NCBI RefSeq assembly: GCF_035084215.1 | Contig: NC_090330.1 | Span: forward strand, 36,394,001 to 36,458,000 | Source of the DNA: Heptranchias perlo | Lineage: Eukaryota | Reading direction: 5' to 3' | Length of the DNA stretch: 64,000 nucleotides | Shown here: positions 1 to 64,000 of the stretch, piece by piece | Layout: every line of letters begins with the position of its first letter | How positions within the stretch are numbered: position 1 is the first letter of the stretch | Notes under the pieces: model-generated | What the model saw: only the letters and a program-made list of their open reading frames with translations | Databases searched by the model: none | What the model was told of the DNA's origin: nothing | Program-made: the position numbers and the translations under genes

Positions 1-410
1 ATTTGCGCACAATTAATGTTCAGGTGGTGTCTGAGCACAGAAACATCATTATACACGTCAGTAACCATTATCTAGGAAGTGGCCGTGATGCCTTCATTAT
101 GTGGCAGTTCAAGGTGGACTGCACTGTTTGAAAGAGAAGAAATACGGATGGGTGTCTTTTCAGAGATCAGGGTTGCCCTCTGCAGCCATGGCTGTTGACC
201 CCACTGAGAAATCGCTATCAGCAGTGGAGCATTGTCTACTGGAAGCCTGGGCAGTTGCTTCCTGTTTCATGGTGGCTGCCTCTACCTACAAGAGAGTGTG
301 GCATGCAACTTTGGCAGAATGAAAAAGTGTATGCAATAAGTGGTATTGCCCAGAGGATGCAAGCTAAGGTTTGTGCCATGCTTGATGGCCCTCACAAGAA
401 CGTGTGTTAA
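1..410 (+). mobile_element. Degenerate PIF/Harbinger DDE transposase fragment
   Basis: Across frameshifts it reads NVQVV..H..II, RDQGCPLQPWLLTPLRN and RF..CLD, matching the Harbinger/HARBI1 motifs INVQ.VC, GD.GYPL.PWLMTP and RFRCLD. Confidence 0.75.
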
Positions 411-574
411 AGTGAGAACACTTACCTTTGCTTTCCTCCTGATAGTAGGAAACTTTTTCTCATTGCATCCAGATATGAGGGACTTGGTTGACTGCATTGA
501 CTTGATTAAAAAAATGTGGGTCACAAGTGAAGAAATAGGGTAAGGAAATTTAGAAAGAGAGCTAGGAGCAATAG

Positions 575-885
575 TAGGAACATAACTTTCCAGGAACATA
601 GGAACAGGAGTAAGCCTTTCAGCCCCTTGAGCCTGCTCTGCCATTCAATTAGATCATGGCTGATCTGTACCTCAACTCCATTTACCCACCTTAGCTCTAT
701 ATCCCTTGATACCCTTACCTAACATAAATCTATCAATCTCAGTCTTGAAAGCTCAAATTGCCCCAGCATCCACAGCCTTTTGGGGAGAGAATTCCAGATT
801 TCTACTACTCTTTGTGTGAAAAAGTGCTTCCTGATTTCCTTCCTAAGTGGCCTAGCTCTAATTTTAAGATTATGTCCCCTCGATA
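575..885 (-). mobile_element. CR1 LINE 3' end fragment
   Basis: Has the same ggaacataggaacaggagta..cc tail (reverse complement) and 3' UTR as the CR1 copies at 24233 and 28645. Confidence 0.85.
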
Positions 886-889
886 CTTA

Positions 890-1260
890 GACAATAGACA
901 AAATATTAGAAACCCTTTTCGAGTGCTGAAATATAGCTAGAACAGTGGAATGCAAATCCACAGAAGCTGTGTTAAAGTGTTACAACGCACTGATCAGTCT
1001 TTACTGTGTTCAGTTTTGATCACTATGCCACATTAAAGATTCCAAAGAGGACAGAAAAAAGCAACATAACGGGTTGCAATATATAAACAGCCAGAGCTAT
1101 AAGAAAAGATTAGAGAAACTTAAACTTTATAGTCTAGAAAGAAGATCTTGAGAGGGGCTCCAGTGAGATATATAAAATATTAAATGGTATAAATAAAGTA
1201 AACCCAGAATACTAGTTCAAAGTAAGCCAGGAAAATAGGATAAGGCAATATAGGTTTTAA
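890..1260 (+). mobile_element. Old degraded CR1 ORF2 3' fragment
   Basis: Remnants of YCVQFW, ERLEKL..LERR.LRG and EIYKILNG. Confidence 0.65.
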
Positions 1261-1279
1261 GAACCCATTAAATCTTTGT

Positions 1280-2635
1280 TCCTGTCTTTAAATCCCTCAA
1301 TGGCCCCCAACCTTTTTCTGCAATCTCCTCCTCCCCATACTTCATTACTCAATTTCCAGCCTTTTGTGCATCTCCCCTCCCTTTGCCCCATTATTGTTGA
1401 CATAGCCTTCAGCCACCTGGGTCCTATTCTCTGCAACTCCCTTTCTTAATCCGCACAACTCCCTTTCCACACCTTCTCAAAGCCCATCTCATTGACCAAG
1501 CTTTTGGTCACCTCTTTCAATTGCTCCCTTCCAGATTCAGCATTTGTTTTCCTTCAGGGATCGGTGCTGGGTCCGCTGTTATTTGTTATTTATATTAATG
1601 ATTTGGATGAGAATTTAGGAGGCATGGTTAGTAAGTTTGCAGATGACACCAAGATTGGTGGCATTGTGGACAGTGAAGAAGGTTATCTAGGATTGCAACG
1701 GGATCTTGATAAATTGGGCCAGTGGGCCGATGAATGGCAGATGGAGTTTAATTTAGATAAATGTGAGGTGATGCATTTTGGTAGATCGAATCGGGCCAGG
1801 ACATACTCCGTTAATGGTAGGGCGTTGGGGAGAGTTATAGAACAAAGAGATCTGGGAGTACAGATTCATAGCTCCTTGAAAGTGGAGTCACAGGTGGATA
1901 GGGTGGTGAAGAAGGCATTCAGCATGCTTGGTTTCATTGGTCAGAACATTGAATGCAGGAGTTGGGATGTCTTGTTGAAGTTGTACAGGGCATTGGTGAG
2001 GCCACACTTGGAGTACTGTGTACAGTTCTGGTCACCCTATTACAGAAAGGATATTATTAAACTAGAAAGAGTGCAGAAAAGATTTACTAGGATGCTACCG
2101 GGACTTGATGGTTTGACTTACAGGGAGAGGTTAGACAGACTGGGACTTTTTTCCCTGGAGAGCAGGAGGTTAAGGGGTGATCTTATCGAAGTCTATAAAA
2201 TAATGAGGGGCATCGATAAGGTCGATAGTCAAAATCTTTTCCCAAAGGTAGGGGAGTCTATAACGAGGGGGCATAGATTTAAGGTGAGAGGGGAGAGATA
2301 CAAAAGGGTCCAGAGGGGCAATTTTTTTCACTCAAAGGGTGGTGAGTGTCTGGAACGAGCTACCAGAGGCAGTAGTAGAGGCGGGTACAATTTTGTCTTT
2401 TAAAAAGCATTTGGACAGTTACATGGGTAAGATGGGTATGGAGGGATATGGGCCAAGTGCAGGCAATTGGGACTAGCTTAGTGGTATAAACTGGGCGACA
2501 TGGACATGTTGGGCCGAAGGGCCTGTTTCCATGTTGTAACTTCTATGATTCTATGATTCTATGATTCTATCTATTTATCAAGAGCTTTGGAATGTTTTTT
2601 TCACTTTAAAGATGCTACATAAATCCAAGTTGTTG
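1280..2635 (+). mobile_element. L2 LINE 3' end relic split by the CR1 at 1555-2570
   Basis: 1280-1555 has FKSL.G and ctcattgaccaagcttttggtcacc. 2571-2635 ends in the L2-type tail aaagatgctacataaatccaagttgttgt. Confidence 0.6.
1555..2570 (+). mobile_element. Young 5'-truncated CR1 LINE (RT C-terminal part and 3' UTR)
   Basis: Open frame QGSVLGPLLF...KFADDTK...RPHLEYCVQFWSP, followed by a (CTATGATT)n tail at about 2543-2570. Confidence 0.95.
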
Positions 2636-4279
2636 TAAGAACTTTTGCCCCCTACTTTGCCACTTGCCTTTAATTGTCTATGTCCCTTTAATTTGAATCT
2701 TTAACTGCAATTTTTTTGCTCCATCACCAGTGTGCTCCCTGCAGCTATGATTAATAATGCAAATGGTAACCTAAAGAAAATTGTATGCTTTAGTACATTA
2801 CCTCTCTGGTGAGACATGCACCAATTATTAACCATTAAAAACTGAAATGCAAGAGTACACAAAAATCAAGGCTAATGTTTCTTCACATCCCAGCATACTA
2901 TCTCCAGACCACCTCCATGAGCACTGTAGTTTGGCAGACTACAGTGGGTACTCCTTTTCGATTTTGTGTGATGTGGTGGATTGGACAGAGGTCAGCAGTT
3001 GCTATTATGTGTTCCTACTTCAAAGTAAACAACGTCACATATGTGAGGAAAGAACAACATTATCTTTGATGGTAGTTGGTCACAGAACACACAATATGAA
3101 ATTGCTCACTCTATAGAAACCAGTAAGATTTTAAAATTCTCAATCAAATGCTAAGAAACTATTAGTTTACCCACAACTCATTTCATTGCTGAGTGGTATA
3201 AGTTTTCATATTCTTAAAAATTGCAGGGAGAATCAATTTCTGTTAGTAGTGCATTTTAAAGTGTTACACAGCATGTCCAAATGTGAACTTTTCCTGAACA
3301 ATGCAGTTTAGGACAGGCCAGCAGGAGAGGCCAGTTTCTTAATATTCCCTCCCAGCTGACAAGGCTTTCCTCTGGAAGTGTACATTCAGAAAATTTTGAA
3401 TTAATCAAGGGCTCAAAGCAAATAATTTGAAGAAGAATGTATGCTCATATGATTGACAAAGGATTCTGCAAAACCCTGCCTTCATGATGGCAGAGTGAAT
3501 CTCAAGCCTGTACAATGCAGATATAAAGATTAGCAAGGTAAAGGTTGAGAAAAAAACAATTCAGGTCTGTCATGGACACACAACACAAAGGGTGCAGCAG
3601 TTGTTCATACACAGGCAAAATGCTAAGTGGGAGACTGAGAAAATTGAACCTGAAGCCTACAATATCCTGAAGATAGATCTCCTGTTGGACTGATTGTGGT
3701 GAAAAAGGTCCTAAGCAATCATTCATGGTGCATGGTGGATAAATGAAAAGACTGTTGTAATGAAGATTAATACCGCTGTAGTTGTTTCTGTACTTCAGTA
3801 TTTGAAAGGCTGCACATAAACAATTTCCAGAGTTAGGATTATAATCTGTTACTTTAGTACACAAAACATATGCTCATTACAACTATTGGGTAATTCAGGC
3901 AAATGTGGCACATAAAGGTCAGGTCTTAGACCAAGAATTATTAATAACAAAGAGCAATGGACTTTCTCTGCTCAGAAGAAAGTAACTGGATGAATTAAAT
4001 TAGACTAGTCCAGAATTAATCAATATCTGTTGTTCTATAGGAGGTGCAACAAAAATAATTGGATGTATTCAAAAATGTAGGTGGCCACTTTGAAGTATAA
4101 AAGCCAAGTCAAAGGTAACTTAAAATTCAACACATCAATTTTTTAAACACAGGCCCAGTCCTGAAGAGTGTAGAGAAACAGATTCAGAAATTGGAAACTG
4201 TATGTCATCTCAGCAATGTATAGTGAATGGACAGCTCTTGCTGGATACACACATAAATTTGATGGCACTTCCAGCAATA

Positions 4280-4380
4280 AAAATAAAAATGCAGGAAATA
4301 CACAGCGGGGCCATCAGCGTGTGAAAGGAGTAAAATGTTGATGTATTTTCTGCTTTTATTTCAGATTTCCAGTGCTTTCT
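4280..4380. mobile_element. Degenerate Penelope-terminus hairpin remnant
   Basis: aaaatgcaggaaatacacagc...tattttctgcttttatttcagatttccag resembles both orientations of the terminus at 44369. Confidence 0.5.
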
Positions 4381-5329
4381 TTTTATTCAGTACTGTCAGG
4401 ATTTGTGGCAAGTAGAAAATGAGCATCAATCCATACCTAAATGTGGACCAGCATCCCACTCCAAGCCCCTGTATTTGTTTGCTAAACTTGTGGGACAACA
4501 AAAGATCCCGAGTGAGAGCTCTCAAAGGCCTATCAACATTTCACTTTAGATGACAGCTCTCTGCAGTGTCCGATTGGTATCGGGTCTTGATTAGTTTGCC
4601 ATTAGCTCTGACTTTTTACATCAGCTGAAACGAGATGATGGGCTCCACACAACAGCTGGAAGTATAAAAGGTCTTAGTAGTATCAATTTATATTGTGCTG
4701 AGGCACATATTATCTAAAGCCAAACAAAGTGGAAAAAATATTTGGGCACGTTAATGGCATTCAAATTATTAAAGATGAAAAACGTGCAACAGTGGCAAGG
4801 CTGGCAGTGTAATAGAGCTTTTAAATGATTTTCACTGTAAGAGATCTCAATGACATTTCAAAGCTGAGAACTAAAGTAGTGGAGGATGCAGGCACTGTTA
4901 TGGAGGAAAGAGTGGTTATTAATTAATTGGCCATTGTGAAACATGATTTATTTAATGGCCGATGAAGGTCCAGATGAGGTGCATCAAAATGTACCAAAAA
5001 GAATTAAGATGGTGCAGTGTGAGTGCATAAATTTTGTGAATATCATTCCAGTTATTAAACAGAATCATTCGCATGTTTCTGGGAAATAGGATGCTGATTT
5101 TCCAATAGGGGTACAGTGGTGATGCACCAGATGTGAGTGAGTGCATCTAATGTCCAAGCATATCTAATGAAACGGATATCACAAGGGTTTGAGAGAGCCA
5201 TAAATTTAAATAATTATTCAGCACTTCCAGTATTGATTATGCCAGGTGCTGGGTGCATGCAGGTCACGGAAGCTGACTATCCAGCAGTGCAGCACATTTA
5301 AAGACTGCTGCTGTGCCTTAAAGGGACAG

Positions 5330-5900
5330 ACACAATTTCAGCAGTGGAAGTTTGCAGCAGAAAAACTTGTGTTGTACACATTGAAACACGTGGCTGAAGA
5401 TAGTGCAAAGAGCCCATGGAGGTGGCAGAACTGTCCCTTTTACAAAGAGAGCCCTGGAAGTGATGGTGATGGAGGTGCAACAAGAAATGGATGGCTGCCA
5501 TCTTTTGGTCAAAGGGGCACCTTCTTCAGATGTCTGCTGTTCAGGCTGCCTGGGAAGAGGTGATAGAGCAAGTGAGCGCAGTTCACATCAGTATAGATGC
5601 GGATAAAGTTTAACACGTTGGAAAAGTCACCAAGGTAAGTGCACGCTGAATGTAGATGTTCAATGTAATGATATGGCATGGCTGCAACATACATTATTAC
5701 CTCAACCAGCTGCAAGTTGATGGTGAACATATCATGATCACCTGGGAACCCTTTAGCCTTTCTCACACAATCACAAGGCCACCCATATTTGTGCATGATG
5801 TACCTTCCAGCTTCCAAAAAAAACCTTCCAATGATGTGGCTCATTTATCAAAAAATGTAGGCCAAAAAATGTTTGTAACAATCACTTGCATGCCCTTGTA
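5330..5900. mobile_element. Degenerate Harbinger element: Myb/SANT remnant (+) and transposase remnant (-)
   Basis: Plus strand reads RTVPFTKRALEVMVMEV...AAWEEVIEQVSA (Myb/SANT-like). Minus strand reads KGF...TINLQLV.VIMYVAA (transposase-like). Confidence 0.6.
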
Positions 5901-6329
5901 GCAGATGATGGGCACATATGGTAGCTGAGACTTTCTAAGGACCTGAGTATTATGCCACATGCACAATGTATTATACCTCTACTAAGGAGGGAAGTGGTTT
6001 GTCACTTAAAAGAGAATAGGATTTTAAAAATTTTTTGTATCAGCTCCCTTGCACAGGGGGATGAGGGGGAGCTGGATGAGGTCTCGTACAACCTCACCCT
6101 GATGGTGAGTAGTCGGCGGACTTTCTGGCTGCATGGGGTAGGTGGGCGACGGAGATGTACCCGCAATGGCGCAGGTGCCCACCAGCCCCATGCAAGTGAG
6201 GTGCCTTCCCGCTGACCCTGTAAACTCCAGTTGGGGTCAGTGCTAGAGGGCACCATCAGGTCAAATCCCAATGTAACTGCCGGGAATGTGGCCCATGAAT
6301 TGTTTGAACTCCAGCGTTTACAGGGCAGA

Positions 6330-8930
6330 TAATGAAAATGAAAACCAGGGCTAATATAAAATAAAGAAAGGCTACAAAAAGGGAGATTAGAAAGATTAAG
6401 AGGGAGTATGAGAGAACTTTTGCCAAAAAAAATACAAGGGCAATAAAAACGGCTTTTTAATAGGCACATCAGTAGCAGGAGAATAGTTATGGTACATGTA
6501 GGAGCTATCAAGAGATGGAGGAGGTAAGCTTGTAGTAGTGGATAAGGGAATGGCAGAGATACTAAAGAAGTATTTTGCTTCAGTTTTTGCAGTGAAGGTG
6601 GATATTGGGAATGTAGAACCGTCAGAGATGGGCGTAGAACGTTAGTGGAGGTTATTATTCAAGGAGAAATGGTACTAAAGAAGTCACTCAAACTTAATGA
6701 AAATAATCATTGGAACCCAATAATTTGTATCCAAGGATCCTGAGGGAAGAAATAGCAAAAGAACTGACTAATTTTCCAAAATTCTATGGAAAGAAAAATT
6801 GTGTCAGTGAACTGGAGGCTGGTAAATATGACTCCTCTCTTCAAAAAAGGTAATGAGGATAAGCTAGGAAATTCTAGACCAGTTAGCCTTGCTTCAGTTG
6901 TTTTTCAGTTGAAATGATTTCATCTTGTAATAGATTCTAATGGTGATTTTACAAGTGCCTGCTACCGGTGGAAAACACTTGGAGAAATACGAATTAATCA
7001 GAAATCATTGCGAACTGGTCCTATGGGGCCGGTCGTGCTTGAAGTTATTTGAAGAAATAGCAGAAAGGATGGATTAAAAAAATGCAGTGGATGTGGTTTA
7101 TTTAGATTTTCAAAAAGCATTTTTAAGGCACCATTTGAGAGATTAATGGCAAACATAACGGCACATGAAATTAAACGGAATATGGTCACGTGGCTAGAGG
7201 GTTTGAGGATAGAAAGCAAAGGGTTGTTTGCTCCGACTGGAAAGATGTGGTGAGTGTCTTCTTCTGGGATCTGTGTTGGGGCCGCTCTTATTTTTTATGA
7301 GATAGAATTTTCATGAGGGTTTCCCGATCTGCTGCCATAACTTCAGCCAAAAATCAGCAGAAGCCCCGGAGAAATGAGGTTTCTGCCAGTCTTCTGCAAA
7401 AGTTACAGCAGGGGATATGGCGAATTACTGGTGCTTATACTTAAGTAGGCTGAGGGTTATATTGGATAACCCACGAAAACAGGTGCTGGGATCGCGGTGG
7501 GTGATTAACCCTCGCCCAGTAGTAGCGATGCAGGCAGCATGTAACATTGTTTTAAATGATTGCTCAAGAGGCAGTGGGAGGAAGTAGGGGAGGAGGTCAA
7601 TGCCAGACGCATAGCGCCAAGGACATGAATTCAGTGCAGGAAGAAGTTCAATGATTTGACATGGGTGGTCAAGGTGAGTGAGTTCAACTGTCAAATGGCA
7701 TATCGTACCAACTGCACCACTAACCTCGTCCACTTCTCCACATATTATACCCCTCCTCACCCACCTACCAACAAACTCTTCCTATCAGATGCTTCATCTC
7801 ACCCTCACACATTACCAATGTTGCAAGCCGCACACCCACAACTCACAGGTCACACACACTTCAATCATGACAGCCACATCACCCAAATATCTTGCAGGAC
7901 ACTCACTGATACACTTCCCTCTTTCTTGCAGGGGAAGGTGACGCATAACAAGAGGCAGCAAGTGGCAGTGCTCCATGGAACATGAACCTGCTGTCCCCTC
8001 TCAGGATGATAGTATTCTTGCTCCCACCTCTGCCACTCCACCAGTGCCCTTGCTGTTGCCTGTCGGCTAGCCAGACCACTCCCTGTAGAGTATTGAAACT
8101 TGATCCAAGTATAGGAAACCTGCAAAAACCCATACAAATGCTTCAGCAGCCAGAAGAAACAATCCACCAACTAACCTGTTACTCCTGCATGATCCATTTA
8201 AATAGTGCTGTTGGGGGGGGGGGGGGGGTTCTTCATGTTGTTTAAGACCTCTTCAGCTGTGTGAGGTTAAGACAGTGCGTTGGCTGGAGTGGGGAGTTCA
8301 AAAATAACAGCGGTCCCTTTAAATCACCGTTGCACACTGATCCGTGACATAATCTCCCTACTCTACATGCTGCCGGTATTCGTTAGGTGCGTGTGCACAC
8401 AAACCCCTTTACCAAGATAGCGTCCTGTGCACGGCACATTGGAAATGTGTGCGCACATCTCAGATGCCATTTTCGGAGCTTAGATGTCTGCGTAGCGCCT
8501 ACAAAACAGACGCTACGTGGCCCAATTTCGCCCCCGTTGAATTTAGAAATTTAGGGAACAATATTCAAATTTGCTAATGACACTAAATTGGGGTATAGCA
8601 AATTCTGACATGGATTGTTCAAAGACTACTGGAGGACCTAGGTTGGATAGCAGATTGGACAGATGGTGGCAGGTGCAGTTCAATGAAGAAAAATATGAAG
8701 TAATACATTTTGAATGAATAGGGTAAGGAAATGCACCTTAAATGGTAAGATTTTAAATGGAGTAATGGAACAGAGGGTCCTTGTTGTACAGATACACAAC
8801 ATTAAAGTTAGCAGTGCAAGTAGATAAGGCCCTAAAAAAAAGGCAAATTGAACCCTTGGTTTTGTATCTGAGGCATAGAATACAAAAGCAAAAAAGTAAC
8901 AATGACATTGTACAAGATCTCAGTTAGGCA
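6330..8930 (+). mobile_element. Old CR1 ORF2 interrupted by a Harbinger derivative
   Basis: MAEILKKYFASVF, GN.RPVSL, YLDFQKAF and GSVLGPLLF lie before 7298. KFANDTKL resumes after 8535. Confidence 0.85.
7299..8535 (+). mobile_element. Non-autonomous Harbinger derivative with a spliced Myb/SANT gene remnant
   Basis: EVGEEVNAR..PRT*IQCRKKFNDLT followed by a GTGAGT donor (about 7580-7680), then ttgcag|GKVTHNKRQ (about 7930). Ends in aatttcgccccc and splits the CR1 RT. Confidence 0.75.
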
Positions 8931-9219
8931 CAACTTTGCTGTCACTCTGACAGAAGTGCAAGAGTCAATTTGACCATTTATTGACGTGATCTACTACGAG
9001 CAATCAGCCTCTAATTGATCTGAGGAAAACACTAATTATATCTTGTAGTGTATTATTGGTACAATGCACCTGTCCTTATTAAACAGTAACTCACAGTGAG
9101 CAGCACCACAAGTAATCCATAATTAGAACTTACCTATGTAACTTTCAATCCTTCTCCTAGTCAGTCTTGCTACAGAGTTTGCATCGAGGCTAAGATAGCA
9201 AAAAAATAACAGAAGGCTG

Positions 9220-9932
9220 GAGACTACTGGACCTATCAGAAGGTTAGAAGTTTTGATTGCCTTATTTGAGGGTTAAATTACAGTCGACATTCATGCCACC
9301 CAAAACTTTATGCCAGGTTCTAAAGTATTCTGTGTATAATGTATATTGACAATGTGAGGTGTATTCCATGAGTGTCTGCAGGCGAAAGGACAGCAGGGAG
9401 GACATCCAATTCAAGGTCCAGGTGGAAGTGTGTTTGAAGTCACACATCAGGCAAACAGCTGGATAGTTGGAATAGGTAAGCAGATGGCTGAGCAGCAGGT
9501 GTGGAGTCAGGAATTGGTTCATAAGTTATCCAAATTTATCAACTACCCTTTAGGGAAAGCAGATGATGTTCCATAAAATACATGGCCCTAATTATTAAGT
9601 TGGACATGATAAATAACTGAGACATAGCTTACTCAAAAGGAGTATATTTTGCTTAACAGGTTCCAATTAATCAGAAATATGTATAGTATGCTGCAGGCAA
9701 TAATGTCAATACCACGAGACTATTGGATGTATCAGAAGGTTAGAAGTTTTGATTGCCTTATTTGAGAGTTAAATTACAGTCGACATTCATGCCACCCAAA
9801 ACTTTATGCCAGGTTCTGAACCATTCTGTGTATAATGTATATTGCCGGCGCGGACACGATGGGCCGAAGGGCCTCTATCCGTGCTGTATAACTCTATGAC
9901 TGACTCTATGACAATGTAAGGTGTAGTCCATG
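9220..9932. repeat. Local ~150-bp direct duplication (9220-9370 and 9716-9932)
   Basis: Both copies carry tatcagaaggttagaagttttgattgccttatttgag...ttctgtgtataatgtatattg. Confidence 0.9.
9845..9910 (+). mobile_element. 66-bp CR1 3' tail insertion
   Basis: ccggcgcggacacgatgggccgaagggcctc...ctctatgactgactctatg is present only in the second duplicate copy. Confidence 0.9.
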
Positions 9933-12624
9933 TGCAATAAATGTACTGCTGCAACTGTAAAATTATAAATTTTAAAAATGAACCTTATTTTTAAAAGCAA
10001 GCTTATTGGTGGCCAAACCTCTATTATACAGTACACTGTATTTAAATACATGTTGACATAATTTAAAATTTTGAATTAAAATACAATTGAAATTTTTTTA
10101 TATAGTCAATTACTCTTGTAGCACAAAGTTGTCTCAGTGAAGCTACATTTTCAATACATTTCTGTTAGAGTTCAGGGAAACTAAGTAACAAGTCTTTGTG
10201 CAGTAAATCTGATCAATCAGACTATGTTTGCATGGTATTCATAGTATCATTGTATCGTGGTAGGTACAGCACAGGAGGAGGCCGTTCAGCCCATCATGCC
10301 TGTGCTGGCTCTTTGACAGAGCTATCCAATTAGTCTCATTCCCCGCTCTTTCCCCATAGCCCTTGAAGTATTTATCCAATTCCCTTTTGAAAGTTACTAT
10401 TGAATCTGTTTCCACCACCCTTTCAGGCAGTGCATTCCAAACCGTTACAACCCTGCGTAAAAAAATATTTCCTCATGTCGCCTCTGGCTCTTTTGTCGAT
10501 CACCTTAAATCTGTGTCCTCTGGTTACCGACCCGTCTGCCACTGGAAACAGTTTCTCCTTGTTTACTCTGTCAAAACCGTTCATGATTTTGAACACCTCT
10601 ATCAAATCTCCCCTTAACTTTTTCTGTTCTAAGGAGAACAACCCCAGCTTCTCCAGTCTTTCCACATAACTGAAGTCCCTCATCCCTAGCACCATTCTAG
10701 TAAATCTCTTCTGCACCCTCTCTAAGGCCTTGACATCCTTCCTAAAGTGTGGTGCCCAGAATTAAACACATTACGCCAACTGAAGCCTAACTAGTGTTTT
10801 ATAAAAGTTTAGCATAGCCTCCTTGCTTTTGTACTCTATGCCTCAATTAACAAAGCCAAGGATCTCATATGCTTTTTGAACAGCCTTCTCAACTTGTCCT
10901 GCCACCTTCAAAGATTTGTGTATGTGCACCCCCAGGTCTCTCTGTTCCTACACCCCTTTAAAATTGTACCATTTAGTTTATATTGCCTCTCCTTATTCTT
11001 CCTACCAAAATGCATCATTTCACACTTCTCTGCATTAAATTTGATCTGCCATGTGTCTGCCCATTTCACCAGTCTGTCTATGACCTCCCGAAGTCTGTTA
11101 CTATTCTTCGCATTGTTTACTATATTTCTGAGTTTCGTGTCATCTGAAAACTTTGAAATCATACCCTCTATACCCAAATCCAGGTCATTAATATATATCA
11201 AAAAGAGCAGTGGTCCCAATATTGACCCCCTTGGGAACTCCACTGTCTACTTCCCTCCAGCCTGAAAAACAACCGTTCACCACTACTTTCTGCTTTCTGT
11301 CCCCTAGCCAATTTTGCATCCACGCTGCCACAGTCCCTTTAATCCCATGGGCTTTCATTTTGCGAACAAGTCTATTATGTAGTACTTTATTAAATGCATT
11401 TTGAAAGTCCATATACACAACATGAAACGCATTACCCTCATCAACCCTCTCCAATACTTCATCAAAGAACTCAATCAAGTTAGTCAAACATGATTTTCCT
11501 TTAACAAATTGGTGCTGACTTTCATTTATTAGCCCATACTTTTCCGAGTGCCAATTGATTTTGTCCCAGATTATTGTTTCTAAAAGTTTTCCTACCATCG
11601 ACGTTAGGCTGACAGGCCTGTAATTGTCGGGTTTATCCTTCTCCCTTTTTTTGAACAGCGATGTAACATTTGCAATCCCCCAGTCCTCCAGCACCATCTC
11701 CATATCTAAGGAGGATTGGAAGATTGTGACCAATTCCACAATTTCCAACCTTACTTCCCTCAGTAACCTAGGATGCATCCCATCTGGACCGGATGACTTT
11801 TCTACTCTGAGTACTGCCAATCTTTTAAGTGCCTCCTCTTTATCTATTTTTATCCTATCCAATATCACTACTACCTCCTCCTTTACTGCTACTATGGCAG
11901 TATCCTCTTCTCTAGTGAAGACGAATGCAAAGTATTCATTTAGTACCTCAACCATGCCCTCTGTCTCCACAAGAAGATCTCCTTTTTTGTCCCTAATCGG
12001 TCCCACGCTTCCTTTGACTACCCTTTTACTATTTACATGTTTATAAAAGACTTTTGGGTTCCCATTTATGTTAGCTGCTAATGTAGTCTCATACTCTCTC
12101 TTTGGGCTCGATTTTACCGTCGGGTTTCCTGTGGGTTTCCAGCGGGGGGGGCCCGAAAATCCCGATATCCAGTCACGTGACCGGATCGCGCCACGATCCC
12201 GCCCACTTCCGGGTTCCCCGATGACGTGCGGGGGTGCATGCGTGGCCCCCGCTGGTGGGAATCCCGCAGGCAATTAAAGCCAGCAGGATGCCACTTGAGG
12301 TTATTTATTTCGCTCGTTCAGGTCATTAACTGACCTGATTAAGGGACTGTGTGTGATTTTGGGGAAACATGGGACTGTTTCACACACTGGGGGAAACAGT
12401 CCTAGTTGAACTGGATGTGTTGCAGCTGTCAGCCTGTGGCAGCTGCAAAGGTCCATTTGACAGGTGGTGGGGGGAGACCCTCACCCATTGCAGGAGGCCG
12501 CTCTGTCACTTGGGACAAAGTGTGGCCTCCACCACCCCCCTCCGGATGGTCAAAGTCACCAACCAGCACACTCACCCCGGGGTCCGGAGACATGTGCCTA
12601 CCTTGCGGACCCCCTCAGATGTAC

Positions 12625-13085
12625 ATATTGCGGATGGGGGCCGCCGTAGCTGCAGTCATGACCCCCTCAGAGGGCGAACAGCATCACCAGCCTCGCCATC
12701 CACGCCGTCCACCTCTGACACGTGGAGCTCCACAACAGAGTGCTGTGACACATCCACCTGTACAGCAGGAGGGAGGGCTACCGCAGAGAGAGACGCGTCG
12801 CAGAGGGCACTACCCTCGCCACAGGGTCCACAGACCGAGGCGCAGCTCCCCGGACCTCTCCGAGCAGCAGTGCACACGGAGGCGCAGATTCACTCGAAAT
12901 GTAGTCGTGGAGATCTGCAGGCTCTTTCATGCCGAGCTGCTCCTGGCTGGCCCCAGCACCATCTGCTTACCTGTCGCTGCCAAAGTCACCACTGCCCTCC
13001 ACAACTTCTCCTCCGCATCCTTCCAGGGTGCAGCCGGGTACACCGCCGATGTCTCTCAGTCGTCTGCGTGGAAGAGCCCTGCAAA
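12625..13085 (+). pseudogene. Harbinger transposase N-terminal portion (HARBI1-like); the DDE core is deleted
   Basis: YPRHRVHRPR..LSEQQC.RR.RFTR.VV.EICRL...LPVAAKVTTALH.F.S.SFQ..A....VSQSS. Confidence 0.85.
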
Positions 13086-13634
13086 TACACCTGCACCTAC
13101 TCTGCAGTAACACAATGGGTGGCATCAGTGGTGGGTCCTCATTGTGATACCCAGGAGCGGGCATTATTGGACACAACAGACAGGATTCGCGGAGACATGG
13201 CAGTGGTGGTGCCAATATAATGTGTGATGTTTGTTGCTCTGAAATTCAATATAGGTAACACCCATGGCAAACCCTCAGACACCCTTGTGCATCCCCTTCA
13301 TGCTCACGACACGTTTGCCGTACGCTGCCTACTGCACATATGCGATGCATGCCCTGTGGCTGCAACACATGAGGTGGCAGGTTGAGTGAGGCTGGCCGTG
13401 AGGCAGATGCACGAGAGGGTGAGTATGGGATAGAGCCATGAGATTGTATGAGGATTGGGTTGCGTGTTAGTGGCGGGGTGAGTACTGGCGAGGTGAGTAG
13501 GTGCAGGTAAGATGAGGATGGGGTTTGAGTGGGTATGAGGGGTGATGTGACAGAGTAGTGTTGGCGGTGCCGAAGGAGATGTGGGGTGGGGGCAGTGTTG
13601 TGGCAGACAGAATGTAGGGGAAAGACTACGTGCT

Positions 13635-13885
13635 CTCACTGTGGCTGACCTACTGTGGTCATTGGAGCGCCTCCTGCACTGTATGCAGGTGGGCGATATG
13701 TTGGTGGTGCAGGTGACCCCCTCTGCCACCTCGAGCCAGGCCTTCTTGGTGGCAGAGGCAGGCCGCTTCCTCCCGCCCGCCGGGTGGGAGATCTCTGTCC
13801 TCCCCCTCCTCCTCACCCCATCTGATGATACCTGGGGTGAGGCATCATTAAACTGGGAGCAGCCTTCCCCCTGGGCTGCTCCATG
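13635..13885 (-). pseudogene. Harbinger Myb/SANT-like DNA-binding protein, first exon
   Basis: KKAWLEVAEGVTCTTNISPTCIQCRRRSND followed by a GTGAGA donor-like site. Confidence 0.8.
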
Positions 13886-16639
13886 CTGTAATTTGTTCCA
13901 TTGGTTGCAGCATCTGTAAGTGGAGGACTGCCCCTTTAACTAGAGAGCCTCCAGCTGACAGATCGTACTGCGCATGCGCAGCCCGCCCGACGCGCAGACC
14001 AGCAGCGCGGACCCCGGAGGAGCAGGTAAGTGATTCCAATAAGTGGATTGCCTGCTACGATCGCGCGGGCAACCCACTAATTTCACCGGGCGTGGAGGCC
14101 ACGCACCCGAAACCCAACCCGCCGGAAACCCGCAGGCCTGCTAAAATCAGGCCCCTTGTCTCTCTTATTCCCTTTTTTAGATCTCCTCTGTACTGTCTGT
14201 TTTCAGCCTGGTTCTCTACTGTTTTATGAACCTTACATTCATCATAAGCCTCCTTTTTCTGTTTCATTTAAGTCATCCAGGGAGCTTTAGCTTTGGGTGC
14301 CCTTCCTTTCCCCCTTGTGGGATGTGTCTACTCTGTACCTGAACCAACTCCTCCTTGATGACCTCCCATTGTTCAATTACTGTTTTGCCTACCAATTTTT
14401 AATTCCAATCCACCTGGGCATGATCCCTTTTTAACTCACTGAAATTTGCCCTCCTTCAGTTAAACATTTTCACATTTGATTTTTCCTTGTCCTTTTTCAT
14501 AACTATTCTAAACCTAATGATATTGTGATCACTGTTCCCCAAATGCTCCCCCACTGAAACATGCTCCATCTGCCCCATTTCATTCCCCAGAACTGGATCC
14601 AGCACTGTTTCCTTCCTGGTTTGACTAGAAACACACTCAGAAAGTTCTCTTGCACACATTTCAGGAATTCCTCCCCCTCTTTGCCCTTTTCTCTGTCCCA
14701 GCCAGTCTATATTGGGATAATTGAAGTCCCCCATTATCACTACCTGTATAGTTCTTGCATCTTTCTGTAATTTGCCTGCAAATGTTCTCCTCTATCTCCT
14801 TCCCACTATTTGGTGGCCTATAGTATACACCCAGTAGTGTAATAGCTCCTCTGTTGTTCCTTAATTTATAACCAAATAGATTCTGTCTTTGACCCCTCAA
14901 CTACATCATCCCTTTCCAATGTTTTAATAGTTTCTTTGATCAATACTGCCCCCCACCCCACTCATGTTCCCTCCTCCTTTCTTTCCTTCCCTTCCTTCCC
15001 TATCTTTCCTGAACACCTTGTTGCCAAGAATATTAAGTGCCGAATCCGCCCTTGTTTGAGCCAGGTCTCTGTTATTGCCACTATATCATAGTCCCACGTG
15101 CCAACTTGAGACTGAAGCTCACCAGCCTTATTTACCAATGCCATGAGTATTTATGCATATGCACTCCAATCTCATAGACTGCCTCGCATTTGCCCCCTGT
15201 TTGTTCCCTCCTATTTTTAAACTATTCTTTACTCTAGTGCTACTTGTCCCTCCCAGTCCTGTGTGCACCTTGTTTCTCCTCTCTAATATTTCATCCTGTT
15301 GCCCATCCCCCTGCCAAATTAGTTTAAACCCTCTCCCACAGCACTAGTTAACCTCTCCACAAGGACATTGGTCCCAGCTCTGTTGAGGTGCAACCCGTCC
15401 ATCATGAACAGATCCTTCCTGCCCCAGGGATTTGAAGCCCTCCCTCCTGCACCATTGCTCCAGCCATGCATTAACCTACCTTAACCTACTATTCCTTTTT
15501 GGAATAAGAGTAACATTTGTGGTTAGATTGAACCAATTTTGGATTGATGTTGGACCTTTTTTATACAATGATTCCATTCCATCATGATTATATAAAATGT
15601 TACATCTGAAAAAATTGATTAAAAAAAAAACAGTGTAGATTTATTATGCCTTCAACTTTCCACCACATATAAAGTATTTAGGTACAGATAATATTTGCAC
15701 TGATGCTAACCATTGCCCCCATATAAACAACCTTCCTAGTAACTTAGCAAGCTTAATATTTATAGGCATGCCACACTTAAATCTTAGGTTTTTGAATCAT
15801 AATGCACATTGGCTTTTTAAAACTAATGTGCATTAGGTTTCTTCATGAATTTGCCAGTTTTTATACTTCTATCCACTGAACCAACTTTATAAATATTATG
15901 ATAATGTACATCACAGTTCAGCACACATCCTATTCATTAATGCATGAAATGGTAGTGTTTTGTCTGAGATAGTATTTCAACATTATGGGTTAGGAATTAT
16001 AATCCAATAATATATAACTCTAAAAACATGTTCCTGGTTAAAAAATGATGTGATAGATGATAAAACACAAAATCAAAACAATGTAGAGCTTGGGCGTCAG
16101 TTCTGGAACTGAAAAAAAATTCCAAAAGTCAATATCCTGAAGGATGATAAGCTCCTCTGATTAATTTTAGCAAATCTTATGTAGGCTTTGTTGCTATTAA
16201 AAAACACAGGAGTTCCTTCTAAAGAGAGGACAGATTTAATGGGCATAGAAAGAGAAAAGCAAGTCCAGATATAGAAAAGTATAGTGAACCCACTGAGAAA
16301 CTGCAGTACTAAAACAAAGGAATATTGTTGCCTTAGGACCGACCTTGAAAGCAAAGCAACCAGTGATCTCTAGGACTCCTACTATTTGCAGCAAAGATGG
16401 CTGAGAAGGATTGAAAAGTGTGAAACAGTGATCAATAATAATGAGTTCCTTTAGGGCTCCTAAAGTGGATCATATGGGAACTCTATGAATTGAAAAGAGA
16501 TCATGCACAACTTGAACAAAATTAATTTCAATCTCCAAAAAATTCAGGAAGTGGCACAGAACCCTGAAAGGAATTATATATCTCTGGACTCCTACCAGAT
16601 AAACAGTACATTTTACCTTCACTGGAAGTATAACACATC

Positions 16640-17030
16640 GCCCTTGAGCCAAGTGAATTTACCCAGTGAGCAGCTGAGCTCCACAGACCATGAATCCCCA
16701 GGTTCGATCCCTGGTCTGTGCTGAGTTAGCTGATCTCAGTTAGCTGAGACCATGGTTGCAACCTACAAGTGGTTTCACTGCCCCTGGGGTAGGGAGAGGA
16801 CAACTTGCCTGCATTCCCCTGCTCTTGACCAGCATTTAGTGAACACTGATGCAAGTGCAAGTGTGGACATCAGGTAAGAACAGTATCAGACTCAGCTGCG
16901 ATACTTCCCACAGTTAACTAATCTGCCAGCATTCACTGTCAAAGCTTACCCACGAATAATAACCAGTTGGGTGAGATACCAGAGTGAAACCTGTGACTGT
17001 GGTGTAAAGCCTTTGGGAAAAGAAAGGAGG
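16640..17030 (+). mobile_element. tRNA-derived SINE (family also at 31320, 51170 and 53380)
   Basis: B-box-like ggttcgatccc followed by tggtctgtgctgagttagctgatctc, shared with the other copies in the window. Confidence 0.7.
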
Positions 17031-18328
17031 GAAGGGAGGTTAATTGGTGATATAAAGGGAAAAGGCGAAGAAGAAACAGATCACAACATTTCTCTACTGG
17101 ATCCAGTTCCATGGTGGCTAGAGCTCTGGATTAATTCTCACCTCCAAGAACCTTTGTTCTAAAAAGATAAAAATTTTGATACAGCATATATAAATGTATA
17201 TATTTGTCGTATAAAAGACCAAAACAAATTCAGTTTTGTCCAATAGAACTAAATTAAACTTTAGATTAAAGTATTTTAAATATAAGGTTTTAGGTACTTA
17301 CATTTATTAAATCACAGCCCAATCAGTAGTGGTGATTGAAACTTTTAACACTTGTTTCACAAGCAATTTTACAGCCATAGGTGAGTAGAGGTCATCTCTC
17401 TTTTTAAGGCTAGGTTTAAACTTACATTCAGAGATCGTGCTTCGCCTCTGTTTATTATAATTTAGTCACTTAGACACTTGTAATACCTTGACACGCGAAC
17501 CTGAAAGTCCCTGGGCAGCTTCCTGGGGTGGATCAGGGCAGGTCTGAACTTCCACCTGCTCTATGTTGCGCATCTGACCCCATCCAAAATCCTGAGGTCA
17601 GGGGTATCTGAATAATGTTGGCAGGCACCCATGCCATTTCTGGAAATACCAAGGTGCCAACCTCAGCGGTAGTGGGGGTGGGGGGGAGCAAGGAGCGTTT
17701 CACTTTGGCATTTTATCACAGAGTAAGAGGGCAGACTATGCTGGATGAAGAGCCTTTAATTTTTTTTTTTGAAAGGGTCCAGTTTTCAATTTGTCTCTTT
17801 CCCAGTAGCAATCAATCGCTCTGTGGAGAAACCAGCCTTTAAAAAGAACAACAGGAACCACTTCTATCAGGATGTGGCCCTGGCATCTCGGTACATCTGC
17901 TTTATACTTCATGCAGGCATCCATAGCACTAGTGACAAAGAAGGCAGAACTGGTGGGATTCATCATCCCACCCATCCTGCCTTTTAATGTGACTAAAACA
18001 TGAAACTGAGCGGGCACAACAAGCACTTTGGATGGAATTTTGATCAGGCCACAAAAAGAGGCGGAGACACAGGAACCATCCATCCAAATAACAGTGGCTT
18101 TATTTGACAGTACCCCCAGGTTTTCAGTGCTGTAGTTTTGGAACAATCTTATTTTGATAAGCTACAGTTTTTCTATTGCTCAGTACAGCCATATGCAAAT
18201 GATAGCAAATATGTCCCCTTATTCAAGAATATTGCAATGCAAATTGACTTTTTTCTACACTTTCAGTGCCACAAAGCTGACAAACAGCTGTAGACATGAG
18301 ACCAGAAACTGGGTACAACACCCACTGC

Positions 18329-19186
18329 GGGGCTGGAATTTGAGGCAGAACTCGGCAGTGTCAGGTTTCCCCATCTACCTCCTGCTCTAAATTCTAGTCG
18401 GGAGTGGGGTGCGGGCAAATCTTCCATCCACCACCCTAAGCAAGGGGACATGTCTGAGGAAGTTCTGGGCTACCCCAGGAATTCCATCCATTATGCCCTA
18501 GTAAGACCTCAACAGAATTCTTATCAGGAGCTCAAGATTTATATTTATTATTCATTCTGGGGATGTAGGTGACGCTGACAAGGCTGGCATTTATTGCCCA
18601 AGTTGCCCTGAGAAGGTAGGTGTGGGCTTTCTTCTTGAACCACTGCAGTGTTGCAGTTTTGCTACAACTGAACGGCTTGCTAGGCCACTTTAAAGGATGG
18701 TTAAGGGTCAACCACATTGGTAGGACAGCAGTCACATATAGGGCAGACCACATAAGGACGGCAGGTTTTCTTCCCTAAAGGACATTGGTGAACCAGTTGG
18801 GTTTTTACAACAACCCAACAGCTTCATGGACCATATTTTAAAAAATGAATTCAAACTCTCAACCTGCCATAGTGGAATTTGAACTCACATACTCTGAATT
18901 ATTTGTCCAGGTCTATGTATTACTAGTTCAAGGGCATATCTGCTACACTACCATACCGCTTTAAAATACCTGAGTTTATACTTGGCACAGAAACGATCTC
19001 GGGGTTCTTTTAAAAGAGTGTCTGTGGGCCACTTGGTCTTTCAGCACCCTGATAGCACGGCCTGCCTGTCCCGACCATTCAAATGATCCCGTCCCCTGGA
19101 TTTGGGTGGGGTCTGCACCATCATGGATGGACAGGAGTTCCACTCCACCACACATATGCCAGCAGGACCTCTGGAATTTAAAGCCT
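18329..19186. mobile_element. Harbinger-type MITE relic hosting a SINE
   Basis: Ends gggctggaattt / gaatttaaagcc resemble the other GGGC..GAATTT termini in the window. Confidence 0.45.
18540..18957 (-). mobile_element. tRNA-derived SINE with a 3' tail shared with the 32866-type LINE family
   Basis: Head has gagttcaaattcc (B-box-like). Tail ggttcaagaag...ttctcagggcaa...gggcaataaatgccagcc matches 34425-34525. Confidence 0.8.
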
Positions 19187-19335
19187 ATAAAGACTAGGTA
19201 ATGTACTCATTCTGCCCATTTTGTGTTGTAATTGATCACCTCATGCCCAGTTAATCACTTCTAATAAACAAAACAAACCACTCACTTAATTAAATTATTT
19301 AATGGTCAATTCAATAGTAATTAAGCAATCAGATA

Positions 19336-19496
19336 AGCCCTGATTTTAACCTAATGCGCCCGCGATAATAGGGCCAGGTCGGGTCGGACTCCCAATTTGC
19401 ACCCCACTCGATTTTTGGGTCCATTGAAATCTATAAAATCAGGTGCAGCCCAAAAGCGCCCCATTCTCACCAGGTTCGTTAGGTTAAATTCGGAGC
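19336..19496. mobile_element. ~160-bp MITE
   Basis: Inverted ends ctgattttaaccta / taggttaaattcgg. Confidence 0.6.
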
Positions 19497-19844
19497 TGTC
19501 GAATAGATTCCAGTACAAACAAAGAACATCTAAAACTGTGCAGTGTTGACCTCAATAATAATAAATCGCAGTGGAAGCTAGTGCTTCCTAATACCAATGT
19601 TCAATGGCCCTGATCTTTGAAGATTGGAGTGCGAGCTAAATAGCACTTCTGTTTAACAAGCTATTGTCTCAGCCCTATGGAGTCAATCCTTTCAAAATGG
19701 CCTGTCAGCAATCACAACTGATCTTCCTTCAGTCCAGAATTCTTTATTACAACCTCACTTTTTCTGTCTTCACAGATGGCTGCACCTATCTATCCCATTC
19801 CAGTCTTCTAAAGTATCAATTTATTAAAACTCAGAACTTCCCCA

Positions 19845-20430
19845 GGATAGCTAATACACAACCTTAGTTAGACCACACTTGGAGTACTGTGAACAGTTCT
19901 GGTCTCTATATTATATAAAGGATGTAGAGGCACTGGAGAATGTGCAAAAAAGACTTACAAAGCTGATACCAGAACTGAGAGGTTATACCTATCAAGAAAG
20001 ATTGAATAGACGGGGGCTCTTTTCTTTGGAAAAGAAAAGGCTAAGGGTGACCTGATCAAGATCTTTAAGATTATGAAAAGGTTTGATGGGACAGGCATAG
20101 AGAAGATGTTTCCACTTGCGGGAGAGACCAAAACTAGGGACCATAAATATAAGAGAGTCACTAATAAATCCAATAGGGAATTCAGGAGAAACTTCTTTAC
20201 CCAGAGAGTGGTAAGAATGTGGAACTCGCTACCACAAGGAGTAGTTGAGAAGAAAACCATGGATGCATTTAAAGGAAAGCTAGATAATTAAATAAGGGAG
20301 AAAGGAATAGAAGGTTATGCTGATAGGGTTAGTTCAAGAGGGGTGGGAGGAGGCTCGTGTGGAGCATAAACACCGGCACGGACCAGTTGGGCCGAATGGT
20401 CTGTTACTGTGCTGTACATTCTATGTACTG
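19845..20430 (+). mobile_element. CR1 3' fragment
   Basis: RPHLEYCEQFWS, RRNFFTQRVVRMWNSLP and the 3' UTR. Confidence 0.9.
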
Positions 20431-20642
20431 TATTATTCTATCCCCACTTTATACCTTCACAACCAAAACCCCAATTCAACTCCTGACCACTCCATCAAGC
20501 CTCAAAGTTGCTGTGATATGATTTAACATCACAAGGATGTCAGCAGGTGTTACAATCAAACTGAGCTCACTCAGATATCGAAAGTTTTATCAAACTGACC
20601 CAAATCAAAACCTCAGCTGGCTGAGTGAAGATTAAACAGATT

Positions 20643-21297
20643 GGCCTAGAAATTCAGGCACATCCATTTTTGGTACAATCCTTGTGCTTGAATGGTGAGG
20701 CCAAAGGCGCCCCCAATATTGCCCCTCAGGCTTCATTTTCATCGAGCCAGTGAGCAACCGAGAGTAACAGGCAGCTCGCTGGTGAAGCAGGGTTGAAGTT
20801 CAGGCCATTGCAATGGCAGCAGTGGCCCTAAGGTAAGTGAGGAAGGGAGCGATTGGGTCGGGAAGTAGCGGTGGCTGAGGGTAGAGCGGTGGCAATCAGT
20901 GGGGGGGGGTTGGGCAGTTGTCAGCGTCCCACGTTCTTTTAATGCGGGATTGAGAGGAGCACTTCTACCCCTCCCAGCACCACTTTCAGGTAAGCATATT
21001 TTAAAACTGCAACATATTGATTGCGGCCTTGTGGGCCTAGTTTTCCTGAGTGCCACGAGACAAACCACTCTTGCAACGAGAGCCTCATACGGCTGTTAGG
21101 CCCCTTATTTGCATATGCAAAGGGCCGGAAGCCTGTTTCAAGCATGGGCACTGCACATCAATTTTTTGGCCTTTACCAATATGGCAGGTGGTGCACTGCC
21201 AGCTCGTAATGAGCGTGGGCGTCCTGCTCACCATATTGGAGGCTGAGGAGGCCATCTAGCACCCAAGAAATGAGCACTGCAGCCCAATTTCTAGGCC
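20643..21297. mobile_element. Harbinger-type MITE
   Basis: Perfect 12-bp TIR ggcctagaaatt / aatttctaggcc. Confidence 0.8.
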
Positions 21298-22559
21298 AAT
21301 TGTTTTTTAAATGTGCAATTGTGCAGGACGTTGCACAATGATGCTTCCCCTAATCTTTGGTGATTGGCATTCCAATTTTGATTTATAATGGTTTAGGTAA
21401 CTAACAAGAAAAATAATTATAGATGCCTGTCTATGCTTAAATGGTAAGCGATTTCTTCCTGCTGCCAATTGAGCTTTTGTCCAAAAGAATTCCACGAAAA
21501 CTGGATTAATATTTGCAGTGAAGTTGGAAATTGTCAAGACAGAAGGATGTTTTATGTTTATTTTTTTCTGGATTTTTCAAAAGCCTTCAATACTAATCAA
21601 ATGAAGTGCATTCCCAGGCCCCAAACTAAAAAGCCCATGCTGAGTCCCATCAGCATGATTGAAACATTATTAAACAGTCTCTACGTTATTTAAAACACTC
21701 AAGGCATATTGAAAGTATATGAATGATTTATGTTGTAGCCATCAACCGATTGTTGCTATGAATAAGAGCTTCTAGCCACCACAGATGTGCCAAACAAGAA
21801 ATTGTTAATGTTGCCAGAAAGGTGATACTATATTTCACCTTGTAAAACATATACAACACTTCTTCTGGCTGTTATGATTCTGGTGAGTATGATTTTTTTA
21901 ATCAAACTCATGTTCTGTTATTTTGGATGTTACGGTCCTTATTATTAGTGAACAACAACAACTTGCATTTCTATAGCGCCTTTAACCTAGTAAAACATTA
22001 TATAATGTGCACTTCAGAAATATAAGTGTGAGTCCTGTTAAGCACATATTAATTAATATTCTTGGTCCATGAGCTGACACGTTTGTATAAATTCAATACA
22101 ATCAGTTTCATTCCATTCAAAATTTTTGCCCTTGCGTTCAAGTCTTATACAGTCTATTCAACCTGCTACGGATTCTAACCAAGGTATTGAATCTTTTGAG
22201 AAAACATTCTCACTCCTGAAGGTAAAAAGCCAGGTTATCTATTGACCCAAATTATTTAATCTTGGCTGATTCATTCCCACAGCTAATGTTCAATTCCAGC
22301 AGCAAAGAAACCATTGACCTCTGTGGAATATTTCATCTTATCTTTAACCTTCAATAATATCCTAGCCAGATATTGATCTGCTTTTTATTGAAAAAAGAGT
22401 GTATCGAAAAGATATCAACTGTCTTTCTATGGCTCAATCCAAGTTAAATAGTCCCCCAGCGCTTTAAAGGCATGGATCATGTTCCCTCTAGTCTTCTCTT
22501 CTACATTGAAAACCAGTGCAATTCTGAGTTTCTCCTCGCAAACAAAAGCTCAGTTTTGG

Positions 22560-22900
22560 GATCCCTTCTTCAGGAAGAATGTCACGGCCATGGGGAGGAT
22601 ATAAAAGAAGATTCGTTAAGATGATATAAGGGATTAGAGGCTTTAGTTATGAGGACAGACAAGAGAAACTGGTGTTTTCATTAAAACAGAGTGCTAACAC
22701 GTAATCTGATGCACGTGTTCAAATCACGAAAGATTTCATAAGGTAAATAAGTAAAAACTATTTCCACTGGTTAATGAGTTAGCAACTAAAGGGTATAAAT
22801 TCAAAGTCATCACCAAAAGAATGAAGGAAAAAGATAGAAGATTTTTTTTAAATAGAAAGGGTGTTAGGTCATGATTTTAATGATTCCACAATCAACAATG
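22560..22900 (+). mobile_element. Old CR1 3' fragment
   Basis: Degenerate FSYEDR.EKL, KLFPLV and FF..RV motifs. Confidence 0.6.
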
Positions 22901-23084
22901 TCAATCTTCTTGGATCCTTCATGGACACATCAATCTCCTTTTAAAGTAGGTTGTCTAAAATTGCACACAACATTCTAAATTTGATTTCCCAAATGAACTA
23001 TACACAATTAAAATAATGTGTTTGTAATTATATTCTAATGTCTTTAGACATAATTAGGCCTGTTCAAAGAGAGAGGGAGAGAGG

Positions 23085-24232
23085 AGACAAACCAGAAAGG
23101 GGGCAGGCCATATTAGATATAATAATGAGTAATAAGCCAGATTTAGTTGACAGCCGAATGGTGTGTGAACATTTATCTAATAGCGACCATATGATCGAGT
23201 TCAACGTTGTATTTGAAAGGGAGAAACCTGTATCAGCTACTAAGATTCTAAATTTAGGTAAGGCCGACTTCAATGGGATGAGACAGAGACTGTCCGCAGT
23301 AAACTGGGCAATGGATAAAACGACAGAAGATCAGTGGGAGGTGTTCAAAAAAGAATTTAAAGTGACGCAGAACCAGTTTATACCCCAAGGGGCAAGAGCT
23401 CTACTTGCCAAAAAAAACAGCCATGGATGACTAAAGAGGTAAGGGACAACATAAAACTAAAAGAGAAAGCGTACAAAAATGTAAATAGCACAGATCCTAG
23501 TGACTGGGAGAGATACAAAGAACAGCAAAGGGTGACAAAACAGATAGTAAGAGCTACAAAAGGGAGTATGAATAGAAACTTGCAAGGGATATCAAAATCA
23601 ACAAAAACATTTTTTACAATTATATTAGGAAAAAGAGGGAGGTCAAGAGCAATGTGAGCCCCTTAAAAATTGATAATGGTGATATTGTAAATGAAAATAA
23701 GGAAATGGCGGACGTGTTAAATAATTACTTTGTGTCTGTATTTACAGCAGAGGAAGAGAATAGCTTGCTGAACACCCCATGGAAACTAATTTTGAATCAG
23801 GGGCGGGAGCTCACCATAATTAACGTAAGCAAATTAACTGTAATGAAGAAATTAATGGCACTAAAAAGTGACAAATCCCCAGGACCAGATGGTTTCCATC
23901 CGAGGGTTTTAAAGGAAGTAGGTGAGAACATTGCAGATGCCCTAACTGTAATCTTCCAAAGTTCCCTCGATTCAGGAACCGTTCCTTTAGATTGGAAAGT
24001 TGCACATGTCACTCAAATGTTTAAGAAAGGGGAGGGAGGGAAACCAGGGAATTACAGACCAGTTAGCCTAACATTTGTTGTCAGGTTATTACTAGAGTCT
24101 ATAATTAAGGATAGAGTGACTGAACACCTTGAAAATTTTCAGCTGATCAGAGAGAGTAAGGATGGATTTGTAAAGGGTAGTTTGTGCCTGACGAACCTGA
24201 TTGAATGTTTTGAAGCGGTGACTAAAGTAGTG
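23085..24232 (+). mobile_element. Host CR1, 5' part (endonuclease end to RT start)
   Basis: LSNSDH, KSPGPDGFHPRVLKE, NYRPVSLT and CLTNLIE. Confidence 0.92.
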
Positions 24233-24834
24233 GAACATAGGAACAGGAGTAGGCCATTCAGCCCCTCATGCCTACTCCACCATTTGATAAGATCATGGCT
24301 GATCTGTGATCTAACTCCATATACCTGCCTTTGGCCCATATCCCTTAATACCTTTGGTTGCCAAAAAGCTATCTATCTCACATTTAAATTTAGCAATTGA
24401 GCTAGTATCAATTGCCGTTTGCGGAAGAGAGTTCCAAACTTCTACTACCCTTTGTGTGTAGAAATGTTTTCTAATCTCACTCCTGGACGGTCTGGCTCTA
24501 ATTTTTAGACTGTGCCCCCTACTCCTAGAATCCCCAACCAGTGGAAATAGTTTCTCTCTATCCACCCTCTCTGTTCCCCTTAATATCTTATAGACTTCGA
24601 TCAGATCACCCCTTAACCTTCTAAACTCTAGAGAATACAACCCCAATTTGTGTAATCTCTCCTCATAACTTAATCCTTGAAGTCCGGGTATCATTCTAGT
24701 AAACCTACGCTGCACTCCCTCCAAGGCCAATATGTCCTTCCAAAGGTGGGGTGCCCAGAACTGCTTACAGTACTCCAGGTGCGGTCTAACCAGGGTTTTG
24801 TATAGCTGCAGCATAACTTCTGCCCCCTTGTACT
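24233..24834 (-). mobile_element. Young CR1 3' segment, inverted relative to its flanks
   Basis: Open frame YKGAEVMLQLYKTLVRPHLEYC...GYGPKAGIWS plus the tail; closely matches 39525-40037. Confidence 0.95.
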
Positions 24835-26092
24835 TAAGGATAGGGTGACTGAACACCTCGAGAGACAGCATGGATTTGTGCCTGACAAACCTGATTGAAT
24901 TTTTTGAAGAGGTGACTAAAGTAGTGGTCAGGGGAATGTCAATGGATGTTATTTATATGGACTTCCAGAAGGCATTTGATAAGGTCCCACATAAGAGACT
25001 GTTAGCTAAGTTAGAAGCCCATGGAATCGAGGGAAAAGTACGGACTTGGTTAGGAAATTGGCTGAGCGAAAGGCGACAGAGAGTAGGGACAATGGGTAAG
25101 TATTCACATTGGCAGGATGTGACTAGTGGAGTCCAGCAGGGATCTGTCTTGGGGCCTCAATTATTCACAATATTTATTAACGACTTAGATGAAGGCATAG
25201 AAAGTCTCATATCTAAGTTTGCCGATGACACAAAGATTGGTGGCATTGTAAGCAGTGTAGATGAAAACATAAAATTACAAAGCGATATTGATAGATTAGG
25301 TGAATGGGCAAAACTGTGGCAGATGGAATTCAATGTGAACAAATGTGAGGTCATCCACTTTGGATCAAAAAAGGATAGAAAAGGGTACTTTCTAAATGGT
25401 AAAAAGTTAAAAACAGTGGATGTCCAAAGGGACTTAGGGGTTCAGGTATATAGATCATTGAAGTGCCATGAACAGGTGCAGAAAATAATCAAAAAGGCTA
25501 ATGGAATGCTGGCCTTTATATCTAGAGGACTAGAGTACAAGGGGGTAGAAGTTATGCTACAGCTACACAAAGCCCTGGTTAGACCACCCCTGGAGTACTG
25601 TGTTCAGTTCTGGGCACCGCACCTTCGGAAGGATATATTTGCCTTGGGGGATTAAATTACAAGGAGAGATTACACAAACTAGGGGTGTATTCCCTAGAAT
25701 TTAGAAGATTAAGGGGTGATTTGAATGAATTTTCAAGATATTAAGGGGAACTGATAGGGTGGATAGAGAGAAACTATTTCTGCTGGTTGGGGAGTCTAGG
25801 ACCAGGGGATATAACCTAAAAATTGGAGCCAGGACTTTCAGGAATGAAGTTAGGAAACACTTCTACATGCAAAGGGTGGTAGAAGTTTGGAACTATCTTC
25901 CATAAACGGCAGTTAATGCTAGCTCAATTGTTAATTTTAAATCTGAAATTAATAGATTTTTGTTAACAAAAGGTATTAAAGGATATGGGGCTACGACAGG
26001 TATATGGAGTTAGGTCACAGATTAGCCATAATCTCATTGAATGGCGGAACAGGCTTGAGGGGCTAAATGGTCTATTCCTGTTCCTATATTCC
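24834..26092 (+). mobile_element. Chimeric CR1 RT and 3' end: young subfamily to about 25540, older subfamily after
   Basis: 24900-25540 matches 38891-39530. 25546-26092 has the diagnostic bases of 47090-47668 (gggggtagaa, gctacag, tgttcag, ggggctacgacagg). Confidence 0.9.
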
Positions 26093-26099
26093 TAACAGA

Positions 26100-26320
26100 G
26101 AAGCAAAAGAGATGGACAGGAATAACAAGCCAAAGCAAAGGGGGGAAAGGCAGGGTCAGTAAAATCGTAGAGAGAAATAGAAGGAACAAAGCAACAAAAG
26201 ATATTCAAAGGAAGATTTAAAAGCAGGAAAATAAGAACAAAGTAAGAAAGAATGAGAACAAAGAAAAACAATATTGAAGCAAAGTAGAAGGCAAGAGAAA
26301 ATACAAATCTAAACAGCAAG
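26100..26320. repeat. Purine-rich (A/G) low-complexity tract
   Basis: Runs of aagaaa, aacaaa and gagaaa with no regular unit. Confidence 0.6.
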
Positions 26321-27365
26321 TAATATAGGTGTATGTCACAACCTTGAATCCTGTATACTCCAATAAGAAAAGCATGGACACAGTTGAATTGTTTCATACT
26401 TTTTCTTGAAATAATTATGCCTGTGTATACAGGAAACCATACAAGACACCAGAAGGAAAATACAGGGGAAAATGGCGTGGCATAGGGAAAAGTCTCATTA
26501 CAATATGGGAGCACTAACTGACTTGATGTTTGTATTCTTTCTCTATTCACTGATGGGCTGCTAACTTGGGGACAAATGACAAACATTAATATTAACATTT
26601 TTAAAAGAAGCAATTATTATAAAAGATTTCACAGCCTTAAATTTGTGGAAAATTATTTTAATATTCTTTGAATCCTACACCTAAATAAATGTCCACTATA
26701 ATTCTTAAATGATTATGGCCATATTGATACTTCCACAAGTTGCAGTTCAATTTAAAACTGCCCTTCAGAATCAGAATGCAGCACCTTTGGCCACTTTCAT
26801 ACAGTTTTCAGACATATGTTGATCAAGACATTTAAAACTACATTGATATACATCATTATTAACTATTTATTCTGAGAGTTTTAAAGTTTGATCAGATGTA
26901 TACCAAATTGTAAAATTTCCATAATGGCTTTAATGATTCATTATATTCGTAAATAGTTATTCTAAATTTTTTAATTGATATTTTCCATTTTTGCCAAAGG
27001 GCCCCCTAAAATTTAGCCATGAGCTAAAGTGGATACCTTTCTAGCCTATATTGCTGTGGTTCCAAATTGCTTTACTAAAATACTGTAATAAATTTATGGA
27101 ATGTATTCAAACATTAAGATATTAAGCAGATCATCAATCACAAAATCCTGATAGACAATATATAGCTGGATCGAGGATTGATTTTTTATATTTGGTAAAA
27201 ATATTAGATAATCCTTTGTTTTGGAACATCTGCAAAGTGCACTGGATGAAAACAAACAAATAAAAGGGGTGAGAAACTTTCTTTAAATGCTTTTTATAAT
27301 ATCCTAGACTGGTGGGATAAAGTCTTTTTCTGAAGGGATCCTTTTTAACATATTTTGAGAACACT

Positions 27366-27930
27366 GGGCTAGAAATTCAACATCATGACACCTGTTTTAC
27401 GGGACTAAAATGAGTGCAACAATGACAAATATAACAATGGGAAGGCCTGGGTTTGATTTGAGTGTGTGCTCAGACCTCTGCTAATTTCGCAGGGCCTAGT
27501 ATTAGATGGCAACGGTGACACCAGAATGAGTGCAGGTCTCATTTCAATATTGAAATGAGGCTCCTGTAACAATTTCCGGATTTGTGCGCAAAATTGGTTG
27601 CTGCAAGCTCCGACTACCTTTTCAGGCTCTACAGCAGTCTAACCAGTGGTCCTTAAAGAGACAACTGGTGGCCACAGAAGAACTCTGCAGATACGATTTT
27701 TGGAGCCAGGAAGAGCAGGAATGCTGCCGGTCTGCACTCGCATTCCCTCACCTTGGATCTCGGCCAGCACCTGAGCTGGCCCAAATTGGTTAGGTCCCGA
27801 TGATGCGAGCAGAGGAACAATTTAGGATGATCCTTGGGCCTCTGCATTCAGGCACACCTGGGCTGTGTGCCACACGAATTGCGCCAGTTTTAGGAGATGA
27901 TGAAATTGGGGCCATCTAAATCGGGCTCCT
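27366..27930. mobile_element. Harbinger-type MITE
   Basis: Starts gggctagaaattc and ends ctaaatcgggctcc; the start matches the terminus of 20643-21297. Confidence 0.6.
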
Positions 27931-28644
27931 AGTGGTGTGTCCACAATACAAATCCATACATGTTTTTTTACAATAATTGTCACTAAATTAACAGCCTCAC
28001 CCACAGGCCCCAAAAATACCTGATGTGAGAAATGGGAATGTCACTTCATGAAGTGCGGGATGTTCATCTAAGTTTACAGTTAGAGCAGTGTTGTCCAATG
28101 GAAATCGCTAACTAGCCACAGACATGGCTCCAGCTACACCATTTTAACCACATGCACTAATTTTGGTAGAAAATGCCATACACACAATACAGGCAAATGT
28201 ACTTCATGTGTATATTTACTTAACAAACATCTATCACCATTCAGTGCAAAACTTTGCAGTCTTTCTCTTTCACCGAAGTTTGGAATTCTGGCATGGATTT
28301 ATCAGACACCTCACATTCTAGTGCGACTTCTGGGTTTTTGACCAGCAGTTGCGAGTGGTACTTTGACCATCAGAGTGATTGCCGAGAATGTTGACTCGCA
28401 ACATGGCATGCCAGAACCGCCCCTGCTCTCCATTCAGAACGTGGTTAGATCCTGCTCGCCCTTTACAGTGATGTAACCTGTTGGAGCTGCTCGTTATTGA
28501 CTTTATTCTGCTGGCCTGAAGTGGTTATTCCAATTGGTTGAGCTGACCACATGATGACCTCTCCCCTCTGCATACAGTGTTGTTGGTGTTTCCATGATGC
28601 TGAAGTCCGGCGCTTTCATCCCTGTTACACTCCATTTTAGCACA

Positions 28645-30702
28645 GGAACATAGGACATTGGAACATAGGAACAGGAGTAGGCCATTTAGCCCATCGAGCC
28701 TGTTCCGCCATTCAATCTGTGATCTGTGACCTAACTCCATGTACCCGCCTTAGCCCCATATCCCTTAATACTTTTGGTTAACAAAAATCTATTAATCTCA
28801 GACTTAAAATTAACAATTGAGCTCGCATCAACTGCCATTTGCGGAAGAGAGTTCCAAACTTCTACCACCCTTTGCGTATAGAAGTGTTTCCTAACTTCAC
28901 TCCTCAAGGTCCTGGCTTTAATTTTTATGCTATGTCCTCTAGTCCCCAACCAGCAGAAATAGGGTAGATAGAGAGAAACTATCAGTTCCCCTTAATATCT
29001 TGAAAACTTCAATCAAATCACCCTTTAATTTCCTAAATTCCAGGGAAAACAAGCCTAGTTTGTGAATTCTCTCCTTGTAATTTAACCTTTGGGGTCCAGG
29101 TATCATTCTAGTAAATCTCCCTCCAAGGACAATATATCCTTCCTAAGGTGCAGTGCCCAGAACTGTACTCCAGGTGTGGTCTAAGCATGGCTTTGTATAG
29201 CTGTAGCATAACTTCTATTCCCTTGCTATTCTAGTCCTTTAGATATGAAGGCCTACATTCCATTAGCCTTTTTGATTATTTTCTGTACCTGTCCATGGCA
29301 TTTTAATGATCTATGTACATGGACCCCTAAGTCTCTTGGACCTCCACTGTTTTGAGCTTTTCACCATTTAGAAAGTACTCTGATCTATCCTTTTTAGGTC
29401 CAAAGTGGATTACCTCATATTTACAGTGAAATCCATTTGCCACAGTTTTGCCCATTCACTTAATCTATTAATATCTCTCTGTAATTTTATGCTTCCATCT
29501 ACACTGCTTACAATGCTGCCCATTTTTGTGTCATCGGCAAACTTGGATATGTGGCTCTCTATCCCGTCTTTTAAGTTGTTAATAAATACAGTGAATAGTT
29601 GCGGCCCCAACACAAATCCCTGTGGGACACCACGGGGGTGATTTTAGGAGGCAAATGCGGGTGCGTGGGGGCGGGGGGGGTTCCAAAAATCGCAGAAATC
29701 CCATTCGGGTTTGGAAGCCGGCTCCAACCCGCCGGCTTCCGAGTTTCCCAGGGTCCCACCTGTGTGCGCGCGGGCGATCCAAAACTGGAAATCCTGCCAG
29801 CAATTAAAGCTGCGGGATGACAGTTAAAGAGCCAAATGTACCTCATTGACAGATGAAATGATTGGAAAGATTTTTAAATTACCTGGGCGGCTTGCCCACC
29901 ACTTCTGATTCACGCCTGGTCAAACCAGGCCTGAAAGGCCGGATCAGGGAGAAAGAAACTAAATAAATTAAATAAAAAAACATGCAATGAAGTGAAAACA
30001 CTAAGTGCACCTACCTTTGAAACCTGCTCTGATGTCCGATGTCTCCCGTTCCGATGTCCCCCTCTTCACCCTCCCGATGTCCCCCCGATCTCCCCCGATG
30101 TCCCCCCCATCTCACCCTCCCGATCTTCCCCCGATCTTCCCCCAATGTTCCCCCATCTCACCCTCCCAGTCTTCCCCCGATCTCCCCCCGATGTCCCCCT
30201 GATCTCACCCTCCTGATCTTCCCCTCTCCCCCTCCCCCCCCGGTCTTCCCCTCTCCTCCCCCCCACCCGGATCTTCCCGTCTCCTCCCCACGGTCTTCCA
30301 GTCCACCGCCAGATAATGTCCGGCTCTCTCTCTTCCCCCCACCCCTCGCGTTGCAGCTCCTGATGGCAGCTAGCCTGTCAATCAGGCTAGCTGCCGGGCA
30401 TGAAACCCGGAGAGGACCTTAACCACTATCAATCAACATGCGATCACGTCAGAAATGGGTAAGTTTGGTTCATCTGGGTTTGCCACGTGCTCAATCGCAC
30501 CCCCACACTGCCAACCCGCCTCCCTGCTAATATCAGGGCCCACTAGTCACATCCTGCCAATTTGAGTACCTGCCCATTATCCCTACTCTCTATCTCTTGT
30601 CGTTCAGCCAATTTCCTAACCAGGTCAATAATTTGCCCTCAATTCCATGAGCTTCAACTTTAGCTAATAGTCTCATATGAGGGATTTTATTGAATGCCTT
30701 CT
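28645..30702 (-). mobile_element. 5'-truncated CR1 (older subfamily) split by a MITE
   Basis: LGPQLFTVFIN, KFADDTK, KHFYTQRVVEVWNSLP and the tail. Rejoins as gacaccac|tagtcac across 29634-30540. Confidence 0.93.
29634..30540. mobile_element. Harbinger-type non-autonomous element with a 3-bp TSD (CAC)
   Basis: TIR gggggtgattttag / ctaatatcagggcc, with CAC at 29631-29633 and 30541-30543. Internal cccgat(g/c)tc repeats at 30035-30300. Confidence 0.88.
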
Positions 30703-30873
30703 ATCCAGTGACACCTGCTGGGAATTCACGAGCAGAAGTCAGTTGAGGAGAGGATCGGGCTCCACTGTGATATCCCTTGAAGAGCAGTTTACTCTGAACT
30801 ACACGTTGTGGTGTTTGGAGTAATGGAGCAGAACAAAGAAGGCCCAAACTGGATTCCCTTTCCAACTGGAGGA
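30701..30873 (+). repeat. 173-bp copy of 31511-31683
   Basis: Near-identical ctatccagtgacacctgctggg...ggcccaaactggattcc..tcca.ctggagga. Confidence 0.92.
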
Positions 30874-31319
30874 ATGCCTTTATCGAATGCCATTAAAGGA
30901 AACATACAACGATCAAAAAATACTCACATACTCTGCTCTTTGTCCTACCATTTTTCCAACAAATGCACAAAAAGATTAAAGAACACAAATATATGTCGAG
31001 GGAATATAAATATTGAGATCACATGCCCAACGGTGCCTAATACTGATTTTTTATTTACTGACCAAAAATGCAATAAACCAGACACGGATTCCCATTTAGC
31101 CGCACGTGGCTAGCGGCTAACGTATTAGTCAACATCCAGGTAAAGGGAGGTGAAAACATGTGCTATTCTGTATTAACATCCTGTGCTCCATCTGACCATG
31201 CTCATTTCATTTCTCAGTACTGATATTCCATTGTAAACAAATTCACCTCAATAAAAAAATCCAACCTATTTTGTATATATTAAAGATTAAATTGTAGTTC
31301 ATTGTAGCTCCATTGAAAT

Positions 31320-31690
31320 TCCTCCAATGACTCAAGTGAATTTATCCAACAAGTGGTTGAGTCACATACACCAAGAAGGTGCCACTTTTAATTGTTAATC
31401 TACTCTGAGTTAGTTGATCTCGGCCAGAGTGGTGGGAGAGGTGCTACAATTGGCACTCAGCTCCCTGGGCTAGCAGGGGGAAATCTGTCAGGGAGTTCTA
31501 TTCCTGTTTACTATCCAGTGACACCTGCTGGGAGTTCACAAGCAGAAGTCAGTTGAGGAGAGGATCGGGCTTTACTGTGATATCCCTCGCAGAGCAGTTT
31601 ACTCTGAACGACACGTTGTGGTGTTTGGAGTAATGGAGCAGAACAAAGAAGGCCCAAACTGGATTCCATTTCCAGCTGGAGGATTCAAGT
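31320..31690 (+). mobile_element. SINE, same family as 16640
   Basis: ctgagttagttgatctc, tacaattggc, ctatccagtgac and aggatcgggct. Confidence 0.65.
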
Positions 31691-32865
31691 TGATGAAATA
31701 ATGTGGGGGAGGTGGGATGAGAGCAATTAAAATATATAATAAAAAGGGATGGGCTTAAAGCTGGGATGCAATAAAGTAATGGCCAGTAGGGAACTCAAAA
31801 CAATTATATTGCTGCATTAGTGACAAAAAAAGAAAAATATTAGGGGCTTAATTTTACACTTGGCAAACTCTCAATAATCTAAAAAATGATTCAAGCCAGA
31901 TATAGTTAGAATATAAATCACAAATAAAGATTTAGTATTTAACATAATAGTTAATAATAATTCAGAAAGGTTTTATACTGCCTTTGGATAAAATGATAGA
32001 TTTTCACATTAGCATGCTCATGGAGCATTTTTGCATTAGCAAACAAAACACCCATATCTCCTCATGTCAGATCCAAGATAATCTATCTGCTTTTTTGGCA
32101 GCAGCATGCACTGTATTTTAAACTAATCCCGGAATTGTGGCTATAAATCAAGAAAAGTTCATGCCAAATAGAAAGTGAAAAGCCAACTGTTAATACTTAT
32201 TAAGGGTGGCAACATGCACAATGCATGGTATCAAACCCTTTGTAAATCATGCAGTCATCTGGAGCATCAACAACAGAACTTTCCGGCACAAAGCGTTAGA
32301 ATACCAACATATGGCACCACACATTGGGGCAACTCAGATTTCGTTCCCAGCCTGCTGATCTTCCAATCTCAGATGTGCTGCCATGGACAGATATTGAAAA
32401 ATGATGAACGTTTTAGTACCGATTATTACCAGCACTACTAAGGAGTGGTAGGATGTGGGTTATCAGCATTGCCCAACTGAAGACCTGGAAATAGGTCACC
32501 CACTTACAATATCAACTGTAAAGCATGTGCGACCTGGTGAAACCCAAAGGGAAAAAAAACAAGGACATAAAAGTAAAGAGTAACATCCCCTCAAAACTAT
32601 CTTTAAAATCTTCAACTTGAATTCAAAATAATGATCAAAAAAGAGAGAATAAATTGAGGAACACCTTTGCAATCGAGTGGACCATCCCTCTCTGCACATA
32701 GGAACATGAGTAGGCCATTCTGCCCCTCAGGCCTGTTCTGCCATTCTAATAGATCGTGGTTGATCTGTATGTCAAAAAGTTACATTCTATCAATAGATAT
32801 TAAGAATACATGGTATACAAGTTAACATCATGGCAGTTATTACCGTTGTTCCTAATATTTATCCC

Positions 32866-34532
32866 TCTTCAGCCAGAAGTGCCGAGTGGCTGATCCATCT
32901 CGGCCTCCTCCCAATATCCCCACCATCACAGTCTTCAGCCAATTTGATTCACTTCACATGATATCAAGAAACGGCCGAGTGCACTGGATGCAGCAAAGGC
33001 TATGGGCCCTGACAACATCCCGGTTGTAGTGCTGAAGACTTGTGCTCCAGAACTAGCCGCACCTCTAGCTAAACTGTTCCAGTACAGCTACAACATTGGC
33101 ATCTACCCGACAATGTGGAAAATTGCCCAGGTATGTCCTGTCCACAAAAAGCAGGACAAATCTAATCCGGCCAATTACCGCCCCATCAGTGTACTCTCAA
33201 TCATCAGCAAAGTGATGGAAGGTGTCGTCGACAGTGCTATCAAACGGCACTTACTCACCAATAACCTGCTCACCGATGCTCAGTTTGGGTTCCGCCAGGA
33301 CCACTCGGCTCCAGACCTCATTACAGCCTTGGTCCAAACATGGACAAAATAGCTGAATTCCAGAGGTGAGGTGAGAGTGAGCATTTGACCGAGTGTGGCA
33401 CTAAGGAGCCCTAGTAAGATTGAAGTCAATGGGAATCTGGGGGAAAACTCTCCAGTGGCTGGAGTCATACCTAGCACAAACGAAGGTGGTAGTGGTTGTT
33501 GGAGGCCAATCATCTCAGCCTCAGGAAATTGCTGCAGGAGTTCCTCAGGGCAGTGTCCTAGGCCCAACCATCTTCAGCTGCTTCATCAATGACCTTCCCT
33601 CCATCATAAGATCAGAAATGGCGATGTTCGCTGATGATTGCACAGTGTTCAGTTCCATTCGCAACCCCTCAGATAATGAAGCAGTCCGAGCCCGCATGCA
33701 GCTTGACCTGGACAACATCCAGGCTTGGGCTGATAAGTGGCAAGTAACATTCACGCCAGACAAGTACCAGGCAATGACCATCTCCAACAAGAGAGAATCT
33801 AACCACCTCCCCTTGACATTCAATGGCATTACCATCGCTGAATCCCCCACCATCAACATCCTGGGGGTCACCATTCACAAGAAACGTAACTGGACCAGCC
33901 ATATAAATAATGTGGCTACAAGAGCAGGTCAGAGGCTGGGTATTCTGTGGCGAGTGACTCACCTCCTGACTCCCCAAAGCCTTTCCACCATCTACAAGGC
34001 ACAAGTCAGGAGTGTGATGGAATACTCTCCACTTGCCTAGATGAGTGCAGCTCCAACAACACTCAAGAAGCTCGACACCATCCAGGGCAAAGCAGCCCGG
34101 TTGATTGGCACCCCATCCACCACCCTAAACATTTACTCCCTTTACCACTGGCGCACCGTGGCTGCAGTGTGTACAATCCACAGGATGCACTGCAGCAACT
34201 CGCCAAGGCTTCTTCGACAGCACCTCCCAAACCCGCGACCTCTACCACCTAGAAGGACAAGGGCAGCAGGCATAAGGGAACAACACCACCTGCATGTTCC
34301 CCCCAAGTCACACGCCATCCCAACTTGGAAATATATCGCCGTTACTTCATCGTCACTGGGTCAAAATCCTGGAACTCCCCTCCTAACAGCACTGTGGGAG
34401 AACCTTCACCACATGGACTGCAGCGGTTCAAGAAGACGGCTCATCACCACCTTCTCAAGGGCAATTAGGGATGGGCAATAACATGATGGCCTTGCCAGCG
34501 ACGCCCACATCCCATGAACGAATAAAAAAAAA
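32866..34532 (+). mobile_element. Second CR1-clade LINE family, 5'-truncated RT with an A-rich end
   Basis: GPDNIP..VLK, NYRPIS.LS, QFGFR, GVPQGSVLGP, MFADD and QVRSVMEYSP. Ends gaataaaaaaaaa. Confidence 0.93.
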
Positions 34533-34569
34533 TTCAGAGAACGCACAGCGCTGACACTATCGAGTTCCG

Positions 34570-35545
34570 GTAGGAAGATGTGAGGCCATGGAGGGATTTC
34601 AACATGAGGGTGAGAATTTTAAAATCAATGTGTTGGTGGACCGGGAGCCAATGTAGGTCAGTGAGCATAGGGGTGATGGGTGAATGGGACTTGGTGCGAG
34701 TTAGGATAAGTGCAGCAGTGTTTTGGATGAGTTCAAGAGGGTGGCAGATGGGAGGCCGGCCAGAAGAGCACTGGAATTGTCGAGTCTGAAGGTAACAAAG
34801 GCATGGATGAGACTTTCAGCAGATGAGTTGAGGCAGGGGCTGAAACGGGCACTGTTGTGGAGGTGGAAGTAGGTGGTCTTTGTGATGGAGTGGATATGGG
34901 GTCAGAAGCTCAGCTCAGGGTCAGTGAGGATACCAAGATTGCGAACGGTCTGTTTCAGCCTAAGACAGTGGCCAGGGAGGGGGTGGAATCAGTAGCGAGG
35001 GAAAGGAGTTTGTGGCAGGGACAGAAGGCAATGTCTTTGGTCTTCCCAATGTTTAATTGGAGGAATTTGCAGTTCATCCAAGACTGGATGTTGGACAAGC
35101 AGTCTGACAACGCAGAGGCAGTGGAGGGGTCGAGAGAGGTGGTGGTGGTGGTGGTGGTGGTGAGGTAGAGCTGGGTGTTGTCAATATACAGGTGGAACCA
35201 GACATAATTTCTTCGGATGATATTGTCAAGGTGCAGCATGTAGCTGGGAAATAGGAGGGGGCCAAGGATAGATCCACAGGGGACTCCAGAGGTAACGGTG
35301 GGGGGGCGGGAAGAGAAGCCATTGGAGGAGATTCTCTGGCTACGACTGGATAGATAATAGTGGAACAAAGCAAGGGCATTTCCACAAGGCTGGACAATGG
35401 AGGAGAGATATGGAGAAGGATGGTGTGGTTAACCCTGTTTAAAAACTAATGAAATAAAGATGAGGAGAAATAGTGCACCACGGCCACAGTCACAGAGGAT
35501 GTACTAATGACTTTGATTAGGGTCAAAACCTAATTGGAGAGTTTC
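34570..35545 (-). mobile_element. L2 LINE RT fragment
   Basis: YLSSRSQ, GVPCGSILGPLLF, FHLYIDNTQLYL, CLSNIQSWM..FLQLNIGKT; (ACC)n expansion near 35140. Confidence 0.88.
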
Positions 35546-37584
35546 AAACATGGAGTTGCTGGAAAATGGCAGACAGGAATGGGGCCAATGAACAGCAGCG
35601 CTGCCTTCTACTCCACAGCTGCAGATAAAACACAGTCTCTTTTGGAATACAGGCGATAGCTGTTGGGAATTGCAGGCAATACAAACTGCTTTCTCTTCTT
35701 CATTCAAAAAAAGAGATCTCAAGGTAACTATGGATGAGCAAGGCCATTTGGCTCGATTTGAATCCAGTGTTGATTCCTCTTTGTGTGAAGAATGATTTCT
35801 TGATATCATTCCTACATTTGAAACGATGTTGATTTCCCCTCTATTCGCGATCCTCCTTGTGGCCTTTCTGTGCATTGACCACAGCACATCAGTAGCTCCC
35901 TTGTGCATCAGTGACCAGCAAGGGAGTTAAGATGTGGTCTGATTAGCAGCTTCCTGGGCTTTCCTTATAAAAACCACCCGCATGACCCCTCTGTGGCCCT
36001 GATCATTCTGCTGGCAGGGCATCCACCAGAATCAAATGAACAGAGGGGGGATGGCTAAATGCAAGCACACAGGGGTGTGATTCTGGAACATAAATTTGAC
36101 CGGGAGTCATGTCTACTATGTTGAAACTGTAATTTCTAAGCAGTCAAGGCTACTTTGTAAGACTGCCATCTATGCAAGCAGTAACTGAGGCCAGAAGTGA
36201 CAACAGCTCTTATACCCTCCTTCTAATGTCTGGCTGACGGCTACATTGATCTCCTGGACTGCCAGTCACCTGGGTTTTCCTTATTTCATGTCCTGCCTCC
36301 CTCATTGCATTGCAGATGCAGGTTCTAGACTCCTCCAATTGTCCCACCATCACCACCACGAGAGTGGAGACTGTCTCCACTGCCTTCCTGCAAGGTCAAT
36401 GTTCCTGAATCATTGATCTTTAACAGCCTAGACCCCTGAGATCTTGGTCTTAGAATCCTCAACTGAGGGCTCTTGCTTATGTCACCCCTGAGGGGAGACA
36501 GATGCCTCCTCAAATTTGCCTCCTCCTCCTCACTGTTGTTCTGGGATCCAGACAGTAATATCTTCACTTAGTCAGTAATACCACCTCCCCGAATGGGTGT
36601 ATCTGAGCCAGTGCTTGAGCAAACAAGATGTCACGACAGAATGGGTGGATCAAATGCAGGAAGGGTCCTTCTGGAGGCACCAGGCTGCGATGCACCTTTC
36701 TGTAAGCATTCAGCACCATCGAGGGATGCAAAGGACAACCAACCTTATAAGGTGTGTTATAAGATTGCAACGCTCTTCAGTAGCACAGTGTTTCCCTGCA
36801 CCTCATCGAGAGCTGACTGCTGCCATCATAAAGGCTTTACAGTGATTCTCACTGAGTTTTGGCCCTTGCCCACCCAGAGGTGGGTGGTGATCGTTGAAGT
36901 GTCATGCACCAAGATACCAAGAGAACTCAGTGAGGAGACACAAAGCTAGTTCTGTCGCCAGGCAGAGAAGCAGCACTGTAGCTACTTCCCTGGTTTAGGG
37001 TTGACCAAACGGACAAGCAGGTGAATTATGCACCTATGAGGACTCAGCCAGTCTGGCAAGCCAGGCCCCACTCTACAGAGGGCTGCAAGGCACCAACTTG
37101 TGCCAGTCGTTGTGAACCTCGAATCATGCCTGGCACACTATCAGCATGATCTGTAAAAACTCCCACGAAACTCCCATCTATGAGAAGTGAGGCCTCCACA
37201 TTGAGCAATCTCCCACCACGCTTTGACTCTGAAAACACTCTACACCAGACCAACCCAGCAATTGACTTGTGGACCCCTTCAAATATGTGACCCCATGAAC
37301 GGGCACTGCAAGATAATGCGGGATTGGCGGGGGGGGGTGTAGCTGTTTCCCTGAGGCTGAATTTGACAAATCCAGAGCATTGACTATTTTACTCCTTCCT
37401 CCCCCCACCATGGCCAGCTGTATCGGCTGCATTTTTGGTGCTTGGCCTTCAGTCTACGGGCCGCACTTTTAGTGAACGGCAGTGAGGAGAGCCCAGTGCA
37501 GTGCGCATGCACTACCAGATCGGCTTCCCGCGCAGCATGTCAGCGAAAGAGGAAGTCCTCATTCCCTGTCAATATACACAGGGT

Positions 37585-38708
37585 TGATAAAGTACCACAC
37601 AACAGACTTATTTGCAAAAATAAAAACACAATGTATTAAAGGGACAGTGGTAACTTAGGCACGTAAATGGCTAAGAGATGGGAGATACAGAGTTGTGGTG
37701 AACGAATGTTTTTCTGACTGGAGAGAAGTATGCAGTGGGTTCCCGCAGGGATCGCTATTAGGACCATTGCTTTTCTTGTTATATATAAATGACCAGGAAT
37801 TGGCTATAGGGAGTTCAATTTTGAAGTTTGCAGAAGATACAAAACTTGGCAACGGAGTAAACAGTGAGCAGGATAGTAGTAGACTTCAGGCGGACATTAA
37901 ACAGGCTGGTAAGATGAGCAGACACATGGCAGAGTCAATATAATGCAGATGCACTTTGGGAGGAACAAAATGGAGAGGCAGTATAATCTAAATGATACTA
38001 TTTTGAGGGGGTGCAAGAGCAGAGGGACCTGGGGGTGCATATTCACAAATCTTTAAAGGTGGCAGGGCAAGTTGATAAGGCGGTTAAGAAAGCATATGGG
38101 ATACTTGGCTTTGTAAATAGGGGCATTGAATATAAAAACAAGGAAGTCATGCTAAACCTTTATAAATCACTGGTAAGGCCTCAGCTGGAGTATTGTGTAC
38201 AATTCTGGGCACCACACTTTAGGAAGGATATCAAGGCCTTAGAGAAGGTGCAGAGGAGGTTTACCAGGGATGAGGGACTTCAGTTATGTGGAGAGATTGG
38301 ACAAGCTGGGAATGTTCTCCTTAGAGCAGAGAAGGTTAAGGGGAGACCTAATAAAGGTATTCAAAATAATGAGGGATTTTGATAGAGCAAACAGGGAGAA
38401 ACCATTTCCTCTGGCAAGTGGGTCGGTAACCAGAGGTCATAGATTTAAAATAAATGGCAAAAGAACTAGAGCAGAATTGAGGAGAAATCTTTTCATAGAG
38501 GGTTGTTAAGATCTGGAACGGACAGCCTGAAAGGGTGGTGGAAGCAGATTCCAAAGGAACTTTCAATTGGACATGTACTTGAAGAGGACTAACTTGTTAT
38601 TGGGAAAAGTTGGGTGTCGGGCTAAATTGGACAGCTCTTTCAAAGAGCCGGCACAGGCATGATCGGCCAAATGGCCTCCTTCTGAGCTGTAAGATTCTAT
38701 GATTCTAC
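37585..38708 (+). mobile_element. CR1 3' portion
   Basis: GFPQGSLLGPLLF, KFAEDTK, RPQLEYCVQFWAP and a gattctatgattcta tail. Confidence 0.92.
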
Positions 38709-38890
38709 ATCAACAGCCCACAGAGTTCTGGCAACTCAGATTTTCTTAATGATTTCCTGTAAATTCCTAATAATGTTTTATCTCCTTTTGTTAAATATTG
38801 CACTGTAATTTAGAAATTATTCAATTTACATTGAGTTACATCGTGTCTACACCACAGAAACTGGTCTATGCCAGTGTTTATGCCGCACAT

Positions 38891-40037
38891 TTTTTTGAAG
38901 AGGTGACTAAAGTAGTGGTCAGGGGAATGTCAATGGATGTTATTTATATGGACTTCCAGAAGGCATTTGATAAGGTCCCACATAAGAGACTGTTAGCTAA
39001 GATAGAAGCTCATGGAATTGAGGGAAAAGTACGGACTTGGTTAGGAAGTTGGCTGAGCGAAAGGCGACAGAGAGTAGGGATAATGGGAAGGTACTCACAT
39101 TGGCAGGATGTGACTAGTGGAGTCCCGCACGGATCTGTCTTGGGGCCTCAATTATTCACAATATTTATTAACGACTTAGATGAAGGCATAGAAAGTCTCA
39201 TATCTAAGTTTGCCGATGACACAAAGATTGGTGGCATTGTAAGCAGTGTAGATGAAAACATAAAATTACAAAGCGATATTGATAGATTAGGTGAATGGGC
39301 AAAATTGTGGCAAATGGAATTCAATGTAGACAAATGTGAGGTCATCCACTTTGGATCAAAAAAGGATAGAACAGGGTACTTCTAAATGGTAAAAAGTTAA
39401 AAACAGTGGATGTCCAAAGGGACTTAGGGGTTCAGGTACATAGATCATTGACGTGTCATGAACAGGTGCAGAAAATAATCAAGAAGGCTAATGGAATGCT
39501 GGCCTTTATATCTAGAGGACTAGAGTACAAGGGGGCAGAAGTTATGCTGCAGCTATACAAAACCCTGGTTAGACCGCACCTGGAGTACTGTGAGCAGTTC
39601 TGAGCACCACACCTTCGGAAGGACATATTGGCCTTGGAGGGAGTGCAGCATAGGTTTACTAGAATGATACCTGGACTTCAAGGGTTAAGTTACGAGGAGA
39701 GATTACACAAATTGGGGTTGTATTCTCTAGAGTTTTGAAGGTTAAGGGGTGATCTGATTAAGAGGTTAAGAGCCAGACCTTTCAGGAGCGAGATTAGAAA
39801 ACATTTCTACACACAAAGGGTGGTAGAAGTTTGGAACTCTCTTCCGCAAACAGCAATTGATACTAGCTCAATTGCTAAATTTAAATCTGAGATAGATAGC
39901 TTTTTGGCAACCAAAGGTATTAAGGGATATGGGCCAAAGGCAGGTATATGGAGTTAGATCACAGATCAACCATGATCTTATCAAATGGCGGAGCAGGCAC
40001 GAGGGGCTGAATGGCCTACTCCTGTTCCTATGTTCCT
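38891..40037 (+). mobile_element. Young CR1 (5'-truncated) inserted into the tail of an older minus-strand CR1, TSD ACAT
   Basis: ACAT at 38887-38890 and 40038-40041. The flanks rejoin as gtgtttatgccgcacatgagcctcctccc, the reverse complement of the CR1 3' UTR seen at 20345-20380. Confidence 0.93.
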
Positions 40038-40663
40038 ACATGAGCCTCCTCCCTCCCTATTTCATCTATCCTTCTAAAAGATGATGGTTAGGGAATTTAC
40101 AGCTGCAGTGACTAGATGACTTTTTTAAAAAACAATTCCAACTTGACCCTTTCTTGGGGTCATGTCTATCAGTGTCAGACGGATTGTCTGAGAGAAACAA
40201 TCTTGGTTGTGGCAGGTGAAGGACCGTCAAACATTACACAAGTGGACCTCCAGGCACATAATTTAAGAACGAACACTGATGGCTGTACAGATGTCCAGGC
40301 AGCGGACCAGATAGTCTTCCCAACTTTTCCCAATGCCATGGATGAAGAACAGGATTTAGCAACGCTAAAACATTACCACATTTCATGAATGATTTAACAA
40401 TGTTCTGTACTAGTCAGTAACTCCTGACAAGTACAACTTCAAATAACAGCATTTGTTTTGCTCGAAATACCAACTTGCTCTTAAATGAATAGATATACAT
40501 AGCGACAATTGAATAAATGGAAATAATTGAATGAAAATGCATAGAGATAGTAAAATCAAAAGACAGAGTTAATCCAGCTTGTTGGGGAGGGGGTCGGTGG
40601 GAGAAGAGAGACAGAATCAGAGGGACAGAGTCAGAGACAGACGGAGAGATAGCGAGAGAGAAT

Positions 40664-41402
40664 AGGCCAGAATTTGCTGTCAAAATAACAGAAAGACCAT
40701 TGGCGCTCGCTATTATGTATGAGTAAATAGTACAGCAACTTCAGGCAAGGAGCAGATGCGCAGATAAATGTGAATATCCAAAAGTTGCTGTCCGAGTTGC
40801 GCCACTCTGCCATTAGCTTCACGGAAATGGCATCTCGCCCTTAGCCTCCCATTTTTTTTAAGAAACTGGCAGTATTTGCCCAGTAAACTTGCCACAGAAA
40901 ATTAAGTCTAGTCATTAAAATTGTAAATACCCTTTAAACGATGTGGTAAGTGTTAATGACTGCCAATCAATCTCTCTGGCACCAAAAACTAACTATTACA
41001 AGTGTGAAGTCTCATTCATTTGGGTTTTGAATTTTTCAGAGAGATTTTAAAAATGTCAAATTAAAAATTTTTTAAAATCTTACTTCTCCTTTGTCTCTTT
41101 TCCCAATCTTTCTTTCTCTTTCTGTACCTGATTTGACATTGAATTTACCCCTTTTGTTTCACCCTCCTTCTCAGTCTTTCCTACGTTTATTTCCCAATCC
41201 TTGAATCTCATTAGTTAAGGAGATACACAGTTGCTTGCCCTGTTCATTCAGGTCCCAGATGCCCTGTTTCCCTCGCTATGACATTATCAGCTCGCACTTT
41301 CAGCAACTTTGTGGGCAAAAATGTTTTGAGCTGAAGAGTACAGGGACAAGTCTAACTAACGGCAGATGTTGTTAGATGCCCTCCTACTGCAAATTCAGGC
41401 CC
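40664..41402. mobile_element. Harbinger-type MITE
   Basis: TIR ggccagaatttgc / gcaaattcaggcc, flanked by AT(A). Confidence 0.8.
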
Positions 41403-42187
41403 ATAGTTTTGTTTGGTTTATCTTTAAAAGGTAGGGTAGAAACTTTGCAGTTCCTTTTCTCAGGAAATGAAATGGGTCAGGTAGAGTTAAAGTGGATTGC
41501 ACACCGTCCGTGGAAAACTAGGCTTGCGCATTCCATGTCATCTTTATGTCCCTGGGAGTCTAAGTGAATTTTCAATGGGATGTGTAAAAGTCGGTTAATT
41601 GTATTTTAAATGAGCCAGCATCACCCTTTATGGGCTCCATGAAGCTCAAGCAGATAATTATCACAAACCTCACACTTTGACTGACTCTCTTGAAGATGAT
41701 TTAACCACGAGGAAATAAACTACAGCTAAAACTCGTGCAACAGGGAGCTGCGTGATAGTGATTGTGCTAACTGCTGTGCTTCTCACAAAGTAATGCGCAT
41801 TAAGGGAAAAGCTTTTCTTCAAATTAGAATATAAATGCAGGCAAATAAGGAAATGTTAACGTGCAAAATTCTGAAAGATTGCAATTATGAGTCAGTATAA
41901 AGACCCATTTGCTGAATGGCTAAATTACCTGCAGAAATACTTATCCAAGAACTGCTTTTTCAAAATCACAGCAAAGCAACTTTTTTTACATGCTATTTTT
42001 CAGACTTTGGAAAAATATTAAAACCCACTTAGAATATTCATAAAATTCATTTGGATTATACATACATATTGCATTTTAATTCACATCTCAAGTTAACATT
42101 TATGGTTCTTGGTGGGTCCAATAAAATGTCAGTCATGGGTTAAAATCTGGTTTATTCTCATATCACAATACTTAATGTGTCAAAGAA

Positions 42188-43225
42188 ATTTTTTTTATTC
42201 ATTCACAGGATGTGGGCATCGCTGGCAAGGCCAGCATTTGTTGCCCATCCCTAATTGCCATTGAGAAGGTGGTGGTGAGCCACCTTCTTGAACCGCTGCA
42301 GTCCGTGTGGTGAAGGTTCTCCCACAGTGCTGTTAGGAAGGGAGTTCCAGGATTTTGACCCAGCGACGATGAAGGAACGGCGATATATTTCCAAGTCGGG
42401 ATGGTGTGTGACTTAGAAGGGAACGTGCAGGTGGTGTTGTTCCCACGTGCCTGCTGCCCTTGTCCTTCTAGGTGGTAGAGATTGCGGGTTTGGGAGGTAC
42501 TGTCGAAGAAGCCTTGGCGAGTTGCTGCAGTGCATCCTGTGGATGGTACACACTGCAGCCACGGTGCGCCGGTGGTGAATGGAGTGAATGTTTAGGGTGG
42601 TGGATTGGGTGCCAATCAACCGGGCTGCTTTGTCCTGGATGATGTCCAGCTTCTTGAGTGTTGTTGGAGCTGCACTCATCCAGGCAAGTGGAGAGTATTC
42701 CATCACACTCCTGACTTGTGCCTTGTAGATGGTGGAAAGGCTTTGGGGAGTCAGGAGGTGAGTCACTCACCGCAGAATACCCAGCCTCTGACCTGCTCTT
42801 TTAGCCACAGTATTTATGTGGCTTGTCCAGTTAAGTTTCTGGTCAATAGTGACCCCCAGGATGTTGATGGTGGGAGATTCAGCGATGGTAATGCCATTGA
42901 ATGTCAAGGGGAGATGGTCTTTGCCTGGCACTTGTCTGGCGGGAATGTTACTTGCCACTTATGAGCCCAAGCCTGGATGTTGTCCAGGTCTTGCTGCATG
43001 CGGGCTCGGACTGCTTCATTATCTGAGGGTTGCGAATGGAACTGAACACTGTGGGGTCATCAGCGAACATCCCCATTTCTGACCTTATGATGGAGGGAAG
43101 GTCATTGATGAAGCAGCTGAAGATGGTTGGGCCGAGGACACTGGCCTGAGGAACTCCTACAACAATGTTCTGGGGCTGAGATAATTGGCCTCCAACAACC
43201 ACTACCATCTTCCTTTGTGCTAGGT
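42188..43225 (-). mobile_element. Second-family CR1-clade LINE fragment
   Basis: Collinear with 33470-34532; GVPQASVLGP and MFADD. Confidence 0.92.
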
Positions 43226-44368
43226 TTGGTACATCTTGTATTATAAACCCACAAACCTCACAGGATATTATGTTGTAGTCCAAGGTATCAGGTTAAAGTG
43301 AAAAAAAGCTCACATAAAATGTTTTTTTTAAATGAGCGTTGAATCCCACTTTTCTTTCTCAACGCATAGCTCAATTAACCTTTTGACAAGTGATTACATT
43401 TACTTTGCGCTACTGTTTTCTTGATTGTCAGTCTCAGCAGCATCTGATGCTCAGATTTGCAAGACATGTGCGTCATGTGTTTTGTAATTTCTCTGAGACC
43501 AGTGGATAGTTGAAGCATTTTGCTTTTGGGAGGGGTGGGTGGGAACGACACCATCTGACTCATGGTACAGTCACATGCCCTGTTAGATAAGCCTGCTGCA
43601 CAATGACAGATTATAGAGAGGAGAAAATAAATAAGATTTATCTAGATGGCTTCTGTTTCATTTCCACATAGTTCAACGATAGCTGTTGCTTATTGTGTTA
43701 ATGTGCATTTAATGATTGCTACATAAATTCATTACGGTGCTGGTCACTATTTTTCTTTAAACATCTGCTGTGTATGAAATGACCAGGTGCTTCAAAATTC
43801 CACTCTCTTATAATGGGATTATAAAGAGGTGTCAACTGAGGATGTGATCTGTTGTCCAATAAAGCAAAATCCTTGTGAATTAGCTTTCACATAATCAATA
43901 GCATTATTACAATATAAGATATTGATTAATACATATCTTTGGCAAACTGGTCAATGCTCCAGTTATAATTGAAGGAAGCAGACCCAACACTAACCAAATT
44001 TCATCAAGCACTGCAAAACCTGTGATCTTGACAATGGGTTGTCTCTATGAACAGCAAAGATCATAAATCTAAGTGGACTAACAATAGCTAATGTGCCTGC
44101 TTAAATGCAGCAGGGACAGTGAACTGTGCTGTGTGAAACAGCAGCTCACATTGCAATTCAAGGTCTTGTATAAGAGATAAGTACTTGTGCAAACAACAGA
44201 CCTGAACTAGCTACACACTCTTTCAGAAGCAGTGTCAATGTTGAAAGAACTATATCCCCTTAAGCTCTACAGCTCTTGTGATGGGAACTAAGCTAATATA
44301 TGCAGCACCATAGAACTGGGGACAGAACAACCGCTCAAATAGCTACATGGAATAGAACAAATGGAGAT

Positions 44369-44780
44369 TAAAAGCAAACTACTGTGGATGCTGGAAATCT
44401 GAAATAAAAAACGGAAAATGCTGGAGATACTCAGCAAGTCAGGCAGCACCTGTGGAGAAAGAAATAGAGTTAATGTTTCAGGTCGAGGACCGTTCATCAG
44501 AACTGGAAAAAATTTAACAGTTTTTAAGCAAGTACAGAGTCAAATAAAGAGGGAGAGGAAGGGAAGGTCTGTGATAGGGTGGAGGGCAGGAGTGATTAAA
44601 TGACAAAAGGGATGATGGTGCAAGGCAAGGAGGGTGGTAATGGGACAGGTAAAGAAACAAAAGATCGGTCTAGAGGAGCTGCAAATGGTAACAGCAGAAC
44701 CATTACCAGCAGTGGCTGACCGAAAAAATGGGAGCAGTGGTTATGATCTGAAGTTATTGAAATCAATGTTGAGTCCGGAA
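44369..44780 (-). mobile_element. Penelope-like element terminal region
   Basis: tgtggatgctggaaatctgaaataaaaacggaaaatgctgg...gtttcaggtc...tcatcagaact, which I recognise as an elasmobranch PLE terminus; contains a hammerhead-like core. Confidence 0.7.
44468..44504 (-). ncRNA. Minimal hammerhead ribozyme-like motif (degenerate)
   Basis: Minus strand reads agtt-CTGATGA-acggtc.ctc.gacct-GAAAC-att-a-act. Confidence 0.6.
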
Positions 44781-45434
44781 AGAAGATTAGGTGTTGCTGA
44801 ATGCCTCAGTTTTGTCTCTAAGTGTGAGCCTGACCTCTCTGTGGTTTGCCTCTAACTTCCCCTTCTCACTATGAGCTCTCCATCTTTGGCTTCCTACACT
44901 TTTCTAACCAACCTCAATGCAAGCTTCAGGAACAGCATCTCATCTTTATCCTTGGCTTATTCTTCAGCCTCCTGCTCTGAACACTGATTTTAGTAATTTC
45001 AGAATTCAGGTATATCTTGTTTTTTAAAATAAACTACAACTGGTGCTGGTGATGTGGAGTTGGTCTATCAGAGCCATAGTGGAGGGAGGCAGGTTGACAT
45101 TTTGAGCGTAGACCCTTTGTCAGAACACAGTACTAGTAGAGGAGGGGAGGAAGGGGTGTTGGCCTGCATTTTTACTCTTTTAGGGACAGATGGGCCTACG
45201 TTGTATTTCCTGCATTGTCTGTTGTCTTTTGAAATCACATGGGTTTCTCTGTGGGCCTCTCCCGTGTCTTTTTTCTAGCATAGTTATTTACCCATTGCTT
45301 TGTTCTTTTAATGGCCTTATGTTGCCTCACTGAGATGATCTTTTATATCATCTATTTCTATTAAGTAGTTTGCAGGTCATTCAACCTATTAAACTTCCTT
45401 ACTGCATTCAGGCTATCTGTTATTTCCTTTCCTC

Positions 45435-46440
45435 AATGGTGGAAGTCATACCTGACACAAAGGAAGATGGTTGTGGTTGTCAGAGAACAGTCGGCACAGC
45501 TCCAGGATATCACTGCTATAGTTCCTCAAGGAAGCATCCTTGGCCCAATTGTCTTCAGCTGATTGATCAATGACCTACCCTTCCACCATACCGTCAGGAG
45601 TGGGGCTATTCGCTAATAATTCCAGTGTTTGGCTCAATTTACGACATCCCCAATAATGAAGCAGCCCATGCCAGCCCACAACAGGACCTGGATACCATCC
45701 AGGCAGGGCTGACAAGTGGCAGGTAACATTTATGCTGCATAAGTGCCAGATAATGACCATCCCAAACAAGAGAATGCCCAATCATCTCCCCTTGTCCTTC
45801 AATGCCACCACTATCACAGAGTCCCCCACCATTGACATCTTGGGACCAGAAGCTTAACTGGACTAGCCATATCAACAAGTCTAAAGAGCCCGGCAGAGAC
45901 TGGGTACTCTGTGACAAGTGGCTCACTTCATGAACCCTCAAAACCTCTCCACCATCTACAGGGCTCTGGTCAGGAGTCTGATGGAATAATCATAACTCAC
46001 CTGGATGAGTGCCTCCACAACAACACTCAAGAAGCTCAACCCCATCCAGAACAGAGCAGTTTGCTTGTCTGGCACCTGTCACCAGGCTCAATATCCATCC
46101 CCTCAATCACTAGTGCACTGTGGCTGCAACATATACAATCTACAGGATGCACTTCGACAGCACCTCCCTCCCCCCTAACCTCTACCACCAAGAACAAGAG
46201 TAGCAATGTAATGAGAACACCATCATCTCTAAAGCTCCCCTCCAAGTCATATGCAATCCTGACTTAGACACATATTGCTGGATCAATAAGCTAGAATTCC
46301 CTACTGAACACCATTGTGGAAGCACTAGCACCACCAGGACTGCAGCGGTCAAGGAGAAGGCCCACCACCATCACTTTCTCAGGTCAACCAAGGATGAGCA
46401 AAAAAATGCAGCCTTGCCAGTTTAGCTCACATCCTGAGAG
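45435..46440 (+). mobile_element. Older degraded copy of the second-family LINE
   Basis: Collinear with 33455-34520 but carries many indels. Confidence 0.85.
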
Positions 46441-46509
46441 ATGAAAACAAATGCAATGCATGTTCATTGCAGATTTCAAAACACTGGAAAATGAACCAAA
46501 TAAAGTGTT

Positions 46510-47668
46510 TTCCAGAAGGCATTTGATAAAGTCCCTCATAAGAGATTGTTAGCTAAATTTGAAGCTCATGGAATTGAGGGCAAATTATTGACCTGGTTAG
46601 GGAATTGGCTGAGCGTCAGGAGACAGAGAGTAGGGATAATGGGCAGATACTCAAATTGGCAGGATGTGACTAGTGGTGTCCCACAGAGATCTGTGTTGGG
46701 GCCTCAACTATTCACTGTATTTATCAACGACTTAGATGACAGGATAGAGAGTCACATATCCAAGTTTGCCGATGACACAAAGATAGGCAGCATTGTAAGC
46801 AGTGTAGATGGAAGCATAAAATTACAGAGAGATATTAATAGATTAAGTGAATGGACAAAACTGTGGCAAATGGATTTCAATTTAGGCAAGTGTAAGGTCA
46901 TCCACTTTGATCTATCCTTTTTAGGTCCAGAGTACTTTCTAAATGGTGAAATGCTCAAAGCAGTGGAGGTCCAAAGAGACCTCAGGGTCCAAGTACATAG
47001 ATCATTAAAATGTTAAGGACAGGTACAGAAAATAATCAAAAAGGCTAATGGAATGCAGGCCTTTATATCTAGCAGACTAGAATACAAGGGGGTAGAAGTT
47101 ATGCTACAGCTATACAAAGCCATGGTTAGACCACACCTGGAGTACTGTGTTCAGTTCTGGGCACTGCACCTTAGGAAGGATATATTGGCCTTGGAGGGAG
47201 ATTTACTAGAATGATACCTGGATTCCAAGGGTTAAAATAAGAGGAGAGATTACACAAACTAGGGTTGTATTCCTTGGAATTGAGAAGATTAAGGGATGAT
47301 TTGATCGAAGTTTTCAAGATGTTAAGGAGAACTGATAGGGTAGAGAGAAACTATTTCCACTGGTTGGGGAGTCTAGGACTAGGGGACATAGCCTAAAAAT
47401 TAGAGCCAGGACTTTGAGGAGTGAAGTTAGGAAACACTTCTACATGCAAAGGGTGGTAGAAGTTTGGAACTCTGTTCTGCAAACAGCAGTTCATGCAAGC
47501 TCAATCGTTAATTTTAATCCGAGATTGATAGATTGTTGTTAATCAAAGGTATTAAGGGATATGGGGCTACGACAGGTATATGGAGTTCGGTCACAGGTCA
47601 GCCATGATCTCATTGAATGGCAGAACAGGCTCGATGGGCTAAATGGCCTACTCCTGTTCCTATGTTCT
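46510..47668 (+). mobile_element. CR1 3' portion (older subfamily)
   Basis: GVPQRSVLGPQLF, KFADDTK and the tail cctgttcctatgttct. Confidence 0.93.
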
Positions 47669-47884
47669 AGTTTACTGCTGAGACAAATGCCTATGTAAAT
47701 AAATAAGTGTTTTGTGCACTTGTGTCTCTTTATTTCAAGTGAAGTTGCTTATATCCATAGCTTAAGTTATAAGTCCCAATGCACTTTCCATATAATTACT
47801 TGCTTTCAGATGTCATAGCTTTTTTTCCAGGGACATTTTTGAATTGCCAGCCTTTTGGGTGCTGTGCCAGCACTTTTGAACCTG

Positions 47885-48420
47885 TTGGCCAGATTTTGCT
47901 AGTTTTCTATTATGGCTTGTGTCCATTTTGCTTCCGCTAGTGGGTGTGATGGTATCTACATACAACAGTCAACTCCATTCAGTGACAGGATTCTTTTGGA
48001 CTAAATGCTTGTAAGGATGCGAATGATGGAACATTTCCAGGCGAAGGCTGGGGTGTAAAAGGCATTCCACTGCTCCAGGGGTATTCATGGTACGGTTTGT
48101 AACTACTTTAAAACTGTGTGGGGGGAATTAATTGTAAATGCTATACATGTTGAATTAATGTAAGGTCACAGTAGGATCTCTCTTGATCTTCTTTGAAATT
48201 CTTTGAACTTCCATATATGTGGTGTTGTGAAGGTGGCATTCACACTGGAGGCTACCTCCTCCCGATCCCTTTCAGGCCTGTTGCATTCACTGCCTAAGAT
48301 AAACCCCTTCCTCTGCCTCACTTGCTTAGGAAGACTCTCATTTTGCCCCATCATTGAAGTGGATCGTTCTAAGGCCTCCATGTCAATTTCCAGACATTTT
48401 TGGCACAAAACCTTGCCTTG
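47885..48420. mobile_element. Degenerate Harbinger remnant (Myb/SANT on -)
   Basis: Minus-strand EEVASSVNATFTTPHIW.....FKE resembles the Myb/SANT helices at 7580 and 13700. Starts ggccagattttgc. Confidence 0.5.
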
Positions 48421-48967
48421 TATATCCAGTTTTAAATTTCAGGATCCCTGCCCCTTTCCATCCTGCATTAACAAACGACACCAACTGCAAGATCAAAATA
48501 AGAGATGTTTCACACACCTGGAGATCGCTCATTATATTATAATTAAGCTGACCCTGGAAATTGGTGTGGGATCAACACTCTACAGTTCAGGCAGGCACCA
48601 TTTGCACAACAACCAATTGGTAAATCGAGGCTCTTGTTTCTAATCAGCCCAAGTTTCAACAGTTCCTCCACAATGACAACAGTCCTAGAGTTCTGATAAT
48701 CACTGTTTGATGCTGGTTGAGGATTATGCAACATCCAGATAGCTACATGACCTTCATATGAAGAGCAACTTCCAATGCATTATAGGAATTTATAACAGTT
48801 TAAATGGAAGGGAGGGCAAAACAATAGTTTTCTAACCATGAGCCCAGTCCTCATACACCCTTATTCCCCAATCATCCCACACACACTAAGGGTTTTTTTT
48901 TCAAATTACTTTTTATTATCATAGTCTCATTTTATTTCTTGTTTATTAACTTCACTCCTCATTAAGA

Positions 48968-49378
48968 ACAAACTTGCATTTATATAGCACCTTTCACATT
49001 GTCAAGACTTCCCAAAGCACTTTCACAGCCAATGAAGTAGTTTTGAAGTCTAGTAGTCACTGTTGTGATGTAAGGAAAATTGGCAGCTAATTTGTGCACA
49101 GCAATAAGTGATCAGATAATCTGTTTTAGTGGCATTGTGAGGAGTAAATGTTGGCCAGATCATCAGGAGAACTGTCCTGCTTTTCTTTGAATAGTGCCAT
49201 GGGATCCTTTACGTCCACCTGATAAGATGAGGCCCTTTCTGCCCTAATATCTCATCTGAAAGATGGCACTTCTGGCAGTGCAGCACTCTCTCAGTACTGC
49301 ACTGAAGTGTCAGCCTGGATTATGTGCTCAAGTCTCTGCAGCAGGACTTGAACTAACAATCACTAAGCTAAGGCTGAC
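48968..49378 (-). mobile_element. DeuSINE-type SINE (SacSINE1/AmnSINE-like) with an L2-type tail
   Basis: Deu-like core cagtgcagtactgagagagtgctgcactg...tttcagatgaga...gtggacgtaaaggatcccatggcactatt; tail ggtgctatataaatgcaagtt. Confidence 0.82.
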
Positions 49379-51169
49379 GTCTAAATTACCCTAAATTCCC
49401 GAACTTCACAACAGGGCTATTAAAATTCTATTCCATGAACCTTACATGACATCGTAAGTTCACACCTTAAGTTCCTAAAGATCATTACTTTTGAATAGCT
49501 TAGCTGAACTCCAAAGATATCAATTCTATGTGCCTAAATGTATTTATTCTTAAGTGAACCTGCTGGTTTCATTCCAACATCAGAATTCTATGTTCTGCCA
49601 TTATATTTGTATGAAAGAGAGAGAGATTTTAAAATTTGATATCATCTTTTATGGGTCAGAACATTTTTGGCCATAATTAAATGAATGAGCTTTTTATAAT
49701 TTTACTGATTTAGCAATTTTTTTAAATGTCACAAATTAATGAACTCCTATGAATTATCTTCTCAAAATATTCTTAATTATCAATACAATGTTTAGAGAAC
49801 TATTCATTAGTCAATGTTTGTTCCATATAGAAGCTCACTTCCATCCGGAATTCTTTGGTTGGGAGGGCTTTGTGATCAGTGACAATGTGCTTTTCTTAGG
49901 ATTTGTTGATTTTCCTCCTTCCACCGAAATATAATATGGTTAATGAGTGCTGCATTGAATGGCTTGCCTCAGAACTGACAAAATTCATTGCATGACTGAT
50001 GTCAGTCAGATCTGACCTTTTCAAGTTACAGTCTCTCCCTCTATGTTGGTAACAGATAGAGACAATGTGTGGGTCTAGCATTATTCAGAAGTTAACAAAT
50101 CCAAATAAAATACACAAAGCAAAATGTTTGGCATTATTGACTGAATGCATGATCTAAAACTTTCAGTTCCATCCCAACTATAAATTACAACCACCTAGAA
50201 GAAAACAAGAGTGGATAACTCAATTTCACTTAAAGACAATGTAGATTCTTGAAATAAAAATTATTTTGTTTCTTAATGGACCTGTTGTTTAATATGGCTG
50301 CAGGCTGTTCACTCTACGAGCCAATTTACACTATATATTCGGAATAAATGCAGTGATTTTGCCTTTGTATCACCAAATTGCACAGTGTCATTCAAGTGTA
50401 AACCCAAATCAAATTCAGAGAGACAGTGTAAAACAACCTCAAGTCTGTTTGGTCTTCCCACCAGTTGCAGTACAACTGAAATTTGGTTATACCAAGCTTA
50501 AGCTAAGCTTCAAAATTCCACAGTATTCGAATGGCAGTGACTGTATAAGCAAAGCTCCACTTTCTTTGATTTGGAGAGTGATGCAGAGCCATCAGTGTAA
50601 TTCGTATCTGCCAGCCCTGCATTGCTCTTAAATCAGTACTTGCAGTGTAAAAATGCTGTGAGATCCCTCCCTCAAGTCTCTCACACTGCCAATGTGGTTT
50701 GTGCAGAGCTGTATGACAAAAAATTACTACTGTGTAATATCTCTGTTCTCTGCTGTCTTCCTGCCAAACCATTGGAATCTAATTATTTCTGGATCAAAGC
50801 AATACAATAAAGTAGTACCTTTGGTACTATTTTTGAAAAATCAAGATCGATAATTATTTTATTTTAAATTTTAAAAATCACAAATGTAGCTAAATTCTGA
50901 CTGACACTTTACCATAAAGAATATATAATTCACATTGATTTAAATATCTAGTTCCAAATGTTAGAAGTACTTTTGTAGTGTAGAAAACTCACACTAAGGC
51001 ATTTATTATTGAATTGCATTCATATAATAGGGCTTCTGCCTCTATCAGATTTCAAGAGGCCATTGAGAGAAACAGGCCTGAAATGACATTAAATCAAAGC
51101 TAGCAGAATTTTTAAAAAATGATGTTTTTGTTTAGAGATTGGGGAAACATCCCACCACCTAGTGTGTTC

Positions 51170-52000
51170 TTGAGCTAGATAGACCAGCAAGATCCCAGGT
51201 TTGATCCCTGGTCTGTGCTCAGTTAGCTGACCTTAGTCAGGGAAAGAAGATAGAGGCACTATAGAAAGTGCAAGAAAGATTTACTAGGATGATACCAGCA
51301 CTGAGAGGTTATACCTATCAGGAAAGATTGAGCAGGCTGGGGCTCCTTTCTGAGGGGTGACTTCATAGAGGTCTTTAAGATTATGAAAGGGTTTGATAGG
51401 GTAGACGTGGAGAAGATGTTTCCACTTGCGGCGGAGACTAGAACCAGGGGCCATAAATATAAGATAGTCACTAATACATCCAATAGGGAATTCAGGAGAA
51501 ACTTCTTTACCCAGAGTGTGGTTAGAATGTGGAACTTGCTACCACAAGAGGTAGTTGAGGCAACTAGCATAGATGCATTTAAGGGGAAGCTAGATAAGCA
51601 CATGAGGGAGAAAGGAATAGAAGGATATGCTGATAGGGTTAGATGAAGTAAGAAGGGAGGAGGCTTGTGTGGAGCATAAACACCGGCATGGACCTGTTGG
51701 GCCTAATGGCCTGTTTCTGTGCTGGACATTCTATGTAATGCAAGCAGTGGAAAATGCTAAAATTGGCCTCAGTGTTCCCAGGTTATAGGTGGGAAAGCTT
51801 GGCCATGATTCCTGGTTCTGATTACTTCGCAATCAATAATCCTTGATGGAAGGTTGCATGGGTGGACGTTGGATAATAATTGCCCAGTGTTTAAATAGCC
51901 TGTTAAGATTCACACATGAAGAACAGCCACTTGAGTAAAGTAGTGGAGGGCCACCAACTGCCGATAGAAATATACCTTAGCTTCTGAAGGAGAGAAAGGC
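51170..52000 (+). mobile_element. SINE (16640 family) split by a CR1 3' fragment at about 51255-51740
   Basis: SINE head ggtttgatccctggtctgtgct; body resumes near 51745. The CR1 part reads RRNFFTQSVVRMWN. Confidence 0.75.
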
Positions 52001-52139
52001 AGAAAAGCAGAAAAGCAGAGGTGGAAAAAAATAAGATTCTTCTATATTATCTTTCCACTCACCAAAAACTGTTCTTAGAAATTTAGCCAGGGGAAATAAA
52101 AATTAATAAAATACATTTTATTTTAGTATAAAGGAGGAT

Positions 52140-52435
52140 GTAGTAAACAATGAGAATAACAGCAGAATTCAGGAGGACATAGACAGACTGGTGAAACAGG
52201 CAGACACATGGCAGATGAAATTTAATGTAGTTATGACCTGGAATGCACTGCCTGAAAGGGTGGTGGAAGCAGATTCAACAGTAACTTTCAAAGGAGAATT
52301 GGATAAATATTTGAAAAGGAAACATTTGCAGGGCTATGGGGAAGGAGCAGGGGAGTGGGACTAATTGGATAGCTCTTTCAAAGAGCCGGCACAGGCACGA
52401 TGGGCCAAATGGCCTCCTTCTGTGCTGTATGATTC
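52140..52435 (+). mobile_element. Internally deleted CR1 fragment
   Basis: QEDIDRLV..ADTWQMKFN joined directly to WNALPE and the 3' UTR. Confidence 0.85.
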
Positions 52436-53724
52436 CAGGAGCTAGGCAGTTGGACCAGGAAGAGATAAAACAGACCAAAAAGGGTTTGGTTCAGTAAAGG
52501 TGCAAAGCATAGAAAAATAAAGGGCTGAAGATTGAGGAGTTAAAAACAGCAATGTTGCAAATTGTTCTGTGTTTTAATTCAACAAAGTTAGCAGGTATCC
52601 TGCTGTTGGGAAGTCAGAAAGCAGAATTTTGCAACCTTGGAGGCAAGGTTTTACACAGAAAAGAGTTGTCTTCAGTTATGTCTTTTCCTATATATCTATT
52701 ATAATAGCATTAAAGGAGACTTCATATATGAGTTGCAGAGTCAGTAGCCTGAAGCCGTGCAACGCAGCTCAGGAATCTTCAGACAGATCTGTTAACAAAA
52801 AAGTGAAAGAGCTAGTTTTCTATATGAGATTAGTTCTACTTTAAAGAACTACAATTCTTCTTGCACGCTTCCTATAAATAACCACTTTTTGTTCATTATC
52901 TGAGCTTCCATTCCATGTTTGAGCTGTGGTTAAGTTAAAAAGGAAAATATATCAGCGACCATTCAGAAACCAATTACTAACTGCAAAAAATTCAATGCAT
53001 ATATCCTGTAGTCTCTGTTTTTCAGAAAGGGATTGAATGATCCACAACTTTGTATTCTATTCTTCATCACCATATAACACTCCAGGAGTTTTTGCAAGAA
53101 TTACTTGTTTCAGGTAAAGTTGTAATCCTTAAAATCTAACATTTAGCACTCAAGACAGGGTGCCAAATTGAGCTAGATCAATGTGGAGAGGTGGTGAAAA
53201 TCTGTCAGGTTTTAAAGAATCCCAAATGAAATGCATTTGGAAATTTCAATTTAGTACGCAGTCAGCACGTAGAGAGAGGACAAAACAAAACTCTAATGGT
53301 ATGCCAACACTCACATTTGGAAATCTAGTTCAGATGTGACACATAGGCTGTGTGGTTCTGACATAACTTTCAAGGCTGATCAAGGTGACCCTTGTTGAAA
53401 GAGTGCTTGTGTCTGTATATACTCGTTAAGTGAGGACAGAATCAGACCCAACTATGATACCTTCCTTAATAAAATAGCCTGCTGACACTCACTGTTTAGA
53501 TTTGCATGTGAAGAATAACCACTTGAGTGAGGTTCTGGAGGACACATGCAAGGAAATAGGACCATATGAAATGCCTCTGAGAATACTTAAAGAAATTAGG
53601 ATAGTTTTTCAGCTATGGCTGAAGCATTTCACAAATCACTAAGTACAAGGGCACCAAAAGACTGGAAGATAGGCGCTGCTGTGAGAAAGAAAAGAAAAAA
53701 TAAAAGAAAGATTAAGTGCTTTGG

Positions 53725-54230
53725 TCTCTGGAGTGGGGTTTGAACCCACGGCTTTCTAACTCAGAAGGCAACTATACTGTCACTGAGCCAAAGCTGACAA
53801 CTAAGTAGGAAACACAATTAGAAAATTACTAAGTAAACAATTTAGCAGGAGGCAATACTTACAAGTGTATATTAAAGGCACACCACAACTAATACATTTA
53901 TTTGAATTCTTTGAGGAGGTAACATAATTGGTGAATGTTATACATCTCCACCTTTTGATAAAGTGATTGATAATGTGCCTCACGGCTAGAGTAAATGCCC
54001 TTGAGTTAAAGGAGGAATTAGTGGAATGAATGAACTTGCATTCATACATTGCCTTTCATATCCTCAGGATGACCGACCCAAAGCGCTTCACAGCCAATGA
54101 AATACTTTTGAAGTGTAATCACTTTGTACTATAATAAGCCCAGATTACATGCTCAAGTGCCTGAAGTGAAGCTTGAATTCATGACCATCTAACTCAGAGG
54201 CAGGATTGCTACTTCTGAACCAAGCTGACA
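53725..54230 (-). mobile_element. DeuSINE fragments (head at 53725-53798; deleted copy at 54030-54230) flanking a plus-strand CR1 relic
   Basis: tRNA-like head gtgggttcaaacccc and a tail matching 48968. Confidence 0.7.
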
Positions 54231-54291
54231 CTATTAGATAACATGCTGGCAAATTGGAGACAAAAGTTTGTAATCAAAGGTCATTATAATT

Positions 54292-55475
54292 TTTTCTTAC
54301 TCGTTCATGGAATGTGGGCATCGCTGTCAAGGCCAGCATTTATTGCCCATCCATAATTGCCCTTGAGAAGGTGCTGGTGAGCCGCCTTCTTGAACCGCTG
54401 CAACCCATGTGGTGCAGATTCTCCCACAGTGCTGTTAGGTAGGGAGTTCCAGGATTTTGACCCAGCGACGACGAAGGAATGGCGATATATTTCCAAGTCG
54501 GGATGGTGTGTGACTTGGAGGGGATCGTGCAGGTGGTGTTGTTCCCATGTGCCTGCTGCCCTTGTCCTTCTAGCTGGTAGAGGTCGCGGGTTTGGGAGGT
54601 GCTGTCGAAGAAGCCTTGGCGAGTTGCTGCAGTGTGTCCTGTGGATGATACACACTGCAGCCACAGTGCGCGGTGGTGAAGGGAGTGAATGTTTAGGGTG
54701 GTGGATGGGGTGCCAATCAAGTGGGTTTCTTTGTCTTGGGATGGTGTCGATCTTCTAGAGTGTTGTTGGAGCTGCACTCATCTAGGCAAGTGGAGAGTAT
54801 TCCATCACACTCCTGACTTGTGCCTTGTAGATGATGGAAAGGCTTTGGGGAGTCAGGAGGTGAGTCACTCGCCGCAGAATACCCAGCCTCTGACCTGCTC
54901 TTGTAGCCACAGTATTTATGTGATTGGTCCAGTTAAGTTTCTTGTGAATGGTGATCCCCAGGATGTTGATGGTGGGGGATTCGGCGATGGTAATGCCATT
55001 GAATGTCAAGGGGAGGTAGTTAGACTCTCTCTTGTTGGAGATGGCCATTGCCTGGCACTTGTCTGGCGTGGATGTTACTTGTCACTTATCAGCCCAAGCC
55101 TGGATGTTGCCCAGGTCTTGCTGCATGCAGGCTCGGACTGCTTCATTATTTGAGGGGTTGCGAATGGAACTGAACACTGTGCAATCATCAGCAAACATCC
55201 CCATTTCTGACCTTATGATGGAGGGAAGTTCATTGATGAAGCAGCTGAAGATGGTTGGGTCTGGGACACTGCCCTGAGGATCTCCTGCAGCAATGTCCTG
55301 GAGCTGAGATGATTGGCCTCCAACAACCATTACCATCTTCCTTTGTGCTAGGTATGATTCCAGCCACTGGAGAGTTTTCCCCGATTCCATTGACTTCATT
55401 TTTACTAGGGCTTCTTGATGCCACACTCGTTCAAATGCTGCCTTGATGTCAAAAGCGGTCACTCTCACCTCACCA
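54292..55475 (-). mobile_element. Second-family CR1-clade LINE fragment
   Basis: DIKAAFERVWH, PQGSV and MFADD; same tail as 34532. Confidence 0.92.
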
Positions 55476-55624
55476 TTGCAATGAAGGGACCAGTTCCAAA
55501 GAGAAACGCATGGGCCGATCTATAAAATACAAGGCCAAGAATGAGAAAGTGTCACTTTATAAAGCAACAGGGGGCCCACGTGGAATAGTGCGGCCTTTGT
55601 GTTTACAAAAGGATGGAGGGAATC

Positions 55625-57310
55625 GTTACAGCACAGAAGGCAGCCATTTGGCCCATCGAGCCTGTGCCAGGTCTTTGTAAGAGCAATCCAGTTAGTCCCA
55701 TTCCCCTGCTCTTTCCCTGTAGCCCTGCAAATTTTTTCTCTCCAATTATTTATCCAATTCCTTATTGAAAGCCACGATTAAGTCTGCACCACCACCCTTT
55801 CAGATCATAACTACTCGCTGCGTAAAATTTTTTCCTCATGTCACCTTTGGTTCTTTGCCAAACACTTTAAACCTGTGTCCTCTGGTTCTCGACCCTTCCG
55901 TCAATGGGAACTGTTCCTCTTTATTTACTTCATTTATCTAAGCCCTTTATGATTTTAAACACTACTATCAAATCTCCTCTCAACCTTCTCTGCTCTAAGG
56001 AGAAAAACCCCAGCTTCTACAATCTATCCACATAATTGAAGTCCCTCATCCCTGGAACCATTCTAGTAAATCTTTTCTGCACTGTACAAAGATGATTACA
56101 GGAGATATGAAGCTTGGCTAAGTAATCTTATTAAGAAAAAGAAAATTAAGTATGCACACAATTCAGGTTTTAAAATAACTGACGGTCAGTAATCCAGAGA
56201 GAAGGTATTTTTCAGACAAAGAATGCAACTAGGAGTTAACAATGGCATCAGCTAATTTTGAAGGAGAAAGGCCTATGATGCATTTTCAGTAGAATTAATC
56301 TCCCATCTGCATTAAAAAAATAAAGTGACAAAGCTGCTGTTGACCTTCAGTTTAGTAACATTTCCCTCTCATGGAGATCCTCTATTTCAGGTGTCTGATC
56401 ACAGAGTGCCACTCTGATGATGTGATGTATGGCATCCCAGAGCAGCTCTATTTATTTATGGGGCAATCACCTCTTTCATATAAACCATCACAGTTTACAG
56501 CACAAAGAGGCCATTTGGACCATCGTGTCTGCCAGCTCTTTGCAAGAGCAATCCAAATCTGTCCTAGTGTCTCCTCATAGCCCTAGACCTTCCTCTGCTT
56601 CAAATATTTCTTCAATTTTCCCTTAAAAGATGCAATGGTCTCTGCCTCAGCCACTGCTGTGGCACAGCATTCCATGCTCCAACAACCTGCTGCGTAAAGA
56701 AATTTCTCCGAACCTCCCTCCTCCCTCTCTTCGTGCTAATTTTAAATTGATGACACCCTCGTCACTGACTCCCTAACTAGAAGAAATAGTCTTTCCCTAT
56801 TCAACTTTTCAAAAGCCTTCATAATTTTTAGAACTTCTTAAATCTCCTTAGTCTTCTCTCTTGCTGTGGAAATAGTCCTACTGTCTGAGGTGTTCAGAGA
56901 ATACTAATCTGTATTTGGGAACTCAATAGCAAAGTGGATGAAGCATGCTTTCCTTTCGTCTTTGAGGCTTGATAATTTAGACTGATAAGATAGAAGCTCT
57001 CTCGTTTGGGCGGTTTCAACCCCAATTCCCAGAACGGTTAGAAAGATCATTACAGATGAGGGAGGTAATTCAGCCCATCAAGCTCACTCTTCCTTAGATG
57101 CCTACAGTTCCCCCTCCCTCAATCAAAGTATCTAACTGCCTCTTGAATGAATGCATGGCTTTTGCCTCCATTACTCTATCTGGAAGATCGTTCCAGGTAT
57201 AATCGTTTTTTGCATGAAGTGCTTCCTGACATCAGTCCTGAACTTGCTTTTTGCCAGTTATACCTATCTGCTCTTGTCCTTTAGTTGTGGCTCAATTTGA
57301 AATATTGCTC
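55625..57310 (-). mobile_element. Cluster of three CR1 3' fragments (55625-56083, 56495-56880, 57040-57310)
   Basis: Each begins with the reverse-complement CR1 3' UTR (cagcacagaagg..ccatt.ggcccatc) and has FF.QRV-like sequence. Confidence 0.75.
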
Positions 57311-58099
57311 CAGAGTACATTATTTTTAAAATTTTACTTAGTATCTAAAGATGCATCTACATTGTTAGTTTAGCAATTTCCACTTTGCACTGATGCTGAA
57401 GTGGCAATGTAAATCAGGATTTGGGGCCTGACCTGTCTCACAAAAGCAGAGACAGTCCCTGAAGGCAGTAGTCTCATACCACTTCAGTTTGACACTACAT
57501 GGAGTGTTAATCTTGTCAAACCTGACTTAAACCTACCTGGCCTTAATTTAAATGTTTAGAGAGCAGAGACCCTCCCCAATGTCTAAACAATTACATTTCT
57601 AAAATTGTGGGAGAAAGCTACGCACATACTTGTATTTAGGCACATGCCGAGCTCTCTCCTGAACGGAACAGTTAAAATTCCAGCCAGACAGCAAACAAGC
57701 AATTTAAACAAGGTTCTACCTGGCTGGAACCCAAACTGTAACAGCCAGTCTCAGACCAGTAAATGAGTGTTAATGCACCCTTGTATATCACTATAAGATA
57801 TCTTCTCATGTGCTTCCTTTTAAATTTGAAGTGTCTGAGTTTATCTCACCTTTCCTCCCAAATTTATGACGCTACAAACTTAATCCTCTGATACTATGGA
57901 GCAAAGTCATGCCCCTACTCTGCACTACTTCCAGGTCTTGGGATGTTTCTCTTGTGACTCTGAACAGTACCCAAGATGCAGCCTGCCCAGAGCACTGCAC
58001 AGCTTCAACACAACCACAGACATATTCTACTGATCTAGCAATAAAACATTGTCTGCTTTGTTCATTACTGCTCTGCAATGACTGGATAGGAAAAAGGAA

Positions 58100-58460
58100 A
58101 GCACTTGTATTTATAAAACACCTTTCACTATCTCACGACGTCCCAAAGCGCTTTACAGCCAATGAAGTACAGAAAATGCTGGAAATACTTAGCAGGTCAG
58201 GCAGCATCTGTGGAGAGAGAAGCAGAGTTAATGTTTCAGGTCCTGCTGACCTGATATTTCCAGTATTTTGTTTTTATTTCAGATTTCCAGCATCTACAGT
58301 ATTTTGCTTTTGTTTAAGTACTTTTCTAGTGTAGTCACTGTTGTAATGCAGGAAAATCGGCAACCAATTTGCACACAGCGAGCTCCCACTAACAGCAAGG
58401 TGATAATGACCAGATAATTTTTTTTAGTGGTGTTGGTTGTGGGATAAATATCAGCCAGGC
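58100..58460 (-). mobile_element. DeuSINE 3' half containing a Penelope-derived fold-back insert at 58171-58315
   Basis: The SINE rejoins at aatgaagtac|ttttctagtgtagtcac, and AAGTAC flanks both sides of the insert. Confidence 0.8.
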
Positions 58461-59546
58461 CAGGATATGGTCAGTGTTGAATCTACAATGACTCCCAGAT
58501 CTCTTCTCCAGGCTCTCTCCTAGCTGGTTCCCCATCATTCATTAAGTGTGTCCCTGATTTTTCAAATGTCAGTCTGCAACATCTTGCACTATTTGTATTG
58601 ATTGTCATCTGCCATGTTTCTGCCCACTTGAAAATTTTCTCCAAGTCTTTCTATAATACCTTGGCTGCTTTATCGGATTTGACTGTCAAAAAAGAAGTTA
58701 TATTTTCCTGTTGGAAATGCTGATTCATAGCCTGCTAACATGGAAAGGAATTTCATTAACATACAAGTCATGCTCATGAGAACCTGCACTGTTGACCACA
58801 GCAGTTTGGAAGGACAACAAAAATACGGCAGAAATACAAAAACCTAATTTTAGGTGACATTACCACAGGTGCTCTTCCTTGCTGTACAGCAAGTCCCATC
58901 TAAAGTGCTTGTATGCAAGCACAGGGCACTTTGTTTATGTTGAAGTAAATCAAAGATGCCTCTTTGCAGTGCATTTCATACCGTGGATGGCTTTAATCAA
59001 GCATATAAAATTGGACCTGTTCAGAAATCAAGACAAAAAGAGATGTTTCAGACTTGTAAAAATGGGATTTGTATATGGAACCCTTAATATAAAGATCTAG
59101 GGTTATCCTTGTTTAGGCAGTTAAATTAAATCTAGATATCACTTTTGGATTTATAATGTCATAAACACGCAACAGCCAAACATCAGTCTCTGATTATGAT
59201 TTTCTTGCTGGTAAAAGAAAATGTATAATGAGGTAAGAATATTTAAATATGGCAGTCTGGAAGTATTTATAGATACTAAAGTCTCTTTGGATTGAAACAA
59301 CGTTGGCAAACCACTTGATGCATCACAGAGCAGTGGATGTGTGCAGAAGACTTCCAAGCAAAACCATTAACTCCTTCAAAGACAGCTAAATAAATATCTA
59401 GCTATTTATGGGACTGATTTATAAGAACATGTATAGATACTCCTTGGTACATGATGGTTTTTGTGCAGCTGAGGCTAAGGAAATGTCACACAAAAAACAA
59501 CTGGCTAGGATTTAATAGTAGAGAGGAATAGATAAGACAAAACTAA

Positions 59547-60075
59547 ATAGAATCATAGAAAGGTTATAGCATGTAAGGAGGCCATTCGGCCCATCAAGTC
59601 CGTGCCGGCTCTATGCAAGATCAATCCAGCTAGTCCCACTTCCCAGCCCTATCCCCGTAGCCCTGCAATTTTTTTTCCCTTCAAGTACTTATCCAGTTCC
59701 CTTTTGAAGGCCATGATTGAATCTGCTTCCACCACCCCCTCGGGCAGTGCATTCCAGATCCTAACCACTCGCTGTGTAAAAAAGTTTTTCCTCATGTCAC
59801 CTTTGGTTCTTTTGCCAATCATCTTAAATCCATGACCCCTGGTTCTTGACCCTTCTGCCAATGGGAACAGTTTCTCTCTATCTACATTGTCTAGACGCTT
59901 CATAATTTTGAATACTTCTATCAAATCTCCTCTCAACCTTCTCTGTTCCAAAGAGAAGGTTATGCTAATAAGGTTAGATGAAGAGGGGTGGGAGGCAGCT
60001 CAAGTGGAGCATAAACACTGGCATGGACCAGTTGGGCCGAATGGCCTGTTTCAGGGCTGTACATTCTATGTAATG
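59547..60075. mobile_element. Two back-to-back CR1 3' ends (- 59547-59950; + 59952-60075)
   Basis: Minus-strand ORF LRGDLIEVFK..FFTQRVVRIWNALP; the plus-strand tail resembles 20310-20430. Confidence 0.85.
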
Positions 60076-60154
60076 CTATGTAACAAAATCCTTTTGTTTT
60101 GTATGGGGGAAGGGTGGAGGAGACAGCTGAAGCCTATGAAGTGCGGCACCTAAA

Positions 60155-60590
60155 CCAAGGGCTACTGGCAGCGGCGGACCTGAGCGGCGATAGAGCAGCA
60201 GCGGGCCCATGAAGAGCGGGGGAAGAGGCCTCGAGACCAGAGCTACCGGCAGCGGCGGACCTGAGCGGTGGCAGCGGGCCCATGAAGAGCGGGGGAAGAG
60301 GCCTCGAGACCAGAGCTACCGGCAGCGGCGGACCTGAGCGGTGGCAGCGGGCCCATGAAGAGCGGGGGAAGAGGCCTCGAGACCAGAGCTACCGGCAGCG
60401 GCGGACCTGAGCGGTGGCAGCGGGCCCATAAAGAGTGGGGGAAGAGGCCTCGAGATCAGAGCTACCGGCAGCGGCGGACCTGGGTGGTGGCAGCGGGCCC
60501 ATAAAGAGCAGGGGAAGAGGCCTCGAGACCAGAGCTACCGACGGCAGGGGACCTGAGCGACAGCAGCGGGCCCATAAAGAGCGGGGGACC
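60155..60590 (+). repeat. Tandem array of a 73-bp GC-rich unit (about 6 copies) at the CR1 5' end
   Basis: gaga(c/t)cagagctacc starts at 60233, 60306, 60379, 60452 and 60525 (period 73), with partial or variant units at each end. Confidence 0.95.
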
Positions 60591-60833
60591 AAGATCAAAA
60601 ACAAAACAACAAAAATCAAGGAGTAACGTCACAGGACAGCAGGTAATTGGTTGGTTGGTGTGTATTAGCCTTTTTTTTCCTCTAAAGTAGGGCATTGGTT
60701 TGCACTAACAGCTGGGAAATTAAAAGGGGTAGGTTGATCAGGGTAAGTAGAGAGTAAGTAAATTAATAATAACAGTATTGTAAGTCTTTAATTTATTTCT
60801 GTTAAGTTGAGTAGTAATCTAATAAATCGAGGC

Positions 60834-61760
60834 ATGGCAGGGCACGTCAGACCCATCGAATGCACATCTTGTGCCATGTAGGAACTCCAGGACGCGTCCG
60901 TGTCCTGGACAACCACAGGTGCAGGAAGTGTCGTCAGCTGAAGGAGCTCGAGCTCCAAGTTTCGGAGCGTGAGCAGCGGCTGGCGTCACTGCAATGCATC
61001 CGTGAGGCAGAGGCCTACATGCAAAGCACGTTCTGAAGGTGGTCACCCCACAGCATAAGAGAGTACAGGCAGAGAGGGACTGGGTGACCGCCAGACAGAC
61101 AAGGAGGACCAGGCAGGTAGTGCAGGAGTCCCCTGACGGCATCTCACTCTCTAAGCGGTATTCAGTTCTGAATACTGGTGGGGGACAGGGTTCCTCTGGG
61201 GAGTGCAGCCAGAGCCAAGTCCACAGCACCATGGGTGGCTCAACTGTACAGGAGGGGAGGAGAAAGGTCAGGAGAGCAATAGTGATAGAGGATTCAATAG
61301 TTAAGGGAACAGACAGGCGTTTCTGCGGCCGCAGACGTGATTCTAGAATGGTATGTTGCCTCACTGGTGCCAGGGTCAAGGATGTCACTGAGCGGCTGCA
61401 GAACATTCTGGAGGGGGAGGGTGAATAGCCAGAGGTCTTGGTACCAATGACATAGGTAGAAAGAGAGATGAGGTCCTGAAGGAAGATTTTAGGGAGTTAG
61501 GAAAGAGATTAGTAAGCAGGACCTCAAAGGATTACTCCCAGTGCCACGAGCTAGCGAGTATAGAAATAGGAGGATAGAGTAGATGAATGCGTGGTTGGAG
61601 AGATAATGCAGGAGGGAAGGCTTTAGATTTCTGGGGCATTGGCACTGGTTCGGGGGGAGGTGGGACCTGTACAAGCTGGACGGTTTGCACTTCAACAAAG
61701 CTGGGACCAATGTCCTTGTGGGGAGGTTCGCAAGTGCGGTGGGGGAGGGTTTAAACTAAT
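60834..61760 (+). pseudogene. CR1 ORF1 (Cys-rich zinc finger, coiled coil, SGNH/GDSL esterase-like domain)
   Basis: MAGHVRPIECTSCAM*..CRKC, then IVIEDSIVKG..VCCLTGARVKDV, GTND and DGLH. Confidence 0.88.
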
Positions 61761-61889
61761 TTGGCAGAAGGGTGGGCACCAGGATGCAGCATTGGAAAGG
61801 AGAAACAAGGTGCACGAAGCATTGGGAAAGATAGCACTAGAATAAGAAATAGTACAGTATTAGGTGGGATCAGAAGGTTTAAGATAGGT

Positions 61890-64000
61890 TTACAGTGCAT
61901 GCGTGCAAACGCGTGAAGCGTAGTAAATAAGGTTGGTGAGCTGCAGGTGCAATTAGCCACATGGGAATATGATGTTGTGGTGATAATGGAGACCTGGCTC
62001 AAAAAAGGGCAGGATTGAATACTAAATATTCCTGGATAAAAGGTGTTCAGGAAAGATAGGGAAGGAAATAAAGTGTTTGTTGGGGTGGGAGGTTGGTGGC
62101 AGTATTGATTAAGGAGAATATTACAGTGCTGGAGAGAGAGGATGTCCTGGAGGGGTCAAGGACAGAATCTATTTGAGTTAAGAAACAATAGAGGCACCAT
62201 TACATTACTGGGGGTATTCTATAGACCACCAACTAGAGGGATGGATATAGAGGAGCAAAGTCACAGGGAAATTACAGAGAGGTGCAAGAACTATAGAGTA
62301 GTGATAATGGGGGACTTCAACTATCCTAATATAGACTGGGATAGTAAAAGTGTAAAGGGCAAAGAGGGAGAGGAATTTCTGAAGTGTGTTTGGGAGAACT
62401 TTCTTGATCAGTACGTTTCCGGTCCAACGAGGAAAGAGGAATTGCTGGATCTGGTTCTGGGGAATGAGGTGGGTCAAGTGGAGCAAGTGTCAATGGGGGA
62501 ACATTTAGGGAGCAGCGATCGTTGTATTATAAGGTTTAGATTAGCTATGGAAAAGGACAAGGACCACTCTAAAGTAAAAATATTCAATTGGAGGAGGGCC
62601 AATTTCAGTGGGATGAGAACCAATCTGGCCCGGGTAAATTGGAATCAAAGATTGGCAGGCAAAACTGTAATTGAACAATGGGCGGCCATTAAAGAGGCGA
62701 TGGTTCGGGTACAGTCTAGGTACATTCCCATGAGGGAGAAAGGTAGAGCAACTAAAGCCAGAGCTCCCTGGATGACAAAAGAGATAGAGAGTAAGATTGA
62801 AGCAGAAAAAAGGGGCGTATGACAGATGTCAAGTTGATAATACAAGTGAGAGCCAGACTAAATATAGAAAGTTCAGAGGGGAAACGAAAAAGGAAATAAG
62901 AGGGGGAAAGAGAGAGTATAAGAATAAACTGGCAGCCAACATAAAAGGGAATCCAAAAGTCTTCTTTAGGCATATAAACAGTAAATGGGTAGTAAGAGGA
63001 GGGGTGGGACTGATTAGGGACCAAAAAGGAGATCTACACATGGAGGCAGAGGGCATGGCTGAGGTACTAAATGAGTACTTTACATCTGTCTTTACCAAGG
63101 AAGAAGATACTGCGAAAGTCTCAGTAAAAGAGGAGGCACTTGATATACTGGACTGCTAAAAATTGAGACAGAGGCGATACCAGAAAGGCTGGCTGTACTT
63201 AAAGTAAATAAGTCACTCGGTCCAGATGAAATACATCCTAGGTTGCTGAGGGAAGCAAGGATGGAAATTGCGGAGGTACTGGCCATAATCTTCCAATCAT
63301 CCTTAGATACAGGGTGGTGCCAGAGGACTGGAGAATTGCAAATGTTACACCCTTGTTCAAAAAAGGGTGTAAGGATAAACCCAGCAACTACAGGCCAGTC
63401 AGTTTAACCTCGGTAGTGGGGAAACTTTTAGAAATGATAATCCGGGACAAAATTAACAGTCATTTGGATGAGTGTGGATTAATTAAGGAAATCCAGCTCG
63501 GATTTGTTAAAGGCAAATCGTATTTAACTAACTTGATTAAGTTTTTTGATGCGGTAACAAAGATGGTCGACGAGGGCAATGCGGTTGATGTGGTGTACAT
63601 GGACTTCCAAAAGGCATTTGTTAAAGTTCCGCATAATAGGCTTGTCATCAAAGTTGAAGCCCATGGAATAAAAGGGGCAGTGGCAGCTTGGATACGAAGT
63701 TGGCTAAGTGCCAGGAAACAGAGAGTGGTGGTAAACGGTTGTTTTTCACACTGGAGGGAGGGATATAGTGGTGTTCCCCAGGGGTCGGTACGAGGACCAT
63801 TGCTTTTCTTGACATATATTAATGACTTGGACTTGGGTGTACAGGGCACAATTTCCAAATTTGCAGATGACACAAAACTTGGAAGGGTAGTGAACAGTGA
63901 GGAGGATAGTGATAGACTTCAAAAGGATATAAACAGGTTGGTGGAATGGGCAGATGAAACTTAACACAGAAAAGTGTGAAGTGATACATTTTGTTAGAAA
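61890..64000 (+). pseudogene. CR1 ORF2 (APE endonuclease and RT), disrupted
   Basis: ETWL, GVFYRPP, MGDFNYP, GSSD, NYRPVSLTS, YMDFQKAF, GVPQGS and KFADDTK. Confidence 0.93.

Follow-up and report, generated by a model that had tools for sequence, protein, structure and literature searches.

The stretch of DNA analysed here, which we call the window, comprises 64,000 nucleotides of the Heptranchias perlo genome (assembly GCF_035084215.1, contig NC_090330.1, positions 36,394,001 to 36,458,000 of the forward strand). Comparison of the window with itself located four CR1 pieces at 23097-26092 and, taken together with searches of the 3.25-Gb genome for each piece and with diagnostic columns, confirmed that an old-subfamily CR1-type LINE is interrupted here by two pieces of one young subfamily; the coordinates, the orientations and the young-in-old structure that an earlier note on this DNA had proposed all stood. 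A real young copy (L092, slice) served as the ruler, and positions on it are given as "ref." The diagnostic columns are the 205 sites that differ between the two groups, drawn from 58 young and 58 old loci.

The 5' remainder of the host, itself 5'-truncated, lies on the plus strand at 23097-24233 (ref 13-1157), and its 97 diagnostic sites are old at 91, young at 3 and of another type at 3. At 24232-24234 the host sense strand overlaps by 3 nt (GGA) the reverse complement of a young tail, in what would be the junction of the first primer; old copies continue with GGACAG (ref 1156-1161), whereas the window sequence enters the young tail instead. The inverted 3' end of a young CR1, with its 3' UTR and a short (CCTATGTT)-type tail, follows on the minus strand at 24233-24834 (ref 1764-2366; 50 of 51 diagnostic sites young and 1 of another type) and may represent the first cDNA. 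Alignment to intact young copies places the inversion junction between the two young pieces at 24834, with a 1-nt overlap (T). The putative second cDNA, a sense piece on the plus strand at 24834-25535 (about ref 1030-1765), begins ~128 nt upstream of the host break point and passes in register into the old host within 25536-25545 (plus strand, ref 1766-1775), where the 3' end of a host antisense primer would have lain. The old host resumes on the plus strand at 25546-26092 with its 3' remainder, which retains its own tail and has a 42-nt internal deletion near 25650. The host ends at ref 1157-1158 and picks up again at ref 1766-1776, so that about 0.61 kb of it is gone, and no target site duplication (TSD) around the host is evident by eye.

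Two deletions, of 21 and 14 nt, lie at 24860-24882 on the plus strand, at the start of the sense piece and hence near the end of the putative second cDNA. They are private to this locus: a spacing of 36 was found solely in the six retrieved copies of the locus itself, and a spacing of 71 in 86 other matches. The earlier note had recognised short deletions near 24860-24880; the "tttgt" microhomology that it gave for them was not recovered, since against young copies the longer deletion has GAGA microhomology and one substitution and the shorter has GTG. Its suggestion that jumps of the reverse transcriptase made them is plausible, and end-joining accounts for them equally well.

CR1 elements have a short 3' UTR that ends in an 8-nt microsatellite rather than in poly(A), and they generate short TSDs. 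The family studied here has a short 3' UTR, an 8-nt microsatellite tail that is not poly(A) and, as judged from tails and nests, short TSDs. The frame at 24879-25646 is open across the switch, contains a FADD motif and matches RVT_1 (E=1.8e-20). The CR1 label, which is probably correct, draws on this reverse transcriptase frame, the tail and the TSD features. A 9-bp stem ahead of the tail folds, with a z of 0.03 against shuffles. For the related ZfL2-1, a TSD length peak of 3-5 bp is given in the available part of PMC4245944.

Contigs built from the reads of two public runs (X1, X3), which may come from the assembly's own sample, bridge the two outer junctions between element and flank only (22639-23133 and 26058-26900), with even flank depth; the contigs were placed at 90% likeness, and other copies hid the inner junctions. 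Two further runs (X10, X11) have little or no depth at the unique flanks of the locus.

Several other repeats occupy the window. The copies at 38891-40038 and 46510-47667 are young and old, respectively, as the earlier note had claimed; the former has lost about 100 nt internally (ref 1999-2098), with 10 unaligned bases at the join. Some 0.9 kb of other sequence interrupts an old minus-strand CR1 (28657-30702) at ref 1356-1359, and the segment at 30701-30873 is repeated at 31511-31683 (95%). Another repeat family, of 1.1 kb, has four copies in both orientations that are 68-92% alike (33380-34536, 42185-43228, 45440-46455 and 54288-55439), and units of about 73 nt are repeated in tandem at 60158-60588.

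The Subfamily Switch and the Ages of the Pieces

The earlier note had proposed that informative sites be mapped across the sense piece and its junction with the host, and such mapping reveals a sharp young-to-old switch at 25536-25545 that involves no insertion or deletion. Up to 25535 the plus-strand sequence is young at 58 of 58 sites, and from 25546 it is old at 45 of 47 and young at 2. The last young-type base, G25535, is present in 58 of 58 young copies and in 2 of 47 old ones, and T25546, A25559 and G25572 are of the old type. The switch interval is a 10-nt identical stretch within in-register homology and lies immediately beyond the 57-nt tract (ref 1708-1765) that is the longest identical one in the 3' half; several mosaics elsewhere, L024, L074 and L164 among them, switch in the identical tract.

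The switch interval and the start of the inverted piece (ref 1764) overlap by 2-12 nt. A switch placed at random along the host's remaining 1.18 kb has about a 1% chance of lying no more than 12 nt from the inversion point. Furthermore, ref 1765 is young in both young pieces; 2 of 47 old copies carry the young base there, close to the background of 4.3% (334 of 7,698 sites). This favours two passes over the RNA at that position, an argument for double copying that leans on a single base.

The best matches elsewhere in the genome are consistent with this division. The inverted piece matches 39 other copies at 97% and the sense piece (24885-25530) reaches 97-98%, compared with 86-89% for the 5' host piece and 83-92% for the 3' host piece. 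The inverted and sense pieces differ from the majority of their group at 6 of 568 and 6 of 631 non-CpG positions (~1%), and the host pieces from the old-copy majority at 51 of 1081 (4.7%, 5' piece) and 26 of 532 (4.9%, 3' piece). Divergence is therefore equal within each pair, and it differs between young and host sequence with P=3e-9. The sub-lineage markers tried for linking the two young pieces were mostly CpG decay and hence confounded.

Inversions in the CR1 Family

No 5' inversion occurs among 95 sampled young copies, which comprise the first 30 motif loci of contig 1 and 65 young copies that retain their 3' end from 60 further 10-kb stretches. Searches of the genome with four head-to-head patterns gave 27 matches at 26 loci, the studied locus included. 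Eight of these are simple antiparallel nests (L168, L169, L176, L183, L187, L191, L193 and L194); five are two-tailed pairs that lack both a spacer and a host remainder (L171, L174, L181, L189 and L192); eight are short inverted patches or complex forms (L172, L175, L178, L179, L182, L184, L186 and L188); three are neighbours 80-260 nt apart (L173, L177 and L190); and only one is a plain 5' inversion (L180:1279-2071), whose 3' piece (ref 1877-2369) and inverted piece (ref 1544-1838) are separated by a 38-nt gap. Twin-priming-like products thus exist in this family but are very rare, and the full structure of the studied locus is repeated neither in the 25 other head-to-head loci nor in the 3 other clean young-and-old chimeras described below (L121, L122 and L213).

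Two candidates for further cases were rejected: L152, taken for a plain 5' inversion, forms a simple antiparallel nest together with its neighbour L153, and L168, which breaks at ref 1767 and was taken for a second case, proved to be a simple nest when wider DNA was considered. In each of the two-tailed pairs (L196-L200 in their wider versions), two 5'-truncated young CR1s are joined head to head at a distance of 0-5 nt; both outer ends carry a tail, and the surrounding DNA contains no remnant of a host out to about 4.5 kb. The arms differ at 5 of 353 positions in L181 and at 2 of 120 in L192. Such pairs may have arisen by snap-back or by double priming at the tail. Of the complex forms, L186 is an antiparallel insertion with an adjoining 66-nt host inversion, and L172, L175 and L182 contain short inverted internal pieces inside single copies.

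Young and Old Chimeras Elsewhere in the Genome

A single young motif has 10,482 matches in the genome, and three young-to-old motif pairs have 3, 7 and 5, the third pair having recovered the 24233-25546 locus as a control; as the pairs demand exact motifs and span only a portion of the element, about half of the cases in their range may have escaped them. These counts rule out a natural mosaic subfamily, a possibility that the earlier note had named as fatal to its proposal. Among the 14 distinct motif-pair loci there are 4 clean chimeras with a young 5' and an old 3' part (L121, L122, L213 and the studied locus), 8 patchy mosaics (L161-L167 and L211) and 2 old copies (L123 and L210); only the studied locus switches at ref 1766-1775 or adjoins an inverted young 3' piece. 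A further supposed mosaic, L084, was an artefact of projection.

The clean chimeras L121 and L122 switch at ref 1929-1952 and 1954-1966 and are without an inverted piece. L213 (1004-2390, read on the minus strand; L274 in its wider version) consists of old ref 1347-1515, young 955-1816 and old 1833 to the end; it has 6-7 nt of microhomology and no young tail, 0.3 kb of its host has been replaced, and its old 3' end is joined in register. Either host-primed copying or direct-repeat recombination could have produced it. L024 (1268-2106) is a same-orientation chimera with an old 5' and a young 3' part, and L074, L161-L167 and L211 have young patches within old sequence, several of them switching in the identical tract at ref 1701-1765.

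The earlier note had regarded the event as a route to CR1 subfamily chimeras, a view that the survey weakens: the inverted piece is present in one of the four clean young-5'/old-3' chimeras, patchy mosaics and same-orientation chimeras are commoner, and the product is without the element's 5' half. It is a dead, promoterless fragment, and the event seems to have been an isolated accident and not a usual path to new elements.

Host Strand as the Probable Second Primer

The best reading of the locus, and one that we consider probable, is twin priming of a single RNA in which the antisense strand of the host served as an in-register second primer. The sense strand of the host would have been nicked at 24232-24234 and paired over 3 nt with the RNA tail, and extension of this first primer to ref 1764 would have added about 600 nt. 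Some 0.61 kb further downstream, a break in the host antisense strand at ref 1766-1775 would have allowed that strand to pair with the same RNA at its homologous site, with about 85% identity in the pairing 3' of the second-primer position; its extension toward the 5' end of the RNA would have run for about 735 nt, with 21 and 14 nt lost near the end. The two cDNA ends would then have been joined through their 1-nt overlap and the host stretch between the breaks lost. We infer all of these priming steps from the product. An 85%-identical antisense copy is able to pair in register with the RNA, and the exact register of the host junction argues for placement by homology rather than by chance microhomology. 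Moreover, 5' inversions are nearly absent from the family, and the long homology may have been what permitted this one.

A site prone to nicking could have supplied the second break. Insertions into CR1s cluster at ref 1764-1780 (4 of 35, with 0.38 expected; P=7e-4), in a small and partly biased sample in which the edge of the hot-spot interval was chosen after the data had been seen and one of the four events came from a position-biased search. These four independent insertions are L147, L105, L168/L195 and L273, and L105, a same-orientation CR1 insertion, implies a nick on the strand needed for the second primer. Host-strand priming has its own demands: the host primer would have had to displace the first cDNA from the RNA, and breaks 0.6 kb apart would have required extra processing. 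The closeness of the start of the sense piece to the host break (~128 nt) would have to be due to chance. RNA folding at the switch and in the 3' UTR is no better than that of shuffled sequences, and hence we claim no structural pause site. The earlier note had proposed the annealing of the host antisense strand to the RNA and the replacement of about 0.6 kb of host, and this remains the best explanation, having survived the note's own refutations on the subfamily switch and on a natural mosaic; the single fossil product also fits one-cDNA exchange or later recombination.

In the former, strand exchange would have occurred at integration: a first strand running from the tail to about ref 1030 would have paired with the adjacent host sense strand; at ref ~1765 it would have been cut and linked crosswise to the host antisense strand, with resection of the host stretch and rejoining of the ends. 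This one event would account for the order of the pieces, the in-register switch and the coincident breaks; new Alu inserts recombine with a resident copy in 6 of 226 cases in the available part of PMC3415434, and L024 has a comparable same-orientation old-5'/young-3' form. A single cut, however, predicts no duplicated young base, and the bases at ref 1764-1765, rare among old copies, are young in both pieces; furthermore, all 58 sites would have to be repaired to the young type and the left overhang trimmed to within 2 nt. We regard this exchange as improbable. Later rearrangement of an ordinary insertion appears unlikely as well. In one version, an antiparallel young copy would have created an imperfect palindrome of 1.2 kb, and a cut at the base of the resulting hairpin or cruciform would make both break points coincide; a short spacer, such as the ~128-nt distance, is expected on this model. 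In the other, the sense arm of a two-tailed young pair, a form present at 5 of the 26 head-to-head loci, would have recombined with the host downstream. L213, with its tailless young segment between old ends, fits direct-repeat recombination, and together with the patchy mosaics it demonstrates exchange between young and old sequence without inversion, which lends weight to the recombination routes. Such histories nonetheless require two rare events, the arms are only about 85% alike, and the eight simple antiparallel nests, most of them with arms 93-97% alike, have persisted unrearranged. For direct-repeat recombination, a match with the inversion point has a chance of only 1-6%; such recombination should also take place preferentially in the 57-nt identical tract and so leave an old base at ref 1765.

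It is very improbable that the structure is an artefact or a coincidence, whether a natural mosaic subfamily, three unrelated fragments that happen to adjoin or a misassembly, the last being itself unlikely. Patchy mosaics of young and old sequence do occur (L161-L167 and L211), and the inner junctions were hidden from the read contigs by other copies. Against this stand the motif counts, the restriction of the ref 1766-1775 switch to this locus, and the matching ages within each pair, the private deletions and the in-register joins, which are unlike a mis-join or chance. Gene conversion alone was rejected, as it explains neither why the sense piece begins 128 nt upstream of the host break nor why the break points coincide; snap-back was ruled out as the cause, the 3' part of the sense arm being old host.

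Relation to Known Systems

Twin priming is reportedly the source of 5'-inverted L1 insertions (Ostertag and Kazazian 2001). On the minus strand, the studied locus runs host, inverted upstream piece, 3' piece, tail, host, which is the twin-priming order given for L1 in the available part of PMC2912911. In one tumour study, 1,703 5'-inverted L1 insertions are reported in a set of 3,598, and small duplications at the inversion point are a described feature of twin priming (10.1101/2024.08.27.596794, available in part); the human inversions listed in the available text of PMC4859970 involve L1, SVA and processed pseudogenes only. The studied locus resembles L1 twin priming in having a tailed 3' piece whose start coincides with the end of an inverted upstream piece, a small overlap at the inversion point (2-12 nt) and microhomology at the join between the cDNAs. 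It differs in that its second primer pairs in register through long homology, whereas that of L1 pairs through "spurious complementarity", and in that a 0.61-kb host loss takes the place of a TSD. The element is, moreover, unlike L1 in being of the CR1 type with a microsatellite tail and in the absence of inversions from the 95 sampled copies. With 0.61 kb of host lost and the usual flanking TSD missing, it is not a canonical member of the twin-priming class, but it works like one.

Gilbert and coworkers are said to have described, in 2002 and 2005, chimeric L1 insertions with target deletion that were completed by recombination with a resident copy, and the 2005 work may contain a closer case. 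The resident-copy Alu and L1 chimeras in the available part of PMC3415434 are like the present locus in that homology with a resident relative sets one junction, a TSD is missing, host sequence is lost and a subfamily chimera results. In those chimeras, however, the resident is parallel and the product old-5'/new-3', whereas the present locus combines an antiparallel resident with a young-5'/old-3' product and an inverted tail piece. The available text on ZfL2-1, an L2/CR1-like element, describes short TSDs and no 5' inversions, and suggests that its overhang of ~5 nt is too short for a second priming on the RNA (PMC4245944); the studied locus would be the exception that this idea allows, for a long homologous primer was present and an inversion formed. 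Simple nests in the present genome have overlaps of about 1-14 nt. Inverted element sequence is also made during integration at R2 cDNA snap-back junctions (PMC11371274) and in the remodelling of L1 ends (10.1101/2024.12.14.628481), as described in the available parts of both sources. Snap-back as described for R2 uses the new cDNA as its template, so that both arms would end in young 3' sequence, whereas the 3' part of the sense arm is old here; it suits the two-tailed pairs better.

Both twin priming and recombination with resident copies are thus known, and what appears to be new, within the literature searched, is their combination, with a resident antiparallel strand as the primer and a reversed polarity of the chimera. 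Our full-text search found no homology-primed inversion in a resident antiparallel copy, a weak negative in that most subscription papers and bioRxiv supplements lay beyond its coverage.

Implications

We tentatively suggest that the length of pairing is what limits twin priming, so that a LINE that hardly ever inverts may do so where an antiparallel resident relative supplies, at a site prone to nicking, a primer that pairs in register over a long stretch. As part of the same conjecture, host-strand priming without the tail step might make young-5'/old-3' chimeras such as L121, L122 and L213, an active CR1 RNA overwriting old copies in place. The generality of the mechanism is probably low, and the weight of the locus is that of one fossil event, with no function and no evidence that it seeded new subfamilies.

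The twin-priming model was derived from L1 and assumes chance pairing over a few bases. Here, in a family nearly free of inversions, the identity of the second primer as a strand of an older relative can be followed at the level of single bases, and the locus is a natural test of whether the pairing of primer and RNA decides inversion. It also illustrates that older copies can be partly deleted and overwritten when a new element inserts, a point relevant both to the dating of repeats and to the use of nested elements as markers.
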